A stretch of 64,000 nucleotides of DNA from the NCBI GenBank assembly GCA_965197475.1, contig CBDANF010000003.1, positions 3,200,001-3,264,000 on the forward strand, read 5' to 3'. The notes under the pieces are model-generated. The model saw only the letters and a list, made by a program, of their open reading frames with translations, searched no databases and was not told the DNA's origin. This DNA is from Candidatus Poribacteria bacterium (GTDB lineage Bacteria; Poribacteria; WGA-4E; WGA-3G). Position 1 is the first letter of the stretch. Each line of letters starts with the position of its first letter. The translations under genes and the position numbers were made by a program. Shown here one piece after another: positions 1 through 64,000 of this stretch.

Positions 1-2
1 AA

Positions 3-1223
3 GATAGAAACCTCTATGCGCTCACGCTTGAAGCCGATGACCAGTTAAAACCAAGTTTTCAGATGTCGCTTGACGATTTTTACGCTGAAGGTGTTCTCAA
101 ATCGTATACACAGGTTCGCAATCTATTCAGTGAGGATGAGCGAACAACATGGGCAGGGTACGTACTCGGTTGTTTTTACACACTGCTAAAAGAAGAAAAG
201 ATTGAAAATTTTCCACACGGTGCGGTAGTTGTTATCAAAAGCGATATTCCGATGGGTGCAGGCATCGCTTCATCTGCAGCGATTGAAGTGGCAACTTTGA
301 CGGCACTCAATCAACTCTACGATTTAAAATTAGAAGCGATGGAAATTGCACGGCTGGCACAAATTGTAGAAAATAGAATTGTTGGAGCACCTTGCGGTAT
401 TATGGACCAGGTAACTTCTGTCCTTGGGACGAGGAACAAGATTCTCTCTATTCTGTGCCAACCCGATAAAATCCTTGAATTCGTTGCTTGTCCACCCAAT
501 GTTAGTTTCATCGGTATCCACACCAAAGTCCCTCGAAGTACAAAAAGCACTGCCTATATTGACACGCGAACCGCAGCATTCATGGGGTTGACGATTTTGA
601 AAAAAGAACTTGGATGGGAAAAGTTGAAAGACAACTATCTGTGTAACCTGTCTGTCCAAGAATTTCAGGAACATTGTGAACCGCTTTTACCTGAACAGAT
701 GCAAGGTAGCGAATTTCTAAATAAATATGGTGACATCGTTGATACCGTCACAAAGGTAGAAGCTGAAAAAATTTATGCTGTCAGAGATCGGGTGACGCAT
801 CCGATTTATGAAAACGCACGGGTTAAGCAATTTATAGAGGCACTAAAAAATGTCAATCAATATCCAGATCGCGCACATATCTATCTCAAAGAGGCAGGTA
901 ACCTCATGTATGAATCGAATGCAAGTTATCGGGATTTGGCGGGACTCGGCTCTCCCGAAATAGATGGACTTGTCAATATCGCACAAAAAATTGGCGAACA
1001 AGGCGGCATCTACGGTGCTAAAATCACGGGCGGTGGCGGTGGCGGTACGGTCGCTATGCTCTGCTATGGGGATGTCTCCACTTCTTTGACACAAATTCTC
1101 TCTGCCTATAAATTGGCGTGGGGGATTGCAACGACAACCTTTAGTGGTTCAACACCCGGTGCTTGCGAATTCGGTCATTGCGAATGGGAATTGAAAGAGA
1201 ACGAACCGCTGACCCATTTTTAA
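3..1223 (+). CDS. GHMP-family sugar kinase (galactokinase / L-arabinokinase C-terminal domain-like), 5' end outside window
   Basis: Frame is open from position 3. Motifs PMGAGIASSAA, GAPCGIMDQ, HPIYENARV and YGAKITGGGGGG. Confidence 0.85.
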   Translation, partial: DRNLYALTLEADDQLKPSFQMSLDDFYAEGVLKSYTQVRNLFSEDERTTWAGYVLGCFYTLLKEEKIENFPHGAVVVIKSDIPMGAGIASSAAIEVATLTALNQLYDLKLEAMEIARLAQIVENRIVGAPCGIMDQVTSVLGTRNKILSILCQPDKILEFVACPPNVSFIGIHTKVPRSTKSTAYIDTRTAAFMGLTILKKELGWEKLKDNYLCNLSVQEFQEHCEPLLPEQMQGSEFLNKYGDIVDTVTKVEAEKIYAVRDRVTHPIYENARVKQFIEALKNVNQYPDRAHIYLKEAGNLMYESNASYRDLAGLGSPEIDGLVNIAQKIGEQGGIYGAKITGGGGGGTVAMLCYGDVSTSLTQILSAYKLAWGIATTTFSGSTPGACEFGHCEWELKENEPLTHF

Positions 1224-1322
1224 CTTCCGAAGAAAAATTGATTGTGACGCATCATAATTTGTACATCTTTTTATCGAGAGGAAAATTTCTTGTGGGACGG
1301 AAACTTTGAAAGCCCGATTTAT

Positions 1323-1415
1323 TATACTAAATTAACGGGATTTGTCCTATTTCCGGACGGTAGGTGCGGTTTCCTAACCGCACCGATAAATTGGAATCAA
1401 GTTAATTTGGTATTA
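1323..1415. mobile_element. ~93-bp MITE (family A) carrying a REP-like hairpin
   Basis: Terminal inverted repeat ATAC(T/C)AAATTAAC...GTTAATTTGGTAT with TA ends. Internal GTAG-GTGCGGTTtcctAACCGCAC hairpin. Related copies at 27336, 37414, 59672 and 62768. Confidence 0.75.
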
Positions 1416-1436
1416 TATGAATAATGGAAATCAACT

Positions 1437-3398
1437 GTGCAAAACCTGAGCGAACCAAACGAACGTCATGATTTCGGTGTTACTTGGCGTGCTATACTCA
1501 TTGCCATTTTCTTAATCCCACCCAACGTGTTTTGGATCGTTGAAGTTGAGTGCGTATGGCACTCCGGGCATCCAACCACTATCTCCTTGTTCTGGAATGT
1601 TGTTCTCAACATCTTTTTCCTAATCCTGATAAATCTCTGCCTAAAACGAGTAGCACCAGGATATGCATTGAAACAGGGTGAGATGATAACCATATATGCG
1701 ATGCTTTCGATCGCCTCTGGTTTGGCAGGACACGATATGTTGGCTTTAACTATACCCGCACTTCCGCACGCGTTTTGGTTTGCTACTATAGAGAACGATT
1801 GGGCTGGCACATTCCACAGTTATATCCCACAACACCTCGTTGTATCCGACAAAGAAATACTGCGCGGATTTTATGAAGGAGATACGCCGTTTTATAACGC
1901 ACAGATTGGCGGTGCGTGGATAATCCCAACCTTGTGGTGGACATCATTTATACTTGCTCTTGGTGCCATCATGATTTGTCTAAATGTCCTCATTCGTAAA
2001 CAGTGGACTGAAAACGAAAAACTGGCATATCCCATAATCCAACTCCCGATGGCGATTACTGAAGGTGGCGGCAGAGCGCAGCTCTTCCGAAACAGGCTCC
2101 TATGGTATGGATTTATCATCGCTGCGGTACTGAACGTTTGGCACGGGTTAGCGCACTTTTTCCCAATTTTACCCGATTTCAGCGTTCGACATAATGCCCG
2201 GAATTGGGGGACGTTTTTCACCGAAAAACCTTGGAACGCAGTGGGCAATATTCCTGTTCCACTCTACCCCTTTGTAATCGGGTTAGGTTTTCTTTTACCA
2301 CTTGATCTATCTTTCTCGTTATGGTTCTTCTATCTGTTCGAAAAGATTCAACGCGTTTTCGGCAGTGCGGTCGGGTTCCCTGCCCCCTTCCCATATAGCA
2401 GTGAACAGTCCATAGGGGGTTGGATGGCGATTTTTGTCATCGCGCTATTGGTAACGCGCAGACATATTGTCCGAGTCGTCCGAACTATAATGGGGATGAA
2501 GGGAGGTATTGACGATTCAGAGGAACCGATCCGATATCGCACGGCATTCCTATTGATTATCATAGCAAGTCTGTATATTATCTGGTTCTGTATGAAAGCA
2601 GGCATGACGTTACCAATTATCCTTCCCTTCTTCGGATTTTTCTATGCTATCTCAATCGCTATTACACGAGTGCGCGCTGAACTTGGTCCCCCGGCACATG
2701 AGATGGCGGGGATGTGTAATGCACAACAATTCTTAGTTAATATCCTTGGAACACGCCGCATTGGTCCGAACAATCTAACAGTTTTTCCATACTTTTGGTT
2801 TTTCAGTGGACGCGGGTATCGTGAACATATCATGCCGCATCAACTTGAAGCCTTCAAGATGGCAGAACGGGCAAATATGAACACGAAACGTTTAGTATTG
2901 GCAATGTTAATTGCTGTTGTGCTGGGTTCAATCTCAGCATTTTGGGCAACGCTTAGTGAACTTTACCGCCTTGGCGGAGCAATCACTGGGGCAGGGGGTG
3001 GAATAGGTCCATCAGTTGGTCATATCGGTCAATTCGGATGGTTATCCGGTCTTTTCGCTTTTCCGCGCGATCCGAACGTCCCAGCTATGAGTTTCATGGC
3101 AAGCGGTATGGGATTTACCTTTTTACTCATGTTTATGCGGATGCGTTTTATTTGGTGGCCCCTACATCCTGCAGGCTATCCTATTTCCATGACGTACGGG
3201 GTTGGCTATTTTTGGAGTTGTCTCGTAATCAGTACATTCCTTAAGTGGATGGCACTCCGATTTGGCGGACCCAGCACATATCGAAAAATGATTTTCTTCT
3301 TCTTTGGAGTTATTCTCGGTGAATACTGCGTAGGTGCGTTCTGGAGTGTCTTAAGTGTCATTATCCGTGAACCTATCTATGACTTTGCACCGGGCTAA
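1437..3398 (+). CDS. Polytopic membrane protein, DUF6785/DUF6784-like (OPT-like putative transporter)
   Basis: 653 aa with many TM helices. Motifs RKQWTENEKLAYPI, RVRAELG and WWPLHPAGY. Confidence 0.7.
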   Translation: MQNLSEPNERHDFGVTWRAILIAIFLIPPNVFWIVEVECVWHSGHPTTISLFWNVVLNIFFLILINLCLKRVAPGYALKQGEMITIYAMLSIASGLAGHDMLALTIPALPHAFWFATIENDWAGTFHSYIPQHLVVSDKEILRGFYEGDTPFYNAQIGGAWIIPTLWWTSFILALGAIMICLNVLIRKQWTENEKLAYPIIQLPMAITEGGGRAQLFRNRLLWYGFIIAAVLNVWHGLAHFFPILPDFSVRHNARNWGTFFTEKPWNAVGNIPVPLYPFVIGLGFLLPLDLSFSLWFFYLFEKIQRVFGSAVGFPAPFPYSSEQSIGGWMAIFVIALLVTRRHIVRVVRTIMGMKGGIDDSEEPIRYRTAFLLIIIASLYIIWFCMKAGMTLPIILPFFGFFYAISIAITRVRAELGPPAHEMAGMCNAQQFLVNILGTRRIGPNNLTVFPYFWFFSGRGYREHIMPHQLEAFKMAERANMNTKRLVLAMLIAVVLGSISAFWATLSELYRLGGAITGAGGGIGPSVGHIGQFGWLSGLFAFPRDPNVPAMSFMASGMGFTFLLMFMRMRFIWWPLHPAGYPISMTYGVGYFWSCLVISTFLKWMALRFGGPSTYRKMIFFFFGVILGEYCVGAFWSVLSVIIREPIYDFAPG

Positions 3399-3400
3399 AA

Positions 3401-4468
3401 ATGATTATGAAAATATCAAAAATCTCTTTCTCTTTACTCATACTATGTCTAATTATCTTACCCTTAATCGCTTTCGCCGCTGATGAAGGGTCGCACGCAG
3501 CTGATTTTCTCAGCCATGGCGTGGGTGCGCGTGCGCTCGGAATGGGAAGCGCATTTGTTGCAATCGCTGACGATGCGACTGCTACCTATTGGAATCCGGC
3601 AGGATTGACGAAAGTCAAAAGACATAGTTTTTCTGCTATGTATTCCGATACCTTTAGTACTGGTGATGGCGGTTTTCTTAGCAAAGGCTTAGTTAACTAC
3701 AATTTCGTTAACTATGTCCATCAGATTGAGGATATCGGTAGCCTCGGTCTGAGCTGGATTCGACTTGGGGTTGACGATATACCGCGCACAACCTTTATTG
3801 ATGTTGATAATAACGGCTTTCTCGGCGATTATCAGGACATAAACGGCAACGGCACTAAAGATGAAGGTGAACCTTACATTGACAGACCCACAGTTGCGGA
3901 GTATTTCAGTAATACAGACAACGCGCTGCTTATCTCCTATGCCCGTCAAATACACTCGATTGCTGCTGTCGGTGGCAACCTTAAACTTCTTAACCAATCT
4001 ATTTTTGAGTACAGTGGAAACGGTTTTGGCATTGACATCGGTTTTATTCTGACACCGTATAAAGGTTTGCGGTTCGGTGCAATGTTGCTTGATGCCACTG
4101 GCACACAAATTCGGTGGGATACAGCAGATAAACCAACATTCACTCGCGGACGAAGACTACGATTTGGCGGAGCATACCAATTTACCTTTCCAAGTTTCGG
4201 CAAAGGCAGCATCGGCGCAGACTTTGAAACTGACCAAGGTGATTTGGAAGAAGGAACTGATACAGAGGGAGGAGTTGTCTTTCGCACTGGGGCAGAATAT
4301 TGGCTCTTCAACACACTTGCTTTGCGCTGCGGTTGGAATGGGCATGGATTTTCTGCTGGAACTGGACTCCAATTGCGTGTTAGCACTATGACGTTTTTTG
4401 TTGATTACGCTTTCAACACGCACACCCTCGGCGGTTCGCAACGTATCTCTGTCTCTGGGCAATTTTAG
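3401..4468 (+). CDS. PorV/PorQ (UPF0164)-like outer-membrane beta-barrel protein
   Basis: Signal peptide, GARALGMGSAFVAIADDATATYWNPAGL motif, C-terminal Phe. Confidence 0.8.
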   Translation: MIMKISKISFSLLILCLIILPLIAFAADEGSHAADFLSHGVGARALGMGSAFVAIADDATATYWNPAGLTKVKRHSFSAMYSDTFSTGDGGFLSKGLVNYNFVNYVHQIEDIGSLGLSWIRLGVDDIPRTTFIDVDNNGFLGDYQDINGNGTKDEGEPYIDRPTVAEYFSNTDNALLISYARQIHSIAAVGGNLKLLNQSIFEYSGNGFGIDIGFILTPYKGLRFGAMLLDATGTQIRWDTADKPTFTRGRRLRFGGAYQFTFPSFGKGSIGADFETDQGDLEEGTDTEGGVVFRTGAEYWLFNTLALRCGWNGHGFSAGTGLQLRVSTMTFFVDYAFNTHTLGGSQRISVSGQF

Positions 4469-4483
4469 CCGAATTATAGTGTA

Positions 4484-4500
4484 TAATACCATTTCTGAAT
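4484..4500. repeat. Solo IS630-type terminal sequence
   Basis: TAATACCATTTCTGAAT is the exact reverse complement of the IS630 right end at 60915-60931. Confidence 0.6.
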
Positions 4501-4661
4501 GATGGCATCACATTAACAAAAAACCCGTTTGTAGTCGCGCAATTCATTGCGCCTCTTATATTAGTTGGCAGACGCGCTATCTAAGCGCGCTGATCAAAAT
4601 GTATCGTTAATTGTAAAATCTACTATAATATTTCCTCAATCAGGAAAAGGAGAATTTTATT

Positions 4662-7241
4662 GTGAAAAAAAGTTTGTTTTTTATATTTTTGACACTACTT
4701 TGTGTTTCAACGTTCTATCAACCCAACGTTTTCGCTCAAGATTCGCCGCAATGGCATCTGCCTGAAGGTGCTACAGCGCGTCTCGGCAAAGGCTGGCTAT
4801 ATGAAATTCAGTATTCGCCGGATGGCACACGACTTGCAGCTGCAGGCTGCCTCGGTATTTGGATTTATGACACCGCAACCGATGAAGAAATTACACTATT
4901 GACTGGATATGGATATGCCATTTCTGCACTTTCATATTCCCCTGATGGGAGCATTCTTGCAGGGGGCAGTGCGGATGGGGTCATCCGTTTATGGGATCCT
5001 GTAACAGGTGAAATCCTACAGACACTCGATCGACATTGGGCAAGTATCCGTAGCCTCGTTTTCAGTCCTGATGGGAAAACGCTCGCCAGTGGTAGTAGAG
5101 ACAGAACTATTCGACTGTGGAATCTTGAAACAGGCGAACTGCTACACACCCTAAGAGGACATACAGATGGTATCAACAGTGTTGCTTTCAGTGCTGACGG
5201 AAGCACGATTATCAGTGGTAGTCGAGATGATACGATCAGAATATGGGATGTTGCCACAGGAGAAGAGCTGCAAACACTTAAAGAACATCGAGATAATGTT
5301 GACAGTGTTGTGGTCAGTCCCGATGGTAAAACGCTCGCAAGCGGAGATTTGAACGCGCTTATTCATCTATGGGATACGACAACATGGACGATCAAGGACA
5401 CCCTTATCGGACATACCTCACATATCTATGACATGAAATTTAGTCCCGATGGCAGTATTCTGGCGAGTGCGGGTGAAGATGACACCGTCCGATTGTGGGA
5501 TGCAGCCACAGGCAATCACTTAAACACACTTACCGATCATACCGCTGATGTCTACGGACTTGCTTTCACGCCGGATGGCACCGTGCTCACAAGTGGTGCA
5601 TGGGATGCGTCAATACGTTCATGGGACCCTGTTACAGGTGAACATCTGGAGACTATCACTGGACATACTGATGCTGTTGTGAGCGTCACCTTCAGTGCTG
5701 ATGGTACCATCCTTGCGACTCGGAGTTGGGACAAAACTATCCGCCTCTGGGATGCGGATACGGGTCAACTTCGGCATACCCTCATCGGTCACCAAGATGA
5801 TGTTGACATTGTTGTGTTCAGTCCTGATGGCAGAACACTCGCAAGTGGTAGCCAAGACAACACCGTCCGATTGTGGGACGCACTTACAGGCGAACACATA
5901 AAGACACTCAGAGGACATTATTCTTATCTGATTAGTCTTGCGTTCAGTCCGGATGGTAGCATCTTGGCGAGTGGTAGTGAGGACGACAGCATCCGTTTGT
6001 GGAATGTTGCCACAGGTCGTTACATGGGCGGGTTGTGGGAGCATGAAGCAGGTGTTGAGACACTTGCGTTCAGTCCGGATGGCACTATGCTTGCCAGTGG
6101 TAGTCGTGACGATAAGATTATCTTATGGGACATGGAAACACGCGATGTTATACACACTATCAGCGAACATGAGGATGATGTTTGGGCAGTTGCATTCAGT
6201 CCGGATGGCACCATGCTTGCCAGTGGTGGTGGTGACAAGGTCTCCTTATGGGATGTTCAAACAGCGGATCTTCTTCAGACATTCCGCAGACCGATTGATC
6301 GCGAAATTCCAGTAGGCGCGCCGGAAGAATTGACTGGAGATGTACCCACAGATCTTCCTGCGAATGCTACAAGTATTGTTTTTAGTCCAGATGGTAAAGT
6401 ACTCGTTAGTGGCAGTTACGACGCAACTATCCGCTTGTGGGACATTGCAACTGGAGAGCAGCTTCATACACTTGAAGGTCACACATATTCTATCACTAGT
6501 GTGGCAGTAAGTCCGAATGGAAGCATAATTGCAAGCGGCAGTTTCGATGGAACAGTCCTTTTGTGGGCATTCCCACTCCCGATGAGTTTAAAGCAAGTTC
6601 TCACGGTATTCGCAGATGTGAACAACGACGGTGTACTGAATATATTGGATGTAGTGCTGGTTGCGTCAAGTTTCGGAGAAACTGGGGCCAGTCCCGCAGA
6701 CCTCAACGGTGATGGTATTGTCAATATTTCGGATCTCTATTTGCTTGTGAACGCATTGAGAAATATTGAATCTGCGCCTTCTGTGCAATCGCTTTCAAGA
6801 GAGCAACTTACTGCAGCGCAGGTGCAGGAGTGGTTAACGCTTGCTAAGCAAGTACCGTCACAAATCATCCATACCTCAGAGTCAAATCGACTTTCTTATG
6901 AACGAGGAATTCAGGTGTTGGAACAAATTTTGCAAACATTGGCTCCGCAAGAGACAGCACTGCTTGCTAACTATCCAAATCCGTTCAATCCTGAAACATG
7001 GATACCGTATCAGTTGGCAGCACCTGCCGATGTTAGCATCTCTATCTATGCTGCAGATGGTAGGTTAGTTCGGACGCTTGCATTAGGACATTTATCCGCT
7101 GGCACCTATCAAAGTCGCAGTCGTGCAGCGTATTGGGATGGCAAAAACGCTTTAGGTGAATCTGTTGTGAGTGGCGTGTATTTCTATACGCTTACCACAG
7201 GTGATTTCACTGCAACACGAAAGATGTTGATTCTGAAATAG
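4662..7241 (+). CDS. Secreted WD40-repeat protein with dockerin-like domain and C-terminal FlgD-Ig/T9SS-type sorting domain
   Basis: Signal peptide; about 14 GH..FSPDG..LASGS.D.T.RLWD repeats; DVNNDGVLNILD/DLNGDGIVNISD; NYPNPFNPETWIPY...YFYTLTTGDFTATRKMLILK. Confidence 0.9.
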   Translation: MKKSLFFIFLTLLCVSTFYQPNVFAQDSPQWHLPEGATARLGKGWLYEIQYSPDGTRLAAAGCLGIWIYDTATDEEITLLTGYGYAISALSYSPDGSILAGGSADGVIRLWDPVTGEILQTLDRHWASIRSLVFSPDGKTLASGSRDRTIRLWNLETGELLHTLRGHTDGINSVAFSADGSTIISGSRDDTIRIWDVATGEELQTLKEHRDNVDSVVVSPDGKTLASGDLNALIHLWDTTTWTIKDTLIGHTSHIYDMKFSPDGSILASAGEDDTVRLWDAATGNHLNTLTDHTADVYGLAFTPDGTVLTSGAWDASIRSWDPVTGEHLETITGHTDAVVSVTFSADGTILATRSWDKTIRLWDADTGQLRHTLIGHQDDVDIVVFSPDGRTLASGSQDNTVRLWDALTGEHIKTLRGHYSYLISLAFSPDGSILASGSEDDSIRLWNVATGRYMGGLWEHEAGVETLAFSPDGTMLASGSRDDKIILWDMETRDVIHTISEHEDDVWAVAFSPDGTMLASGGGDKVSLWDVQTADLLQTFRRPIDREIPVGAPEELTGDVPTDLPANATSIVFSPDGKVLVSGSYDATIRLWDIATGEQLHTLEGHTYSITSVAVSPNGSIIASGSFDGTVLLWAFPLPMSLKQVLTVFADVNNDGVLNILDVVLVASSFGETGASPADLNGDGIVNISDLYLLVNALRNIESAPSVQSLSREQLTAAQVQEWLTLAKQVPSQIIHTSESNRLSYERGIQVLEQILQTLAPQETALLANYPNPFNPETWIPYQLAAPADVSISIYAADGRLVRTLALGHLSAGTYQSRSRAAYWDGKNALGESVVSGVYFYTLTTGDFTATRKMLILK

Positions 7242-7253
7242 TATCAAATGACC

Positions 7254-7366
7254 ATAGGATAGCTGGAAGGCTGATGTTTATTGGCTTCCCAGCGATCGTT
7301 GATGAGTGGGTTGCGTTGGGATCGCGAGCATCCTCTTTGAGAAATGATGCGTTTAGCGATAAACGT
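7254..7366 (-). ncRNA. Putative structured non-coding RNA (or structured DNA end) of the DUF1670 element
   Basis: Lies directly downstream of the promoter. Four abutting stems at 7350-7365, 7328-7350, 7292-7325 and 7262-7293. Strand is uncertain. Confidence 0.35.
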
Positions 7367-7372
7367 GTCTAA

Positions 7373-7401
7373 AGTATAGCAAAACCAGTAGCGGTTGTCA
7401 A
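7373..7401 (-). promoter_or_regulatory. Near-consensus sigma70 promoter pointing out of the DUF1670 element
   Basis: Minus strand reads TTGACA (7401-7396), 17 nt, then TATACT (7378-7373), with an extended -10 TG. Confidence 0.7.
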
Positions 7402-7468
7402 CCATATTTTCAAGGCACCTGCCCCGGTTTTGCGAAGTAAAGTTCGTCGGGAACATAGGATTAGGGTC

Positions 7469-8353
7469 TCATTGGGCTTCTCCTTGGTGAGTGGCTTCAT
7501 CGTTTGAGTCTGAATTGGCAAGGTCTGCATCTATGGCTTGGAGTTGGTGCTGCGGTATGAGGTCGAGATATTGAGAGATGACGCGTTTAGAAAGTCGTGT
7601 AATCTGTGAGATTTTATCAATATCTGCGGTTGCTTTCCGAACGACTTTGACGCTCTCATAATCGCGAATGTATCGGTCAACTGCCTCCTTAGAGTGTTTG
7701 GTCTTTGCGGCAATCCTGGGGGTGAGATGTCCTTGAAGATAGAGGGTTATGATCTCTTTCTTATGGGTAATAGCCCCCGATAAGTCATGGATATTGCCAC
7801 GGGTGGGCAAGAGTTCTCCAGTGGTTTTTTGCCATTCATTAACATAATCACAGACAACGGCATCGCAGACATTGAGCAAAACTGCCAAGTCGAGTTGTGT
7901 CAATAATGCCCCTTGGTCATAAGCTTGATGACACCAGCGGACCAAGCGATTGATCCGCAATTGCCGGGAGGTGAAACCGTTGCGAAAGGATTCAATATCC
8001 TCTGCGGCGAGGTAAGTCAGGATGACGGGTTTCATGCGGGTTTTGACGATGGACTTTCCTCTTTCTGGATGCTCTTCAATAGGGACGGCCATCCAAACGA
8101 GTTGTCCATAACTCAAGAAACGCTCATCCGGGAGTTGATCGCCGGTGGCGAGTTTCTCCAAAGGAAGGGTAATCACGAAATAGTCTTCAACGGTCTTAAG
8201 AATATCATCAACAATGGCGGTGGCAGTGACTTCGCCTTTGTCATAACCATAGTCATTGAGAAAGCGGTGAATGAGCAACTGTCGTAGGGACTTATCGTTG
8301 ATGCGTCTGAATTTCTTCTCGTTGATTTGCGTGCGGGTTAGAGGTTTGCTCAT
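7469..8353 (-). CDS. DUF1670-like protein (HTH-containing), paralogue 2
   Basis: Motifs QAYDQGALLTQLDLAVLL, PTRGNIHDL, THKKEII and KHSKEAVDRYIRD. ATGA overlap with the upstream paralogue. Confidence 0.8.
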   Translation of the reverse strand: MSKPLTRTQINEKKFRRINDKSLRQLLIHRFLNDYGYDKGEVTATAIVDDILKTVEDYFVITLPLEKLATGDQLPDERFLSYGQLVWMAVPIEEHPERGKSIVKTRMKPVILTYLAAEDIESFRNGFTSRQLRINRLVRWCHQAYDQGALLTQLDLAVLLNVCDAVVCDYVNEWQKTTGELLPTRGNIHDLSGAITHKKEIITLYLQGHLTPRIAAKTKHSKEAVDRYIRDYESVKVVRKATADIDKISQITRLSKRVISQYLDLIPQHQLQAIDADLANSDSNDEATHQGEAQ

Positions 8354-9150
8354 GAGAGGTCCCCCTTTTTTGTGTCCTCAGGTTCTGGGTGAAGGAGTTG
8401 GGTCATGCGATCTGTGTGTTGGTATTCCTCATAGAGTGAGAGATACTCGCGGATCAACCGGTCAGATAGATGGGTGATCAGGCGTATCTGTGCGTTAGGA
8501 AAGCCTTGATGATGGAGCGTAGCGACTTGTGTAAAGTCTTTCAAGTAGCGGTAGACAGCTCGTTCGCTGTGGTTCGTCTTTTTCTCGATTTCGGTGAAGG
8601 TATAGGCTTTGAAATATAACTCCAGGACCTGGGTTTTATGAGAAGTGCCGGGGCCCATGTCGTGTTTCGTCCCGCGCGTCATAACGAAATACCCATCCTG
8701 CTTCAAGTGTCGAATGTCGCGTTTGACTGTAGCAGGACTGGTGGTTAATAATACAGCTAAATCCTCGTAGCTCAGTAAGGCATCTTGGTCATAAGCTTCT
8801 TGGGTCAATCGGAGGATCCGATGCCGTCTGAGTCCTGCGAGACCATAATTCGCTAAGACTTCAAGATCGGCGTTTGTGTCATTGAGAGTTAGCCGACAGG
8901 AAACTTTTTTCGCTAAAGCGATATGTTTACCTGCGGGTTCCTCTGCGGCGACTGCCTCGTAGCAGATTTGCCCTGATGTCAGGTGCACATCGGCGTGTTG
9001 TTCAAAGTAGGTGGAAATCTGTTTATAGTAGGCTTCAGCAACGAGAGGCATTAGATTAAAGTCTGCTGAAATCTTCTGAATAATCGCGGCTCTGGCATTC
9101 TTGGATTCGAGCCGAGTGATACCGTAAGCGGTATCCTTCTTGCGGTTCAT
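8350..9150 (-). CDS. DUF1670-like protein (HTH-containing), paralogue 1
   Basis: Motifs EAYDQDALLSYEDLAVLL, TRGTKHDMGPGTSHK and NHSERAVYRYLKDF. GGAGG RBS favours the ATG at 9150 over 9162. Confidence 0.8.
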   Translation of the reverse strand: MNRKKDTAYGITRLESKNARAAIIQKISADFNLMPLVAEAYYKQISTYFEQHADVHLTSGQICYEAVAAEEPAGKHIALAKKVSCRLTLNDTNADLEVLANYGLAGLRRHRILRLTQEAYDQDALLSYEDLAVLLTTSPATVKRDIRHLKQDGYFVMTRGTKHDMGPGTSHKTQVLELYFKAYTFTEIEKKTNHSERAVYRYLKDFTQVATLHHQGFPNAQIRLITHLSDRLIREYLSLYEEYQHTDRMTQLLHPEPEDTKKGDLS

Positions 9151-9417
9151 ATTGACCTCCATGAATAGATTATCGGGGATCCGAGGACATCTACTCGTTA
9201 GTTTAACGAATACTAATAGTATAACTCATGGGGTCATTTGATACAAACTATAAGTAGCGGTCAGGGGTCAGTTTAGCACCGTTTTGCTAAACCATACACA
9301 AAATTGACAGTTATGGGTAGAGCGATAGCGAGACACGACATAGAGGCATTCGGCTATCGGCTGTCGGCCATCAGTCTTGTAGGTCGGGTAGAGTATGCGA
9401 AACCCATAGGCATCAAT

Positions 9418-10075
9418 TTAGTGATTTTTTCGCGATATTTGATCTCCTTGATGCGTTTTTGGGTCTCCTGTTCGGAAAGTTTTTGAGCCACCAAGCGCGC
9501 TTGGATACGCTTTGTTTTCCCAACAGCGACTTGTATTTCGCAAGTGTGTGGTTTGGGTCTTGAGCCATTTTAGTAAACAAAATGGTGTTTCTGCGTCGTC
9601 AAAGAGAGAACAATCAACTTTCAACTGTGTTATCCAAAAGACACCTGCCTCGGAAAGTTTTCCGAGGGTGTCAAGTGAAAAATAATCGCGATCTGCCAGA
9701 CGTAAACGCCCCGGTGTCCGCATCGGCATCTGTTTTCAGCCGTGCAATCCTGTGTGGTACCATCAGTGAATTGAAAGTGTTCAAAAGTGCCAGTGGCAAC
9801 ATCAAAGTGGTTTTCAAGGTCGATGCAGCTTCGGGCGTGAAACGCTGTTCAATCGCCTGTCGTATGATAGGTGTGCCGAGAACACCAGCGGTTTGGGCAA
9901 GTTCGGTATAGGTTGCATCTGGACTTGCTAACCAAGTGAAAACAAGTGTCTCAACAAACCGACTGCCTGTGAGTTTACGACTTCTTTCAACAAAACCATG
10001 TTGATGTGCGGTTTCATCGGCAGTCGTTGTTAGAATCTGTTGCATTTTATTGGGAACCTGTGATAATGTATACAT
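9418..10075 (-). pseudogene. IS4-family transposase remnant (frameshifted, internally deleted)
   Basis: Fragments GFVERSRKLTG..FVETLVF, QAIEQRFTPEAA and LRLADRDYFSL lie in different frames. The C-terminal half is missing. Confidence 0.8.
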
Positions 10076-10990
10076 TGGAAACACCTCTTTTGTAGAAGTA
10101 AAATGTAGTTTTTCTACACTATATAATAGACATTATAATGAATTAAATAGAAGGAGTTTCATAACGCCAGGGTCTGAAGTTTAGGCGAAAATTGTGTAAA
10201 CCACAACAGGTTTCCATAACTAAATCACAAAACCCTTTCTTCCAATTCCTGAGTTTATCTTTGACAATGCGGCATCTTTTGACACCACTAATCGCATGTT
10301 CAACGCGTATGCGTATAGACGCTATCTTTCTATTGTTTTCTTTTTCTTCATTCGTCCGTTCTCTACCTCTCGGTTTTTTCTTCGGTTGAATGATGTTTAT
10401 ATCCGGGAGAACGAAACCCTGAAAACCGGTATCTTGGGACAATGTGCTACCCTGTGGCACACAATAGCCCACCATATCGGCTATGTGTTTGTCATGGTGT
10501 CTTCCTTCAAAAGAGGGTGTTAATAGGACAACTTTGCAGGCCTCATTGATAATCAGATTATTTTTCACTGTATGACATTTCTTTTTACCACTATAATAAC
10601 CCTTTTGAGTTTGTGGGTCTTTGGGGCGTCGTATCGGGCGTTCGGTGCTATCATGAAAAAAATGTTCTCCTTCTTGATTTTGAGTTGATACTTTTGATGG
10701 AGCACATATAGGTGCGGGGTCTGTTTCCCGAGATGGCAACTCTCCAAGTTCTGCTAATGCTTTGTTCAATATCGATAAAAGCAAGTGAATCCATCTATTA
10801 GCAAGAGGTTGAGACATGCCAAAGAGCGCACCGAATAGCACTTGTTTCGGTGCTTCACGAAGGTAAATCAGTATAAATAGCAACATATCTTCAGGTGTAT
10901 CAAAACGACTATTTTTATACGGTTTATATCTCCGTTTTTTGCGCGGTTTTCCTGCAAGGGTATGTGTTTGAACATACTCTAAAAAACATT

Positions 10991-11976
10991 CGCTCATGTC
11001 AAGAGTAAGTGCTTTTGACGAGTTTTGCTATAAAATCAACACTGACAGCTTTTAGATTCATGACGAACTCACAGATTGCGACGTAACCGGCGAGGAACTT
11101 TTTATGAACGCCACGAAAGGGACGAAGGAAGTTTCGCAGCGTCGTCCAGACACCTTCAATCGTCCTTGTATGGATCTCGTAAAGACCATCACCGTCTGCG
11201 TCTCTTGCCCACTCGCCATCCTTATGGAGAACAATCTCACGGGCGCGCTGAATACGGTTATAGCCACGCCAACCATCCGTATACACCGTTGAAGTCGGCA
11301 ACGTCCACTGATGAACGTGTGTTGAAAGCGTCGCAGAATCGGTGTGCCGCACAACACGTAATCTCAGGAGACCGCTTTCGCGACCTTTCGTCCCAACAAT
11401 AGGCGGACGATCATTGTCATAAGTCCCATGTCCCCTGCGTTTATTGCCACGCCGACGCGGCGGATCCGAAGCATCAACGTGCTTATCGCCTTTTTCACCG
11501 GCGTTTTGAAACATCTCATCTGTTTCGACTTCAGCATCAGGTAAAGCAGCTTCGGGTTGTATCTGCTCTGCCGAAGTTTGGAGTTTACGTCTTATAGAAA
11601 GAACGGTTTGACGACTTAGACCCAGTTCACACCCGAGTTGTGCACTTGAAACACCTTGACAGACACCGCGCAAAAGCAGAACGACCTGTGAGGGACGAAA
11701 CTGCGTGCCAGCAAAGACCGTCCCGGTATAGAGGTTGTAGATGCTCTCACAGTGTTTGCAGCGATACACTTGTAGACCACTTGTTTCAGTCGGACGGAAC
11801 TTGCGTGCCTCCGCCACGCTCGCTTGGCATTTTGGGCAACACAGCCCTTGAAGGTGGAAATGATCCAACACCCACGCTTGAGTTTTTTCTTCATCCAGGA
11901 GAGATTGTATTGGAAAGTCCATAGGTAACACGCTAACATAACTTTGAAAAAATAGCACTTACTTTTTACATGAGCC
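10991..11976 (-). mobile_element. IS1595-family insertion sequence
   Basis: TIRs CGCTCATGTCAAGAGTAAGTGCT / GGCTCATGTAAAAAGTAAGTGCT. 8-bp TSD AAAACATT at 10983-10990 and 11977-11984. Confidence 0.9.
10999..11922 (-). CDS. IS1595-family transposase
   Basis: N-terminal CPKC...CKHC zinc ribbon, HTH, ETDEM, VYTDGWRGY, TIEGVW. Start is probably the ATG of MDFPIQ. Confidence 0.88.
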   Translation of the reverse strand: MDFPIQSLLDEEKTQAWVLDHFHLQGLCCPKCQASVAEARKFRPTETSGLQVYRCKHCESIYNLYTGTVFAGTQFRPSQVVLLLRGVCQGVSSAQLGCELGLSRQTVLSIRRKLQTSAEQIQPEAALPDAEVETDEMFQNAGEKGDKHVDASDPPRRRGNKRRGHGTYDNDRPPIVGTKGRESGLLRLRVVRHTDSATLSTHVHQWTLPTSTVYTDGWRGYNRIQRAREIVLHKDGEWARDADGDGLYEIHTRTIEGVWTTLRNFLRPFRGVHKKFLAGYVAICEFVMNLKAVSVDFIAKLVKSTYS

Positions 11977-12322
11977 AAAACATTTAGTAAAATAAGGTGA
12001 TAGTTCAGTCCAATCTTCTAAGGTATATCCGGTGAGGGACAGGAGCGTATCAGGTTTGTCCCTTAGTTCTTGAAAACTTATCATGAGTTAGCCTCCTATT
12101 GTCCGATTGTAATAAGTATAATAGAGACTAACCAAACGGACAACTAATTAGTTATAATGTCTAATATAAGAGGTGTTTTCACTTGACAACACCTCTTATA
12201 TTAAGAAACAAGTTTACTTATTTCTTAAATTGATGCCTATGGGTAAAGCAAAGCGAAACCCAACTTTTTTCGTTATCGGACTATTTTGGTTCGGACAATA
12301 TCCAACAACCAAAGGAGAAATC

Positions 12323-13132
12323 ATGAAAATCTATCATGTATTAATGTTAACTATCCTCTTAACCGGTCTATTTCTTGCAAGCAGCGCAGATGCTGATAGT
12401 ATAAAAGATGAGCTTGAGAAATCACCACGTCATGGGGAGTGGGTTAAAATCACCGCCGCTGATGCACACGAAATCAACGCCTTTATTGTTTATCCAGAAG
12501 TGAAAGAACCCGCGACCGCCATCATCGTCATCCACGAAATATTTGGGTTAACCGATTGGATACGTCTCGTCGCAGATAGACTTGCTGCCGATGGGTTTGT
12601 TGCGATCTGTCCAGACCTGCTTTCAGGTATGGGGCCCGATGGAGGCGGAACAGACAGTTTTGACTCTGGTGATGATGTCCGTCGTGCTATTCGTGGACTC
12701 AAATCGGAGCGCGTGACAGCAGATCTGGATGCGGTGTCTAAATATCTTCGCGACCTACCTTCAACGAACGATAAGGTTGCTGTTTCTGGATTCTGCTGGG
12801 GTGGTGGAAAAACATTTAACTACGCTGTTAAATCTGATGAGATCGCTGCAGGTTTTGTGTTTTACGGTTCAGCTCCACCTGTTGAGGATATACCCAAGAT
12901 TTCTGCACCAGTATACGGGTTCTATGGAGAGAATGACAACCGTATTAATGCCACAATTGATGCTACCAAAGCGGCAGCAGACGCAGCAAAAGTCACCTAC
13001 GAACCAGTTATATATAAAGGTGTAGGGCACGGATTCTTAAGACGAGGCATGGAAGAAGATGCAAGCGAAACTCAGAAAGCCGCAGTCAAAGCAACATGGG
13101 ATCGGTGGGTTAAGCTTCTGGGAAAACTCTAA
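12323..13132 (+). CDS. Dienelactone hydrolase-family protein (secreted)
   Basis: IHEIFGL, GFCWGG nucleophile motif, GHGF. AAGGAG RBS before ATG 12323 and a signal peptide. Confidence 0.88.
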   Translation: MKIYHVLMLTILLTGLFLASSADADSIKDELEKSPRHGEWVKITAADAHEINAFIVYPEVKEPATAIIVIHEIFGLTDWIRLVADRLAADGFVAICPDLLSGMGPDGGGTDSFDSGDDVRRAIRGLKSERVTADLDAVSKYLRDLPSTNDKVAVSGFCWGGGKTFNYAVKSDEIAAGFVFYGSAPPVEDIPKISAPVYGFYGENDNRINATIDATKAAADAAKVTYEPVIYKGVGHGFLRRGMEEDASETQKAAVKATWDRWVKLLGKL

Positions 13133-13306
13133 ATATACACCTTTCGCCCCGCTGGGGCATATCTCTGGGAGAATGCAATTTCTATACACCTTCCACACCT
13201 CTGGTGCTTGTGAAACATTTTTCCGCGCCCCAAATCAATGCATCGTGTGCGTATGGCAGGCAGCGGGCTTAGAAGCTCTCCCACAAGAAGCCAATAAGGA
13301 ACACAC

Positions 13307-14071
13307 ATGCCGAATCGACTGAAAGATAAAATCGCAATTATCACAGGAGCAGCGCGCGGCATCGGCGCAAAAAGCGCAGAACTCTTTGCAGCAGAAGGCG
13401 CAGCTGTGGCTATCTGGGATCTGAATGCAGAACGCGGCGAAGCGGTCACACACCAAATTCAAACGGAAGGCGGCACGTCAATTTTCTGCCAGTGCGATGT
13501 GACAGATACCGCACAGATTGAAGCTGCCGCGCATCAAGTCACCTCGGAACTTGGATCACCGAATGTATTGTTTAACAATGCGGGAATCGCTGTCGTTGGT
13601 GAATTGGAGCATATTTCTGAAGCGGACTGGGATCGGCAATACGCAGTCAATGTCAAGAGTATCTATCTCGTCTCAAGATCAGTTATCCCGTTGATGCGTG
13701 CTGCGGGTGGCGGCACGATTATCAATATGGGAAGTGAATCCGCATTCGTCGGATTTCCGATGCACCCTGCCTATACGTCCTCAAAGGCAGCGGTGGTACA
13801 TCTAACACGCAGCATGGCAGTGCGGTATGCTGAAGACAATATCCGCGTCAACAGTCTGTGTCCCGGCACGATTAACACCGAGTTGTATCAAGAATTTATA
13901 GCACAACAGGAAAACCCCGAAGCGATAAACAGAGAGATTGAGGATATGCATCCGTTAGGTATCGGTGAACCGGAAGACATCGCTTGGGCAGCAGTCTATT
14001 TAGCATCTGATGAATCCCGATATATGACCGGAGCACCGATGCTGGTTGAGGGTGGTATCTTATCTCTGTAA
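13307..14071 (+). CDS. SDR-family oxidoreductase
   Basis: TGAARGIG, NNAG and YTSSK motifs. Confidence 0.92.
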   Translation: MPNRLKDKIAIITGAARGIGAKSAELFAAEGAAVAIWDLNAERGEAVTHQIQTEGGTSIFCQCDVTDTAQIEAAAHQVTSELGSPNVLFNNAGIAVVGELEHISEADWDRQYAVNVKSIYLVSRSVIPLMRAAGGGTIINMGSESAFVGFPMHPAYTSSKAAVVHLTRSMAVRYAEDNIRVNSLCPGTINTELYQEFIAQQENPEAINREIEDMHPLGIGEPEDIAWAAVYLASDESRYMTGAPMLVEGGILSL

Positions 14072-14132
14072 GTTTGTCTCTGAATCGCGAATTAGATGGA
14101 TTACGCAGATTTGCTGGGTTTCGCACACTCAA

Positions 14133-14403
14133 CCCATAGGTGTCAATTTAGTGTGCTATATGCAAAAAGATGCTGATTTGTGATGAAAGCAGCACCAGCG
14201 GTGCGGAATGTGTCCAGAAAACAGTGTCAAACAGTCTCTTGAACCCCAGCGGGGTGACAGGTGTCTGACAACACGTACACATATACACCTTTCGCCCCTC
14301 TGGGGTTTGAGTTTGGTAGGGGGCGCGTGTCTATACACCTTTCGCCCCTCTGGGGCTTAGATATCCAAATATAGGTTTATTTCCTTAAATTGACACCTAT
14401 GGG
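14133..14403. mobile_element. IS4-end MITE (family B) carrying REP-like dyads
   Basis: Ends CCCATAGGTGTCAATTTA / TAAATTGACACCTATGGG. Flanking direct repeat GGGTTTCGCACACTCA(A/C)CCC at 14116-14135 and 14401-14420. Confidence 0.8.
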
Positions 14404-14548
14404 TTTCGCACACTCACCCCAACCTACAAAAAACGGACATTCTCTTGTAGGGGCATTTCAAACGCCGATAGGCAAGAAGGAAAATCGGGCTTGGAAAGCC
14501 CTCCCACAAGAAAGTGGGCCCTACCTTAGTGGGAACAGAAACCTCGTC

Positions 14549-15484
14549 CTACAACGCATGATCAGAGGGTTTAAAACCCTTCTCAAACGTACCGAAACCG
14601 AAGAAAGTCGGCGCATAATCCCCGACATAATCAACGACACTCGCCTCAGGAATTACGTCCTCCATCCCCATGCACCAATAACATCCGTTCACAAGGAGAC
14701 GGCGAAGTCCTTCGCTCTCTAAATCGACAGATGCGCCCGCCGTAGTGTTGAAGACGCGCGAGGTGTTCCCCGTATCGCCGGTATAGGTTTTGATCCATGC
14801 CAACGGCATCGTGACGGTATCTGCTTTCGGCGCGTCTGTCGGTTCCATACCGACCAGCACCTGTCCGTGCACCAACACCTGTGCGTCTCCTGTCAATTCT
14901 TTAATACCGTAAACATCCGAAGGACCCCATATATCTGTAACACTCTTAAGGATAGGGTGATCCTTCATCGCCTCATCAATAACACCGCGCGCACTCTCTT
15001 TACCGTGATGTCCGTGATGATTCACCCAAGTTTCCCCGAGCACTTGCCTACCGTAGCCACCTTCGAAATCTTTGTTGTTGAAACTATATTTCGCGTAAGG
15101 GCTCTCAAGGTCTCGGCTATAACTGAAGGCGTGTGTCGCTGTGCGTAGCCCCATCACAGGGTTACCAGCATTCGTATAGTCCACAATATATTTCATCTGT
15201 TCATCGGGCAGCTCGCGGAAACGCGTGAACAATACCAACATATCCGCTGATTCCAGATGATGCAGCCCCGGTATGTTCGTCTGCACATTCGGATCAATCT
15301 CACCAGTTTCCGGATTGATGGCGAACAGTACCGTACATCGGAATCCGTGGTGTGTCGCTAACGCCTTCCCCAACATCGGCAACGCTTCTTCGGAACGATA
15401 CTCCTCATCACCACTTACCAGAACAATATGTTTGCCCCTACCGGGGCCCTCGTTCCCTTCATAAACAACCCATTCAGCATTCAT
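14549..15484 (-). CDS. ThuA-like (class I glutamine amidotransferase-like) domain protein
   Basis: SGDEEYRSEE, GLRTATHAF, GETWVNHHG and RVFNTTAG motifs. Start at 15484 or 15505. Confidence 0.75.
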   Translation of the reverse strand: MNAEWVVYEGNEGPGRGKHIVLVSGDEEYRSEEALPMLGKALATHHGFRCTVLFAINPETGEIDPNVQTNIPGLHHLESADMLVLFTRFRELPDEQMKYIVDYTNAGNPVMGLRTATHAFSYSRDLESPYAKYSFNNKDFEGGYGRQVLGETWVNHHGHHGKESARGVIDEAMKDHPILKSVTDIWGPSDVYGIKELTGDAQVLVHGQVLVGMEPTDAPKADTVTMPLAWIKTYTGDTGNTSRVFNTTAGASVDLESEGLRRLLVNGCYWCMGMEDVIPEASVVDYVGDYAPTFFGFGTFEKGFKPSDHAL

Positions 15485-15892
15485 CAAATTAAACTCCAGT
15501 CTCATAAGATTTTATAGTATCAGTATAGCACATGCGCGGTAAAAAGTCATGTTGAATTGGTTTTTGTACAGAGCCTACCATACGGGAAATAAGACAAATC
15601 CCGTTAATTGGTATTACAGGATTACCAAGATTAGTTCTCATCAAAGGTTTTTGTGACAGCCTCGGTAATTATCTATTGTATCATAGCAGATGTTAATGTT
15701 ACGCGGTTACTTTTAGATGTAGACATTCCTAATCCTGAAATTCTGGTAATCTTTGTTCAGACAAAGTATTTCTTGTAAAGTTACCCGTAATATTGTATTA
15801 TGCTATAGGTTTTCGGTGCAGAACTCCCAATCCTGAAAATCCTTGTTCAGACAAGTATTTTGTTTCAAGTTCCCTGTTATATTGTATTATAC

Positions 15893-16413
15893 TAACCTAA
15901 GTTGCCACCGAAACATGGAAAACGTCATCTACACAGAACTCTCAGATAAATGCTACTTACAGTTACTGGACATACCGCTCCGCTGGAGCGGAAGAAGGGA
16001 CTAACTTTTTCTATAAACATATCGCTCCGCTGGAGCGAAGATTAAACACCCCATTATGTGTCAACTTAAGGATTTTCCTAATATGAGTAATGATCTTCAG
16101 TCCCGTAGGGACGATATGTTTATAGAAAACGAGGTAATCAGTCCCTTGAGCCCCGTAGGGCGGTATGTTATAGCATGAGTATGACACTCTATATATGTCG
16201 CTCGGACGGAGCTAAAGAGATATGTTAATACGGTGTGCTATAAACATATCGTCCCTATGGGACTAAATATGGGACAGTCTCAATAATCATGCCTATTGAG
16301 AGGTGTTCATAAAAACACAGATATTTTCTTAAGTTGACACCTATGGAGCGAAGATTAAACACCGTAACGATAAGGGAATTGATCGAATTTTTAAAAGGTA
16401 GCAACTTGGGTTA
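15893..16413. mobile_element. MITE (family C) with REP-like dyads and a nested family-B MITE
   Basis: Ends TAACCTAAGTTGCCACC / GGTAGCAACTTGGGTTA match 15 of 17 positions as an inverted repeat, with TA termini. Confidence 0.65.
16051..16345. mobile_element. IS4-end MITE (family B) with 19-bp flanking direct repeat
   Basis: Ends ..ATGTGTCAACTTAAG / CTTAAGTTGACACCTATG. GGAGCGAAGATTAAACACC is repeated at 16032-16050 and 16345-16363. Confidence 0.75.
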
Positions 16414-16448
16414 ATATAGAGATTGTGTTATAGAGGAGAGATTTAACA

Positions 16449-17441
16449 ATGAAAGTCTTAGTTATCGGTGGGACAGGCAACATCAGTCGTGGAATTGTGG
16501 CGGCACTGCTAAACAGAAACCGCGAAGTCGTACTATTTAACCGTGGACAGCATGTTGACCTACCACCTGCAGATGTCCGTGTGATTCATGACGACCGGCA
16601 ACATCGCGGCGATTTTGAGGCAAAAGTCGGCGCGGAAAATTGGGATGCCGTTATTGATATGATTAGTTTCAATGCCGAAGATGCAGCATCTGCATTGCGT
16701 GCATGCCAGGGACGCGTTGGACATTTCGTGCAATGCTCCACTGTGATGACATACGGACCGCCGTTCAGCGGAATAAATCTATCCGAAAGAGCACCTTTGC
16801 AAGGCACGTCGGGGTATGGACTCAATAAAGTCGCCGCAGACAACCTTCTGTTAGAAGCTCATGAACGCGATGGATTTCCTGTAACGATTTTCAAGCCATC
16901 TTACACACACGGACCGGGAATTAATCTGCACCGACAGGTGGGAGGAGATGGCAGTTGGATTGATCGATTGCGAAAGGGAAAACCGATCCTTTCAGCGGGT
17001 GATGGATTAAACTATTTTCAATTCCTTGCATCGCGAGATGCAGGTGTTGCGTTCGCAGACATACTCGGCAAATCCGAATGTTTTGGTGAAATATACAATC
17101 TCGTCCATCCGCAGGCACGTACGTGGGACGAATGGCACTGTGCAGCTGCAGAGGCACTCGGTGTTAACATAGAAATTGTGCATGTATCCCAAGAAACACT
17201 AATAACGATGGCACCGGAACGGTTCAGTGGATTGCGGGGTAACTTCGGGCATACACAGATATTCAGCCACGAAAAACTTGCAGCAGCGTTACCTGAATTC
17301 AATCCACAAATTCCGGTAACTGAAAGCGTGGCAGAAAACATCGCTTGGATGGATAAACACAATCGGGTGCCAAATAGCGATGCGGATGACTTAGAAGATA
17401 GAATTATTGAGACAATTCGCAATCTACCACGTATTAAGTAG
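16449..17441 (+). CDS. NAD-dependent epimerase/dehydratase-family protein
   Basis: GGTGNIS Rossmann motif and YGLNK. Confidence 0.85.
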   Translation: MKVLVIGGTGNISRGIVAALLNRNREVVLFNRGQHVDLPPADVRVIHDDRQHRGDFEAKVGAENWDAVIDMISFNAEDAASALRACQGRVGHFVQCSTVMTYGPPFSGINLSERAPLQGTSGYGLNKVAADNLLLEAHERDGFPVTIFKPSYTHGPGINLHRQVGGDGSWIDRLRKGKPILSAGDGLNYFQFLASRDAGVAFADILGKSECFGEIYNLVHPQARTWDEWHCAAAEALGVNIEIVHVSQETLITMAPERFSGLRGNFGHTQIFSHEKLAAALPEFNPQIPVTESVAENIAWMDKHNRVPNSDADDLEDRIIETIRNLPRIK

Positions 17442-17455
17442 TACAGAGGTAAGAC

Positions 17456-18268
17456 ATGATGAAAATTAAATCAGCATTAAATTCAGAAAGGCTTGACCTT
17501 GTTGAACATGATCTACGCGAAATCGGGTTCCATACCATTGAGAATGTGATTTCAGCTGAAGAAGCAGACGAAGCCCGTGAAGCGATCTGGAAACTTGTTG
17601 AAGAAGACATTACAAATGGACGTGATCATAGTTATGGCAACGGTAAAATCCGACGCGTCTGGGCAATTGTCGGAAAATCACCCATCTTCCGTAGCCTCAT
17701 TCAGCATCCGACCGTGGTAGCAGTGTGGAAGCGGATGCTCGGCGAGGATGTGATTGCATCCACATTTACGGCAAATATCGTCGGACCGGGCGCGCCGGCA
17801 GGTGGTTGGCATATTGACTACCCGTATTGGGCGATGCAAGCCCCGTTTCCGTCTGGCTCTCTAACGGGGCAAACGGTATGGATGTTAGATGATTTCACAG
17901 CAGAAAATGGTGCAACGGCGTGTATCGCTGAATCACACAAAACACTCCGCCGACCCGAATTGGGAGAAGCAGAAGGACTTGAGATGAGTGTTGCAATCGC
18001 GCTGAAAGGCTCTATCCTATTCACAAACGGTGCGATCTGGCATCAATGCCTTCCGAATACCACGGACGCACCGCGCGTTGGATTACTCGGCATGTATAAC
18101 CGTTCGGTCGTCTATCCACAAGAGGATATGCCTCGACAGTTAACTGATGATGTGTTAGCAACTGAAAGCGACATCCTAAAACAGTTATTGGGTAGAAGTA
18201 TACCATTTCGTCACCCTGACCAAGGGCAGAACTGGCATCGAACGGAAACAGGATTTCGTCAAGCGTAA
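17456..18268 (+). CDS. Phytanoyl-CoA dioxygenase (PhyH)-family protein
   Basis: WHID, DDFTAENGAT, IWH and conserved Arg of the 2OG-Fe(II) fold. Confidence 0.88.
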   Translation: MMKIKSALNSERLDLVEHDLREIGFHTIENVISAEEADEAREAIWKLVEEDITNGRDHSYGNGKIRRVWAIVGKSPIFRSLIQHPTVVAVWKRMLGEDVIASTFTANIVGPGAPAGGWHIDYPYWAMQAPFPSGSLTGQTVWMLDDFTAENGATACIAESHKTLRRPELGEAEGLEMSVAIALKGSILFTNGAIWHQCLPNTTDAPRVGLLGMYNRSVVYPQEDMPRQLTDDVLATESDILKQLLGRSIPFRHPDQGQNWHRTETGFRQA

Positions 18269-18362
18269 ATGCAATATAGGCATAACATTAAAATTGACCG
18301 TTGAATGTTTAGGTGTTTTCAGATGAAACTATAAACAATGACATAATCCTGAATCGTTTAAC

Positions 18363-18391
18363 TTGACTCGCATCATGCTGTGTGTTACAAT
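18363..18391 (+). promoter_or_regulatory. Putative sigma70 promoter of the acyl-CoA ligase
   Basis: TTGACT-N17-TACAAT with an extended TG. Confidence 0.55.
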
Positions 18392-18422
18392 AGCCTCAAA
18401 AAACAACAGCAGGGGAGACAAT

Positions 18423-20198
18423 ATGACACTGATATCTATGTTTGAGCAGTCAATTCAGCAGTACGGTAACAAACCGGCATTGGCATACAAACCGAAAGGT
18501 GGCACCTATCAGGACATTTCTTACACCGAATTCGGTGAATCGGTTGATGCTTTCAGTAAAGGGTTAAAGGCATCAGGCGTGCAAAAGGGGGACAGAGTAG
18601 CCATTCTATCCGAAAATCGTCCCGAATGGGCAATCTCGGACTTCGGTATTCTTAAATCTGGTGCAGTTAACGTGCCGATGTTTTCAACGTTGACTGCGGC
18701 ACAGGTCGGTTATATTCTCAAAGATTCTGGGGCAAAAATTATCTGCGTCTCAACTAAAGCTCAGTTAGAGAAAGTTGTCGCAATCCGCGATGAAGTAGAG
18801 ACACTCAAACAGATAATTATCTTTGATGCGATTGAAGGCGAATCCTCAGAAGGCGTTATCGAATTTGAGGAAGTTTGTCGTCGAGATGCTGAGGCAGATG
18901 CACTTGATGAAAATGAAGTGAATGAAGATGACATTGCTACAATTATCTATACATCCGGCACAACTGGTAACCCGAAAGGCGTTATGCTAACGCATGCGAA
19001 TTTTTTATCAAACTTTCATGCAGCAAAATCGCTGATTGATATCGGAGAAACAGATATATTGTTATCTTTCCTCCCGTTATCGCACGTCTTTGAACGGCTT
19101 GGTGGACACTATGTGGCACTGTTTTCTGGGGCGAAGGTAGCGTACGCTGAAAGCACATTCACAGTCGCGCAGAATATGCAGGAGGTTTCGCCTACGGTAA
19201 TGCTCAGCGTGCCACGTCTGTATGAAACGATGCACGATAGGGTTTTGCGTGCTGTGCAGGCGGGATCATCGCTCAAACAGAAGATTTTCCACTGGGGTGT
19301 ATCGGTCGGTTCAGCGGTGAGTTCAAAAATTCAGCAGGGGGAAAAACCGTCTGCGATATTGCAATTACAGCAAAGCATTGCAGACAAACTTGTTTTTGCA
19401 AAATTAAAAGCGGCAACAGGTGGACAACTACGATTCTTTGTGTCTGGTGGTGCAGCGTTACCGCAGTCAATTGCCGAGTTTTTCCACGCAGCAGGAATTT
19501 TGATATTAGAAGGATACGGCTTAACAGAAACCTCGCCTGTCATCAGCTTAAACCATCCTGCTAAATGGAAGTTCGGGACGGTCGGTGTGCCTATTCCCGG
19601 TATTGAAGTGCGTATCGCTGAAGATGGTGAGATTTTAACCCGTGGCCCGCACGTCATGAAGGGTTATTTTAACAATGAAGATGCAACTGCAGAGGTTATC
19701 AATTCTGAGGGATGGTTTCACACTGGCGACATCGGTATTATTGACGAAGACGGATTTCTCAAAATTACTGATCGGAAGAAAAATATCATCGTGCTTTCCA
19801 ACGGTAAAAATGTGGCACCGCAACCGATAGAGAGCCAACTGGTGCAAAGTCCTTTTATTGATCAGATTATGTTGGTGGGGAATGAACGTAAAAATGTTGC
19901 TGCACTGATTGTGCCGAATTTTGATGCGCTCAAATCATGGGCATCGGATAACGACGTTGATACATCTGATTTGCCGGAGATGCTGAAAACGCGCGAGGTG
20001 CAACAACTCATTCAGCGTGAGATTCGGGAACGTTTGACAGATTTCTCGGACTTTGAACAGGTTAGAAGGTTTGCCCTGCTTGAAAAAGAATTCTCTCAAG
20101 AAGAGGACGAGATGACCCCGACGCTGAAGTTGAAACGGAACGTTATTATTGAAAAGTATGCTGATGTGATAGCGGGTATGTATCCAGACGAATCTTAA
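18423..20198 (+). CDS. fadD: Long-chain fatty-acid--CoA ligase
   Basis: YTSGTTGNPKG, EGYGLTET, TGDIG and TPTLKLKR motifs. GGGGAG RBS before ATG 18423. Confidence 0.9.
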   Translation: MTLISMFEQSIQQYGNKPALAYKPKGGTYQDISYTEFGESVDAFSKGLKASGVQKGDRVAILSENRPEWAISDFGILKSGAVNVPMFSTLTAAQVGYILKDSGAKIICVSTKAQLEKVVAIRDEVETLKQIIIFDAIEGESSEGVIEFEEVCRRDAEADALDENEVNEDDIATIIYTSGTTGNPKGVMLTHANFLSNFHAAKSLIDIGETDILLSFLPLSHVFERLGGHYVALFSGAKVAYAESTFTVAQNMQEVSPTVMLSVPRLYETMHDRVLRAVQAGSSLKQKIFHWGVSVGSAVSSKIQQGEKPSAILQLQQSIADKLVFAKLKAATGGQLRFFVSGGAALPQSIAEFFHAAGILILEGYGLTETSPVISLNHPAKWKFGTVGVPIPGIEVRIAEDGEILTRGPHVMKGYFNNEDATAEVINSEGWFHTGDIGIIDEDGFLKITDRKKNIIVLSNGKNVAPQPIESQLVQSPFIDQIMLVGNERKNVAALIVPNFDALKSWASDNDVDTSDLPEMLKTREVQQLIQREIRERLTDFSDFEQVRRFALLEKEFSQEEDEMTPTLKLKRNVIIEKYADVIAGMYPDES

Positions 20199-20404
20199 TT
20201 TAGGTAGGTTCGAAATAAGGATTCAGATGTATGTTAGGCTTCGCTGACGCTCTACCCAACCTACATAACCCTGACACCGCACCCTCCACAATCGTAATCT
20301 CTTTGTTTCACTGCTATACTTGTGAGGGCGTTAGCATTGCGATGATGTCTTCTTCTGGTAGTTTCACGTTATCTGCTTGATCTCGTTTAGGTAATTTTGT
20401 GTGC

Positions 20405-20797
20405 TCATGACTCATTTAAAATCGCATCTATCTGCTGACTTGCTGTTCCTATCGGCGCATCAGCAGCAATTTCAATATGGGTATCTACAGTTTCTAAAGA
20501 CGCAATTGAAAGACAGCATCCTAAAGCATTGAGTATAGTTCTAAGCGTGTCAATCCGTGGTGCTTCAGTGCTCGTTAACACATCCGAGAGAACTTGTGGC
20601 TCAATGTCGGTTTTCTTGGCGAATTCGGAAATTCCGCCCCTTGCTTCAACGACACTCTGTAAGGATATCTGAATTACGGCTGCATTCCCATGGGTTTGAT
20701 ATTCTTCCATTACAGCAGAGAGGAAACCACTTATATCTTCTTCTTCGGCAAGTTGGTCTATCATGAATGCTTTCCATGTTCCATATATTTTAGTCAT
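20405..20797 (-). CDS. HTH antitoxin (addiction-module antidote type)
   Basis: VEARGGISEFAKKT...PRIDTLRTILNALG. Overlaps the end of the upstream toxin gene. Confidence 0.8.
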   Translation of the reverse strand: MTKIYGTWKAFMIDQLAEEEDISGFLSAVMEEYQTHGNAAVIQISLQSVVEARGGISEFAKKTDIEPQVLSDVLTSTEAPRIDTLRTILNALGCCLSIASLETVDTHIEIAADAPIGTASQQIDAILNES

Positions 20798-21131
20798 TTT
20801 GCCTCTCCTTGTATTCTGTCCAATAGTTTTTTGCCCGTTCAATATCCCGATTTTGCGAAGACTTGTCGCCAGCACAAAGTAGGAGAACGATTGTATTATC
20901 CACTTCACCATAATAGATACGATGACCTGCACCGAAGTCAAGCTTTAGTTCCCAAACGCCGTCACCTACAGATTTATGGTCGCCAAGGTTGCCAGCTTCG
21001 ACGGAAAATAGGCGTGCTTGAATCCGCTTTTTTACCTTTGTATCATTAATTGAATTGAATCATTCTGTGAAAGGTACGGTACCGTTTGGAATTTGATAAA
21101 AATTAATTGTCCGCGGACATGCATCACGCAT
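20790..21131 (-). pseudogene. RelE/ParE-family toxin (addiction-module killer type) with in-frame TGA
   Basis: Manual translation MRDACPRTINFYQIPNGTVPFTE*FNSIND...GNLGDHKSVGDGVWELKLDFGAGHRIYY...LLLCAGDKSSQNRDIERAK. TGA at 21062-21060. Not in the ORF track. Confidence 0.85.
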
Positions 21132-21210
21132 TGACGATTTTTCACATGTTAATAAGTGACAAGTGGCTATCCAGAGTTACGCTAATCAAGACCTACTCAA
21201 ACTTTGACAT

Positions 21211-21239
21211 ATAGTATCATGTTCATCCTTAAAAGTCAA
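21211..21239 (-). promoter_or_regulatory. Putative sigma70 promoter of the toxin-antitoxin operon
   Basis: Minus strand TTGACT-N17-TACTAT. Confidence 0.5.
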
Positions 21240-21321
21240 GGTGGGTTTAAAACGGATTACGCTGATTGTTGGATTTCACGTTGTCCAATCCAACCTACGG
21301 CTTTAGCAGTGGACCAAACAT

Positions 21322-22218
21322 TTATGATGGCACAAGAACAGTGAGTCCATGCTTGATAATCTCAATTGTGGCAGGTGTTTCGCACATCGGCTCTCCATCG
21401 GCGTAAAGCATGACCGGTGGATCGGTCTCAATCTTCAAACTACGGGTCTGATGGATTTCCACAGCAGGATGAGAGGCGTGACCACCCCAGAATAACGTAA
21501 CCATGAGTCGTAGTACCGTAAAGGATGGGAGGGCGCGAATGATACAGATATCAAAAAGTCCATCATCAAAACGTGCGTTTGGTACAATCTTAAACCCACC
21601 GCCATAGCTGCTTGTAATTCCTGTGGCAGCGAGTAGGATATGTCTTTCACGAGTGCCGAAGTCGCCTTCAATTCGGACGAATGGACACTCGTAGTCGGAA
21701 AGTGTAGCGATAGCAGCATAGACGTAAGATGCAGTTCCTGAAAATGGTGTGGTGCGTGCCGCAGCGCGGCGACTGACCTCAGTATCGTAACCACAAGTCG
21801 TTATCGTGGTGAAATAGTGTTCACTCCCCTTTTCTGAACGGACGTGACCTAAATCAATACATCTGGTCTTGCCATTCAATAAAGTCTGAATGGCAAGCTG
21901 CGGTTTTCGTGAGATGCCAACAGCCGTGGCTAAATCGTTGCCGCGTCCGCATGGAAGGATGCTTAAAGTGACATCCGGGACAGTTGCAATACTGTTGACA
22001 ATCTCATGAAGCGTGCCATCTCCCCCGCAGGCAATCACCCACCTAATTCCATTTGAAACTGCTTCGTGTGCAAAACGTTTTGCATCTCCTGTGCCAGTCG
22101 TTAGTGCAATCTCACCGTTGTGGCTCGCTGTAGTTAGCGCGGCGTGTGCTTGCTCAGCAACTGTCTTTGCCTTGCCTTTGCCGGATATTGGGTTTGCGAT
22201 AAGGATAAAATCGTTCAT
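21322..22218 (-). CDS. Diacylglycerol kinase-family lipid kinase (YegS/BmrU type)
   Basis: NPISG, GGDGT, PCGRGNDLA, YGGG and ADGE motifs. Confidence 0.9.
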   Translation of the reverse strand: MNDFILIANPISGKGKAKTVAEQAHAALTTASHNGEIALTTGTGDAKRFAHEAVSNGIRWVIACGGDGTLHEIVNSIATVPDVTLSILPCGRGNDLATAVGISRKPQLAIQTLLNGKTRCIDLGHVRSEKGSEHYFTTITTCGYDTEVSRRAAARTTPFSGTASYVYAAIATLSDYECPFVRIEGDFGTRERHILLAATGITSSYGGGFKIVPNARFDDGLFDICIIRALPSFTVLRLMVTLFWGGHASHPAVEIHQTRSLKIETDPPVMLYADGEPMCETPATIEIIKHGLTVLVPS

Positions 22219-22305
22219 ATCGGTTAACTCGTTACAGCTGCGACTTTTCTAAATCGGGCTTACAAAGCCCTCCCACAATTTAGAAGATAGATTGTGATAA
22301 CGAAA

Positions 22306-25300
22306 TCACTTAATCACAGCGATCTTTCCTACTTTTTTTTCTGTTTCAAATTCAAGCATATAGATATAGATACCGGTGGCTATATCACCGATGCTGCCGT
22401 TTGTCAACCACCACTCTTTCCTGTTTCCATCGCTTTCGGTAACGTTCAAATCCTCAATCAATTCTCCCTTAGGTGTAAAAAGTTGAATACGGGTGCCGAT
22501 AGGCACTTTATCAAAAGTAACTGCACCTTTGTCTGATAAATTCGGACGGACCGGGTTCGGGTAGACGCGTAACTTTGTGAAATCTTTCACCGCTGCTTCT
22601 TCAACACTTCGCTGAATTTCAACCGCACTGGTAGCGGCTTGAATCTGGTTTTCATCAGTATCGGCTACGTTGGAAACGGCAATCTCATATCGGTTTGTTG
22701 GAACAGCAATTAGCGATTGTAGGTTTATTGTATCAAAGACTAAGAGCGCGCGTGTTCCCATTCTGTCACGGATAGCGGATACCGGTCGAAGTCCTCCCAG
22801 TTGATTCGGTTCGCGTAAGCGATATCGACGCTCATCACTAATAGTTGCGTTCATCTGTCGATCAAAGGTAACAATTACCCAATTGGGAGGTTGATAGGCA
22901 GCATGAATAATTTTGGGAGAGAGGCGCGGTGTCGCGGATACCGCTTTACTACGTTCTGTTTCTATACCTGTTTCTCCCTTCACTGTAATAGCATACCAAT
23001 AGGTTGTATCTGTCTCAGCTGTCCTGTCTAAGTATCTGGTGGCGGTGAGATTCTGAGCGATTGCCTCAAACTCGGTGTCAGCAGGTGCCTTCCGTTTTCC
23101 CCCATCCGCACGATAGACAGTAAAAACGGTTGACATGTGTGTATCTTCCATAGCCTCCCACTTAACTTGAACGACTTTTGATGTTAAAGGCGTTGCAGAA
23201 ACATCCCATGGTGTGAGCGCAGCAACAGAATTGCTATCAGTCGCAAAAGCAGATTCAATGAAACTTAGACCTCTTTCAAGGTTAACGTAGAATTCATGAA
23301 ATCCATTACTGTTTAAATCCGCTGTGAAGAGGACGGGTGTTTCAGCAACTTCTTGGTGATAAATCGGTATGAATGTTGCGCCATCCCATTTCATTACGTA
23401 GAGGTTCGGATATGTGATGACCGCAAGTTCGTTATGTCTGTCACTGTCAAGATCAGCTATAGCAAGACTGTTCCCATTTAGCCGATACGGTGCTATCGCT
23501 TGTCCCCAAAGCGGTACATACTTACCAGATGTATACGTAAGGACAAGAAACTTCCATATAGGTGAGACCGAAGGAACACCAGGCGGTGATAAAGTGCCGC
23601 CAACAACAAGCTCCGGCATTCCATCCCCAGTTAAATCTCCAGAGATTAACTGCCTAACTTCATCAATACCAAGTTGTGTTTTCCACTGCAAGCGGAAATT
23701 ATCATTTGCCGTAGCAGAATAGATGAACAGTTCGCCTTCACTATCGCCAACAACAAAATCAATGTTTCCATCGGCATTAAAATCGTCAATTACAATGTGT
23801 CGATCAAATATATTTTTCCCTTCTGTTTCATTAACTAACTCGGCAGTTCTGTCATACAGATTATCCCCTCTATTCTCAAAGATGAGGATCCTGCGGTTAT
23901 TGTTATCAACACCAATAATTTCCTTTTTGCCATCGCCATCAAGGTCAGCGATTTCACCACCTGAAATGAATGTCGTCTCCCAAATAATTTGCTCTGGGTA
24001 ACCATTAGGTGTAAGACTCTCTATCAGGAAAGTTCGATCTTTGTCATTTGCGAGGATCTCCAACAAACCATCGTTGTCTGTGTCTTGGACTGCCCACGGT
24101 GTGAGCGTTTCTAAATTTACATCTTGATTCAGGATATCCGCAGAATCAGCAACCGTTGCAATGTCGGAAAGGGCATGTACAAGTTTATATTTGCCTATAG
24201 GCGAGCGTTCATAAATAACGAGACGATGAGGGATGGTAAGTTGGCCTTTAGAGGCATCAGAAAGGGGCGCACCAATAAGTTCGAATAATCCATCTTTGTC
24301 AAAATCCGCAGTAACACTTGCGATGTGCAGGGGTGAAATACCGAGACTGGTCTCAGTGAACCCGTGTGGCGAAATAGAACTACCGATTACGTCAATTGCG
24401 TAGTACTTCCCATTGTTGTCATTAACCGTTTTTAAACCGACGGTGTTCTGTGCCACAATGTAAAACTGGTAATGTCCTGTTCCTAAACCGAGCGAGAAAA
24501 AATGTTCTTTTCCAAGTTCCCTTTCCTCAATAGATGCAAAAGGTGCAATTCCGCCGGTGCGGCGATAATAGAAGGTGTTTCGAGTTACATCGTCTGTCGC
24601 CCATGTGAAAATCATGGTAGAACTGTTTTTGTAAAGCGTTTCAGTTGCGGTGATGGAAAGAATTTCGGGTGGTGTTCGGTCTACCGTTAGGACAACCTGG
24701 TCATGTGTCTGACTACCGTCTCTACCCGTAACGACGAGGCGGACTGTGTAAACGTCTTCGGGCACATTTGTGGTGTCCCATACGACTAACTGTTCCGCGA
24801 TTTTTTGTGTTGATATGGGATCGGTAAACGGAACAAATGCGGCAGGTACAGTAGAACTTCCATAAAATAGCTGCCACGACTTAAACTTATATCCTCCCGC
24901 AGTGCCGATGAATGTAATTGAATTAGACCCACCACTATTCGTTTGCGGCGCATGAATTCGTGCTTGTAAAACACCGCTTGCTAACAACGTTCGTTCGGCA
25001 TTGACAGTGCCGGCACCAGCAAGTTTTGGATCAGGTTCATCGCTATCCTCTTGTAAAACAACATCGGCAGTATTGATGAGTATCTGCCGAATCTCTTCAT
25101 GGGTAAGAGCGGGCCGTTTTGCGCGCATCAATGCTGCAACACCTGCGACGTGTGGTGCAGCCATAGAGGTCCCGGTAAGAATACGATAGTCGTTCCGAAT
25201 TTGTGTGCTGAGGATGGCGTTTCCGGGGGCACCAATATCAATGGATGCTCCGAAATTTGATCGGTAGAATCGCTGTTTGTGTTGGTTCGTTGATGCTACA

Positions 25301-26349
25301 GAGATGACTTTTCTGTAGCCCGCAGGAAAAATGCTCTCGGATTCCTGTGAATTGCCCGCCGCGCCTATTAACACGACACCATGCGCATGGGCATAATCAA
25401 TAGCATCTTGGATAACAAAGGAGTGTTGTGCGCTTCCCCAACTCATATTGATGATGCTTGCGCCGTTATCTGCGGCGTAAACAATCGCTGCGGCGGAGTC
25501 ATCATCCTGCAAGCGAGAACTTCCACCAAGCGAGAGCCCTGCGCGTACTGCCATTAGCGGACAATTCCACGCCACACCCGCAATACCGATACCGTTATTT
25601 GGCATTGCACCTGCGATACCCGCGACATGCGTTCCGTGTCCAGATTCATCAATCGGTTCATTATCACCCTCTATAAAATCGCCTTCCGCCTGTAGATTGG
25701 GGGCATCGGTAAAATCCCATCCGTGCATATCATCAATGTAACCGTTTCCATCATCATCTAAGCCATTGTCGGGGATCTCGCCAGGATTTACCCAAATTTT
25801 TGATGCAAGGTCGTCGTGCCTATAATCAATGCCAGAATCGATGATGGCAATAACTATATTACGGTTCCCCTTCTCAATTGCCCAGGCTTGCGGTAATTTC
25901 ATCAACGGTAAACTCCACTGTTCTGAGTATTTTGGGTCGTTGGGGACAATTTCATCTGCTAAAGTTGGACGAAGATAATTATACGCAACCGCCTCAGTCA
26001 GTTCGCTCTGCTCAAACGCTGCTTTAAGTGCGGGAAGGGCCGCGATTGGTGAAAACCGTAGGAGATAGGTTCGCTTAAGCTTAGCAGCATGGTTAGCGGA
26101 ATCGAGCAAAAATGGAAAGGAGGGTTTCAGAGATTCCACGCCGTGTTTTGCATACAATGCTGCTATCAGTGATTTAGACTGCAATAGGTGTAGATCCGTT
26201 GATGCTTCTGGTGTTAGGCGGATTAATAACTCACCAGGGGTGATCTGTTCGGATAGCGCGGCATTTCCAACAACAGCGCAATTACAAAAAAGTCCGACAA
26301 TTAGGAGTGCCAATAGAGGCAGAATTTTTGAAGATGTCTGCTGATTCAT
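22306..26349 (-). CDS. Secreted S8 subtilase with FG-GAP/VCBS repeats, FN3-like domain and C-terminal sorting domain
   Basis: IDSG, HGTHVAG and GTSMAAP triad; ADLDGDG repeats; VYPNP...GIYIY tail. Confidence 0.9.
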   Translation of the reverse strand: MNQQTSSKILPLLALLIVGLFCNCAVVGNAALSEQITPGELLIRLTPEASTDLHLLQSKSLIAALYAKHGVESLKPSFPFLLDSANHAAKLKRTYLLRFSPIAALPALKAAFEQSELTEAVAYNYLRPTLADEIVPNDPKYSEQWSLPLMKLPQAWAIEKGNRNIVIAIIDSGIDYRHDDLASKIWVNPGEIPDNGLDDDGNGYIDDMHGWDFTDAPNLQAEGDFIEGDNEPIDESGHGTHVAGIAGAMPNNGIGIAGVAWNCPLMAVRAGLSLGGSSRLQDDDSAAAIVYAADNGASIINMSWGSAQHSFVIQDAIDYAHAHGVVLIGAAGNSQESESIFPAGYRKVISVASTNQHKQRFYRSNFGASIDIGAPGNAILSTQIRNDYRILTGTSMAAPHVAGVAALMRAKRPALTHEEIRQILINTADVVLQEDSDEPDPKLAGAGTVNAERTLLASGVLQARIHAPQTNSGGSNSITFIGTAGGYKFKSWQLFYGSSTVPAAFVPFTDPISTQKIAEQLVVWDTTNVPEDVYTVRLVVTGRDGSQTHDQVVLTVDRTPPEILSITATETLYKNSSTMIFTWATDDVTRNTFYYRRTGGIAPFASIEERELGKEHFFSLGLGTGHYQFYIVAQNTVGLKTVNDNNGKYYAIDVIGSSISPHGFTETSLGISPLHIASVTADFDKDGLFELIGAPLSDASKGQLTIPHRLVIYERSPIGKYKLVHALSDIATVADSADILNQDVNLETLTPWAVQDTDNDGLLEILANDKDRTFLIESLTPNGYPEQIIWETTFISGGEIADLDGDGKKEIIGVDNNNRRILIFENRGDNLYDRTAELVNETEGKNIFDRHIVIDDFNADGNIDFVVGDSEGELFIYSATANDNFRLQWKTQLGIDEVRQLISGDLTGDGMPELVVGGTLSPPGVPSVSPIWKFLVLTYTSGKYVPLWGQAIAPYRLNGNSLAIADLDSDRHNELAVITYPNLYVMKWDGATFIPIYHQEVAETPVLFTADLNSNGFHEFYVNLERGLSFIESAFATDSNSVAALTPWDVSATPLTSKVVQVKWEAMEDTHMSTVFTVYRADGGKRKAPADTEFEAIAQNLTATRYLDRTAETDTTYWYAITVKGETGIETERSKAVSATPRLSPKIIHAAYQPPNWVIVTFDRQMNATISDERRYRLREPNQLGGLRPVSAIRDRMGTRALLVFDTINLQSLIAVPTNRYEIAVSNVADTDENQIQAATSAVEIQRSVEEAAVKDFTKLRVYPNPVRPNLSDKGAVTFDKVPIGTRIQLFTPKGELIEDLNVTESDGNRKEWWLTNGSIGDIATGIYIYMLEFETEKKVGKIAVIK

Positions 26350-26355
26350 AGAATG

Positions 26356-27303
26356 CTAATCCAGAGGTTCAAGTTTATTTGTCTCGCGTTCGCCTTTCAA
26401 GATGTTTAAAACTTTTCCTGTCTTGTCGTCAATAATGACAATAGCGAGATTGCCCCAACTGTGGTTATAGAAACTAACTGTCCAGGCAAACCCTTGAAAC
26501 CATGCATATTCACGAACACCTTTCTGAGCTGCCAACAAGGTTTTCAAACGCTGATTAGATTTTGCGATGTTAAGAATTGCATCCGCTTTTTTCTGCGGTG
26601 ATATTTTAGGTTTTGGTTTCTGAAGTTGTATCTGTTTACCAACCTTTACTTCAGGGGGTAATTCTCCCGGGGAATGCTTCGCAATTGTTCGAAGTAGGGT
26701 GGCATGTCGGAGATACGCATCTCGAAGTTTTTCATAACTTTTCAATCCATATTCTATTGGTATTTTTTGATATAGTGACGCGCACATCTCTGCTGCATCG
26801 GCTTCAAATCGGAGAACTTTTGCATAATCTCTTTTCTGTTCAGCGTGCTCCTGTTGTTCTCTAAAAAAGGTCGCGTAGATGCCAAAGTTGTAAAACCTAT
26901 CAGGATAGTGTGGTAGCCAAGTCGTAATGAACTTTGCAATCTTTTCGCGTTCCTTGGTAAGAGCAGCCTCAGTAGTTTTTGATTTTTTCCATGCAGCTTT
27001 GGCACGCGTGAGGTGAAATTGGCGTTGTTCCTGAATTTCTAACCGCTCTTTTTCTGTGCGCTCTACCCACTCCGCGTACCCATTTCTTTTGTAGTAATTG
27101 AGGACGATCTCGTTCATCAGCACAGAAATCAAAGTGAGACATTCTGCAGCAGCTTCGTGCCAGAGAGCAAGCCTACCGAAATCACCACGCTGCTCATAGA
27201 TTTTGATAAAGATGTCGGCATTGGCAGTGCCTTCGAAGATAGCATCACACGGCTTAGTAAGTATGAGCAGAATAGAAAAGAGCATTAGTGTGAACGTTCT
27301 CAT
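26356..27303 (-). CDS. Hypothetical secreted helical protein
   Basis: 315-aa ORF with signal peptide and internal EAAAEC/EADAAEMC repeat. 6 bp upstream of the S8 gene. Confidence 0.65.
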   Translation of the reverse strand: MRTFTLMLFSILLILTKPCDAIFEGTANADIFIKIYEQRGDFGRLALWHEAAAECLTLISVLMNEIVLNYYKRNGYAEWVERTEKERLEIQEQRQFHLTRAKAAWKKSKTTEAALTKEREKIAKFITTWLPHYPDRFYNFGIYATFFREQQEHAEQKRDYAKVLRFEADAAEMCASLYQKIPIEYGLKSYEKLRDAYLRHATLLRTIAKHSPGELPPEVKVGKQIQLQKPKPKISPQKKADAILNIAKSNQRLKTLLAAQKGVREYAWFQGFAWTVSFYNHSWGNLAIVIIDDKTGKVLNILKGERETNKLEPLD

Positions 27304-27335
27304 TTTATTTCATCACCATTATTCGATTTTGGAAT

Positions 27336-27429
27336 TATACCGAATTAACTGGATTTATCCGATTCGTCCGAACGGTAGGCGCGCTTACAAAGCGCGCCTA
27401 CAGAGTAGAATTAAGTTAATCTGATACTA
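27336..27429. mobile_element. MITE family A
   Basis: TATACCGAATTAAC...GTTAATCTGATACTA with GTAGGCGCGCttacaaaGCGCGCCTAC hairpin. Confidence 0.7.
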
Positions 27430-28420
27430 TAGGCAATATACGTACAGTTGCCAAAAATGTCTTTTCCGGTGCCAACACTATCACACCTGCAGGAATACCT
27501 TTCACCTCTAAATTGATAGCATCTGTCGGACAGGTGTAAGGTTCAAAACAGATGGCATCTCTTCCTGGTGGCGTATAGATAACCAATTCCCTAAACTGCA
27601 CATCCGATTCCATCACCATGCCGTATCCTGTATCTCGATTTTCAATGTGGCATCGACTTACACCGTCAACCAATTCAACATCTGTGAAAACATGATCAAG
27701 TTTCAATTTTGAAAATGGTTGTCCTTCGCGTAAATCGAGTGTTCCTGTAACATCGTGTTGTATGCCCGTTGGAACGAGAACATCGTCCAATTCCCAATAC
27801 TTGTTGGCAGGAACGGTGATCAAAGCTTTTGATGCATCTGCTGTTCCGGTTAGGTTTACGTTAAAATAGGGATGAATGCCGAACCCCATCGGCATATTCC
27901 CATCGCTTGTGTTTTTGATAGAAACCTCCATCGTTAACACAGCATCTTTTAGGGTATAGGTAATCTCAATTTTGAAAGGAAAAGGATATTGGCGACTGAC
28001 ATCAGGAAAATCTTGAGAATTGAGCGAACAAACCAATGTTGCACCGTTCTCATTAGCTGCATGTTTGTCAACTTCATAAGGACGGTTCAACAGTAGACCG
28101 TGTATTGTCGTAGGCGATTCAGGTTGTTTGTCGAACTGATAAGTTTTCCCCTCAAATTCCCATTTTCCGTTTCGGATTCGGTTGGGAAAAGGAAAAAGAA
28201 TTGGGTTGCCGAAAGCGGTTGGACGTTGTTCTAACGTCGCTAAATCTGGGGGCGGATCAATTAGGTTAAGCCATCCGTTACCATCCGCAACTTTGAACAC
28301 ATAACAGTTATTGCCGAGGGCAGGCGCGATTTCAGCCACTGCCTTCCCGTTTTGTTGTATGTAGTAAACCTGAAATCCATCAACCTTTTTTACACCGACT
28401 GAATACGAAGTATGCGCCAT
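27416..28420 (-). CDS. Aldose 1-epimerase-family protein
   Basis: LFPFPNRI, IHG, GIHPYF and ICFEP motifs. Confidence 0.88.
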   Translation of the reverse strand: MAHTSYSVGVKKVDGFQVYYIQQNGKAVAEIAPALGNNCYVFKVADGNGWLNLIDPPPDLATLEQRPTAFGNPILFPFPNRIRNGKWEFEGKTYQFDKQPESPTTIHGLLLNRPYEVDKHAANENGATLVCSLNSQDFPDVSRQYPFPFKIEITYTLKDAVLTMEVSIKNTSDGNMPMGFGIHPYFNVNLTGTADASKALITVPANKYWELDDVLVPTGIQHDVTGTLDLREGQPFSKLKLDHVFTDVELVDGVSRCHIENRDTGYGMVMESDVQFRELVIYTPPGRDAICFEPYTCPTDAINLEVKGIPAGVIVLAPEKTFLATVRILPIVSD

Positions 28421-28559
28421 CGTTTTTCCTTTATCTGTGTTTACAAGTATCGTTGAAAGTAAGAGAAGAACACGAGTAATTCCAATTCGGGGGACGCGCT
28501 TCCAAATGCCTCGGAGGTGGCGGAGGGAAAAAAATACGCGGTTTCATTGATGCTCCCGA

Positions 28560-29174
28560 TTATCCTTTGGTGCACCACTCAATACCGCGCCGCAATATCT
28601 TCCGGAAGTTAGGATTAGAATAGGTAACGTCGTTATGTCCGCTCTGTAGGCAAAAGATACGTGAGTTTCCATATTCCCGCGCCCAACCTATCACGTCCAT
28701 ACTATTCGGATGATCAACGGTTAGCAGGATAGTACTGTCACCACCTGCGGATTTCATCATATAGGTTTCGTCACCCATCTCCCAATCAGCGAGCCCTTCA
28801 GTAATCGGGTGGGTAGGATCAGCGATTTGTACCTGTAGCGTCTCCCGCGGGGAGTAGTCAAAATCTCCTCGATCATCAATCCCACACATATCAGAATATG
28901 CATCCCATTCTGGAAAAGCGAGAAGTGCGTGATGCAGTATAACTAATCCCTGCCCACGTTCGGTAAGACCCAGAATGACTTTCGCTTGTGCCTCTGTTGG
29001 ATATGGACGGTGGAAGTTGTAAAAGACAACGGTGTCGTATGCTTTCTGGTTTGGGTCTTCCACAAAGTCATCCAAATCTTCTTGAACGAACGCAATACCT
29101 TCCATGCTTTTAAAGACTGCGTCAAAATCTTTTTCGCGAAATCCGTGTTCTCCGGTTACGACTGCGATCTTCAT
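28560..29174 (-). CDS. ThuA-like domain protein
   Basis: GLVILHHA, HPITEGL, DETY and GH motifs. Confidence 0.8.
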   Translation of the reverse strand: MKIAVVTGEHGFREKDFDAVFKSMEGIAFVQEDLDDFVEDPNQKAYDTVVFYNFHRPYPTEAQAKVILGLTERGQGLVILHHALLAFPEWDAYSDMCGIDDRGDFDYSPRETLQVQIADPTHPITEGLADWEMGDETYMMKSAGGDSTILLTVDHPNSMDVIGWAREYGNSRIFCLQSGHNDVTYSNPNFRKILRRGIEWCTKG

Positions 29175-29219
29175 AGACTTATTCTTCTCCTATAGGAAAT
29201 GATTATTGACACATTCTCC

Positions 29220-30392
29220 CTAATCAATAATAGATTGATAAGTTAGCACCCGGAATTGGGCATGGAAAGGTGAATCGCCGATCAATTGCGTCATTAGAAT
29301 GGCGATCAATTCTTCCACCGGATCGATCCAAAATATAGTGCTTGCAAGACCACCCCAACTATAAATGCCTAAGGAACCGAGGGCGTGTGTATCGGCAACA
29401 TTGGTGACAACAGCAAATCCTAACCCGAAACCGCTTCCTGTTCTCCACATTGGTTGCCAATCTTCAGAGATATGATTCATTGTGGTAAGTTCTACCGTTT
29501 TTCTACCGAGCAAACGGGTACCGTCTAATTCACCTTCATTGAGCATCATTTGGCAAAAGCGGAGGTAATCTGCGGCAGTTGACTGTAGCCCCGCGCCGCC
29601 CGCATGGAAAAAACTAAGGGGTCCACTTGAAACAGGCGCATTCTTAATCACCTGAATACCACCATCTTCAGCGGGTTCGTATAACGTGGCGTATCGATCA
29701 GTCTTTTCTTCTGGAACAGAGAAGTCCGTATCTACCATGTCTAAAGGTTCAAAAATTCGCCTTTTCAAGAACTCTGCAAACGGCATTCCAGAGACCACTT
29801 CCACAAGATAGCCGAGAACATCGGTAGACATGCCGTAATTCCACGCGTCGCCCGGATGATGTAATAACGGGATATTACCGAGTTCATTTACCATGTGTGC
29901 GAGGTCACCAGTGAAAAAATTTGCCTCTCTATACCGATCATTAATCGGGTGCACCCAGTCGCCACCATAGATAAGTCCGGAGGTATGCGTGAGGAGATGT
30001 TTGACCGTCATCTCTCGTTCCGCATCAACAATAGCATCCCCATGATTCGCGTAAACCTTCATGTCTTTAAAAGCGGGGATAAATTCGGACACAGGCGAAT
30101 CGAGTTGAAAATGTCCCTCCTCATAGAGCATCATCACGGCGATGCTGGTAATCGGTTTCGTCATTGAATAGATACGGAAGATGGTATCAAATTCTATCGG
30201 TTTTGCTGTTGCAACGTCCTGCATTCCAAACTTTTCAAAATGGACAAGTCTACCTTCACGTGCTATCATCGTCAATGCGCCAGGGATTTTATCATTGTCA
30301 ACCCAACGTTGCATGACTGGGGAAATCCGCTCCAACCGCGCTGCGGAGATGCCGACTTCTTCAGGCACCGCGCGCGGAATTCCATAGTCCAT
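29220..30392 (-). CDS. Beta-lactamase-family serine hydrolase
   Basis: SMTK, LLTHTSG, WNYG and WGG motifs. Confidence 0.9.
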   Translation of the reverse strand: MDYGIPRAVPEEVGISAARLERISPVMQRWVDNDKIPGALTMIAREGRLVHFEKFGMQDVATAKPIEFDTIFRIYSMTKPITSIAVMMLYEEGHFQLDSPVSEFIPAFKDMKVYANHGDAIVDAEREMTVKHLLTHTSGLIYGGDWVHPINDRYREANFFTGDLAHMVNELGNIPLLHHPGDAWNYGMSTDVLGYLVEVVSGMPFAEFLKRRIFEPLDMVDTDFSVPEEKTDRYATLYEPAEDGGIQVIKNAPVSSGPLSFFHAGGAGLQSTAADYLRFCQMMLNEGELDGTRLLGRKTVELTTMNHISEDWQPMWRTGSGFGLGFAVVTNVADTHALGSLGIYSWGGLASTIFWIDPVEELIAILMTQLIGDSPFHAQFRVLTYQSIID

Positions 30393-30477
30393 AAGTCTAT
30401 CTCTCCTTAGTTAATCACTCAAGTTGTCCGTAATAGATTTAGTGGCAACTTGGATATGTCATTTTTTGCCGATTATC

Positions 30478-31707
30478 CTACTGTTCTGGTTCTGACTCTA
30501 TTAAAGACTGATAGGTGAACTTCCTGAATTCGCCTTGAAAAGGATAACGGTTATTGCGTAGCTGCGTCATCAGAATTCCGATGAGTTCTTTTTCTGGGTC
30601 AATCCAAAAGGTAGTAGCAGCTGCACCGCTCCAACTGAATGCTCCTGTAGACCGTTTTTCCTTATCGCCATCCTCACGGGTTACAACATGAAATCCGAGT
30701 CCGAATGCACCACCTTTTCTATACTGATGATGTGGATAACGCATGAGTTCAACGGTTTCGGATTTTAAAATGCGTACGCCATCCAATTTACCACCATTGA
30801 GTAACATCTGACAGAAACGCAGGTAATCCGCAGCCGTTGCAACAAGCCCACCGCCGCCAGAAGGAAAGAAAGTGACATCATCGGTTGCAAGCGGTGGGTT
30901 TCCCACAAGTTTTAGTCCACCTTCTTCTGTAGGTCTATATAAAGCCGCAAATCGTTCTACTTTTTCCTTCGGCACTGAAAACGCAGTATCTACCATTCCG
31001 AGTGGTTTGAAAATCTTCGTCTGTAAAAATTCTTCAAATGGCATTTCCGAAACTACCTCCACAAGATAACCGAGAACATCCGTAGAAACACCGTAGTTCC
31101 ATCTTTCGCCGGGTTCAGAAACGAGCGGGATTTTCCCCAGTTTTTGTGCCATATCGGCTAAAGTGGATCCACGTTTGAAAACTTTTAATTCACTGTAAAA
31201 CTTATCAATAGGTTTACCACCCCACCCGTAAGTCAATCCGGAAGTATGTGTGAGTAGATGCTTGATCGTCATCTTATTCTTAGCGTCATGCGTTTCTGTC
31301 TGTTCATTGTTAAAAACCTTCATGTCTTTGAATGCGGGAATATAGTTTTCAACAGGATCATCAAGTTTAATATGTCCCTCATCGTAGAGTATCATCACAG
31401 CAACGCTAGTAATCGGTTTCGACATTGAATAGATACGGAATATCGTATCCGCTTCAACCGGTTTTTTATTCTCAACATCTCGCATGCCGATGGTCTCAAA
31501 ATGTGCAATTTTCCCTTTCCTCGCCACAACAGTAAGGAATCCTGGTAGTTGTCCTTTGTCGACGTAGCCTTGCAGGACCGGACGGATACGTTCCAGACGT
31601 TCGGAAGAAACACCAACATCTTCCGGCTCTGCCATCGGGAGTCCCTGTGCGAATGCAAGTGTAGTAATACAAAATAGCAGTAAAAGTAAGCAAGTTAATT
31701 GTTTCAA
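30478..31707 (-). CDS. Beta-lactamase-family serine hydrolase (secreted paralogue)
   Basis: Signal peptide, SMSK, LLTHTSG. Confidence 0.9.
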   Translation of the reverse strand: MKQLTCLLLLLFCITTLAFAQGLPMAEPEDVGVSSERLERIRPVLQGYVDKGQLPGFLTVVARKGKIAHFETIGMRDVENKKPVEADTIFRIYSMSKPITSVAVMILYDEGHIKLDDPVENYIPAFKDMKVFNNEQTETHDAKNKMTIKHLLTHTSGLTYGWGGKPIDKFYSELKVFKRGSTLADMAQKLGKIPLVSEPGERWNYGVSTDVLGYLVEVVSEMPFEEFLQTKIFKPLGMVDTAFSVPKEKVERFAALYRPTEEGGLKLVGNPPLATDDVTFFPSGGGGLVATAADYLRFCQMLLNGGKLDGVRILKSETVELMRYPHHQYRKGGAFGLGFHVVTREDGDKEKRSTGAFSWSGAAATTFWIDPEKELIGILMTQLRNNRYPFQGEFRKFTYQSLIESEPEQ

Positions 31708-31842
31708 TCTATTCTCCTTTTATTATGGTGTAATATAAAACATATCAACATCTGGTGGAAAACGCGCAAATCAATGGAGTATCGTTAATTATAAAATCTT
31801 TTATAGTTTTCAAATTAGGTCTGTTTTTTGTCTCTGATTACG

Positions 31843-32423
31843 TTATTGTTTCATTTCTGCCCATGTTGTAGTCAACTTATTTTTAGGTTTCACAGATATT
31901 TGTTGATTATTTACAATAGTTTCATCAGATATTAATTTAGCATCACCTATAGCTGGGCGATCACACCAGCTACCATCCAAACTACTATTAATAATAATTT
32001 CTAATTCCTTAGAATTAGAAGGTATATCAAACTCAACGAATACTGCAGAATCTTTGCCAGTTAATACAGCAGATTTATAAACTTCTTTTTTATCTATTTT
32101 AAAGATAAAGATAGAACTTCCACCTACATTACAACTCGCATCAGCATTATTATTTACTTTATCCCTATCCCTATTAACGATAACCATACCTATATAACCT
32201 TGAAACTCAATATAATTATTTGCAGTAAGATCATATTTAAGTATGGAATTATTAGGATGATCAGGAGGTGAAAGCGAAATGCCTTTTTCAAAGGTAATAT
32301 TTTGAATAATTATAGGTTCACCTGTATTAGTTTTATCATCTGTAATATCATTTGCCCCCCAACCATTTTTATATTCATGTATAAGATTAATAGGTTTAAT
32401 TCCATGTTCATTAGGACTATCTT
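31843..32423 (-). pseudogene. NPCBM/NEW2 carbohydrate-binding-domain protein, 5'-truncated by IS3
   Basis: Frame is open up to the IS3 end: NGWG...TFEKGISL...YDL...FQGYIG...DRPAIGDAKL. C-terminus VKPKNKLTTTWAEMKQ. Very AT-rich. Confidence 0.75.
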
Positions 32424-33668
32424 TGAAGTGCTACCGTTTATTCAGACCAAAATTTAGCAAAGTTAAGACAAGTTTTTTTGCTCAAATTCCACAGGTGTCA
32501 AATACCCTAACGCAGAGTGAGGGCGTTTGTGATTATACACTTGTGTAATAAAATGCCCAATGCGGGTTCTTGCTTCGTGGATGTCCTCATAGTCATTGAG
32601 ATGAACTTCTTCTTCCTTGAGCGTGCGGATAAGTCTTTCAGCATATCCGTTCTCCCAAGGACACCCTCTCCGGGCGACTGAAATCTCAATCCCATGATGC
32701 CTAAGCAGTGAGATGGACGCATTTGAAAGATATTGAACGCCTTGATCAGAATGATGGATCTCTGGGACACTTTGACATAATGCTGTCTCCAAGGGTTTCA
32801 ACGTCAGAGATTGCGTCAAGTGTTGACTGATATGCCACCCTCTGATCATGCGAGTGAAGACATCCATGAGCAGACAAACATAGATAAAGTGTCCTTTGAG
32901 GCGGACGTAGGTAATATCGCCCACCCAGGCCTGATTACATCGGGAGACATCAAGGTTTTCAAGGCGATTGCTCCAGGGACGCACACCCGCAACGGATGTC
33001 GTGGTTTGACAGACACGCTTGACAGAAACCGAGAGGTTGGCGGACTTCATCAATCGGGCAACACGTTTATACCCGATGGTGTATCCGTTACGCACCAACA
33101 ACTGTGTGGGACGCCTATATCCGTATGTTGGATATAGCAAAGATAACGTCTCTATTTCATCCTGGAGGCCCGCTTCACACGGGGCCTGCTTGGAGTGATA
33201 ATAGAGGTTGCTTCGGTTGAAACCGAGTGTCTCACATATCTGCCGAACCGAAAAGTCTGTCCGTAATGCCGTAACCATTTCTCGCTGCTCCATCGAGGCT
33301 AACTCAAGTAAGTTGAGGCTTTTTTTTGGATGTCAAGTGCCAAGGTCAACCGCCCAACGAGTTGCTCAAGTTGGGCGATCCGCTCCGCAGAGGCATCAGA
33401 CTGTTTATCAGCGGGTTCAAAGAGGGTCGCCGCTTTTTCAAGAAGCTGTCGCTTCCACTTTGAAAGTTGTTCATCGATGAGGTTATGTCGCCGACACACT
33501 TCTGCTTGGGAACTTTCAACGCTGAGAGCCTCAAGAACAACTTCGGCTTTAAACTCGGGGGTGAAGTTTCTTCGTTTTCGTTTCGCCATCGGATACTCCT
33601 TTCAAGGAGATGGATATTATACCATAATCTTGTCTTAGAGAGCGGCCCGAATTTCCGGTGGCAGTACA
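32424..33668 (-). mobile_element. IS3-family insertion sequence (1245 bp), copy 1
   Basis: TG...CA imperfect TIRs (TGAAGTGCTACCG / TGTACTGCCACCG). orfA 33299-33589 and orfB 32463-33293. No matching TSD. Confidence 0.92.
32463..33589 (-). CDS. IS3-family transposase OrfAB (-1 programmed frameshift)
   Basis: OrfA HTH; OrfB WVGDITY, HHSDQG, ENGYAER. An A8 run at 33327-33320 puts orfB in the -1 frame. Confidence 0.88.
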
Positions 33669-34058
33669 CCTTCTTTTGAAGGAAGACACCCTGACAAACA
33701 CATAGCCGATATGGTGGGCTATTGTGTGCCACAGGGTAGCACATTGTCCCAAGATACCGGTTTTCAGGGTTTCACCCTCCCGGATATAAACATCATTCAA
33801 CCGAAGAAAAAACCGAGAGGTAGAGAACGGACGAATGAAGAAAAAGAAAACAATAGAAAGATAGCGTCTATACGCATACGCGTTGAACATGCGATTAGTG
33901 GTGTCAAAAGATGCCGCATTGTCAAAGATAAACTCAGGAATTGGAAGAAAGGGTTTTGTGATTTAGTTATGGAAACCTGTTGTGGTTTACACAATTTTCG
34001 CCTAAACTTCAGACCCTGGCGTTATGAAACTCCTTCTATTTAATTCATTATAATGTCT
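33669..34058 (+). pseudogene. 3' fragment of the IS5-like element
   Basis: Matches the 3' part of the other copies, ends TTATAATGTCT, and is cut by the IS3 at its 5' side. Confidence 0.9.
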
Positions 34059-34163
34059 ATTATATTAGACGCGTCAGATCCTGAACGGTTTACGTTTTTG
34101 CTATTCACCTTTGTGCCTATCTGCCACATATTTTAAAGTACTTAAAGGATTTGCATGAGGATT

Positions 34164-35771
34164 CTAGGGATTGACAACCGTAACACTGTCACCAACTTTG
34201 AGAGAATGCTGCCCGGCAATGACAACGGATTCACCTTCATTCAGTCCATTCACAACTTCAACTTCACCGCCACGCGCGAGTCCTATCTCCACAGGACGGC
34301 GTTGGCTTACTCCTGCTTCAACGACAAAAACGTTCTGCGTTTTCGTTTCAGCATCTTCAATCAGTGAAGTGCGGGGAACCAGTATGGTATCTTTCCGCAC
34401 CTTAACAGGGACGGTAACTTTTGCGAACATTCCCGGTTTCAGCGTACCTGCGGAGTTATCAATACGAAATTCAACGGTTGCTGTGCGCTGCAGCGGTTGC
34501 AATGTCGGACTAATATATGCAATCGTGGTTAATATTGGGGTCTCGATCCCATCAATATTGATTACGGCTTGTTGATTCAATTTCAATTGGCTTAACTGTG
34601 CTTCAATGACATCCGCTGTCGCTTTGACTGTGTCAATATCCACAATTTCAAATAGTGGTGCTGTTGGCACAGCCATGCCTCCCAAATCTAAGAAACGTTG
34701 TGAAACAATACCCGCAATGGGTGCTTCAATTGTGGCATCTCTAAGCCGTTTCTGTGCAAGTTTGAGCGCGATGCTTGCTTGGGTACGTCCGGTTTTCGCA
34801 ATGGTAATTTCCGCTTCCCAACTTTTTGCTTTTTCTAATGCGTGTGCGGATGTAAGTCCTGCTCGTGCTGTTTCAACTTGAGATCGTGCAAGTGCGATGT
34901 CTTTTTCCCAAGTTTTGGTGGAAGCTTGTGCTTGTGCCAATATCAGAGCAGCCTTTGCTTGTTCAACCTGTGCTGCCATCGCTTGGATATCTTCCTCACG
35001 AGCACCGTTATCAATCAATTGAACTTGTTCTTTGGCAATTTTATGTTGTGCTGTAACAACATCCAACTGTGTCTGACTGTTTTCTAAAGATTGTTGACTA
35101 ATCGCACCGTTTTTAAAAAGTTGTGCCATACGGGCGTAGTTGCTTTGCGCATTGACGAGGTTAGCCTTTGCCTGATTCAAACCTGCTTGAGCTTGCCGCC
35201 GATCTTCATCGCGCGCACCCGTTTTAATTTTTTCCAGATTTGCAACAAGAGATTTTAACCCTGCTTCAGCTTGGTCAATTTGCGTGGTTGTGCGAATTTC
35301 AGCAAGTTCTTTCACCTGTTGTAGCGAAATTTCAGCTGCGTTAACTTGTGCTTTTGCTTGTGCTACCTGTGAATGGACGCGCACCTCAGCGAGTTGCTGT
35401 GCCTGAGAGTACCCGGTTTCAGCAGCTTCGAGGGTCGCATCTGCTTGTTCTACTGCGAGTTTTAACTCCTCATGCTCAATGACAGCAAGCTTATCACCTT
35501 TATTGACTCGGTCACCTTCAGTTTTAAGAATGTCAATAATGCGTCCGGAAGTTTTGGGAATCACGTTCACACGCGATTCCGCTTCAATTGTCCCTGACAA
35601 CTGAAGTTCTGAACGAATTTCTCCCCGTTTCGCTTTCACGATTTCTACAGGTTTAGCAATATCGGTTTGTGCTTCTTGTTCTACTACCGGTTTTTCAGGT
35701 TTCAAAAATCGGAACATTGCGATAACAGCTATCACTGCAATTATGATAATGCCAATCCAAAATTTTTTCAA
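34164..35771 (-). CDS. RND efflux periplasmic adaptor (HlyD/MFP family)
   Basis: N-terminal TM helix, lipoyl halves (GDRVNKGD, IEAPIAGIV), long coiled coil, LKPGMFA. Confidence 0.88.
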   Translation of the reverse strand: MKKFWIGIIIIAVIAVIAMFRFLKPEKPVVEQEAQTDIAKPVEIVKAKRGEIRSELQLSGTIEAESRVNVIPKTSGRIIDILKTEGDRVNKGDKLAVIEHEELKLAVEQADATLEAAETGYSQAQQLAEVRVHSQVAQAKAQVNAAEISLQQVKELAEIRTTTQIDQAEAGLKSLVANLEKIKTGARDEDRRQAQAGLNQAKANLVNAQSNYARMAQLFKNGAISQQSLENSQTQLDVVTAQHKIAKEQVQLIDNGAREEDIQAMAAQVEQAKAALILAQAQASTKTWEKDIALARSQVETARAGLTSAHALEKAKSWEAEITIAKTGRTQASIALKLAQKRLRDATIEAPIAGIVSQRFLDLGGMAVPTAPLFEIVDIDTVKATADVIEAQLSQLKLNQQAVINIDGIETPILTTIAYISPTLQPLQRTATVEFRIDNSAGTLKPGMFAKVTVPVKVRKDTILVPRTSLIEDAETKTQNVFVVEAGVSQRRPVEIGLARGGEVEVVNGLNEGESVVIAGQHSLKVGDSVTVVNP

Positions 35772-35931
35772 TTGTGTAATTCTCCTTCAGCAAGTGGGTA
35801 AGATTGCCCACCTTTAGACAATGGTAAAAATAAAATCTGTAGACACCTGATAGTAAGCGCGCTGATCAACAATGTTCCGTCAATTGTAAAACCTACAACA
35901 AGTATCTTTTTTAGGTTAAGTTTTAAGTTAT

Positions 35932-37368
35932 CTATTGTATTTTTTGCCCTAATGCTTTTTCCAGCCGTGCCAGACCGACAACATAATCGTGTTGTGCTTG
36001 CAGACGGTTGACTTTCGATTGCATCAAAGCGAGTTGTGTGTCGGCAAGTTCAACAGTGGTAATCATACCGTTTTCAAATCGAAGTGTAGCAATCCGGACA
36101 CTTTCTTGTGCCTGCGCCACGGTTTCACGCTGAACATCAATCAGGGTTTTTGCTTCAAGTAAGGCAAGATAGGCATTCCGCACTTCAGATTCAACAATGG
36201 ACATCGTCTGTTTTGTGCCTAATTGAAGTTGTTTTAGAACCGATTCACTCTGTTTTACTCCCGCACGAGAAGCAAATCCATCGAAAATTGGGATATTTAT
36301 TTGCAATCCAAGACTCCAAATACGGTTCATTTGGGTGAGTCTTTCATTATGAGAAATTTGATAGTTCGAGAAAAAAGCGAGATCAGGCAGGTTTCGGGTC
36401 TTCGCAACACTCAGTTGTTTTTGACCAGCTTGTTCGTTGAGTTGTGACCGAGTGATTTCCGCACGCTTTTCAAGAGCCAATTTTATTAATTCATCAAGTT
36501 GAATTTTGACTTCAGTAATCTCAAAAGAACCCTCTACTGAAATCGCTTCAGAGAGGGGTAGGTTCAGTAATGTTTTGTAGGCATTTTTTGCTGTTTTGAC
36601 ACCATTTTTGGCACGAATCAGTAATGATTTTGCATTTGCAAGTTGCACTTTCGCACGAAGCACATCGAAATTGGTTGTCGCCCCAGCATCAAAAGACGTT
36701 TGCGCGATGCCGAGTTGTTTCTCAATAAGTTCCACGCTTTGTTCAGCGACTTTCACAAATTCTTGGACTATCAAAACCCGATAGAATGCCTCATATACAT
36801 CCAAACGAAGTTTATTGTATGCAGCTGTTAACTCTTTTTGTGCCACTTCATATCCAAGTTTTGCGGCTTGGTAGCCGTAGTAGTAGCGTCCCCAAGCAAA
36901 CACAGGTTGCGTTAAACTCACTGTACCTTGAAGATTGTGGTGCGCTCCAAACTCTAATTCAATCAGCTCAGCTTCATTATCCATACTCGGTGTTGACATG
37001 TCATTCATATCTTCGTCAGGCATATCTTCGTCAGGCATATCTTCGTCAGGCATAGGAAACCCGAAACCGCCATCTGCCTGTATAACCGATTTTTGGACAT
37101 CTTTGAAATAGGTATAGTTGCCATTTGCTGAAAGTCGTGGTAACATTGCTGCACGGGCAACACTAATTTGTGCCTCAGCGGATTTCAGTTTTTGTTCTGC
37201 AGCCTGAATCGTGAGATTACTTTGTTTGGCAATTTGCAAACTTTGTTCAAGGTTTAACACTTTGGGTTCTTCTGCGGATATAGAAAAAGTTATCAAAAGT
37301 AGTAAAAAGGTTCCTACCCAAATTGAGTAATGGAACCGTGAAAAATTCATGTGTGTTGTTTCCTCCAA
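35932..37368 (-). CDS. TolC-family outer-membrane efflux protein
   Basis: Two OEP repeats, LP.LS, IPIFDG, G....ELAD motifs. Confidence 0.9.
   Translation of the reverse strand: MEETTHMNFSRFHYSIWVGTFLLLLITFSISAEEPKVLNLEQSLQIAKQSNLTIQAAEQKLKSAEAQISVARAAMLPRLSANGNYTYFKDVQKSVIQADGGFGFPMPDEDMPDEDMPDEDMNDMSTPSMDNEAELIELEFGAHHNLQGTVSLTQPVFAWGRYYYGYQAAKLGYEVAQKELTAAYNKLRLDVYEAFYRVLIVQEFVKVAEQSVELIEKQLGIAQTSFDAGATTNFDVLRAKVQLANAKSLLIRAKNGVKTAKNAYKTLLNLPLSEAISVEGSFEITEVKIQLDELIKLALEKRAEITRSQLNEQAGQKQLSVAKTRNLPDLAFFSNYQISHNERLTQMNRIWSLGLQINIPIFDGFASRAGVKQSESVLKQLQLGTKQTMSIVESEVRNAYLALLEAKTLIDVQRETVAQAQESVRIATLRFENGMITTVELADTQLALMQSKVNRLQAQHDYVVGLARLEKALGQKIQ
37006..37053. repeat. 15-bp in-frame tandem repeat x3 in the TolC gene
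   Basis: CATATCTTCGTCAGG three times, encoding MPDED x3. Confidence 0.95.
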
Positions 37369-37413
37369 ATGAGTGCAAAATTGGATCTAGCACCTCATAT
37401 CAGATTAATTCGT

Positions 37414-37506
37414 TATACCAAATTAACTGGATTTATCTTATTTTCTGGGTATTATGCGCGCTTACAAAGCACGCATACCGAGTGAGACTAAGTTAATTTG
37501 GTATCA
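37414..37506. mobile_element. MITE family A
   Basis: TATACCAAATTAAC...GTTAATTTGGTATCA with a degenerate GCGCGCttacaaaGCACGC hairpin. Confidence 0.7.
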
Positions 37507-37569
37507 GATAGCATCTCATAATATATGATAGGTGCATCCGAAGCGTACCTATCGGTGTGAATTATAGAT

Positions 37570-39447
37570 TTAATAGCGAAGAATTGTTGTTGAATCACCG
37601 ACGATCCACAACGTCCCGTTCGGCATTTTCACAATATCCCTCAGATTGTTCGTGGTTGGGGAATTAGACTTCAACCATGTAACACCACCATCAGAAGTAT
37701 ATAGTATTATGCCTTTATCACCGACTACCCATCCCTCTTTTTCGGTTACAAAGAGTATAGCGTTGAGGTTTTCATCGGTTGGAACTGTTTGATCAATCCA
37801 TGTCTCACCACCATCAGTGGTAACCATGATTGTGCCTTGACTGCCAGCAACCCACGCGGTTTGCGGGTTAATAGCATAAACATCCTGCAATTGCGCGAAA
37901 CCCATGGTGATACGCCAAGTTTCGCCGCCATCAGTTGTCTTAGCGATTGTTCCTCCCATACCGACTACTAAACCGACTTTGTCATTTATGAAATGGACAC
38001 CGAATAGGATGTTAAAGCCTGCTCCTGTATATCCGGGATCTATGTCTTGTCCAATCCACGTTTGTCCGCTGTCGGTGGTCCGCATTACTTTCCCTGTTCC
38101 ACCTACTAACCATGCGTGGGTCGCAGTACCAAAACTCAAACCGTAGGATGCTACTTGGCTGCGAAAACCCATCTCTCCATACTGGATCCGATCAACAGAG
38201 TGTCCACCTTCATCCCTCGGGTTACTTACACTTTTCCATGTGTTTCCGCCATCAAGCGTTTCAAGTAAAGCTGCGTTACTACCAACGATGTAGCCTCTGT
38301 TTGCGTCAACAAAACCGACTCCGAAAAGCTCAAATACATTCCCACTATTTTGAGGATTCCATGTTTTACCGCCATCGTTAGTATGTAGAACACTTCCAGC
38401 TAAACCGACTGTCCAACCGAGTTTGTCGTTATGAAAATGGATAGCGCGTAGATCGTTTGTATTAGAAACGACTTCCCAAGTTGCCCCACCATCGGTTGTG
38501 TGAAGGATTGTCGCCTTATCTCCGACTATCCATGCTTCAGTGGGACTCATCATTTGAACGCCTTGCAGACGCGCAGCTACAGGTCGATAGTTGAGCGGTC
38601 TCCACGTTTTCCCGCCATCCTTTGTTCTGAGAATTACACCGAATTCTGCCGCTGCGATACCAATATTTTTATTTGCGAAATGTACATCCCAAATCGGTTC
38701 AGGCATCCCGTTGGAATTTGGCACATTACTCTGCTGAACTTCCCAATTTATTCCGTCCGTAGTCCCAACAATAGCACCGCCCGCTCCAACTGCCCAGCCA
38801 ATTGTGTCGTCCAGCATCGAAATCGCATCAAGGGTGCTAGCTGTATTAATTTTGGGGTTCTGCCATGTGTTCCCACCGTCGGTCGTATGAAGTAAGGTGC
38901 CACCACCTCCCGCGGCCCAACCGACTAGAGAATTGACGAAGTGAATACCTTCGATTGTGTTATTGGTTCCGATAGTCTGTTTATACCACGAAACACCACC
39001 GTCCTTAGTATGCATCACGAATCCGCCATCACCACACGCCCAGCCATTCTGTGCATCAGTGAATGAGACACCTAACAGTGCCACACGGGTACCGGTGGAT
39101 AATTTGTTCCACTCTTGTCCACCATTAAGTGTTTTTATGACCGTACCGTCATCCCCAACTGCCCAACCAATTGTAGTACTGATAAACCGCACTTTCTTCA
39201 ACTCAATTTTAAATGGTAAGGGTTGATTCGGTTGCTGTTTCCATGTCTTACCGCCATCTATTGTATTTAATATCGTTGAATTGCTACCGACAATCCATCC
39301 GTGTTGAGCGTCTACGAAAAAAACATCAGAAAAAGAACCTTGCCACTGAGATTCGCTTACCTTCACCCACGATTTTTGGGCAAGCACGAAGGGTGTTGTG
39401 CAAAGCAACAAAGTCAAGACTATTGAAAATAAGATTCCCCGCTTCAT
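37570..39447 (-). CDS. YCF48/BNR (Asp-box) repeat beta-propeller protein, secreted
   Basis: About 14 GW.VG..G.IL.T.DGG.TW repeats, signal peptide, AGGAGG RBS before ATG 39447. Confidence 0.88.
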   Translation of the reverse strand: MKRGILFSIVLTLLLCTTPFVLAQKSWVKVSESQWQGSFSDVFFVDAQHGWIVGSNSTILNTIDGGKTWKQQPNQPLPFKIELKKVRFISTTIGWAVGDDGTVIKTLNGGQEWNKLSTGTRVALLGVSFTDAQNGWACGDGGFVMHTKDGGVSWYKQTIGTNNTIEGIHFVNSLVGWAAGGGGTLLHTTDGGNTWQNPKINTASTLDAISMLDDTIGWAVGAGGAIVGTTDGINWEVQQSNVPNSNGMPEPIWDVHFANKNIGIAAAEFGVILRTKDGGKTWRPLNYRPVAARLQGVQMMSPTEAWIVGDKATILHTTDGGATWEVVSNTNDLRAIHFHNDKLGWTVGLAGSVLHTNDGGKTWNPQNSGNVFELFGVGFVDANRGYIVGSNAALLETLDGGNTWKSVSNPRDEGGHSVDRIQYGEMGFRSQVASYGLSFGTATHAWLVGGTGKVMRTTDSGQTWIGQDIDPGYTGAGFNILFGVHFINDKVGLVVGMGGTIAKTTDGGETWRITMGFAQLQDVYAINPQTAWVAGSQGTIMVTTDGGETWIDQTVPTDENLNAILFVTEKEGWVVGDKGIILYTSDGGVTWLKSNSPTTNNLRDIVKMPNGTLWIVGDSTTILRY

Positions 39448-39762
39448 AAAAATTCCTCCTACATTTATTCTAATCAATTTTTACACTAATTCGGTGGTGC
39501 GTGCTTCGGAAACACGCCCTTTATATTATGAGATAATATCTGTAAATCCGTTAAAGTATACCACGTTATAAATTATACGTCAACGTGAATTTGAGTTGTA
39601 GCAGAGGCATTCAGTTTTCGGTTTTTTGTGTGTTTTAATCGTAAAGTCGCGACCGAGAGGTCGCTCCTACAGAGGAGGAACCTTGAGCAGAAGGTAGCAA
39701 CTACTGGAGAATTGAATGGCTCTGGAGTTGTAGCGAGGGCATTTGGACCTGGCAAAATATAC

Positions 39763-39791
39763 TTGTCAAAACGATGTATATTTGCTATTAT
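39763..39791 (+). promoter_or_regulatory. Putative sigma70 promoter
   Basis: TTGTCA-N17-TATTAT with an extended TG. Confidence 0.5.
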
Positions 39792-39875
39792 TGAAGGCAA
39801 AATAGCACTTGGTTGTTGAACTTATAAAAAACATTCTTTTGGTTAAGACAGAAGTGTTGCCTTTAGGGAGAAATT

Positions 39876-41003
39876 ATGGCAAAATTCGCAAAAGGTTCCG
39901 TTCATCCATCAGAACTACAGGAATTTGAGGATCAAAATACGAGAGCGCATATTTATCAACTTACAAACGATACGACCATTAACCATAACCTCTATTTTCT
40001 AACCCCATCCTTTACGCCAGACCAAAACCATCTGATTTTCACCTCCTATCGTTCAGGGAAAGCGAATTTCTTCAAACTCGAATTTCCTAATGGAGATATT
40101 GTGCAGTTGACGAATGGTGACGAAGTGCATGGGTATTCTGGTGTAATCACAAAAGACGGAACAGAACTCTTTTACACAGAAGGAGATTCTATTAAAGCGA
40201 TTCATCTTGACACTTTTGAGGAACGTGTACTTGCAGAATTTCCGGATGGTAGCCTTGGGGAATGCAGTGTGAGTGCAGATGAAAAGTTTATCGTAACAGC
40301 GATGAAACGTGATGGGAAATCACACATTACTGTCACTGCGACCGATGGCAGCGGCGGTGAGATTGTCTATACCTCACCGGAACAGACGATTATCCATCCT
40401 CAGTTCCATCCGAAACATGCGGATATGATTGCCTATTCCGGTGACCCCGCGCCACGTATGTGGACTATTAACCGTGATGGCACCGAAAATCGAATGCTGT
40501 ATCAGCATGGTAACAACGAGTTTCTTGTCCACGAGGCCTTTCTTGGATCGCAGGACGAATTGATTGTAACACATTGGCCTTATGCCTTGCGGCGCATATC
40601 GTTAGATACGCTTGAGATGCAGACAATCTCAGACTTTAATGCGTGGCATATTGCGAGTAATCGGACTGGGACAAAGGTGTTGTGTGATACTGTCCATCCA
40701 GATATCGGGTTGCGGTTGGTTGATGTGAAAACGGGGGAACATGTGCCTATCTGTTATCCGCAGAGTTCGTCAAGTGGAAGTCAATGGAAAAAGGATCGGT
40801 ATGCACTCGCTGCGGATTGGGCAGCAGCACAACAGGCAGGGGATCGTGAGAAATCGTTGAGTTGGATGGAGATGAAAGTGGATACGGTGTATGGTCCGCA
40901 GTGGACACATCCGCATCCATCTTTTAGTCCTGATGAAACGGCGGTGGTGTATACCTCGGATGTATCGGGGCATTCGCAAGTTTACGTTGCTGTGATTCCT
41001 TGA
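39876..41003 (+). CDS. Oligogalacturonate lyase-like beta-propeller protein
   Basis: HNLYF..PSFTPD, HPQF, HE, and C-terminal THPHPSFSPD...YTSD. Confidence 0.75.
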   Translation: MAKFAKGSVHPSELQEFEDQNTRAHIYQLTNDTTINHNLYFLTPSFTPDQNHLIFTSYRSGKANFFKLEFPNGDIVQLTNGDEVHGYSGVITKDGTELFYTEGDSIKAIHLDTFEERVLAEFPDGSLGECSVSADEKFIVTAMKRDGKSHITVTATDGSGGEIVYTSPEQTIIHPQFHPKHADMIAYSGDPAPRMWTINRDGTENRMLYQHGNNEFLVHEAFLGSQDELIVTHWPYALRRISLDTLEMQTISDFNAWHIASNRTGTKVLCDTVHPDIGLRLVDVKTGEHVPICYPQSSSSGSQWKKDRYALAADWAAAQQAGDREKSLSWMEMKVDTVYGPQWTHPHPSFSPDETAVVYTSDVSGHSQVYVAVIP

Positions 41004-41048
41004 AGTTGCAAAGGAAATGCAATCATACAATCATTTAGATGATTGCAA

Positions 41049-41735
41049 TTAGGGGAGTACAGGCACAATGTGCTTTAGCGCGCCTTCTTTCTGAGCAAAA
41101 TCTTTGAGCTCCGGATCAAGGTTTACCGCTTGCTTAAGGGATTCTAAAGATTTTTGCGGTTCATCCGAAAGGGCATAAGCACACGCAAGGTTATAGTGCA
41201 ATAGTGGAGCTTCGGGAAAAGTTTGTAGCGCATGTAGGCATATCTTACGGGCATTGGTAGGTTCGTTTTTCTGGAGATAGACGGTTGCCAAATTGACATA
41301 AACTTCTGCCATATACGGTGCCATCCGTATCGCTTTCTTGAAGGTTTCAATGGCTTGTGAATATTGATTCGCCTGTAAGTAAGCTTGTCCAAGGTTATTG
41401 TACGCAGAAGGAGCATTTTTGAAAAAAATGGTACGACTTTTGTTTTTGATCGCTTTTTGATATGCTTCAATAGCTTGTTCGGGTTCGCCGTTACGCATGT
41501 GGAAGGATGCTTTTCGATAGTTGTCATTGAACTGTGTTTGATGGTGCCAGACCCACAAAAACAGTAATGTCACCGCAAGGCAAAACGTCATACAACCGAT
41601 TCTGAAAACTTTATTTGTTGGTGCTTGTTCAGCATCGGAATCTTCAATAGATTCATGTTCTTGAGTTTCGTTCGGATCCGTGTCAAGTTCGTCTATAGGT
41701 TCATGTTCTTGAGTTTGATTTTCGTTTGAAGCCAT
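41049..41735 (-). CDS. Membrane-anchored TPR protein
   Basis: One TM helix; AYNNLG, YVNLA and YNLACAYA TPR motifs. Confidence 0.85.
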   Translation of the reverse strand: MASNENQTQEHEPIDELDTDPNETQEHESIEDSDAEQAPTNKVFRIGCMTFCLAVTLLFLWVWHHQTQFNDNYRKASFHMRNGEPEQAIEAYQKAIKNKSRTIFFKNAPSAYNNLGQAYLQANQYSQAIETFKKAIRMAPYMAEVYVNLATVYLQKNEPTNARKICLHALQTFPEAPLLHYNLACAYALSDEPQKSLESLKQAVNLDPELKDFAQKEGALKHIVPVLP

Positions 41736-41809
41736 AATTAAAATTTATTATAAAGTCGCAGTTCAAAATTTCAATTGGGGTTTCTTAGCTCACAGAAGGA
41801 ATACAAAAA

Positions 41810-42865
41810 ATGAAAACTTACGGTTTTGGTATCATAGGGTGTGGAATGATTTCTGATTTTCATTCTGCCGCAATTTCCGATTTAGAACACGGTCAATTAG
41901 TTGCTGTGAGTTCTCGAAATGCGGACAACGCAAAACGACTCACAGATAAATACAACGTTGAAGGTTATGCCGATTACACCGAGATGCTCAAACGGGACGA
42001 TCTTGATATCGTTTGTGTTTGTACGCCGAGTGGTGCACATCTTGAACCGGCTGTTGCCGCCGCAGAAGCAGGTAAACATGTTATTGTTGAAAAACCGCTG
42101 GAAATCACTTTACAACGGTGCGATGAAATTATCCAAGCCTGCGATGAAGCAGGTGTTCGACTATGCGCCATTTTCAATTCACGATTTACTGAGGGGGCAC
42201 AACTCATAAAATCTACAATTGACAGTGGACGGTTCGGTAAGTTAACCTTGGGTGATGCCTATATCAAATGGTATCGTTCCCAAGAGTATTACGATAGCGG
42301 CGGTTGGCGCGGCACGCGGAACCTTGACGGTGGCGGTGTCCTGATGAATCAATCTATACACGCTATTGACCTACTACAGTATTATATGGGTCCCGTCCAG
42401 TCTGTGCAAGCATTTACTGATACGTTGGCACACGAACGCATTGAAGTAGAAGATGTCGCTGTTGCTGCGCTTCGGTTTGAAAATGGCGCGTTAGGTGTCA
42501 TTGAAGGCACAACCGCTGCTTACCCCGGTATGTTTAAGAAGACTGAAATCTGTGGCACAAAAGGCACCGCGATTTTAGAGGAAGAGGACATCGTGAAATG
42601 GGAATTTGACCCTGAACTTCCTGAAGATGCAGAGATTCGAGAAAAATTCGCTCAACAGACAGATACTGGCGGTGGTGCCTCTGACCCCCGTGCCATCAAT
42701 AACGCGAATCACCGTCGGCAGATGGAGAACCTTATCAATGGTCTTGAAACCGATGCATCCCATTTGGTTGACGGTCGTGAGGGACGCAAATCGGTTGAAA
42801 TTATCCTCGCTATTTATCAATCAAGCCGTGAGGGGCGTATCGTTGAATTACCTCTTTCTGTTTAA
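41810..42865 (+). CDS. Gfo/Idh/MocA-family oxidoreductase
   Basis: GCGMI, EKP and GGGVLMNQSIH motifs. Confidence 0.92.
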   Translation: MKTYGFGIIGCGMISDFHSAAISDLEHGQLVAVSSRNADNAKRLTDKYNVEGYADYTEMLKRDDLDIVCVCTPSGAHLEPAVAAAEAGKHVIVEKPLEITLQRCDEIIQACDEAGVRLCAIFNSRFTEGAQLIKSTIDSGRFGKLTLGDAYIKWYRSQEYYDSGGWRGTRNLDGGGVLMNQSIHAIDLLQYYMGPVQSVQAFTDTLAHERIEVEDVAVAALRFENGALGVIEGTTAAYPGMFKKTEICGTKGTAILEEEDIVKWEFDPELPEDAEIREKFAQQTDTGGGASDPRAINNANHRRQMENLINGLETDASHLVDGREGRKSVEIILAIYQSSREGRIVELPLSV

Positions 42866-42950
42866 TGGTAGTACGCATTAGGCGGGCTTACAAAGCCCTC
42901 CTACAAGAGTTTCGTCAATTGAATGGTTCAGTACTTTGTAGAGAAACACC

Positions 42951-43916
42951 TTACGGATAATCAAATACTATCTTGACTGCTTCATCCTTCTTATGCAGTG
43001 CCATCTCAAAGCCTTTTTGTGCTTCGGTGAACGGCAGATGGTGTGTGATAATCGGTGACACGTCAATACGACCTTGGGCAATCATATCCATTGCTAACGG
43101 GAAGTCGTTCGGCACATCGGGACCAACCGAACCGAGGAATCGGATATTTTTCCTGAAGAATTCAGCGAACTGAAAATTGTATACCTCATCGTCTGGCACT
43201 CCGAAAGCGAGGAGTGTTGCGCCCCGTTTCAGCAGTTGCAGGCACGTGTTGATTGTTTCTGTTTGATGCCCCACGACTTCAATCACAAGGTCAGCCATTC
43301 TGCCATCAGTTATCTCTTTAACAGCGGTAACAATATCTTCATTGGCGGAATTTATCGTATGTGTGGCGCGCATCTGCTTGGATACTTCAAGTCGAAAGTC
43401 CACCAAATCAGTTGCTATTACTGTTTTCGCACCGAGGTTGCTCAACATGTGCGTAAAAAGCTGTCCCATCGGTCCCTGCCCTATAATGACTGTATCCAAA
43501 TTGAGCAGATTTCCTAACTTTCGACATGCCCAAACAACGGTTCCGAGAGGCTGAGACATCAGGATACAATCTTTCCGATGATATTCTACTAACGGCACAG
43601 TAACACTCTCATCGGATAGAAAGTATTCTGAACATCCACCGATATGACGCGGGAGCGCGAGTACTTCGTCCCCAACTTTGAATTTCTCCGACTTACTATC
43701 GGTAACAACGCCAATTGCCTCGTGAATGGAAAGCCCCTTCCCAAGCGGATAACGATCAGCAGGATGTTCAAGTACAAAAGATGGCATATCACTACCACAG
43801 ACAGCACTGTGGAGGGTCTTAATCATCACTGTGCCATCTGGATAGTCTGCCAGATTTGGTTTATCTATATCAATAATTTCAATATGATGTGGTGCAACAA
43901 TTTGCCCTGCTTTCAT
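42951..43916 (-). CDS. Zinc-binding dehydrogenase (MDR family)
   Basis: CGSD, HE and GQGPMG motifs. AAGGAG RBS before ATG 43916. Confidence 0.85.
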   Translation of the reverse strand: MKAGQIVAPHHIEIIDIDKPNLADYPDGTVMIKTLHSAVCGSDMPSFVLEHPADRYPLGKGLSIHEAIGVVTDSKSEKFKVGDEVLALPRHIGGCSEYFLSDESVTVPLVEYHRKDCILMSQPLGTVVWACRKLGNLLNLDTVIIGQGPMGQLFTHMLSNLGAKTVIATDLVDFRLEVSKQMRATHTINSANEDIVTAVKEITDGRMADLVIEVVGHQTETINTCLQLLKRGATLLAFGVPDDEVYNFQFAEFFRKNIRFLGSVGPDVPNDFPLAMDMIAQGRIDVSPIITHHLPFTEAQKGFEMALHKKDEAVKIVFDYP

Positions 43917-44058
43917 AAAATCTCCTTTTATAGTAGATTTTACAATATAACAATACACCGTCCATCGGCGCGCTTACAAAGCGCGCCTACCAGTAGGTGT
44001 TTACTTATTTTCATATTTCACCATAGTTTTGCCCAATAGTCATTAGTAAAAATTCGTC

Positions 44059-45036
44059 TTATAAAGAAGATATGATTGACAAAACCTGCTTATGTAACGT
44101 TCTATTGGTCGCCACGACACCGCGATTGTCGGTCATGCGTCTGCCGCTAAGGAAACTCAACGATTTTCCGTTCGCATCAGTTACTTTTCCGCCAGCCTCT
44201 TCAACCACAATAAGCCCTGCAGCATGGTCCCAAATACATTCGCGATAGTCAGGATACTCCGGATTCGGAAGACGAATATAGAGAGACGCTTCGCCGCGTG
44301 CGACTATACCGTATTTTGCTTGACTGTCAATTTGAAGTGGCGGTTTATTAAGTCCGAGTTTGTTCGCAATTTGGGTATGCGTATTGCTGTCGCCATGTGT
44401 GAATTCAAAACTTTCTGCTAACCGAGATGCGTTTTCCGAAACGCGTATTTTTCCTAATAGTTCACCTTTTGTTGTATAGATAGTTGTGCCTTCACCACGA
44501 ACAGCAACAAAGAGACAGCCGCGTTCAGAATCGGTAACATCCAATTGATGCGGTAGATTCGGACATCCTAAAACTCCAAGTTGAACTTCGTTATTAACTA
44601 TCCACGCCAAAGCAATTGCGTACTGATCTTGGCGAAGAAAGCCTTTGGTGCCATCAATCGGATCAAGCGTCCAAAAACTTTCCTCTATTTCACCGCTTCC
44701 TCTGTCAATCCATTCGCAAACGTTTTGAGTGGAAATATTTTCTTGCTGCTGTGCGTCTTCCGTTACAAACTGATTGACATATTCTGTAACACGTCCCAGA
44801 AGTGTGGGATTTTCTTTAAGGGATTGAGCGTCCTCTTCAGCAACAATAATGTCTTCAGGAAAAGCATCCCCAATCGCTTTGCATATCAGTGCTTGCGATC
44901 CAAAATCTGCTACGGTTACAGGACTACGGTCACTTTTTTGAATAGCATCCGTTGATACCATCTCATCCTGTACCTGTTGGCAAAGTTCTCCCGCTTTAAG
45001 GACAGCCTCTATTGCAATCTGTTTTTTAGAATTCAT
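44059..45036 (-). CDS. 3'(2'),5'-bisphosphate nucleotidase, HAL2/Met22 type
   Basis: SPVTVADFGSQA, LDPIDGTKGF, DSQAKY and WDHAAG motifs. Confidence 0.9.
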   Translation of the reverse strand: MNSKKQIAIEAVLKAGELCQQVQDEMVSTDAIQKSDRSPVTVADFGSQALICKAIGDAFPEDIIVAEEDAQSLKENPTLLGRVTEYVNQFVTEDAQQQENISTQNVCEWIDRGSGEIEESFWTLDPIDGTKGFLRQDQYAIALAWIVNNEVQLGVLGCPNLPHQLDVTDSERGCLFVAVRGEGTTIYTTKGELLGKIRVSENASRLAESFEFTHGDSNTHTQIANKLGLNKPPLQIDSQAKYGIVARGEASLYIRLPNPEYPDYRECIWDHAAGLIVVEEAGGKVTDANGKSLSFLSGRRMTDNRGVVATNRTLHKQVLSIISSL

Positions 45037-45075
45037 TCTTTGTGGAGGCGCGCGGTGCGTTCCTAATAATATCCT

Positions 45076-45708
45076 TTAAAAAAGTGTTGATTTCGGAATG
45101 TCTTTAGCCTGATCCAGTTTCCGTTTCGCTTCCACAATATCGTCTATGATGGTTCGACGCGTTGTAGTAAAATTATCCCCTTCTTGTCGTAAAACGTAGG
45201 CTGGATTATAAGTTGCCATAGCAAAAGGTGCATAACGAGTATCCGTAAACCACTTGCCGCGTTCTTCTGTAATACGGAATCGGGGATGAATAAGTGTTTT
45301 TGCAGCGGGAGCACCTAAACATAAAATTACCGAGGGTTGAATCAAAGTTAATTCACTATCAAGCCATTTTGAACATGCCTTAATTTCTGCTGCCTTCGGT
45401 AAACGGTTTTTCAATTCACCGTCTTTCAATCCTACTGCACGGCATTTTATAATATTCGTTAGCCAGATGTCACTCCGTGTGAGTCCATTTGCAGTCAGCA
45501 CTTCATCTAACATGTTGCCTGCGGGACCTGAGAATGGAAATCCTGTGTGATTATCTGCGGCAGATGGACCTTCACCAACAATAACTAATTTTGCGTTGAC
45601 ATCGCCACTGCCACAGACAACATTAACTCGGGTTTTCGCCAAATCGCAATCTGTACAAACGCTTGCACGTGTTTTGATGTTTTGGATCTGTGTTTGGCGA
45701 TTTGTCAT
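45076..45708 (-). CDS. Uracil-DNA glycosylase family 4 ([4Fe-4S])
   Basis: CTDC, GEGP, PFSGPAG, TNIIKC and YNPAYVLR motifs. Confidence 0.88.
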   Translation of the reverse strand: MTNRQTQIQNIKTRASVCTDCDLAKTRVNVVCGSGDVNAKLVIVGEGPSAADNHTGFPFSGPAGNMLDEVLTANGLTRSDIWLTNIIKCRAVGLKDGELKNRLPKAAEIKACSKWLDSELTLIQPSVILCLGAPAAKTLIHPRFRITEERGKWFTDTRYAPFAMATYNPAYVLRQEGDNFTTTRRTIIDDIVEAKRKLDQAKDIPKSTLF

Positions 45709-48299
45709 GATTTCGGGGTGCCACCTATTGTCTTCGTAAATTGAATGCTCGCGTGGATCAACGACTCAGTTGCACCAAAAGTCAACTGATAAATAGGTCT
45801 GTCCCAACTGTATTGATAATCGCTGCCGTAACCAGATACACCGATCGGGATATAATCCTCTGGCACATGAATAAAAAATGTTCCCGCTGACTGCCTCGTT
45901 GGTTGACAGATGATGAGATAACTTTGGCTGTGGCTATCCCAACCTGCTGACAAAATCTCAACGCTTCCTTGTGTATAATGGATGTCCGTGGAGAGCAGTT
46001 GTGGTACCTCTTGTTCTTCACGGAGACACAAAAGTTTTGTGGTCCGAGGTGCCATATTCAACAACGTTACATTTTTAGAAACAACACCTAAGTATTGGCG
46101 CATCCAAAAATCGTGAACGAGATAGTCTTTATCTGGATTAAGTCCAAATAAATCTAAATTCAGATGGATATCGTCTTGTTGGTCTTTCCAATTAAAGACA
46201 CCAACAAGATTCCAATCTTCACGCGGTGTTTTAACAGGCAAGTGCCAAATTTGTGGAAACGGTTCGTCGTACCGGTCAATCGGGGTCGCTGCATTACCGG
46301 AAAGTGGTAATAATTTTGCCACTAATCCAGCCCTTAGTGGTGAAATGGTCGTAGGCGTATTCACACATAAAACTGTAGCACCACTCAAAGCAGCGGTAGT
46401 CATTTCAACAATCGCCTCATTTATAGGACGCGGTTCATCAACAAATAAGTCACCGTAAACATGATTCCAGAGGGTGTCATGTGCGTTTAGATACCCAGCA
46501 TAGCGACTCAGTCTGTGCTTTGTTCCATTTTGTTGATGCCAAGAGTCACTGCTATCTACTTGCTTCTGACGCAAAAGCGGGTAATTAAGATCAAAACTTC
46601 CAATACAGACACTCTCAATTATGTTATAACCAGCGAGAATAACCTTATTTTCAGTAGACTCTACCACTTCTTTGAGCAAACGGACAGCCAACCGGTACAA
46701 TTCTGCTGAGGTAAGAGAACTGTCATGCCACGTCACATTTGGTGCGACCGTCATCATACCACTTGTATAACTCGACAAATCTATCTTAATTAAGTCGTAT
46801 CCCCATTCATCTACTAACTTTTTAATTACTTTCCGGACGTGTGTCTGTGTTTCTGGATGAGAAGCATCTAATATGGCAAGTGCTGCTTTACTCCCGGGTA
46901 AATGGACTTCAACAGGTGCATCAACATCTGCGGGTTTTGCCTTACCTTTTCCTGATGGCGTTTTTTCTCTGTTTTTAGATCGTAGGCATACTTCAGGATA
47001 CTTTTGGATTAATTCTGAATTACGTTCAATCCCAAACGGATCAATACAGATGCCCGCTTTGAACCCATTATCGTGAATTTGCTCAACCACCGATGCCATG
47101 CCTTCAGGAAAATGATCCGCGTTCAATGACAAATAACCGCGACTTACCTGCCATCCCGATTCCAGATGAATGTAGTCTATTCCGCCCGTAAGTTCAGGTT
47201 TAAACAGGGGATTTTGAGCAATTGATCGGGTTTGTTCACCAATTGAATTCGCTGACAGCTCTCCCTGCATATTTCCCGATGACAAGCTCCAACCAGTGAA
47301 AATATTCCGGTGAATACGGTTTTCGGATGGGACGTTGTCAGAACTGTTTTCTGCGGCGAGGCGTTCGGTATAACGCGTATACGATGATGCGGCATCCTCT
47401 GAAAAATCGAGATATCCAATTTCCGATGTAACCTCTTCGCCTATTTGACACGTTTTGTGTTCACAATCATGGTAAAGTGCCCAAGTTGTTAACCCTTGTT
47501 GAGATTTGCGTTTTGAGCCTTGATAACCTATCTCCATGCGAGGCCACCACTTGTTGGCTGTGATAAACCCGAACAAGAACGACTTCTGGCTATCGGTGTC
47601 GTATAGAATGCCATCCTGACACGGTTGTAAGGTATTATCCTGGTTTAAACGGAATCCATCATAGATTTTACGATGGGTGTCAGCACTGGGAGATATCGGC
47701 GGCATTTTGAGGAAAAGATGGTATTGAGACGGGTGACCACCCAATTGCACTGCGCCATGCTGTGCTGAAATATCAATAAGCGTGATATTTGATAGGCAAA
47801 TCGGTGTTGAGTTTAAGTTTTCAACGCCAACTTTCAGTAAAATATAGGGGTGGTCCGCGTAGCAGGTGAGGTAGGTATGTATACGGACACCGGTGCCATC
47901 AGATACATCATTCGCATCCACATCAACATCTTGCGGTGAACCCGAATTGGGTGCTTGTTCCAAGTTGTCAGGCTTTTCACCCAAACTGTGAGCATCGCCG
48001 TTCTGATGCTGCTTCTTGGTTGCTTCGGTTTCATAAGAAAACCGTAAGGTTTGATGGATCCCAAAATCGTCTGTTTTCACTGGTCCCGTGTAGAATTCCC
48101 GAAACCCAGCATTAGACGTTTTCAAGATGATTTCATCTTTCAGGCTAATTTGTGTGAACGCGTTTTTGATAATTGTTTTGTCGTTTTTATTGCTATAGTT
48201 CCATGTTCCTTTTGATAAATTAAATTCGATTTGGTATTTTGGATGGTTTATTACGACGAGTTTTCCCTGCCGTGATATGGCTATATCCTCAAGTTTCAT
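45705..48299 (-). CDS. Alpha-galactosidase-like (GH36/GH27 clan) protein
   Basis: HLESGW, FPEGM, LDASHP, GYDLIKID, VFNW, DFW motifs. Start overlaps the rsmD end. Confidence 0.7.
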   Translation of the reverse strand: MKLEDIAISRQGKLVVINHPKYQIEFNLSKGTWNYSNKNDKTIIKNAFTQISLKDEIILKTSNAGFREFYTGPVKTDDFGIHQTLRFSYETEATKKQHQNGDAHSLGEKPDNLEQAPNSGSPQDVDVDANDVSDGTGVRIHTYLTCYADHPYILLKVGVENLNSTPICLSNITLIDISAQHGAVQLGGHPSQYHLFLKMPPISPSADTHRKIYDGFRLNQDNTLQPCQDGILYDTDSQKSFLFGFITANKWWPRMEIGYQGSKRKSQQGLTTWALYHDCEHKTCQIGEEVTSEIGYLDFSEDAASSYTRYTERLAAENSSDNVPSENRIHRNIFTGWSLSSGNMQGELSANSIGEQTRSIAQNPLFKPELTGGIDYIHLESGWQVSRGYLSLNADHFPEGMASVVEQIHDNGFKAGICIDPFGIERNSELIQKYPEVCLRSKNREKTPSGKGKAKPADVDAPVEVHLPGSKAALAILDASHPETQTHVRKVIKKLVDEWGYDLIKIDLSSYTSGMMTVAPNVTWHDSSLTSAELYRLAVRLLKEVVESTENKVILAGYNIIESVCIGSFDLNYPLLRQKQVDSSDSWHQQNGTKHRLSRYAGYLNAHDTLWNHVYGDLFVDEPRPINEAIVEMTTAALSGATVLCVNTPTTISPLRAGLVAKLLPLSGNAATPIDRYDEPFPQIWHLPVKTPREDWNLVGVFNWKDQQDDIHLNLDLFGLNPDKDYLVHDFWMRQYLGVVSKNVTLLNMAPRTTKLLCLREEQEVPQLLSTDIHYTQGSVEILSAGWDSHSQSYLIICQPTRQSAGTFFIHVPEDYIPIGVSGYGSDYQYSWDRPIYQLTFGATESLIHASIQFTKTIGGTPKS

Positions 48300-48870
48300 G
48301 CACGTTTTCCTTAGTGTAACGGTAGAAACTAACACATGTGTCCCCATACTGCTTTTGTCTATTACATCTTAGTGATCCGATATCTAAAGGCAATTCAGTA
48401 TGTTTGTGGTGTTCTACCAATAGCATTCCCGTAGATTGAAGTATGCAAGCATCTGAAATTTGCATGAGGCATCTGATGTAAATCTCCGCACTGTAAGGCG
48501 GATCAAAATAGATCAACTCAAATGCCTCATCCTGCATGCGTAACGTAACAATACCTTTCGTAACATCTCTCCGTATCAACTGAACTTTCGGATCACTCGT
48601 CTCTAAACCGCATGCTTGGAGATTCCGTTCAATCAAACGAAGGCACTTCAGGTTTTGTTCCAAGAAGGTTACTTGCTTAGCACCACGACTCAGAGCTTCA
48701 ATCCCAATGTTGCCAGTGCCAGCGCATAAGTCAAGAAACCTGGTATTAATCACGTGTTCCCGTAAAATACTAAAAACAGACTCTTTAACTCTATCGGTCG
48801 TAGGGCGGACGGTCATGTTTTTAGGTGTAGCCAAACGTCTACCCTTAAATTTGCCAGCGATAACTCGCAT
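48289..48870 (-). CDS. rsmD: 16S rRNA m2G966 methyltransferase
   Basis: MRVIAGKFKGR, RPTTDRVKESVF, IEALSRGA and DPPY motifs. Confidence 0.95.
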   Translation of the reverse strand: MRVIAGKFKGRRLATPKNMTVRPTTDRVKESVFSILREHVINTRFLDLCAGTGNIGIEALSRGAKQVTFLEQNLKCLRLIERNLQACGLETSDPKVQLIRRDVTKGIVTLRMQDEAFELIYFDPPYSAEIYIRCLMQISDACILQSTGMLLVEHHKHTELPLDIGSLRCNRQKQYGDTCVSFYRYTKENVHET

Positions 48871-48975
48871 TTCGCACCTTGTGCAAGGTCCCTACCATCT
48901 GAATTGTAAAACTACGTTTGAGTTTGACAGGTTATCACATCCAGTGGTTGAGGTATTGGATTTCGCTGCGCTCTA

Positions 48976-49220
48976 CCCTTATGTGTCAACTTAGCGTCTA
49001 ATCTTTCTTATGGGAGGGTGATCCACTCTTGTGGGAGGGTTTTTCAAACCCGATTTTCGATGCTACAAGACATAATATGGGGGCTTACAAGGTTTCCCTC
49101 CCACAAGATAAACGCTTGATTAGCAACGGGCGCGCTTAAAAAGCGCGCCTACCTTGAGTTAGGAAATCGGGCGGACAAGGTTTCCCTCTCACAAGAAAAT
49201 CAATTCTTAAATTGACTCAT
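48976..49220. repeat. Degenerate family-B MITE packed with REP-like hairpins
   Basis: CCCTTATGTGTCAACTTAG...CTTAAATTGACTCAT enclosing several GTGGGAGGG / CCCTCCCACAAG and GCGCGC hairpins. Confidence 0.55.
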
Positions 49221-49223
49221 CTT

Positions 49224-50552
49224 TTATACAAACAGTTCTTCAATGACAGTACCTTCATTGACGACCCGTATCGGACGACCAGAACGAGACATATTCTCTT
49301 CTTGATAGTCAATCCCCAGCGCAAAGCAGAGCGATGCAAATAGGTCCTGCACAGCAACCGGAGCGGAGACAACCTTTGTTCCATCTTCGTTTGTGCCACC
49401 AATGACTTGTCCACCCTGGGTACCGCCGCCTGCTATAACAGCTGACCAACCGTTCGGGTGGTGGTCGCGTCCATCGTCCATATTAATTTTCGGTGTTCGT
49501 CCGAATTCGCCAAGCCATAGGATGATGGTTTCGTCAAGCAGATCACGTTCGCTCAGGTCTTTGATAAGCATTGCAAATGCTGGGTCAACAAGGTTCAGGA
49601 GTTCTTTCGTTCTTTCAAAGTTGTTTTCGTGCGTATCCCAACCATCAAGCGTGATTTCAACAAATTTAACGCCAGATTCAACAAGCCGTCTCGCCATCAA
49701 ACAACCTTGTCCGAAACGGTTCATACCGTAAGCTTCACGTACCTCAGCCGGTTCTTCCTTAAGTTCAAACGCTTTAACATTGGGTGAGTTAATGAGTTCG
49801 TCAGCCTTTTTGTAGATAGCTTCATGCGCTTCTGTCCCAAGTCCAGGACGTTTGGCGATGAAATCTTTCTCAAGGTTCTTAAGCATTTTGAGACGTTCGC
49901 GAAAACGGTGTGTATCCATCTGTGGGGGATACTTCAGATCATCAACCGGTTTCAACGGATTATTCACAACAAACGGATCGTGTGATGCGCCAAGGAACCC
50001 ACCGGAGTATGTTGGCGAATTGATATTCACACAACTTGGCAAGTGAGATGCGTCGTCATCAAGATAGTAAGAGGTCAATGAACCCAAAGTGGGGTGTCGG
50101 ACTGCGCCGCCGGGTGCGTAGCCGGTATGCAGTAAATATCGTGCGCGTTCATGGTTGCCTTCGCGAGATACCATTGAACGAATAACGGAAAGGTGATGCG
50201 CCTGTTCAGCAACAAAGGGGAGATGTTCGGAAAACTCAATACCTTTAACACTCGTAGGAATCGGCAAGAAAGGTCCGCTGTTTTTTACCGAAGGTTGTTT
50301 CGGGTCGAAAGTATCTAACTGACTCGGTCCGCCGCTCATAAACATTACGATACAGTGTTTCGCTCGCGGAATAACCTCTTCCAGCTGTGCGGCACCTGTC
50401 GTACCAAAATGTTGCATTGCAACGAGCCCCAGAAAACTACTTACCCCATATTTGAAAAAACTGCGCCGGGAAATCTCTTGGTGCCATAATTCAGGCGTAT
50501 CATATTCGGGGATCCATAATCCTGATCTCATTAATTTTTTATGCATTCTCAA
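49224..50552 (-). CDS. DUF1501-family protein (Tat-like signal)
   Basis: SRRSFF, GGPSQLDTFDPK, ARRLVESGV, WDTH, GEFGRTP and GRDH motifs. Confidence 0.92.
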   Translation of the reverse strand: MRMHKKLMRSGLWIPEYDTPELWHQEISRRSFFKYGVSSFLGLVAMQHFGTTGAAQLEEVIPRAKHCIVMFMSGGPSQLDTFDPKQPSVKNSGPFLPIPTSVKGIEFSEHLPFVAEQAHHLSVIRSMVSREGNHERARYLLHTGYAPGGAVRHPTLGSLTSYYLDDDASHLPSCVNINSPTYSGGFLGASHDPFVVNNPLKPVDDLKYPPQMDTHRFRERLKMLKNLEKDFIAKRPGLGTEAHEAIYKKADELINSPNVKAFELKEEPAEVREAYGMNRFGQGCLMARRLVESGVKFVEITLDGWDTHENNFERTKELLNLVDPAFAMLIKDLSERDLLDETIILWLGEFGRTPKINMDDGRDHHPNGWSAVIAGGGTQGGQVIGGTNEDGTKVVSAPVAVQDLFASLCFALGIDYQEENMSRSGRPIRVVNEGTVIEELFV

Positions 50553-50841
50553 CGCAAGTATCTATACTTGGGAATGCAACTCCTTATTTTGACCCGCTAT
50601 GTGCATGAAAATAATATTTACACCTGCGGGATAGGTGCAAATTCTGACGCTGTTCATACAAAAGATTTTACTATTACGTATGCTGCTTCTTTAATGACTT
50701 CATAGTTCTGCAGGTGAACATTAATAATATGATAACATACTTGCATTTCGAAAACAAGTTAAAAATAAGAATTTTGTGCTATGTTTTTGACATTGACCCT
50801 TCCCTCTTTCTTGTGGGAGGGCTTTCTAACCCCGATATATT

Positions 50842-51882
50842 AGACATTATAATGATTTAAATAACAGAAGTTTCATAACGCGAGGGTCTAAAGTTTAGTC
50901 GGAAGTTGTGTAAACCACAACAAGTTTCCATAACTAAATCACAAAACCCTTTCTTCCAATTCCTGAGTTTATCTTTGACAATGCGGCATCTTTTGACACC
51001 ACTAATCGCATGTTCAACGCGTATGCGTATAGACGCTATCTTTCTATTGTTTTCTTTTTCTTCATTCGTCCGTTCTCTACCTCTCGGTTTTTTCTTTGGT
51101 TGAATGATGTTTATATCCGGGAGAACGAAACCCTGAAAACCGGTATCTTGGGACAATGTGCTACCCTGTGGCACACAATAGCCCACCATATCGGCTATGT
51201 GTTTGTCAGGGTGTCTTCCTTCAAAAGAAGGTGTCAATAGGACGACTTTGCAGGTCTCATTGATAATCAGATTATTTTTCACTGTATGGCATTTCTTTTT
51301 ACCACTATAATACGCCTTTTGAGTTGACGGGTCTTTTGGGCGTCGTATAGGGCGTTCGGTGCTATCATGAAAAAAATGTTCTCCTTCTTGATTTTGAGTT
51401 GATACTTTTGATGGAGCACATATAGGTGCGGGGTCTGTTTCCCGAGATGGCAACTCTCCAAGTTCTGCTAATGCTTTGTTCAATATCGATAAAAGCAAGT
51501 GAATCCATCTATTAGCAAGAGGTTGAGACATGCCAAAGAGCGCACCGAATAGCACTTGTTTCGGTGCTTCACGAAGGTAAATCAGTATAAATAGCAACAT
51601 ATCTTCAGGTGTATCAAAACGACTATTTTTATACGGTTTATATCTCCGTTTTTTGCGCGGTTTTCCTGCAAGGGTATGTGTTTGAACATACTCTAAAAAA
51701 CATTTAGTAAAATAAGGTGATAGTTCAGTCCAATCTTCTAAGGTATATCCGGTGAGGGACAGGAGCGTATCAGGTTTGTCCCTTAGTTCTTGAAAACTTA
51801 TCATGAGTTAGCCTCCTATTGTCCGATTGTAATAAGTATAATAGAGACTAACCAAACGGACAACTAATTAGTTATAATGTCT
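50842..51882 (-). mobile_element. IS5-family-like element, intact (transposase 50857-51804)
   Basis: TIR AGACATTATAA, TSD ATT, 315-aa transposase with DSTE, DTGFQG and RIRVEHAI. Confidence 0.92.
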
Positions 51883-51911
51883 ATTGTGTAGGTTGGGTAG
51901 AGCTTGCGAAA

Positions 51912-52116
51912 CCCATAGGTGTCAATTTAGTGTGCTATATGCAAAAAAAAAAGATGTTGATTTGTGATGAAAGCAGCACCAGCGGTGCGGAATGTGTCCA
52001 GAAAACAGCCTCAAACAGTCTCTTGAACCCCAGCGGGGTGACAGTGTCTGACAACACGTACACATATACACCTTTCGCCCCTCTGGGGCTTAGATATCCA
52101 AAATATAGGTTTATTT
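51912..52116. mobile_element. Family-B MITE truncated by an IS3 end
   Basis: Close match to 14133-14382 with a shorter interior. The right end is replaced by the IS3 terminus. Confidence 0.8.
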
Positions 52117-52225
52117 TGTACTGCCATCGGAAATTCGGGCCACTCTCTAAGACAAGATTATGGTATAATATCCATCTACTTGAAAGGAGTATCCGATGGC
52201 GAAACGAAAACGAAGAAACTTCACC
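52117..52225 (+). mobile_element. IS3 left-end fragment (109 bp), inverted relative to the adjacent full copy
   Basis: TGTACTGCCATCGG...ATGGCGAAACGAAAACGAAGAAACTTCACC matches the reverse complement of 53363-53471. Confidence 0.88.
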
Positions 52226-52226
52226 T

Positions 52227-53471
52227 TGAAGTGCTACCGTTTATTCAGACCAAAATTTAGCAAAGTTAAGACAAGTTTTTTTGCTCAAATTCCACAGGTG
52301 TCAAATACCCTAACGCAGAGTGAGGGCGTTTGTGATTATACACTTGTGTAATAAAATGCCCAATGCGGGTTCTTGCTTCGTGGATGTCCTCATAGTCATT
52401 GAGATGAACTTCTTCTTCCTTGAGCGTGCGGATAAGTCTTTCAGCATATCCGTTCTCCCAAGGACACCCTCTCCGGGCGACTGAAATCTCAATCCCATGA
52501 TGCCTAAGCAGTGAGATGGACGCATTTGAAAGATATTGAACGCCTTGATCAGAATGATGGATCTCTGGGACACTTTGACATAATGCTGTCTCCAAGGGTT
52601 TCAACGTCAGAGATTGCGTCAAGTGTTGACTGATATGCCACCCTCTGATCATGCGAGTGAAGACATCCATGAGCAGACAAACATAGATAAAGTGTCCTTT
52701 GAGGCGGACGTAGGTAATATCGCCCACCCAGGCCTGATTACATCGGGAGACATCAAGGTTTTCAAGGCGATTGCTCCAGGGACGCACACCCGCAACGGAT
52801 GTCGTGGTTTGACAGACACGCTTGACAGAAACCGAGAGGTTGGCGGACTTCATCAATCGGGCAACACGTTTATACCCGATGGTGTATCCGTTACGCACCA
52901 ACAACTGTGTGGGACGCCTATATCCGTATGTTGGATATAGCAAAGATAACGTCTCTATTTCATCCTGGAGGCCCGCTTCACACGGGGCCTGCTTGGGGTG
53001 ATAATAGAGGTTGCTTCGGTTGAAACCGAGTGTCTCACATATCTGCCGAACCGAAAAGTCTGTCCGTAATGCCGTAACCATTTCTCGCTGCTCCATCGAG
53101 GCTAACTCAAGTAAGTTGAGGCTTTTTTTTGGATGTCAAGTGCCAAGGTCAACCGCCCAACGAGCTGCTCAAGTTGGGCGATCCGCTCCGCAGAGGCATC
53201 AGACTGTTTATCAGCGGGTTCAAAGAGGGTCGCCGCTTTTTCAAGAAGCTGTCGCTTCCACTTTGAAAGTTGTTCATCGATGAGGTTATGTCGCCGACAC
53301 ACTTCTGCTTGGGAACTTTCAACGCTGAGAACCTCAAGAACAACTTCGGCTTTAAACTCGGGGGTGAAGTTTCTTCGTTTTCGTTTCGCCATCGGATACT
53401 CCTTTCAAGGAGATGGATATTATACCATAATCTTGTCTTAGAGAGTGGCCCGAATTTCCGGTGGCAGTACA
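52227..53471 (-). mobile_element. IS3-family insertion sequence (1245 bp), copy 2
   Basis: Near-identical to 32424-33668. orfA 53102-53392, orfB 52266-53096. No matching TSD. Confidence 0.92.
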
Positions 53472-56400
53472 AATTACAGCGACAATAGTAATCTCAGGGA
53501 TGTAGAAATTGTCGGAGACATCCATATTACAAAAGATCATTTACAAAATCTCCAAGTATATGTTTTAGTGGTCTCACGTGATATTTCTGCACAGCTGCTT
53601 GATAAATTAGAAATTATTGAAAAAAATACTGGCTTGGATATCGTCTCACTTGTACTGTCTGACGAACTATCAGATATTGGAGCATTGTGTGTTAACTTTT
53701 GGGAGGAAATCTGCCATTTTTTCGACTCATCAAACACAGATGAAGAATTCTTGACTTGGATTGGAGAAATCAAAAATGATTCAGAAACGGAGAAGAAATT
53801 AGAAGAACTCAAATCTAAATTAGACAGTGGAATTCAATCCCAATATCATGTCAAAAAGGATGTTGAAAAATATCTGTTAGATCGTTTTAGCAGGGATGAA
53901 GGCTTTAACCATATTAACTTGTCACAAGCAATAGATCGACAAGAAATAGAATCAAAAATAGCCGATTGGTGGGAAAGGGACGATGTTCCTATTTGTTATC
54001 TTCAAGGTGAGGAAGGTACAGGAAAAACTTGGCTTGCTGCTAAATGGATGAATTCAATTCATGAAAGCGAAAATATTGTTACTTTTTGGTTAGATAGTAA
54101 AGATTGGAATGGGTGTATGTCTATTTCTGATTTGCTTAAGAACTGTTTGAGTTCAATCTATGAGTCTCATAAGCAAGAAAAAATTTCCAAACTTCAAAAC
54201 AAGATAGCGAAAATTTGGAGAAAAACTCTTATAGTCCTCGACGGTGTTAATGAACGTGATGCTATTGAAGCATCACAAGTTATTCTCAGCGAATACTTTC
54301 AACCTGAGAGCGAATGGCAAGATAAAATTCGTTTTCTATTTACCACGCGGCCTTTAGATGATTACCCACATTTTAAGAGATATTTATGGAATAAGTGCCA
54401 TAAAATTCCAGTTCTCCCATTTAATGAGCCTGAATTGCAAGAGGCATTATCCAGAGAAGGAATGCAACCTCATGACTTACCAGATTCATTAAAGGAGATT
54501 GCAAGAATCCCACGATATTTTCAAAGGTATATTGAACTAAAAGATGAGTTAGGTTCTTTTGATGTCGTTACCAAAGAAATGATCTTGTTAGCAGATTTGC
54601 ATTACAAAATTGAACACTCAGATTCACAAATTCGCGAAAAACTCGGATGGACTCGTGTCGAAGATGTTAAAGATTTTCTATTACATCTTGCTCAACAAAT
54701 TGAGTGGAATAAAATTGAGGATGCGCCAATAGTTTCTGCTAAACTCCTTAAAGAATGCTTTTCGGACTACACCAAAACACGCATAGACTTAGAAGAACAA
54801 CGCATTGCCCGTAAAGCAAGGCAATTTCATGCAGAGTTAAGTGCAGACCACGTTTTATTGTGTTGGGCATTTTACCTTTCAACACTTTGTGAGTGTATGG
54901 AATTTACCGAAGTAACAGATTTTGCAAAAGGCTTCCAGAATGCCCTGGAACCAATACCTTCAGAAGACCTGAGAACCGAAGCACTATTTGTTGCGCTGCA
55001 AATCACTGCAATTTCTCCCGATCCAGATATATCACATGATCATCTTTCACAAAAACGGGCTGCATTGATGCTTGCGTGGATTAATAGTCACAACGCACAG
55101 ATTACAAAGGAACGTATTTCTTTTTGGGTAGAAAAAGATACTAACGCTTATGCACAACTTGTTGAAGCTAAATTTCGGGATCAAATTTCACCAAATGAAG
55201 AGGACGCATTTATTGAACCGTTGGCAAAAATCTGGCGAAACCAAAAAGGCCAGCTTAATCACTTAGAATCGCGTCTTACCAAATGGCTTCTTCCTACATA
55301 CACTGATGAATATATAAAAGGCGATATTATTGATCCCAAGAGTCTTCCATTCCCGACAATGTACTATACACATATCCGATTAGCAACAACAGCACTTTCA
55401 ATTTTGTCACAAAGACCAGAGCATCATTTTTTATCTACACTTGCCCGTTGCTATGTAATTCATAAGGAAAACCCACAGTTTAACAAAAATATCGGAAGGT
55501 TAATGCGTTGGGAATTCACTGAAGATGTTTTAGACGATCTACTTACGTTAGCAGGAGAAGTTCAAACCGATGAAACTTTGTTAACAGGAGTGCATGGTTT
55601 AGCGGATGAACTTAATCTGGTAAATTTGCCTCAACTACTGCAGCGTCCGCCTTCTGAGGAGAACAAAGAGTGGAGAGAATTTGCCGAACAATGGAATAAG
55701 AAATTCAAGCCCTTTATTGATCGTATCCGTGCCCAAGAAAAGTTATTAAAAGACAGGTCACCAGAAGAAAATGTGAAAGACAATTACCATGGTCTTGATT
55801 ATTTAGCAATTCGGACAGATTTGCCGGATTTGCGTGATGATGATTTAGTTAGAATCAAGGAGGTATTACAGTACATTTTAGAAAATACTGAACTTGGTAC
55901 GGGGGTAGATGCTACACTTGAGGATTATTAGACATTATAACTAATTAGTTGTCCGTTTGGTTAGTCTCTATTATACTTATTACAATCGGACAATAGGAGG
56001 CTAACTCATGATAAGTTTTCAAGAACTAAGGGACAAACCTGATACGCTCCTGTCCCTCACCGGATATACCTTAGAAGATTGGACTGAACTATCACCTTAT
56101 TTTACTAAATGTTTTTTAGAGTATGTTCAAACACATACCCTTGCAGGAAAACCGCGCAAAAAACGGAGATATAAACCGTATAAAAATAGTCGTTTTGATA
56201 CACCTGAAGATATGTTGCTATTTATACTGATTTACCTTCGTGAAGCACCGAAACAAGTGCTATTCGGTGCGCTCTTTGGCATGTCTCAACCTCTTGCTAA
56301 TAGATGGATTCACTTGCTTTTATCGATATTGAACAAAGCATTAGCAGAACTTGGAGAGTTGCCATCTCGGGAAACAGACCCCGCACCTATATGTGCTCCA

Positions 56401-58790
56401 TCAAAAGTATCAACTCAAAATCAAGAAGGAGAACATTTTTTTCATGATAGCACCGAACGCCCTATACGACGCCCAAAAGACCCGTCAACTCAAAAGGCGT
56501 ATTATAGTGGTAAAAAGAAATGCCATACAGTGAAAAATAATCTGATTATCAATGAGACCTGCAAAGTCGTCCTATTGACACCTTCTTTTGAAGGAAGACA
56601 CCCTGACAAACACATAGCCGATATGGTGGGCTATTGTGTGCCACAGGGTAGCACATTGTCCCAAGATACCGGTTTTCAGGGTTTCGTTCTCCCGGATATA
56701 AACATCATTCAACCAAAGAAAAAACCGAGAGGTAGAGAACGGACGAATGAAGAAAAAGAAAACAATAGAAAGATAGCGTCTATACGCATACGCGTTGAAC
56801 ATGCGATTAGTGGTGTCAAAAGATGCCGCATTGTCAAAGATAAACTCAGGAATTGGAAGAAAGGGTTTTGTGATTTAGTTATGGAAACTTGTTGTGGTTT
56901 ACACAACTTCCGACTAAACTTTAGACCCTCGCGTTATGAAACTCCTGTTATTTAAATCATTATAATGTCTATTGTATACAAAACTTAATACCATGGGTTG
57001 CCAAGAATGATCCTAAAGGTTACGCCGAACTTGCCTGCAATCTGAAACTTAACACCCTGAATCAAAGATGGGCACAGTTCAAACTTTTGTCAATTCAAGG
57101 ACTTATTTTTACTGATAAAGATTGCGAAAAAATTTCGACAGCAATTCTTGGAATGAAGCAGGATCTCATTCAAGACGTTCATACGGACGAATCATCTTCT
57201 AATGCTTCTTATTTGACTTCCTTGCTGACAAAAACCTTACTATTTTCTGCTTCTGAGGAAAACTCAAATTACTTGATTGATTGGTTTGAATTTCTGAGTT
57301 CAGTGGAACCTCTTAGGCATTCAATTGGTGGAGGCTTGATTACGCATTTGCTCATGAAATTGTTACCAGATGAAATTGTTAAAAAGGCAAAGAAAAAATC
57401 GGAAACACTTAGATCTTCCCCCGAAGATGATCATATTGTGTCTAACGGAAACCAAGGAAAATTATCGGAACGGGATTATTGGTGTGCGCTTTACGCTGGT
57501 GGAACTCAAATTGATGACAACGCATTATTGTGGGCGTTGGAAGAGTTGAAACTGAGAGAACCTGATTCAACTGGAACATCTCCAATACTTTATTTAACAT
57601 TATCAGATTCATACTTATTTCTAACTGAAACTCTGACCGATGAGAAAATACGTGAACATCTTTTGTCGCAAAATGGGAGACAGTTCACTATACCAATTTA
57701 CAAAGGTAAAGATATCCCATCATATGAGACGCTCATATCATTACTGCCTTTAGAAATTATTGGATGTTTTCTCTGTATGCCAAATCAACGTCACAATTTT
57801 TCACGATGGGGCAAGGAGTTTATAGAGAATATGTGTTCAATTCTTCAAGATGGAGAAACAGATCTCAATCATGTTGAGGAAACACAGTTTGTGGTCAACG
57901 AAGAAGTACTTCAGAAATGGGCAAAACAGAACATGGAAGTTTTCAAGCAATTAGCGGACCAATATCTCACCGTAATTTCCCACCCTTCACAGTACTATGG
58001 TCCACTACGGAACTTTACAGATACCGTTTTCCGTTTGCTATTACGCTTTGAACCGAATATGGCAATACGGTATTACCGCCAATGGAATGCAGTAAACTGT
58101 ATGACTCAATACGAAGCAACAAATTTCCTCTATCAACTCTGGCAAGTGGAGTTTTATAAACATCCTGAACATCGTCAGTTCAGACAGGAACTCTTAGAGG
58201 AATGTCAAAATGATGAAGAAATAATGTTTATGACAATTGCTGCTTTGGCTGGAGGAGGTAAAGAAGAATTATGGAATTTGGTGACACATGAATTTTTAAA
58301 GAGCCATTATGCAAAGGAACGCAATCTTGGTGTTTCGATTCTACCATGGTTTGGAACCGACGATGCTGTTGAATTGCTTGAAAATTTGAAATCAAACGAT
58401 AAAAGTTGGTGGGTTCGTAATCACGCTGCATGGGCGTACGAAATTGCCCAACAAGAACGTAGTTGCCGAGAAGTCTACAGAGAAACTTTACAAACCCGTG
58501 ACTTATTTCGAATTTCCGCTGTTTTTGAGCAAATGATACCCGCTCTTTCACCTACTGCTAAATGATGGCATTACCAAATTGAAGAAAAAGTAGAACTCTA
58601 TAAAGAATCACAAGATAACGATCCTAAACTCCATGCTCTCGTTTACCGATTTTGGTATAGGTGGGGAAATTCATCAAAGACGAAACAAAACGTTGAGATA
58701 TGGGGGAGAAAACTTAGTGAATATTGCCGCGGTGAAAAACTTGGTTTCGGTTCACCTCCCCGACTTGCACCGTGGTGGAAACCTGAGTAA
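53472..58790 (+). pseudogene. Large NACHT/STAND-type P-loop ATPase with C-terminal HEAT-like repeat, disrupted three times
   Basis: Walker A GEEGTGKT, Walker B IVLDGVNE. Removing the IS5-like copy and one ATT rejoins the halves in frame (LEDY-CIQNL...KLLSIQG). In-frame TGA at 58563-58565, then the frame stays open to TAA 58790. 5' end cut by IS3. Confidence 0.8.
55930..56970 (+). mobile_element. IS5-family-like element, intact (transposase 56008-56955)
   Basis: Same TIRs. TSD ATT at 55927-55929 and 56971-56973. Confidence 0.93.
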
Positions 58791-58858
58791 GTAAAAATAT
58801 TGACAGGGTTAAAGCGCACATTCATGTCCTAAAATATCATTTGAAAGGAAAACCCCTA

Positions 58859-59684
58859 ATGATCGGCATATCATATCATGCAGGTGGCATGAAAGACCTG
58901 CCACTCCAAGAAGTTATCTCTATCCTCTCCGAAGTCGGCTACGATGCGATTGAGATGATGTGCGGACCAGAAGCACATATCCCCTCTGGCGAGATAACAG
59001 ATACCCTCCTCAAAGAAGTTAAAACGATGACAACCGACTACGGATTAAAGGTCTCTGTCATTAATCCATTTACCGGAAAGGGACTGTATCAACTGGCATT
59101 AGAGGATAAGCAAGCAGCGATTGATCACTATGCCATGCTTCAAGATGTGGCAGTAGCACTTGGGGCACACGGAGTCAATTTTCTCCTGGATACGGAGGAG
59201 AAAAGGGTGATGCGTTTGCGTGGAAATTGCTTGTTGATATGCTAAAGCCGATCTGCCGCCGTGCCGAAGAGCTTGGGATAACGATGAATATCCACAATCA
59301 CGAAGCTACGACAATTGATTCATCATCTAAAGTCACCCTGCTGATTGAACATGTAGGATCCGACTCTCTGAAGGCACTCAATGACATCACCAATTTCTAT
59401 CACTTAGGTGAGGATATTGCTGAAGTCACCGAAAAATTGGGACATTTAACTGCACACTGCCATATCAAAGGCGTAACAGGCATGTATCCCTACAGCACAT
59501 TTCTAATTCCCGGTGAGGAAGGTGACGAGTTAGATTTTCACACTTTCGCTGAAAGCTTAGGCAAAGCCGGCTACGATAATATATATCTGTGGAAACCTTT
59601 CCGCAAATGCGAATGGAAAAGGCACAAATTGCTTATGACATGATGGCGCGGACTTTAAATGAGTTAGAACTTATAGCAAATTAA
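58859..59684 (+). pseudogene. Sugar phosphate isomerase/epimerase (xylose-isomerase-like TIM barrel) with two frameshifts
   Basis: GYDAIE, IHNHE, DITN, HCHIK and ISVE motifs. Single-base losses near 59184 and 59578. Confidence 0.75.
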
Positions 59685-59774
59685 CTGGATTTATCTTATT
59701 TTCTTGGTATTAGGTGCGGTTAGGAAACCGCACCTACCGTCCGGAAAACAGGACAATCCTGTTAATTTGATATA
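59672..59774. mobile_element. MITE family A
   Basis: TATAGCAAATTAAC...GTTAATTTGATATA with TAGGTGCGGTTaggaAACCGCACCTA hairpin. Confidence 0.7.
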
Positions 59775-60931
59775 ATACCATTTCTTGTATATATTTATCC
59801 TTTTAAAGATTTTCAATTTCTGCTACACTTTTTCCAATTATACAAATCATAGGATTGATACCAATGCACATAAAACCTCCAGAGATTACAGAAAGTGTTT
59901 CAGAGTTGAAAAGCCTGTTGAGAAAGACATCAGTAGGTTATCAAAAGCAAAGATTGACAGCCCTTTACCTATTTCGTAGTGGTCAAGCGACAACTCACAA
60001 ACAAGCAGCCGCGCTGATAGGTGTTAACCGAAAAACGATTGGACACTGGATAGCGACTTATGAGACTGAAGGACTTGATGCGCTTTTGGATCGGCATTAT
60101 TCCCCGGGGTGTCCCCCTCGGCTATCTAAAGAACAACAAGATCTGTTGCGGGCGGAACTTGAAAAACCGGAGGGTTTTTCAAGTTATCAACAGATAACAG
60201 ACTATATTGAAGAAACCTTCGGTGTCCAAATGCACTATAAAACTGTTCACGCGTTAGTTCGCTATAAATGGAAAGCCAAACTCAAAGTGCCTCGCAAAAG
60301 TCATAAAAAAACCAAAAAGCGTGTGATGCGTTCGCTGCCAACTTCGCGACAACCGTTGAGAACGTGATTTCGCAGCACACATCATCTTTTCAAAACGCCC
60401 GACTTTTTTGCCAAGATGAGTCAAGATGCGGTCTTTTGCCTGTGTCGTCTCGGCGTATTACTGTGTCCGGTGTCAAACCGATTGCCAACATCAATTACAC
60501 TTTCCAGAACCTTTATCTATACGGTGCTGTGGAACCGATAACAGGAGAAAGTTTCTTCCTTGAAATGCCCTGGCTCAATGGTGTCTGTTTCCAAGTATTC
60601 ATTGATGAGTTAGCAAAGACTTTTCCAGAGACGCTAAATATCCTTGTGCTTGATAATGGTCGTTTTCATCAGGCGAAATCCTTACAACTTCCTGATAACA
60701 TCGCCTTGATTTTTCTACCCCCTTATAGTCCAGAGTTGAACCCGATCGAAAGACTCTGGCAAGACATCAAAGCCAAATTGTTTCAGCACACATTGGGGTC
60801 AATAGAGGAAATGCAGGACAAAATCACACAAATCTTGAGAAAGTATACGAAGGCAGCTATTGCTCAAATCACAAATTTTAGATATTTCACGAAAGGCGCA
60901 AATGGAATATAATTATTCAGAAATGGTATTA
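59773..60931 (+). mobile_element. IS630-family insertion sequence (TA termini); transposase 59864-60912 via -1 frameshift
   Basis: TIR TAATACCATTTCT / AGAAATGGTATTA. HTH orfA; orfB QDESR, LDNGRFH, PPYSPELNPIE. A7 run at 60305-60311. Confidence 0.9.
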
Positions 60932-61010
60932 CTTTCTTATCAGTATTTTCGCGTGGCAGTGAACTTGTCTGCGGTGTGGGTATAGAAATTAAGGACAATA
61001 CGTGGCAGTT

Positions 61011-62519
61011 TCAATGTTTATTTTTGTTTATATCATCTGATGCTTTTTGCGGATCAACTATCTGCCCATTTTTAAGAGTCGGTTGGAAACGGCTACCATG
61101 CCGATCAGAAACGTTTGCCTTAGATAAGTTCACTGTTGATGCTTTAATAGCGATAACTTCAAACGTAAGGACTGCAAGTGTGCCACTACTACTATCGGCT
61201 TTGACAGGAGAGGTAGCGGCAAGCGTCACGTGATTCTTATTCAAAAAGTGAGACACAAAAGACGCTTTATCGGATAGATAGTTCCCGTTGCTGCTTGAAA
61301 CATATCGCAGACACGCTTCATCAAACTCCACGGTTAACCGATAGCCTGTAATGTCTTGCCCATTGGCAATATCAAGGTTGAAGATTAGCTTCTCTCCGAT
61401 AGTAGGAGACTTCACCGGAGAAGGTGTAACACTAACAAGAGGAGTGGGGAATTTCCACAACCGGACAGTGCTATCAAAACTTCCGCTTGCGAGCATTAGC
61501 CCATCTGGACTATAGGCAAGGGATGCAATACCTGCTTCATGACCTGTAAGTGTGGCTTTATGTTGTCCGGTGCCAGCGTTCCACAAGGAAACCGTCTTGT
61601 CCAAACTTCCACTGGCAATAGTGGCTCCATCTGGACTGAAGGCAAGAGAATAGACATCATTCATGTGTCCAGTAAGCGTAGTTTCCAGTTTTTTGGTGCG
61701 GAGATCCCACACCCAAATATCTCCACCTGTTATTTGACCTTTCTGAGGATCAAGGGAGGCAAAGCGTCCTGTAAACCTTAATCCCCCACCTCCTGCGAGC
61801 TTAGTCCCATCAGAACTAAAAGCGAGCACATACACATCATGTGTGTGTCCTTTAAGTGTGGTTTGGCGTTTTTTGGCGAGTACATTCCATAACCAAACAT
61901 CTCCGACATTATCTCTATCCGCTTCTCTACCTGTTTCTGCAGTAGGACGGAACCCCACACGTTGTAGTCCACTTCCACTAATAAGTGTCCTCCCGTGTGG
62001 GCTGAATGCTAAAGAGTAGATGTATTCTTTATGTCCTTTAAAGGCATCTTTGAAAGTTCCAGTGCGACCATCAAACAGTTGAATCGTTTTGTCTTCACCG
62101 CCACTGGCAAGCAGGTTACCATCTGGACTGAACGCCAAGGAATAGACACCACCTATATGCCACCAGATGGTATTTAAGAGTTTTCCAGTGTGTACATCCC
62201 ACAACCGAATGCTGTAATCTTCACTTCCACTCGCGAGTATCGTCCCATCCGGACTGAACGCTACGCAATAAACATAATCCGTATGTCCTTCAAAGGTAGC
62301 TTTGGTGCTTCCAGTGTGTATGTCCCATAACCGGATCGTCTTATCCCAACTACTACTCGCAAGCGTTTGTCCATCCGGACTAAACGCTACGGAAGTAACT
62401 CTATCCGTATGTCCTTTAAGGACATGTGAATCAACAGTAGGATTTTGTGCAAAGGCATTTGATAGAAATAGATTCCAAACAATAATTAAGCTAAAAGTGA
62501 GAACCATCGCTCTTCTCAT
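61011..62519 (-). CDS. Secreted WD40-repeat plus cohesin-like protein, C-terminally truncated
   Basis: Signal peptide, about 7 WD40 repeats, cohesin-like segment (GY...V.FD...L...[11 protein letters not shown]). A sorting-domain relic lies at 60929-60978. Confidence 0.82.
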
Positions 62520-62605
62520 GAAATTAATTCCTCCTGTATGTAATAAGAAGTTTTCAAGTGTGTTTCTGCGATTTGTACAAGCAATTAGAACTTAGAAAAT
62601 TTATT

Positions 62606-62621
62606 GGCTCATGTAAAAAGT
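62606..62621. repeat. Solo IS1595-like end
   Basis: GGCTCATGTAAAAAGT is identical to the reverse complement of 11961-11976. Confidence 0.5.
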
Positions 62622-62767
62622 GTGTGCGGTTGTTTTTAATGAAGGCAATGGCCACATGGGTTAAACTTTTTCATTTGCGCTCCGTAGGAGCGGGAGTGCT
62701 GCGTTGGATGGTTACTATAAACATATTGCTCCTACGGAGCAAAGGTATTTGTTTTGGTTTTTGTGGT

Positions 62768-62860
62768 TATACTAAATTAACGGGATTAGTCTTATTTTCT
62801 GGGCAGACTGCGCGCTTACAAAGCGCGCCTACCGAATGGGATCAAGTTAATTTGGTATTA
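62768..62860. mobile_element. MITE family A
   Basis: TATACTAAATTAAC...GTTAATTTGGTATTA with GCGCGCttacaaaGCGCGC hairpin. Confidence 0.75.
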
Positions 62861-63155
62861 GATGGACGTAAGCGAAACATAACATCCAAATTTGAACTCT
62901 TTTATCGAACTCACGTTTTAATTCCTAAAATTAAAATATAATTTCTCTATATGGTTATTATGCCACAGTTTAATCAATGTGTCCAATAATTTACAAAGTA
63001 TAATTTCAGGAAAAATACATAGTCCTAAGAATTATTAAATTGTGTTTAATGATGCCTCGGCTAAAAAAGACATGACACTAAATCGAAAATTTTGATATAA
63101 TTCTCACACGCACTTCTACCAACAATCAGAATTTGTTAACCAAAAGGATACAAAA

Positions 63156-63983
63156 ATGAAATTCAAACGTGAAGATATTTTAGCAAGTTTACGTGCCAAT
63201 ATTGACGCAGGCAAACCCATTATCGGGGCAGGTGCAGGTACAGGCATCTCAGCGAAATGCGAAGAAGCCGGTGGCATTGACCTGATTATCATCTATAACT
63301 CTGGTAGATTCCGGATGGCGGGTAGAGGTTCACTCGCTGGCATGATGCCTTACGGTGACGCAAACCAGATTGTCGTTGAGATGGCGAGCGAAGTTCTCCC
63401 TGTCATCAAAAAAACGCCTGTACTTGCAGGGGTCTGCGGCACAGACCCGTTTCGCTTGATGGATATATTCTTAGGTCAGATAGATGCTATCGGGTTTTCA
63501 GGTGTGCAAAATTTTCCGACAGTGGGGCTGATTGATGGCACATTCCGACAACTCCTTGAGGAAACAGATATGGGATACGTTCCTGAAGTTGAGATGATTC
63601 GGACGGCGCATCAGATGGGGCTACTCACTACGCCGTATGCCTTCAACGAAACCGAAGCGGAGCAGATGGCGGATGCAGGCGCGGATATCCTCGTCGCACA
63701 CATGGGATTGACGGCGAAAGGCTCTATCGGTGCAAAAACTGCCTTTACGCTTGCGGATGCAGCGAAACGTGTGCAAGCCATTCATGACGCTGCGAAAGGG
63801 GTTAATCCTGAAATTCTTGTGATTTGTCACGGGGGTCCTATTGCTGAGCCGGAAGACGCTACGTACGTCTTGGAAAATACTAAGAGTGTTGTGGGATTCT
63901 ATGGCGCATCAAGTGCTGAACGTCTGCCAACGGAGCGTGCGATTACTGCACAGATTGAGGCATTCAAAAAAATTAGGCTATAA
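63156..63983 (+). CDS. Phosphoenolpyruvate hydrolase-like TIM-barrel protein
   Basis: [39 protein letters not shown] and GASSAER motifs. Confidence 0.88.
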
Positions 63984-64000
63984 ATTGAAACTTTGGTAAA

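Follow-up and report, generated by a model that had tools for sequence, protein, structure and literature searches.

Comparative analysis of a conserved outward-facing promoter and its predicted non-coding transcript at the left end of DUF1670 insertion elements of Poribacteria

Introduction

In IS10/Tn10, a strong outward promoter, pOUT, lies just inside one end of the element and produces RNA-OUT, a short non-coding RNA that starts with a stem-loop and prevents translation of the transposase mRNA, whose 5′ end it overlaps. Junction promoters are known from copy-out-paste-in insertion sequences of the IS3, IS21, IS30, IS256 and IS110 families; in IS911/IS3, IS21, IS30 and IS256, the −35 and −10 boxes reside on different ends and the promoter is assembled only at the junction. 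IS110 elements combine a DEDD (RuvC-like) and Tnp recombinase with a bridge RNA, whose two loops carry guide segments for target and donor. Such bridge RNAs are reportedly the subject of work by Durrant and colleagues from 2024, and the omega RNAs of TnpB and IscB reportedly that of work by Karvelis and colleagues and by Altae-Tran and colleagues, both from 2021.

Here, we describe an insertion element from Candidatus Poribacteria, found in a 64-kb window (the whole stretch of DNA that was analysed), with a predicted promoter, P_out, in its non-coding end. Like pOUT, P_out is strong, lies inside one end, faces outward and is predicted to yield a short non-coding RNA that starts with a stem-loop and could serve the element's own regulation. 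Unlike the IS10 arrangement, P_out is located behind the last gene and overlaps no element mRNA start, and its predicted transcript is antisense to a host gene; the best duplex of the predicted RNA with the element mRNA (−40.2 kcal/mol) does not exceed shuffled controls (−37.1 ± 3.3 kcal/mol). P_out resembles the junction promoters of IS911/IS3, IS21, IS30 and IS256 in being an outward end promoter able to drive the transposase genes after end joining, but differs from them in being complete and lying within a single end, 137 nt from the tip; searches of the collections discussed below turned up no joined ends. As in bridge- and omega-RNA systems, a putative non-coding RNA gene occupies the non-coding end of an insertion sequence, with a predicted scaffold that would end at the element boundary, and insertion is base-exact. 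Unlike in IS110, however, the element proteins lack a DEDD domain and carry DUF1670/HTH domains only, and we found no conserved fold, loop-target covariation or Rfam match for the RNA; unlike in the TnpB/IscB omega systems, no RuvC nuclease partner was detected by Pfam, NCBIfam or fold search.

Full-text searches of one literature library for ‘DUF1670’ and ‘PF07900’ returned no paper, and the titles and abstract openings of literature on Poribacteria together with insertion sequences or transposases contain nothing on this element. DUF1670 elements are apparently an insertion-sequence family not described so far.

Results

The element is a 2.02-kb insertion sequence with sharp ends, repeated in the genome and containing only two paralogous DUF1670 helix-turn-helix genes, both on the minus strand. 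ORF1 (8350–9162, minus strand) encodes 270 aa, or 266 aa from an alternative start (ATG at 9150, following GGAGG), and matches PF07900 (E = 4e-62) as well as HTH families; ORF2 (7469–8353, minus strand) encodes 294 aa and matches PF07900 with E = 1.2e-61. With Pfam scores of 208.3 and 209.9 bits for the two proteins (gathering cut-off 25), an earlier note on this DNA was correct in placing the segment of interest downstream of both genes of a DUF1670 element. This segment belongs to a 228-nt non-coding tail (7241–7468) 3′ of ORF2, which ends in a 13-bp left terminal inverted repeat, IR-L (7241–7253, GTATCAAATGACC), matching IR-R (9232–9244) in inverted orientation. The right end (9163–9253, minus strand) comprises IR-R, the ORF1 leader and a weak promoter-like TTGTAT-17-TATACT. 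In an alignment of 34 distinct full-length right ends, the TTGTAT, the spacing and TA(T/A/C)ACT are kept, with single-base variants in L006 and L050; the motif scores below the promoter-scan threshold and may be the element's own weaker promoter.

The genome, that of a sponge symbiont, is 5.7 Mb in size. Nineteen copies of the element are present in it, the window's own included, at 92–100% identity and with one copy interrupted, plus one internally deleted derivative of ~485 bp.

Neither ORF1 nor ORF2 was found to have sequence relatives among solved structures in the PDB, and no nuclease or recombinase fold was recognised in the element proteins by Pfam, NCBIfam or a fold search with ORF2. 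An AlphaFold model of ORF2 (76-sequence alignment, pLDDT 85.8) is almost all helical and contains several HTH units, and its best PDB fold matches, to sigma factors and winged-helix regulators, are weak (E ≥ 0.09). Sequence searches with ORF2 matched about 1017 representative clusters at 50% identity (E ≤ 0.001). In a listing of homologous proteins, the 120 entries listed were all close relatives. DUF1670 elements insert with single-base precision, yet encode no recognisable DNA-cutting enzyme.

On its left side, the element adjoins a plus-strand host gene (4662–7241) encoding an 859-aa WD40-repeat protein, recognised by Pfam WD40 families, with a type IX secretion system (T9SS) type A sorting domain at its C-terminus. 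Within the last 113 aa, residues 25–111 score 39.4 bits against TIGR04183 (cut-off 23), and PF18962/PF13860 are matched there as well. The last Lys codon and the stop of this gene (AAATAG, 7236–7241) come from the element. Throughout this genome, all 20 left junctions read ...AAATAG|TATC, with AAATAG invariant, while 19 of the 20 right junctions read AA(A/G) followed by TAA, TAG or TGA; 2 nt, AA, are common to both junctions. These junction sequences place the element within the last Lys codon of its target, to which it therefore brings a new Lys-stop. The target is the end (...RKMLILK*) of a type IX secretion sorting-domain gene in 18 of 20 copies, and 16 of the 55 sorting-domain genes in the genome are occupied. 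Insertion is base-exact and its orientation constant, with the element tail-to-tail with the host gene. Elements with a 61–63% identical ORF2 have these inverted repeats too and likewise insert into the last codon. Sister lineages in four genomes (G021, G023, G033 and G036), and one metagenome contig, represent a second target class: here the insertion site is the loop of a palindromic repeat that reads GAAACCGAGTTTT, GAAGAA and AAAACTCGGTTTC in succession.

The earlier note had described a minus-strand TTGACA-N17-TATACT with an extended TG at 7401–7373, and this is what the sequence contains: TTGACA at 7401–7396, a 17-nt spacer with the TG (as TGc) at 7381–7380, and TATACT at 7378–7373, together matching 11 of 12 sigma-70 positions plus the TG in a promoter scan. 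The pattern TTGACA-N16–18-TATAMT occurs once in the 64-kb window compared with 0.05 occurrences expected, and at least one match appeared in 4 of 100 shuffles. From its place 5–7 nt after the −10 box, the transcription start is predicted at 7366–7368 on the minus strand. The 8-bp inverted repeat described around the −35 box, GCAAAACC/GGTTTTGC, is present as well (7379–7386 and 7426–7433), its 7426–7433 arm lying in a variable spacer (7402–7468, minus strand) that separates P_out from the ORF2 stop.

Of 176 genomes of the phylum, 46 contain ORF2 relatives, frequently as multiple copies, and from these and from named genome records we gathered 154 left ends, 67 of them distinct. A sigma-70-type promoter is found in the same place in 66 of the 67, with TATACT in 60, TTGACA in 45, the TG in 63 and a spacer of 17 or 18 nt in 65; the sequence of this spacer drifts and its length is constant. 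In 4 of 29 aligned tails (L027, L036, L038 and L039, one per genome), the variable upstream spacer is missing, and the ORF2 stop directly adjoins the −35 box or runs into it, with P_out still kept. The stretch separating the −10 box from the tip of the element is also nearly constant in length, at 136–138 nt in 53 of the 67 distinct left ends and 104–108 nt in a further 10. Per-position variability, computed over 45 full copies, is lowest in the inverted repeat (0.006), followed by the promoter (0.093) and the transcribed body (0.144), compared with 0.19–0.22 at third codon positions of both genes, and is highest in the upstream spacer (0.275). We consider P_out to be under selection because it is retained in nearly every left end, because its spacer keeps its length while the sequence drifts, and because its variability is low; this selection spans three GTDB families of Poribacteria. 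Judged by these comparisons of sequence, P_out is a genuine, selectively maintained outward-facing promoter, and the outward tail promoter is a lineage-wide feature of the DUF1670 Poribacteria branch.

Downstream of P_out, the earlier note had proposed four abutting hairpins, and all four minus-strand stems exist where it had put them: a start-proximal (5′) hairpin (7350–7365, CGTTTA-TCGC-TAAACG), hairpin 2 (7328–7350, GCATC/GATGC, with its 5′ arm within a conserved block, CGCATCATTTCT), hairpin 3 (7292–7325, GCGATC/GATCGC) and hairpin 4 (7262–7293, GCTGG(G)AAG/CTTCCAGC). Single-sequence folding of the minus strand (7368–7241) gave −27.8 kcal/mol (z = −2.35), and that of the plus strand −38.0 kcal/mol (z = −1.36), which is modestly better than chance when compared with shuffled sequences and bears out the caveat that the plus strand folds as well or better.

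A shared four-hairpin architecture is not borne out by the relatives. RNAalifold recovered three trivial pairs (−0.3 kcal/mol) from 24 relatives, and the structure conservation index (SCI) was 0.01–0.23 on either strand for the main class (34 sequences), the divergent class (13) and both together (47). Counted on the 24 relatives, the proposed structure had 75% paired cells compared with 33–41% in slid controls, a margin of the size to be expected when the structure was derived from a single member. Hairpin 3 is confined to the type found in this genome and is broken in most relatives, its pairs at columns 54–83 and 56–81 being unpaired in 17 and 18 of the 24, respectively. The short class, with a promoter-to-tip distance of 104–108 nt, lacks 33 nt, so that hairpin 2 loses its 3′ arm and hairpin 3 its 5′ arm. 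Elsewhere the stem of hairpin 2 is mostly invariant and therefore uninformative for or against pairing. A scan of positions 6000–11000 against Rfam (E ≤ 1) gave no match.

The two outer hairpins have a different record. At the start-proximal hairpin, both sides have changed in 4 of 6 pairs among the 24 relatives, with many G-U pairs on the minus strand; its z-scores range from +0.9 to −7.7, and only about half of the 23 representatives examined give a convincing fold. Hairpin 4 extends into a subterminal imperfect palindrome (7258–7297) with a conserved loop, AAUAAACAUCAG on the minus strand, which forms in all 52 distinct relatives (in the 23 representatives, z-scores lie between −1.1 and −5.6). 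The plus-strand fold of the palindrome is the better one in 40 of the 52. Minus-strand folds contain 72 G-U pairs and 42 A-C mismatches, plus-strand folds 116 and 28, and comparison of G-U-type with A-C-type departures revealed no strand bias; in a fixed register, both sides have changed in 1 of 11 pairs. With no strand bias and little covariation, the element may act here as a palindrome in DNA or as a hairpin in RNA from one strand or the other. A terminator scan of 7258–7297 was negative for an intrinsic terminator on both strands. No U-run follows the stem, after which the minus strand continues with CUAUCCUAUGG and the plus strand with GUUGAUGAG. Searched against the whole genome, a covariance model of the module gave 20 matches, all at the element's own left ends, indicating that the module is not common to other elements in this genome.

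No conserved ORF lies downstream of P_out on either strand when relatives are compared, in agreement with the earlier statement that no credible ORF follows the promoter. A plus-strand frame through the tail is open in this genome's type and was rejected as a gene, being broken or frame-shifted in L027, L039, L070 and other classes; its amino-acid changes, compared by eye between L001 and L024, occur at about the frequency of neutral drift. The natural product of P_out would therefore be an element-encoded non-coding transcript. Of the RNA gene proposed in the earlier note, the maintained promoter and the absence of an ORF behind it stand, and the four-hairpin architecture is not supported.

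Assembled contigs from sponge metatranscriptomes of three studies cover the tail (X1, 7236–7394; X2, 7243–7391; X6, 7239–7401; X5, 7302–7625), showing neither strand, ends nor level; these RNA-library contigs break at repeat boundaries and could originate from DNA carried over into the libraries.

Discussion

We propose that the segment is the left-end control region of the Poribacteria DUF1670 branch, in which an outward non-coding transcript acts as a regulatory ‘guard’, a lineage accessory rather than an insertion-site guide RNA, and we give this reading a probability of roughly 0.4. P_out would start a non-coding transcript near 7366, ~125 nt long within the element, consisting of the small 5′ hairpin, conserved unpaired blocks, the subterminal palindrome and the terminal inverted repeat, and the transcript would then continue, in antisense orientation, into the secretion-cargo gene of the host at its 3′ end. 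Since the element lies tail-to-tail with the host gene and supplies its stop, host transcription must enter the element antisense to both of its genes. The strong convergent promoter and the boundary hairpin may block or pair with this host read-through and define the RNA ends, with the palindrome as a barrier or end-forming hairpin. Several observations weaken this proposal. Elements inserted into palindromic repeats keep the same module, which makes a role linked to host read-through less likely; the palindrome has no U-run and escaped the terminator scan; the host gene, whose end the element otherwise restores, would probably suffer from an outward antisense transcript; and a simple guard promoter needs no near-constant distance from promoter to tip.

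The main rival is a junction-spanning promoter, in which P_out, in a circle or head-to-tail tandem, would read across the joined ends and boost ORF1 and ORF2 only in that intermediate. Such a role would suit a strong, tip-facing promoter that is intrinsic to the element whatever its target class, as well as an element whose own right-end promoter has a poor −35 box (TTGTAT) inside IR-R, and the AA common to both junctions fits a circle with one AA copy. Joined ends, however, had 0 exact matches in a metagenome collection in which 11 right ends were present, and there was no such joint among the best 15 of 17 RNA-library joint rows. Among 170 loci, we found a single junction-like site (L047 = L138, one genome), which consists of a right end next to an isolated 16-nt remnant of IR-L. 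As P_out is complete in the integrated element, unlike classical junction promoters, and as a junction promoter does not need the fixed 137-nt length, we regard this role as possible but doubtful. A further alternative dispenses with RNA function altogether: the two HTH proteins would bind the conserved blocks and the palindrome as subterminal sites, much as in IS21, Tn7 and Mu with their multiple end repeats, and any RNA would have no function of its own. This accounts for the palindrome, with its equal folding on both strands, its better plus-strand folds in most relatives, its common departures of both the G-U and A-C type and its weak covariation in the strict sense. It also accounts for the repeated TCATTT blocks. 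In the divergent class, the inner flank of the palindrome carries a second, directly repeated copy of the inverted-repeat TCATTTGAT, and TCATTT is also found within the conserved block CGCATCATTTCT. The promoter is what it does not account for, leaving unexplained why hexamers, TG and spacer length are kept while the spacer sequence drifts, and the compensatory changes and many minus-strand G-U pairs of the start-proximal hairpin also argue against it. We consider signals acting at the level of DNA only to be an unlikely explanation of the module as a whole.

The earlier note had drawn an analogy with bridge and omega RNAs. In a reading along these lines, the transcript would be a scaffold bound by the DUF1670 proteins, and a loop, or a 3′ extension derived from the flank, would pair with the target and direct insertion. 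The attraction of this idea is that insertion is base-exact although, apart from HTH units, no domain for catalysis or targeting can be recognised in the proteins, and that the transcribed body, nearly constant in length from its promoter, stops at the element tip as omega RNA scaffolds do. In addition, the complement of the palindrome loop, GATGTTTATT, matches 9 of 10 bases of the host sequence GATGTTGATT, which encodes KMLI (~0.1 such matches expected by chance, by our own arithmetic), and near-identical modules in two target classes would be explicable by a flank-derived guide. However, a shared fold is absent, as the low SCI values show, and so is any Rfam match. Covariation of loops with insertion sites, which the note had suggested as a check, was not seen: L045 and L057 belong to different target classes and have nearly the same loops, and in class-2 elements the loop sequence does not correspond to the target of that class. 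The 9/10 complementarity thus does not track target class, and we rejected it as a guide. Nor is there evidence of flank inheritance, as similarity among the 16 gene ends occupied in this genome does not exceed that of sets drawn at random from the subfamily's 42 ends (mean nearest-neighbour distance 3.44 versus 3.72 ± 0.54, with 32% of draws as low), and L007 and L016, copies of fully identical type, sit at unrelated flanks. The elements with a 61–63% identical ORF2, which share inverted repeats and target, carry no recognisable copy of the module. Of the geometry expected for an omega-type RNA, the fixed promoter-to-tip distance fits, whereas the flanks are not clustered and distant elements are without the module. 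A bridge- or omega-type guide RNA is therefore unlikely here, and for a scaffold with a pairing loop or extension as outlined above the prospects are slim. Very improbable, too, is the specific form in which the transcript is the missing specificity component, a scaffold of 5′ hairpin, subterminal hairpin and inverted repeat with a flank-copied 3′ extension steering new insertions to look-alike sites. If true, it would account both for how insertion can be exact to the base in dozens of gene ends that have diverged and for the wholesale move of sister lineages to a palindromic repeat as their target, the module staying almost unchanged. Finally, the product of P_out could be a leaderless small peptide, from an ATG 5–8 nt after the −10 box that opens a frame ending in the inverted repeat. 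Frames of 40–41 codons of this kind exist in 12 of 34 distinct main-class members, a deletion-shifted frame in one further member runs 43 codons to the element end, and an ATG is present at that place in 5 of 5 short-class members and most of the divergent class. The dominant type of this genome, however, has ACG instead of a start codon, the frame elsewhere stops after 10–23 codons, indels shift it between classes, and the base concerned is itself a partner in the first pair of the 5′ hairpin. We rejected this minus-strand ORF, the frame not being conserved among relatives, and hold a peptide product to be barely credible.

As a conserved extra component, P_out is a lead on how DUF1670 elements move and coexist with the genes they occupy. 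More distant DUF1670 elements bear on its scope. Among the elements with a 61–63% identical ORF2, the tails (L161, L189 and L195, and a further group, L172–L176) are shorter or different, and each has a hairpin and no clear TTGACA/TATACT. As such elements have the same ends and target and no clear copy of P_out, the module is an accessory of the Poribacteria branch and not a family requirement for targeting or chemistry. These distant relatives may meet the same need with longer hairpins alone, and the presence of a hairpin between ORF2 and IR-L even where P_out is not clear suggests a common need for a transcription barrier at this position.

Occupied and possibly re-used target sites

In the genome holding the window (G000), the element sits in the last codon of 16 of the 55 type IX sorting-domain genes detected across the whole genome. 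Within the subfamily of these genes with ...RKMxI..K ends, 16 of 42 are occupied, and no obvious sequence feature tells the occupied sites of this subfamily apart from the free ones. At one site in genome G052 (L047 3207–3244, also listed as L138), a full element is directly joined at its right end to ATAGTATCAAATAACC, a solo left-end remnant of 16 nt that is followed by a strong hairpin. This remnant may mark where an earlier copy once sat at this gene end, the footprint then serving again as a target.

A sister lineage targets a repeated palindrome (GAAACCGAGTTTT, GAAGAA, AAAACTCGGTTTC) instead of gene ends and inserts into its loop, at loci L050, L147–L151, L153, L168 and L190, which lie in four related genomes (G021, G023, G033 and G036) and one metagenome contig. 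In this lineage the target class is switched wholesale, and the left-end module with its outward promoter, palindrome and inverted repeat is nearly unaltered.

Element ends and a deleted derivative

The right end of the element (window 9163–9256) carries a conserved promoter-like sequence, TTGTAT-17-TA(T/A/C)ACT, whose -35 box lies inside the element's inverted repeat, with two small palindromes, ATACTATTAGTAT and CGTTAAACTAACG, placed over and after the -10 box. The right end looks like an autoregulated promoter of ORF1. An internally deleted derivative of ~485 bp (L020, G000:C3:94079–94563) combines ~295 nt of the right end with ~190 nt of the left end; the left-end portion has the -10 box and lacks the -35 box. 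This derivative resembles a miniature non-autonomous copy.

In a second element group (L172–L176), the tail behind ORF2 holds a long hairpin in which pairing is kept while the sequence is wholly different from genome to genome; a conserved ATGCCTnAAAAAACC motif comes after this hairpin.

Related DUF1670 proteins and a neighbouring insertion sequence

Some relatives of ORF2 contain several DUF1670 stretches per chain, three in proteins of 930–950 aa and two in proteins of ~520 aa (P0133, P0135, P0141 and P0143), and fused paralogue forms therefore exist. Outside the 176 Poribacteria-phylum genomes surveyed, genome G176 harbours a 62%-related element in six identical copies; a second DUF1670 protein family, which shares 31–32% identity with the ORF2 of that element, is represented there by seven copies.

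Within the window, a DDE_Tnp_4 transposase gene on the minus strand (10143–10997) and short fragments with a weak match to DDE_Tnp_1 (9418–9729) lie beside the element. The gene and the fragments (9418–10997) are parts of a second, unrelated insertion sequence.
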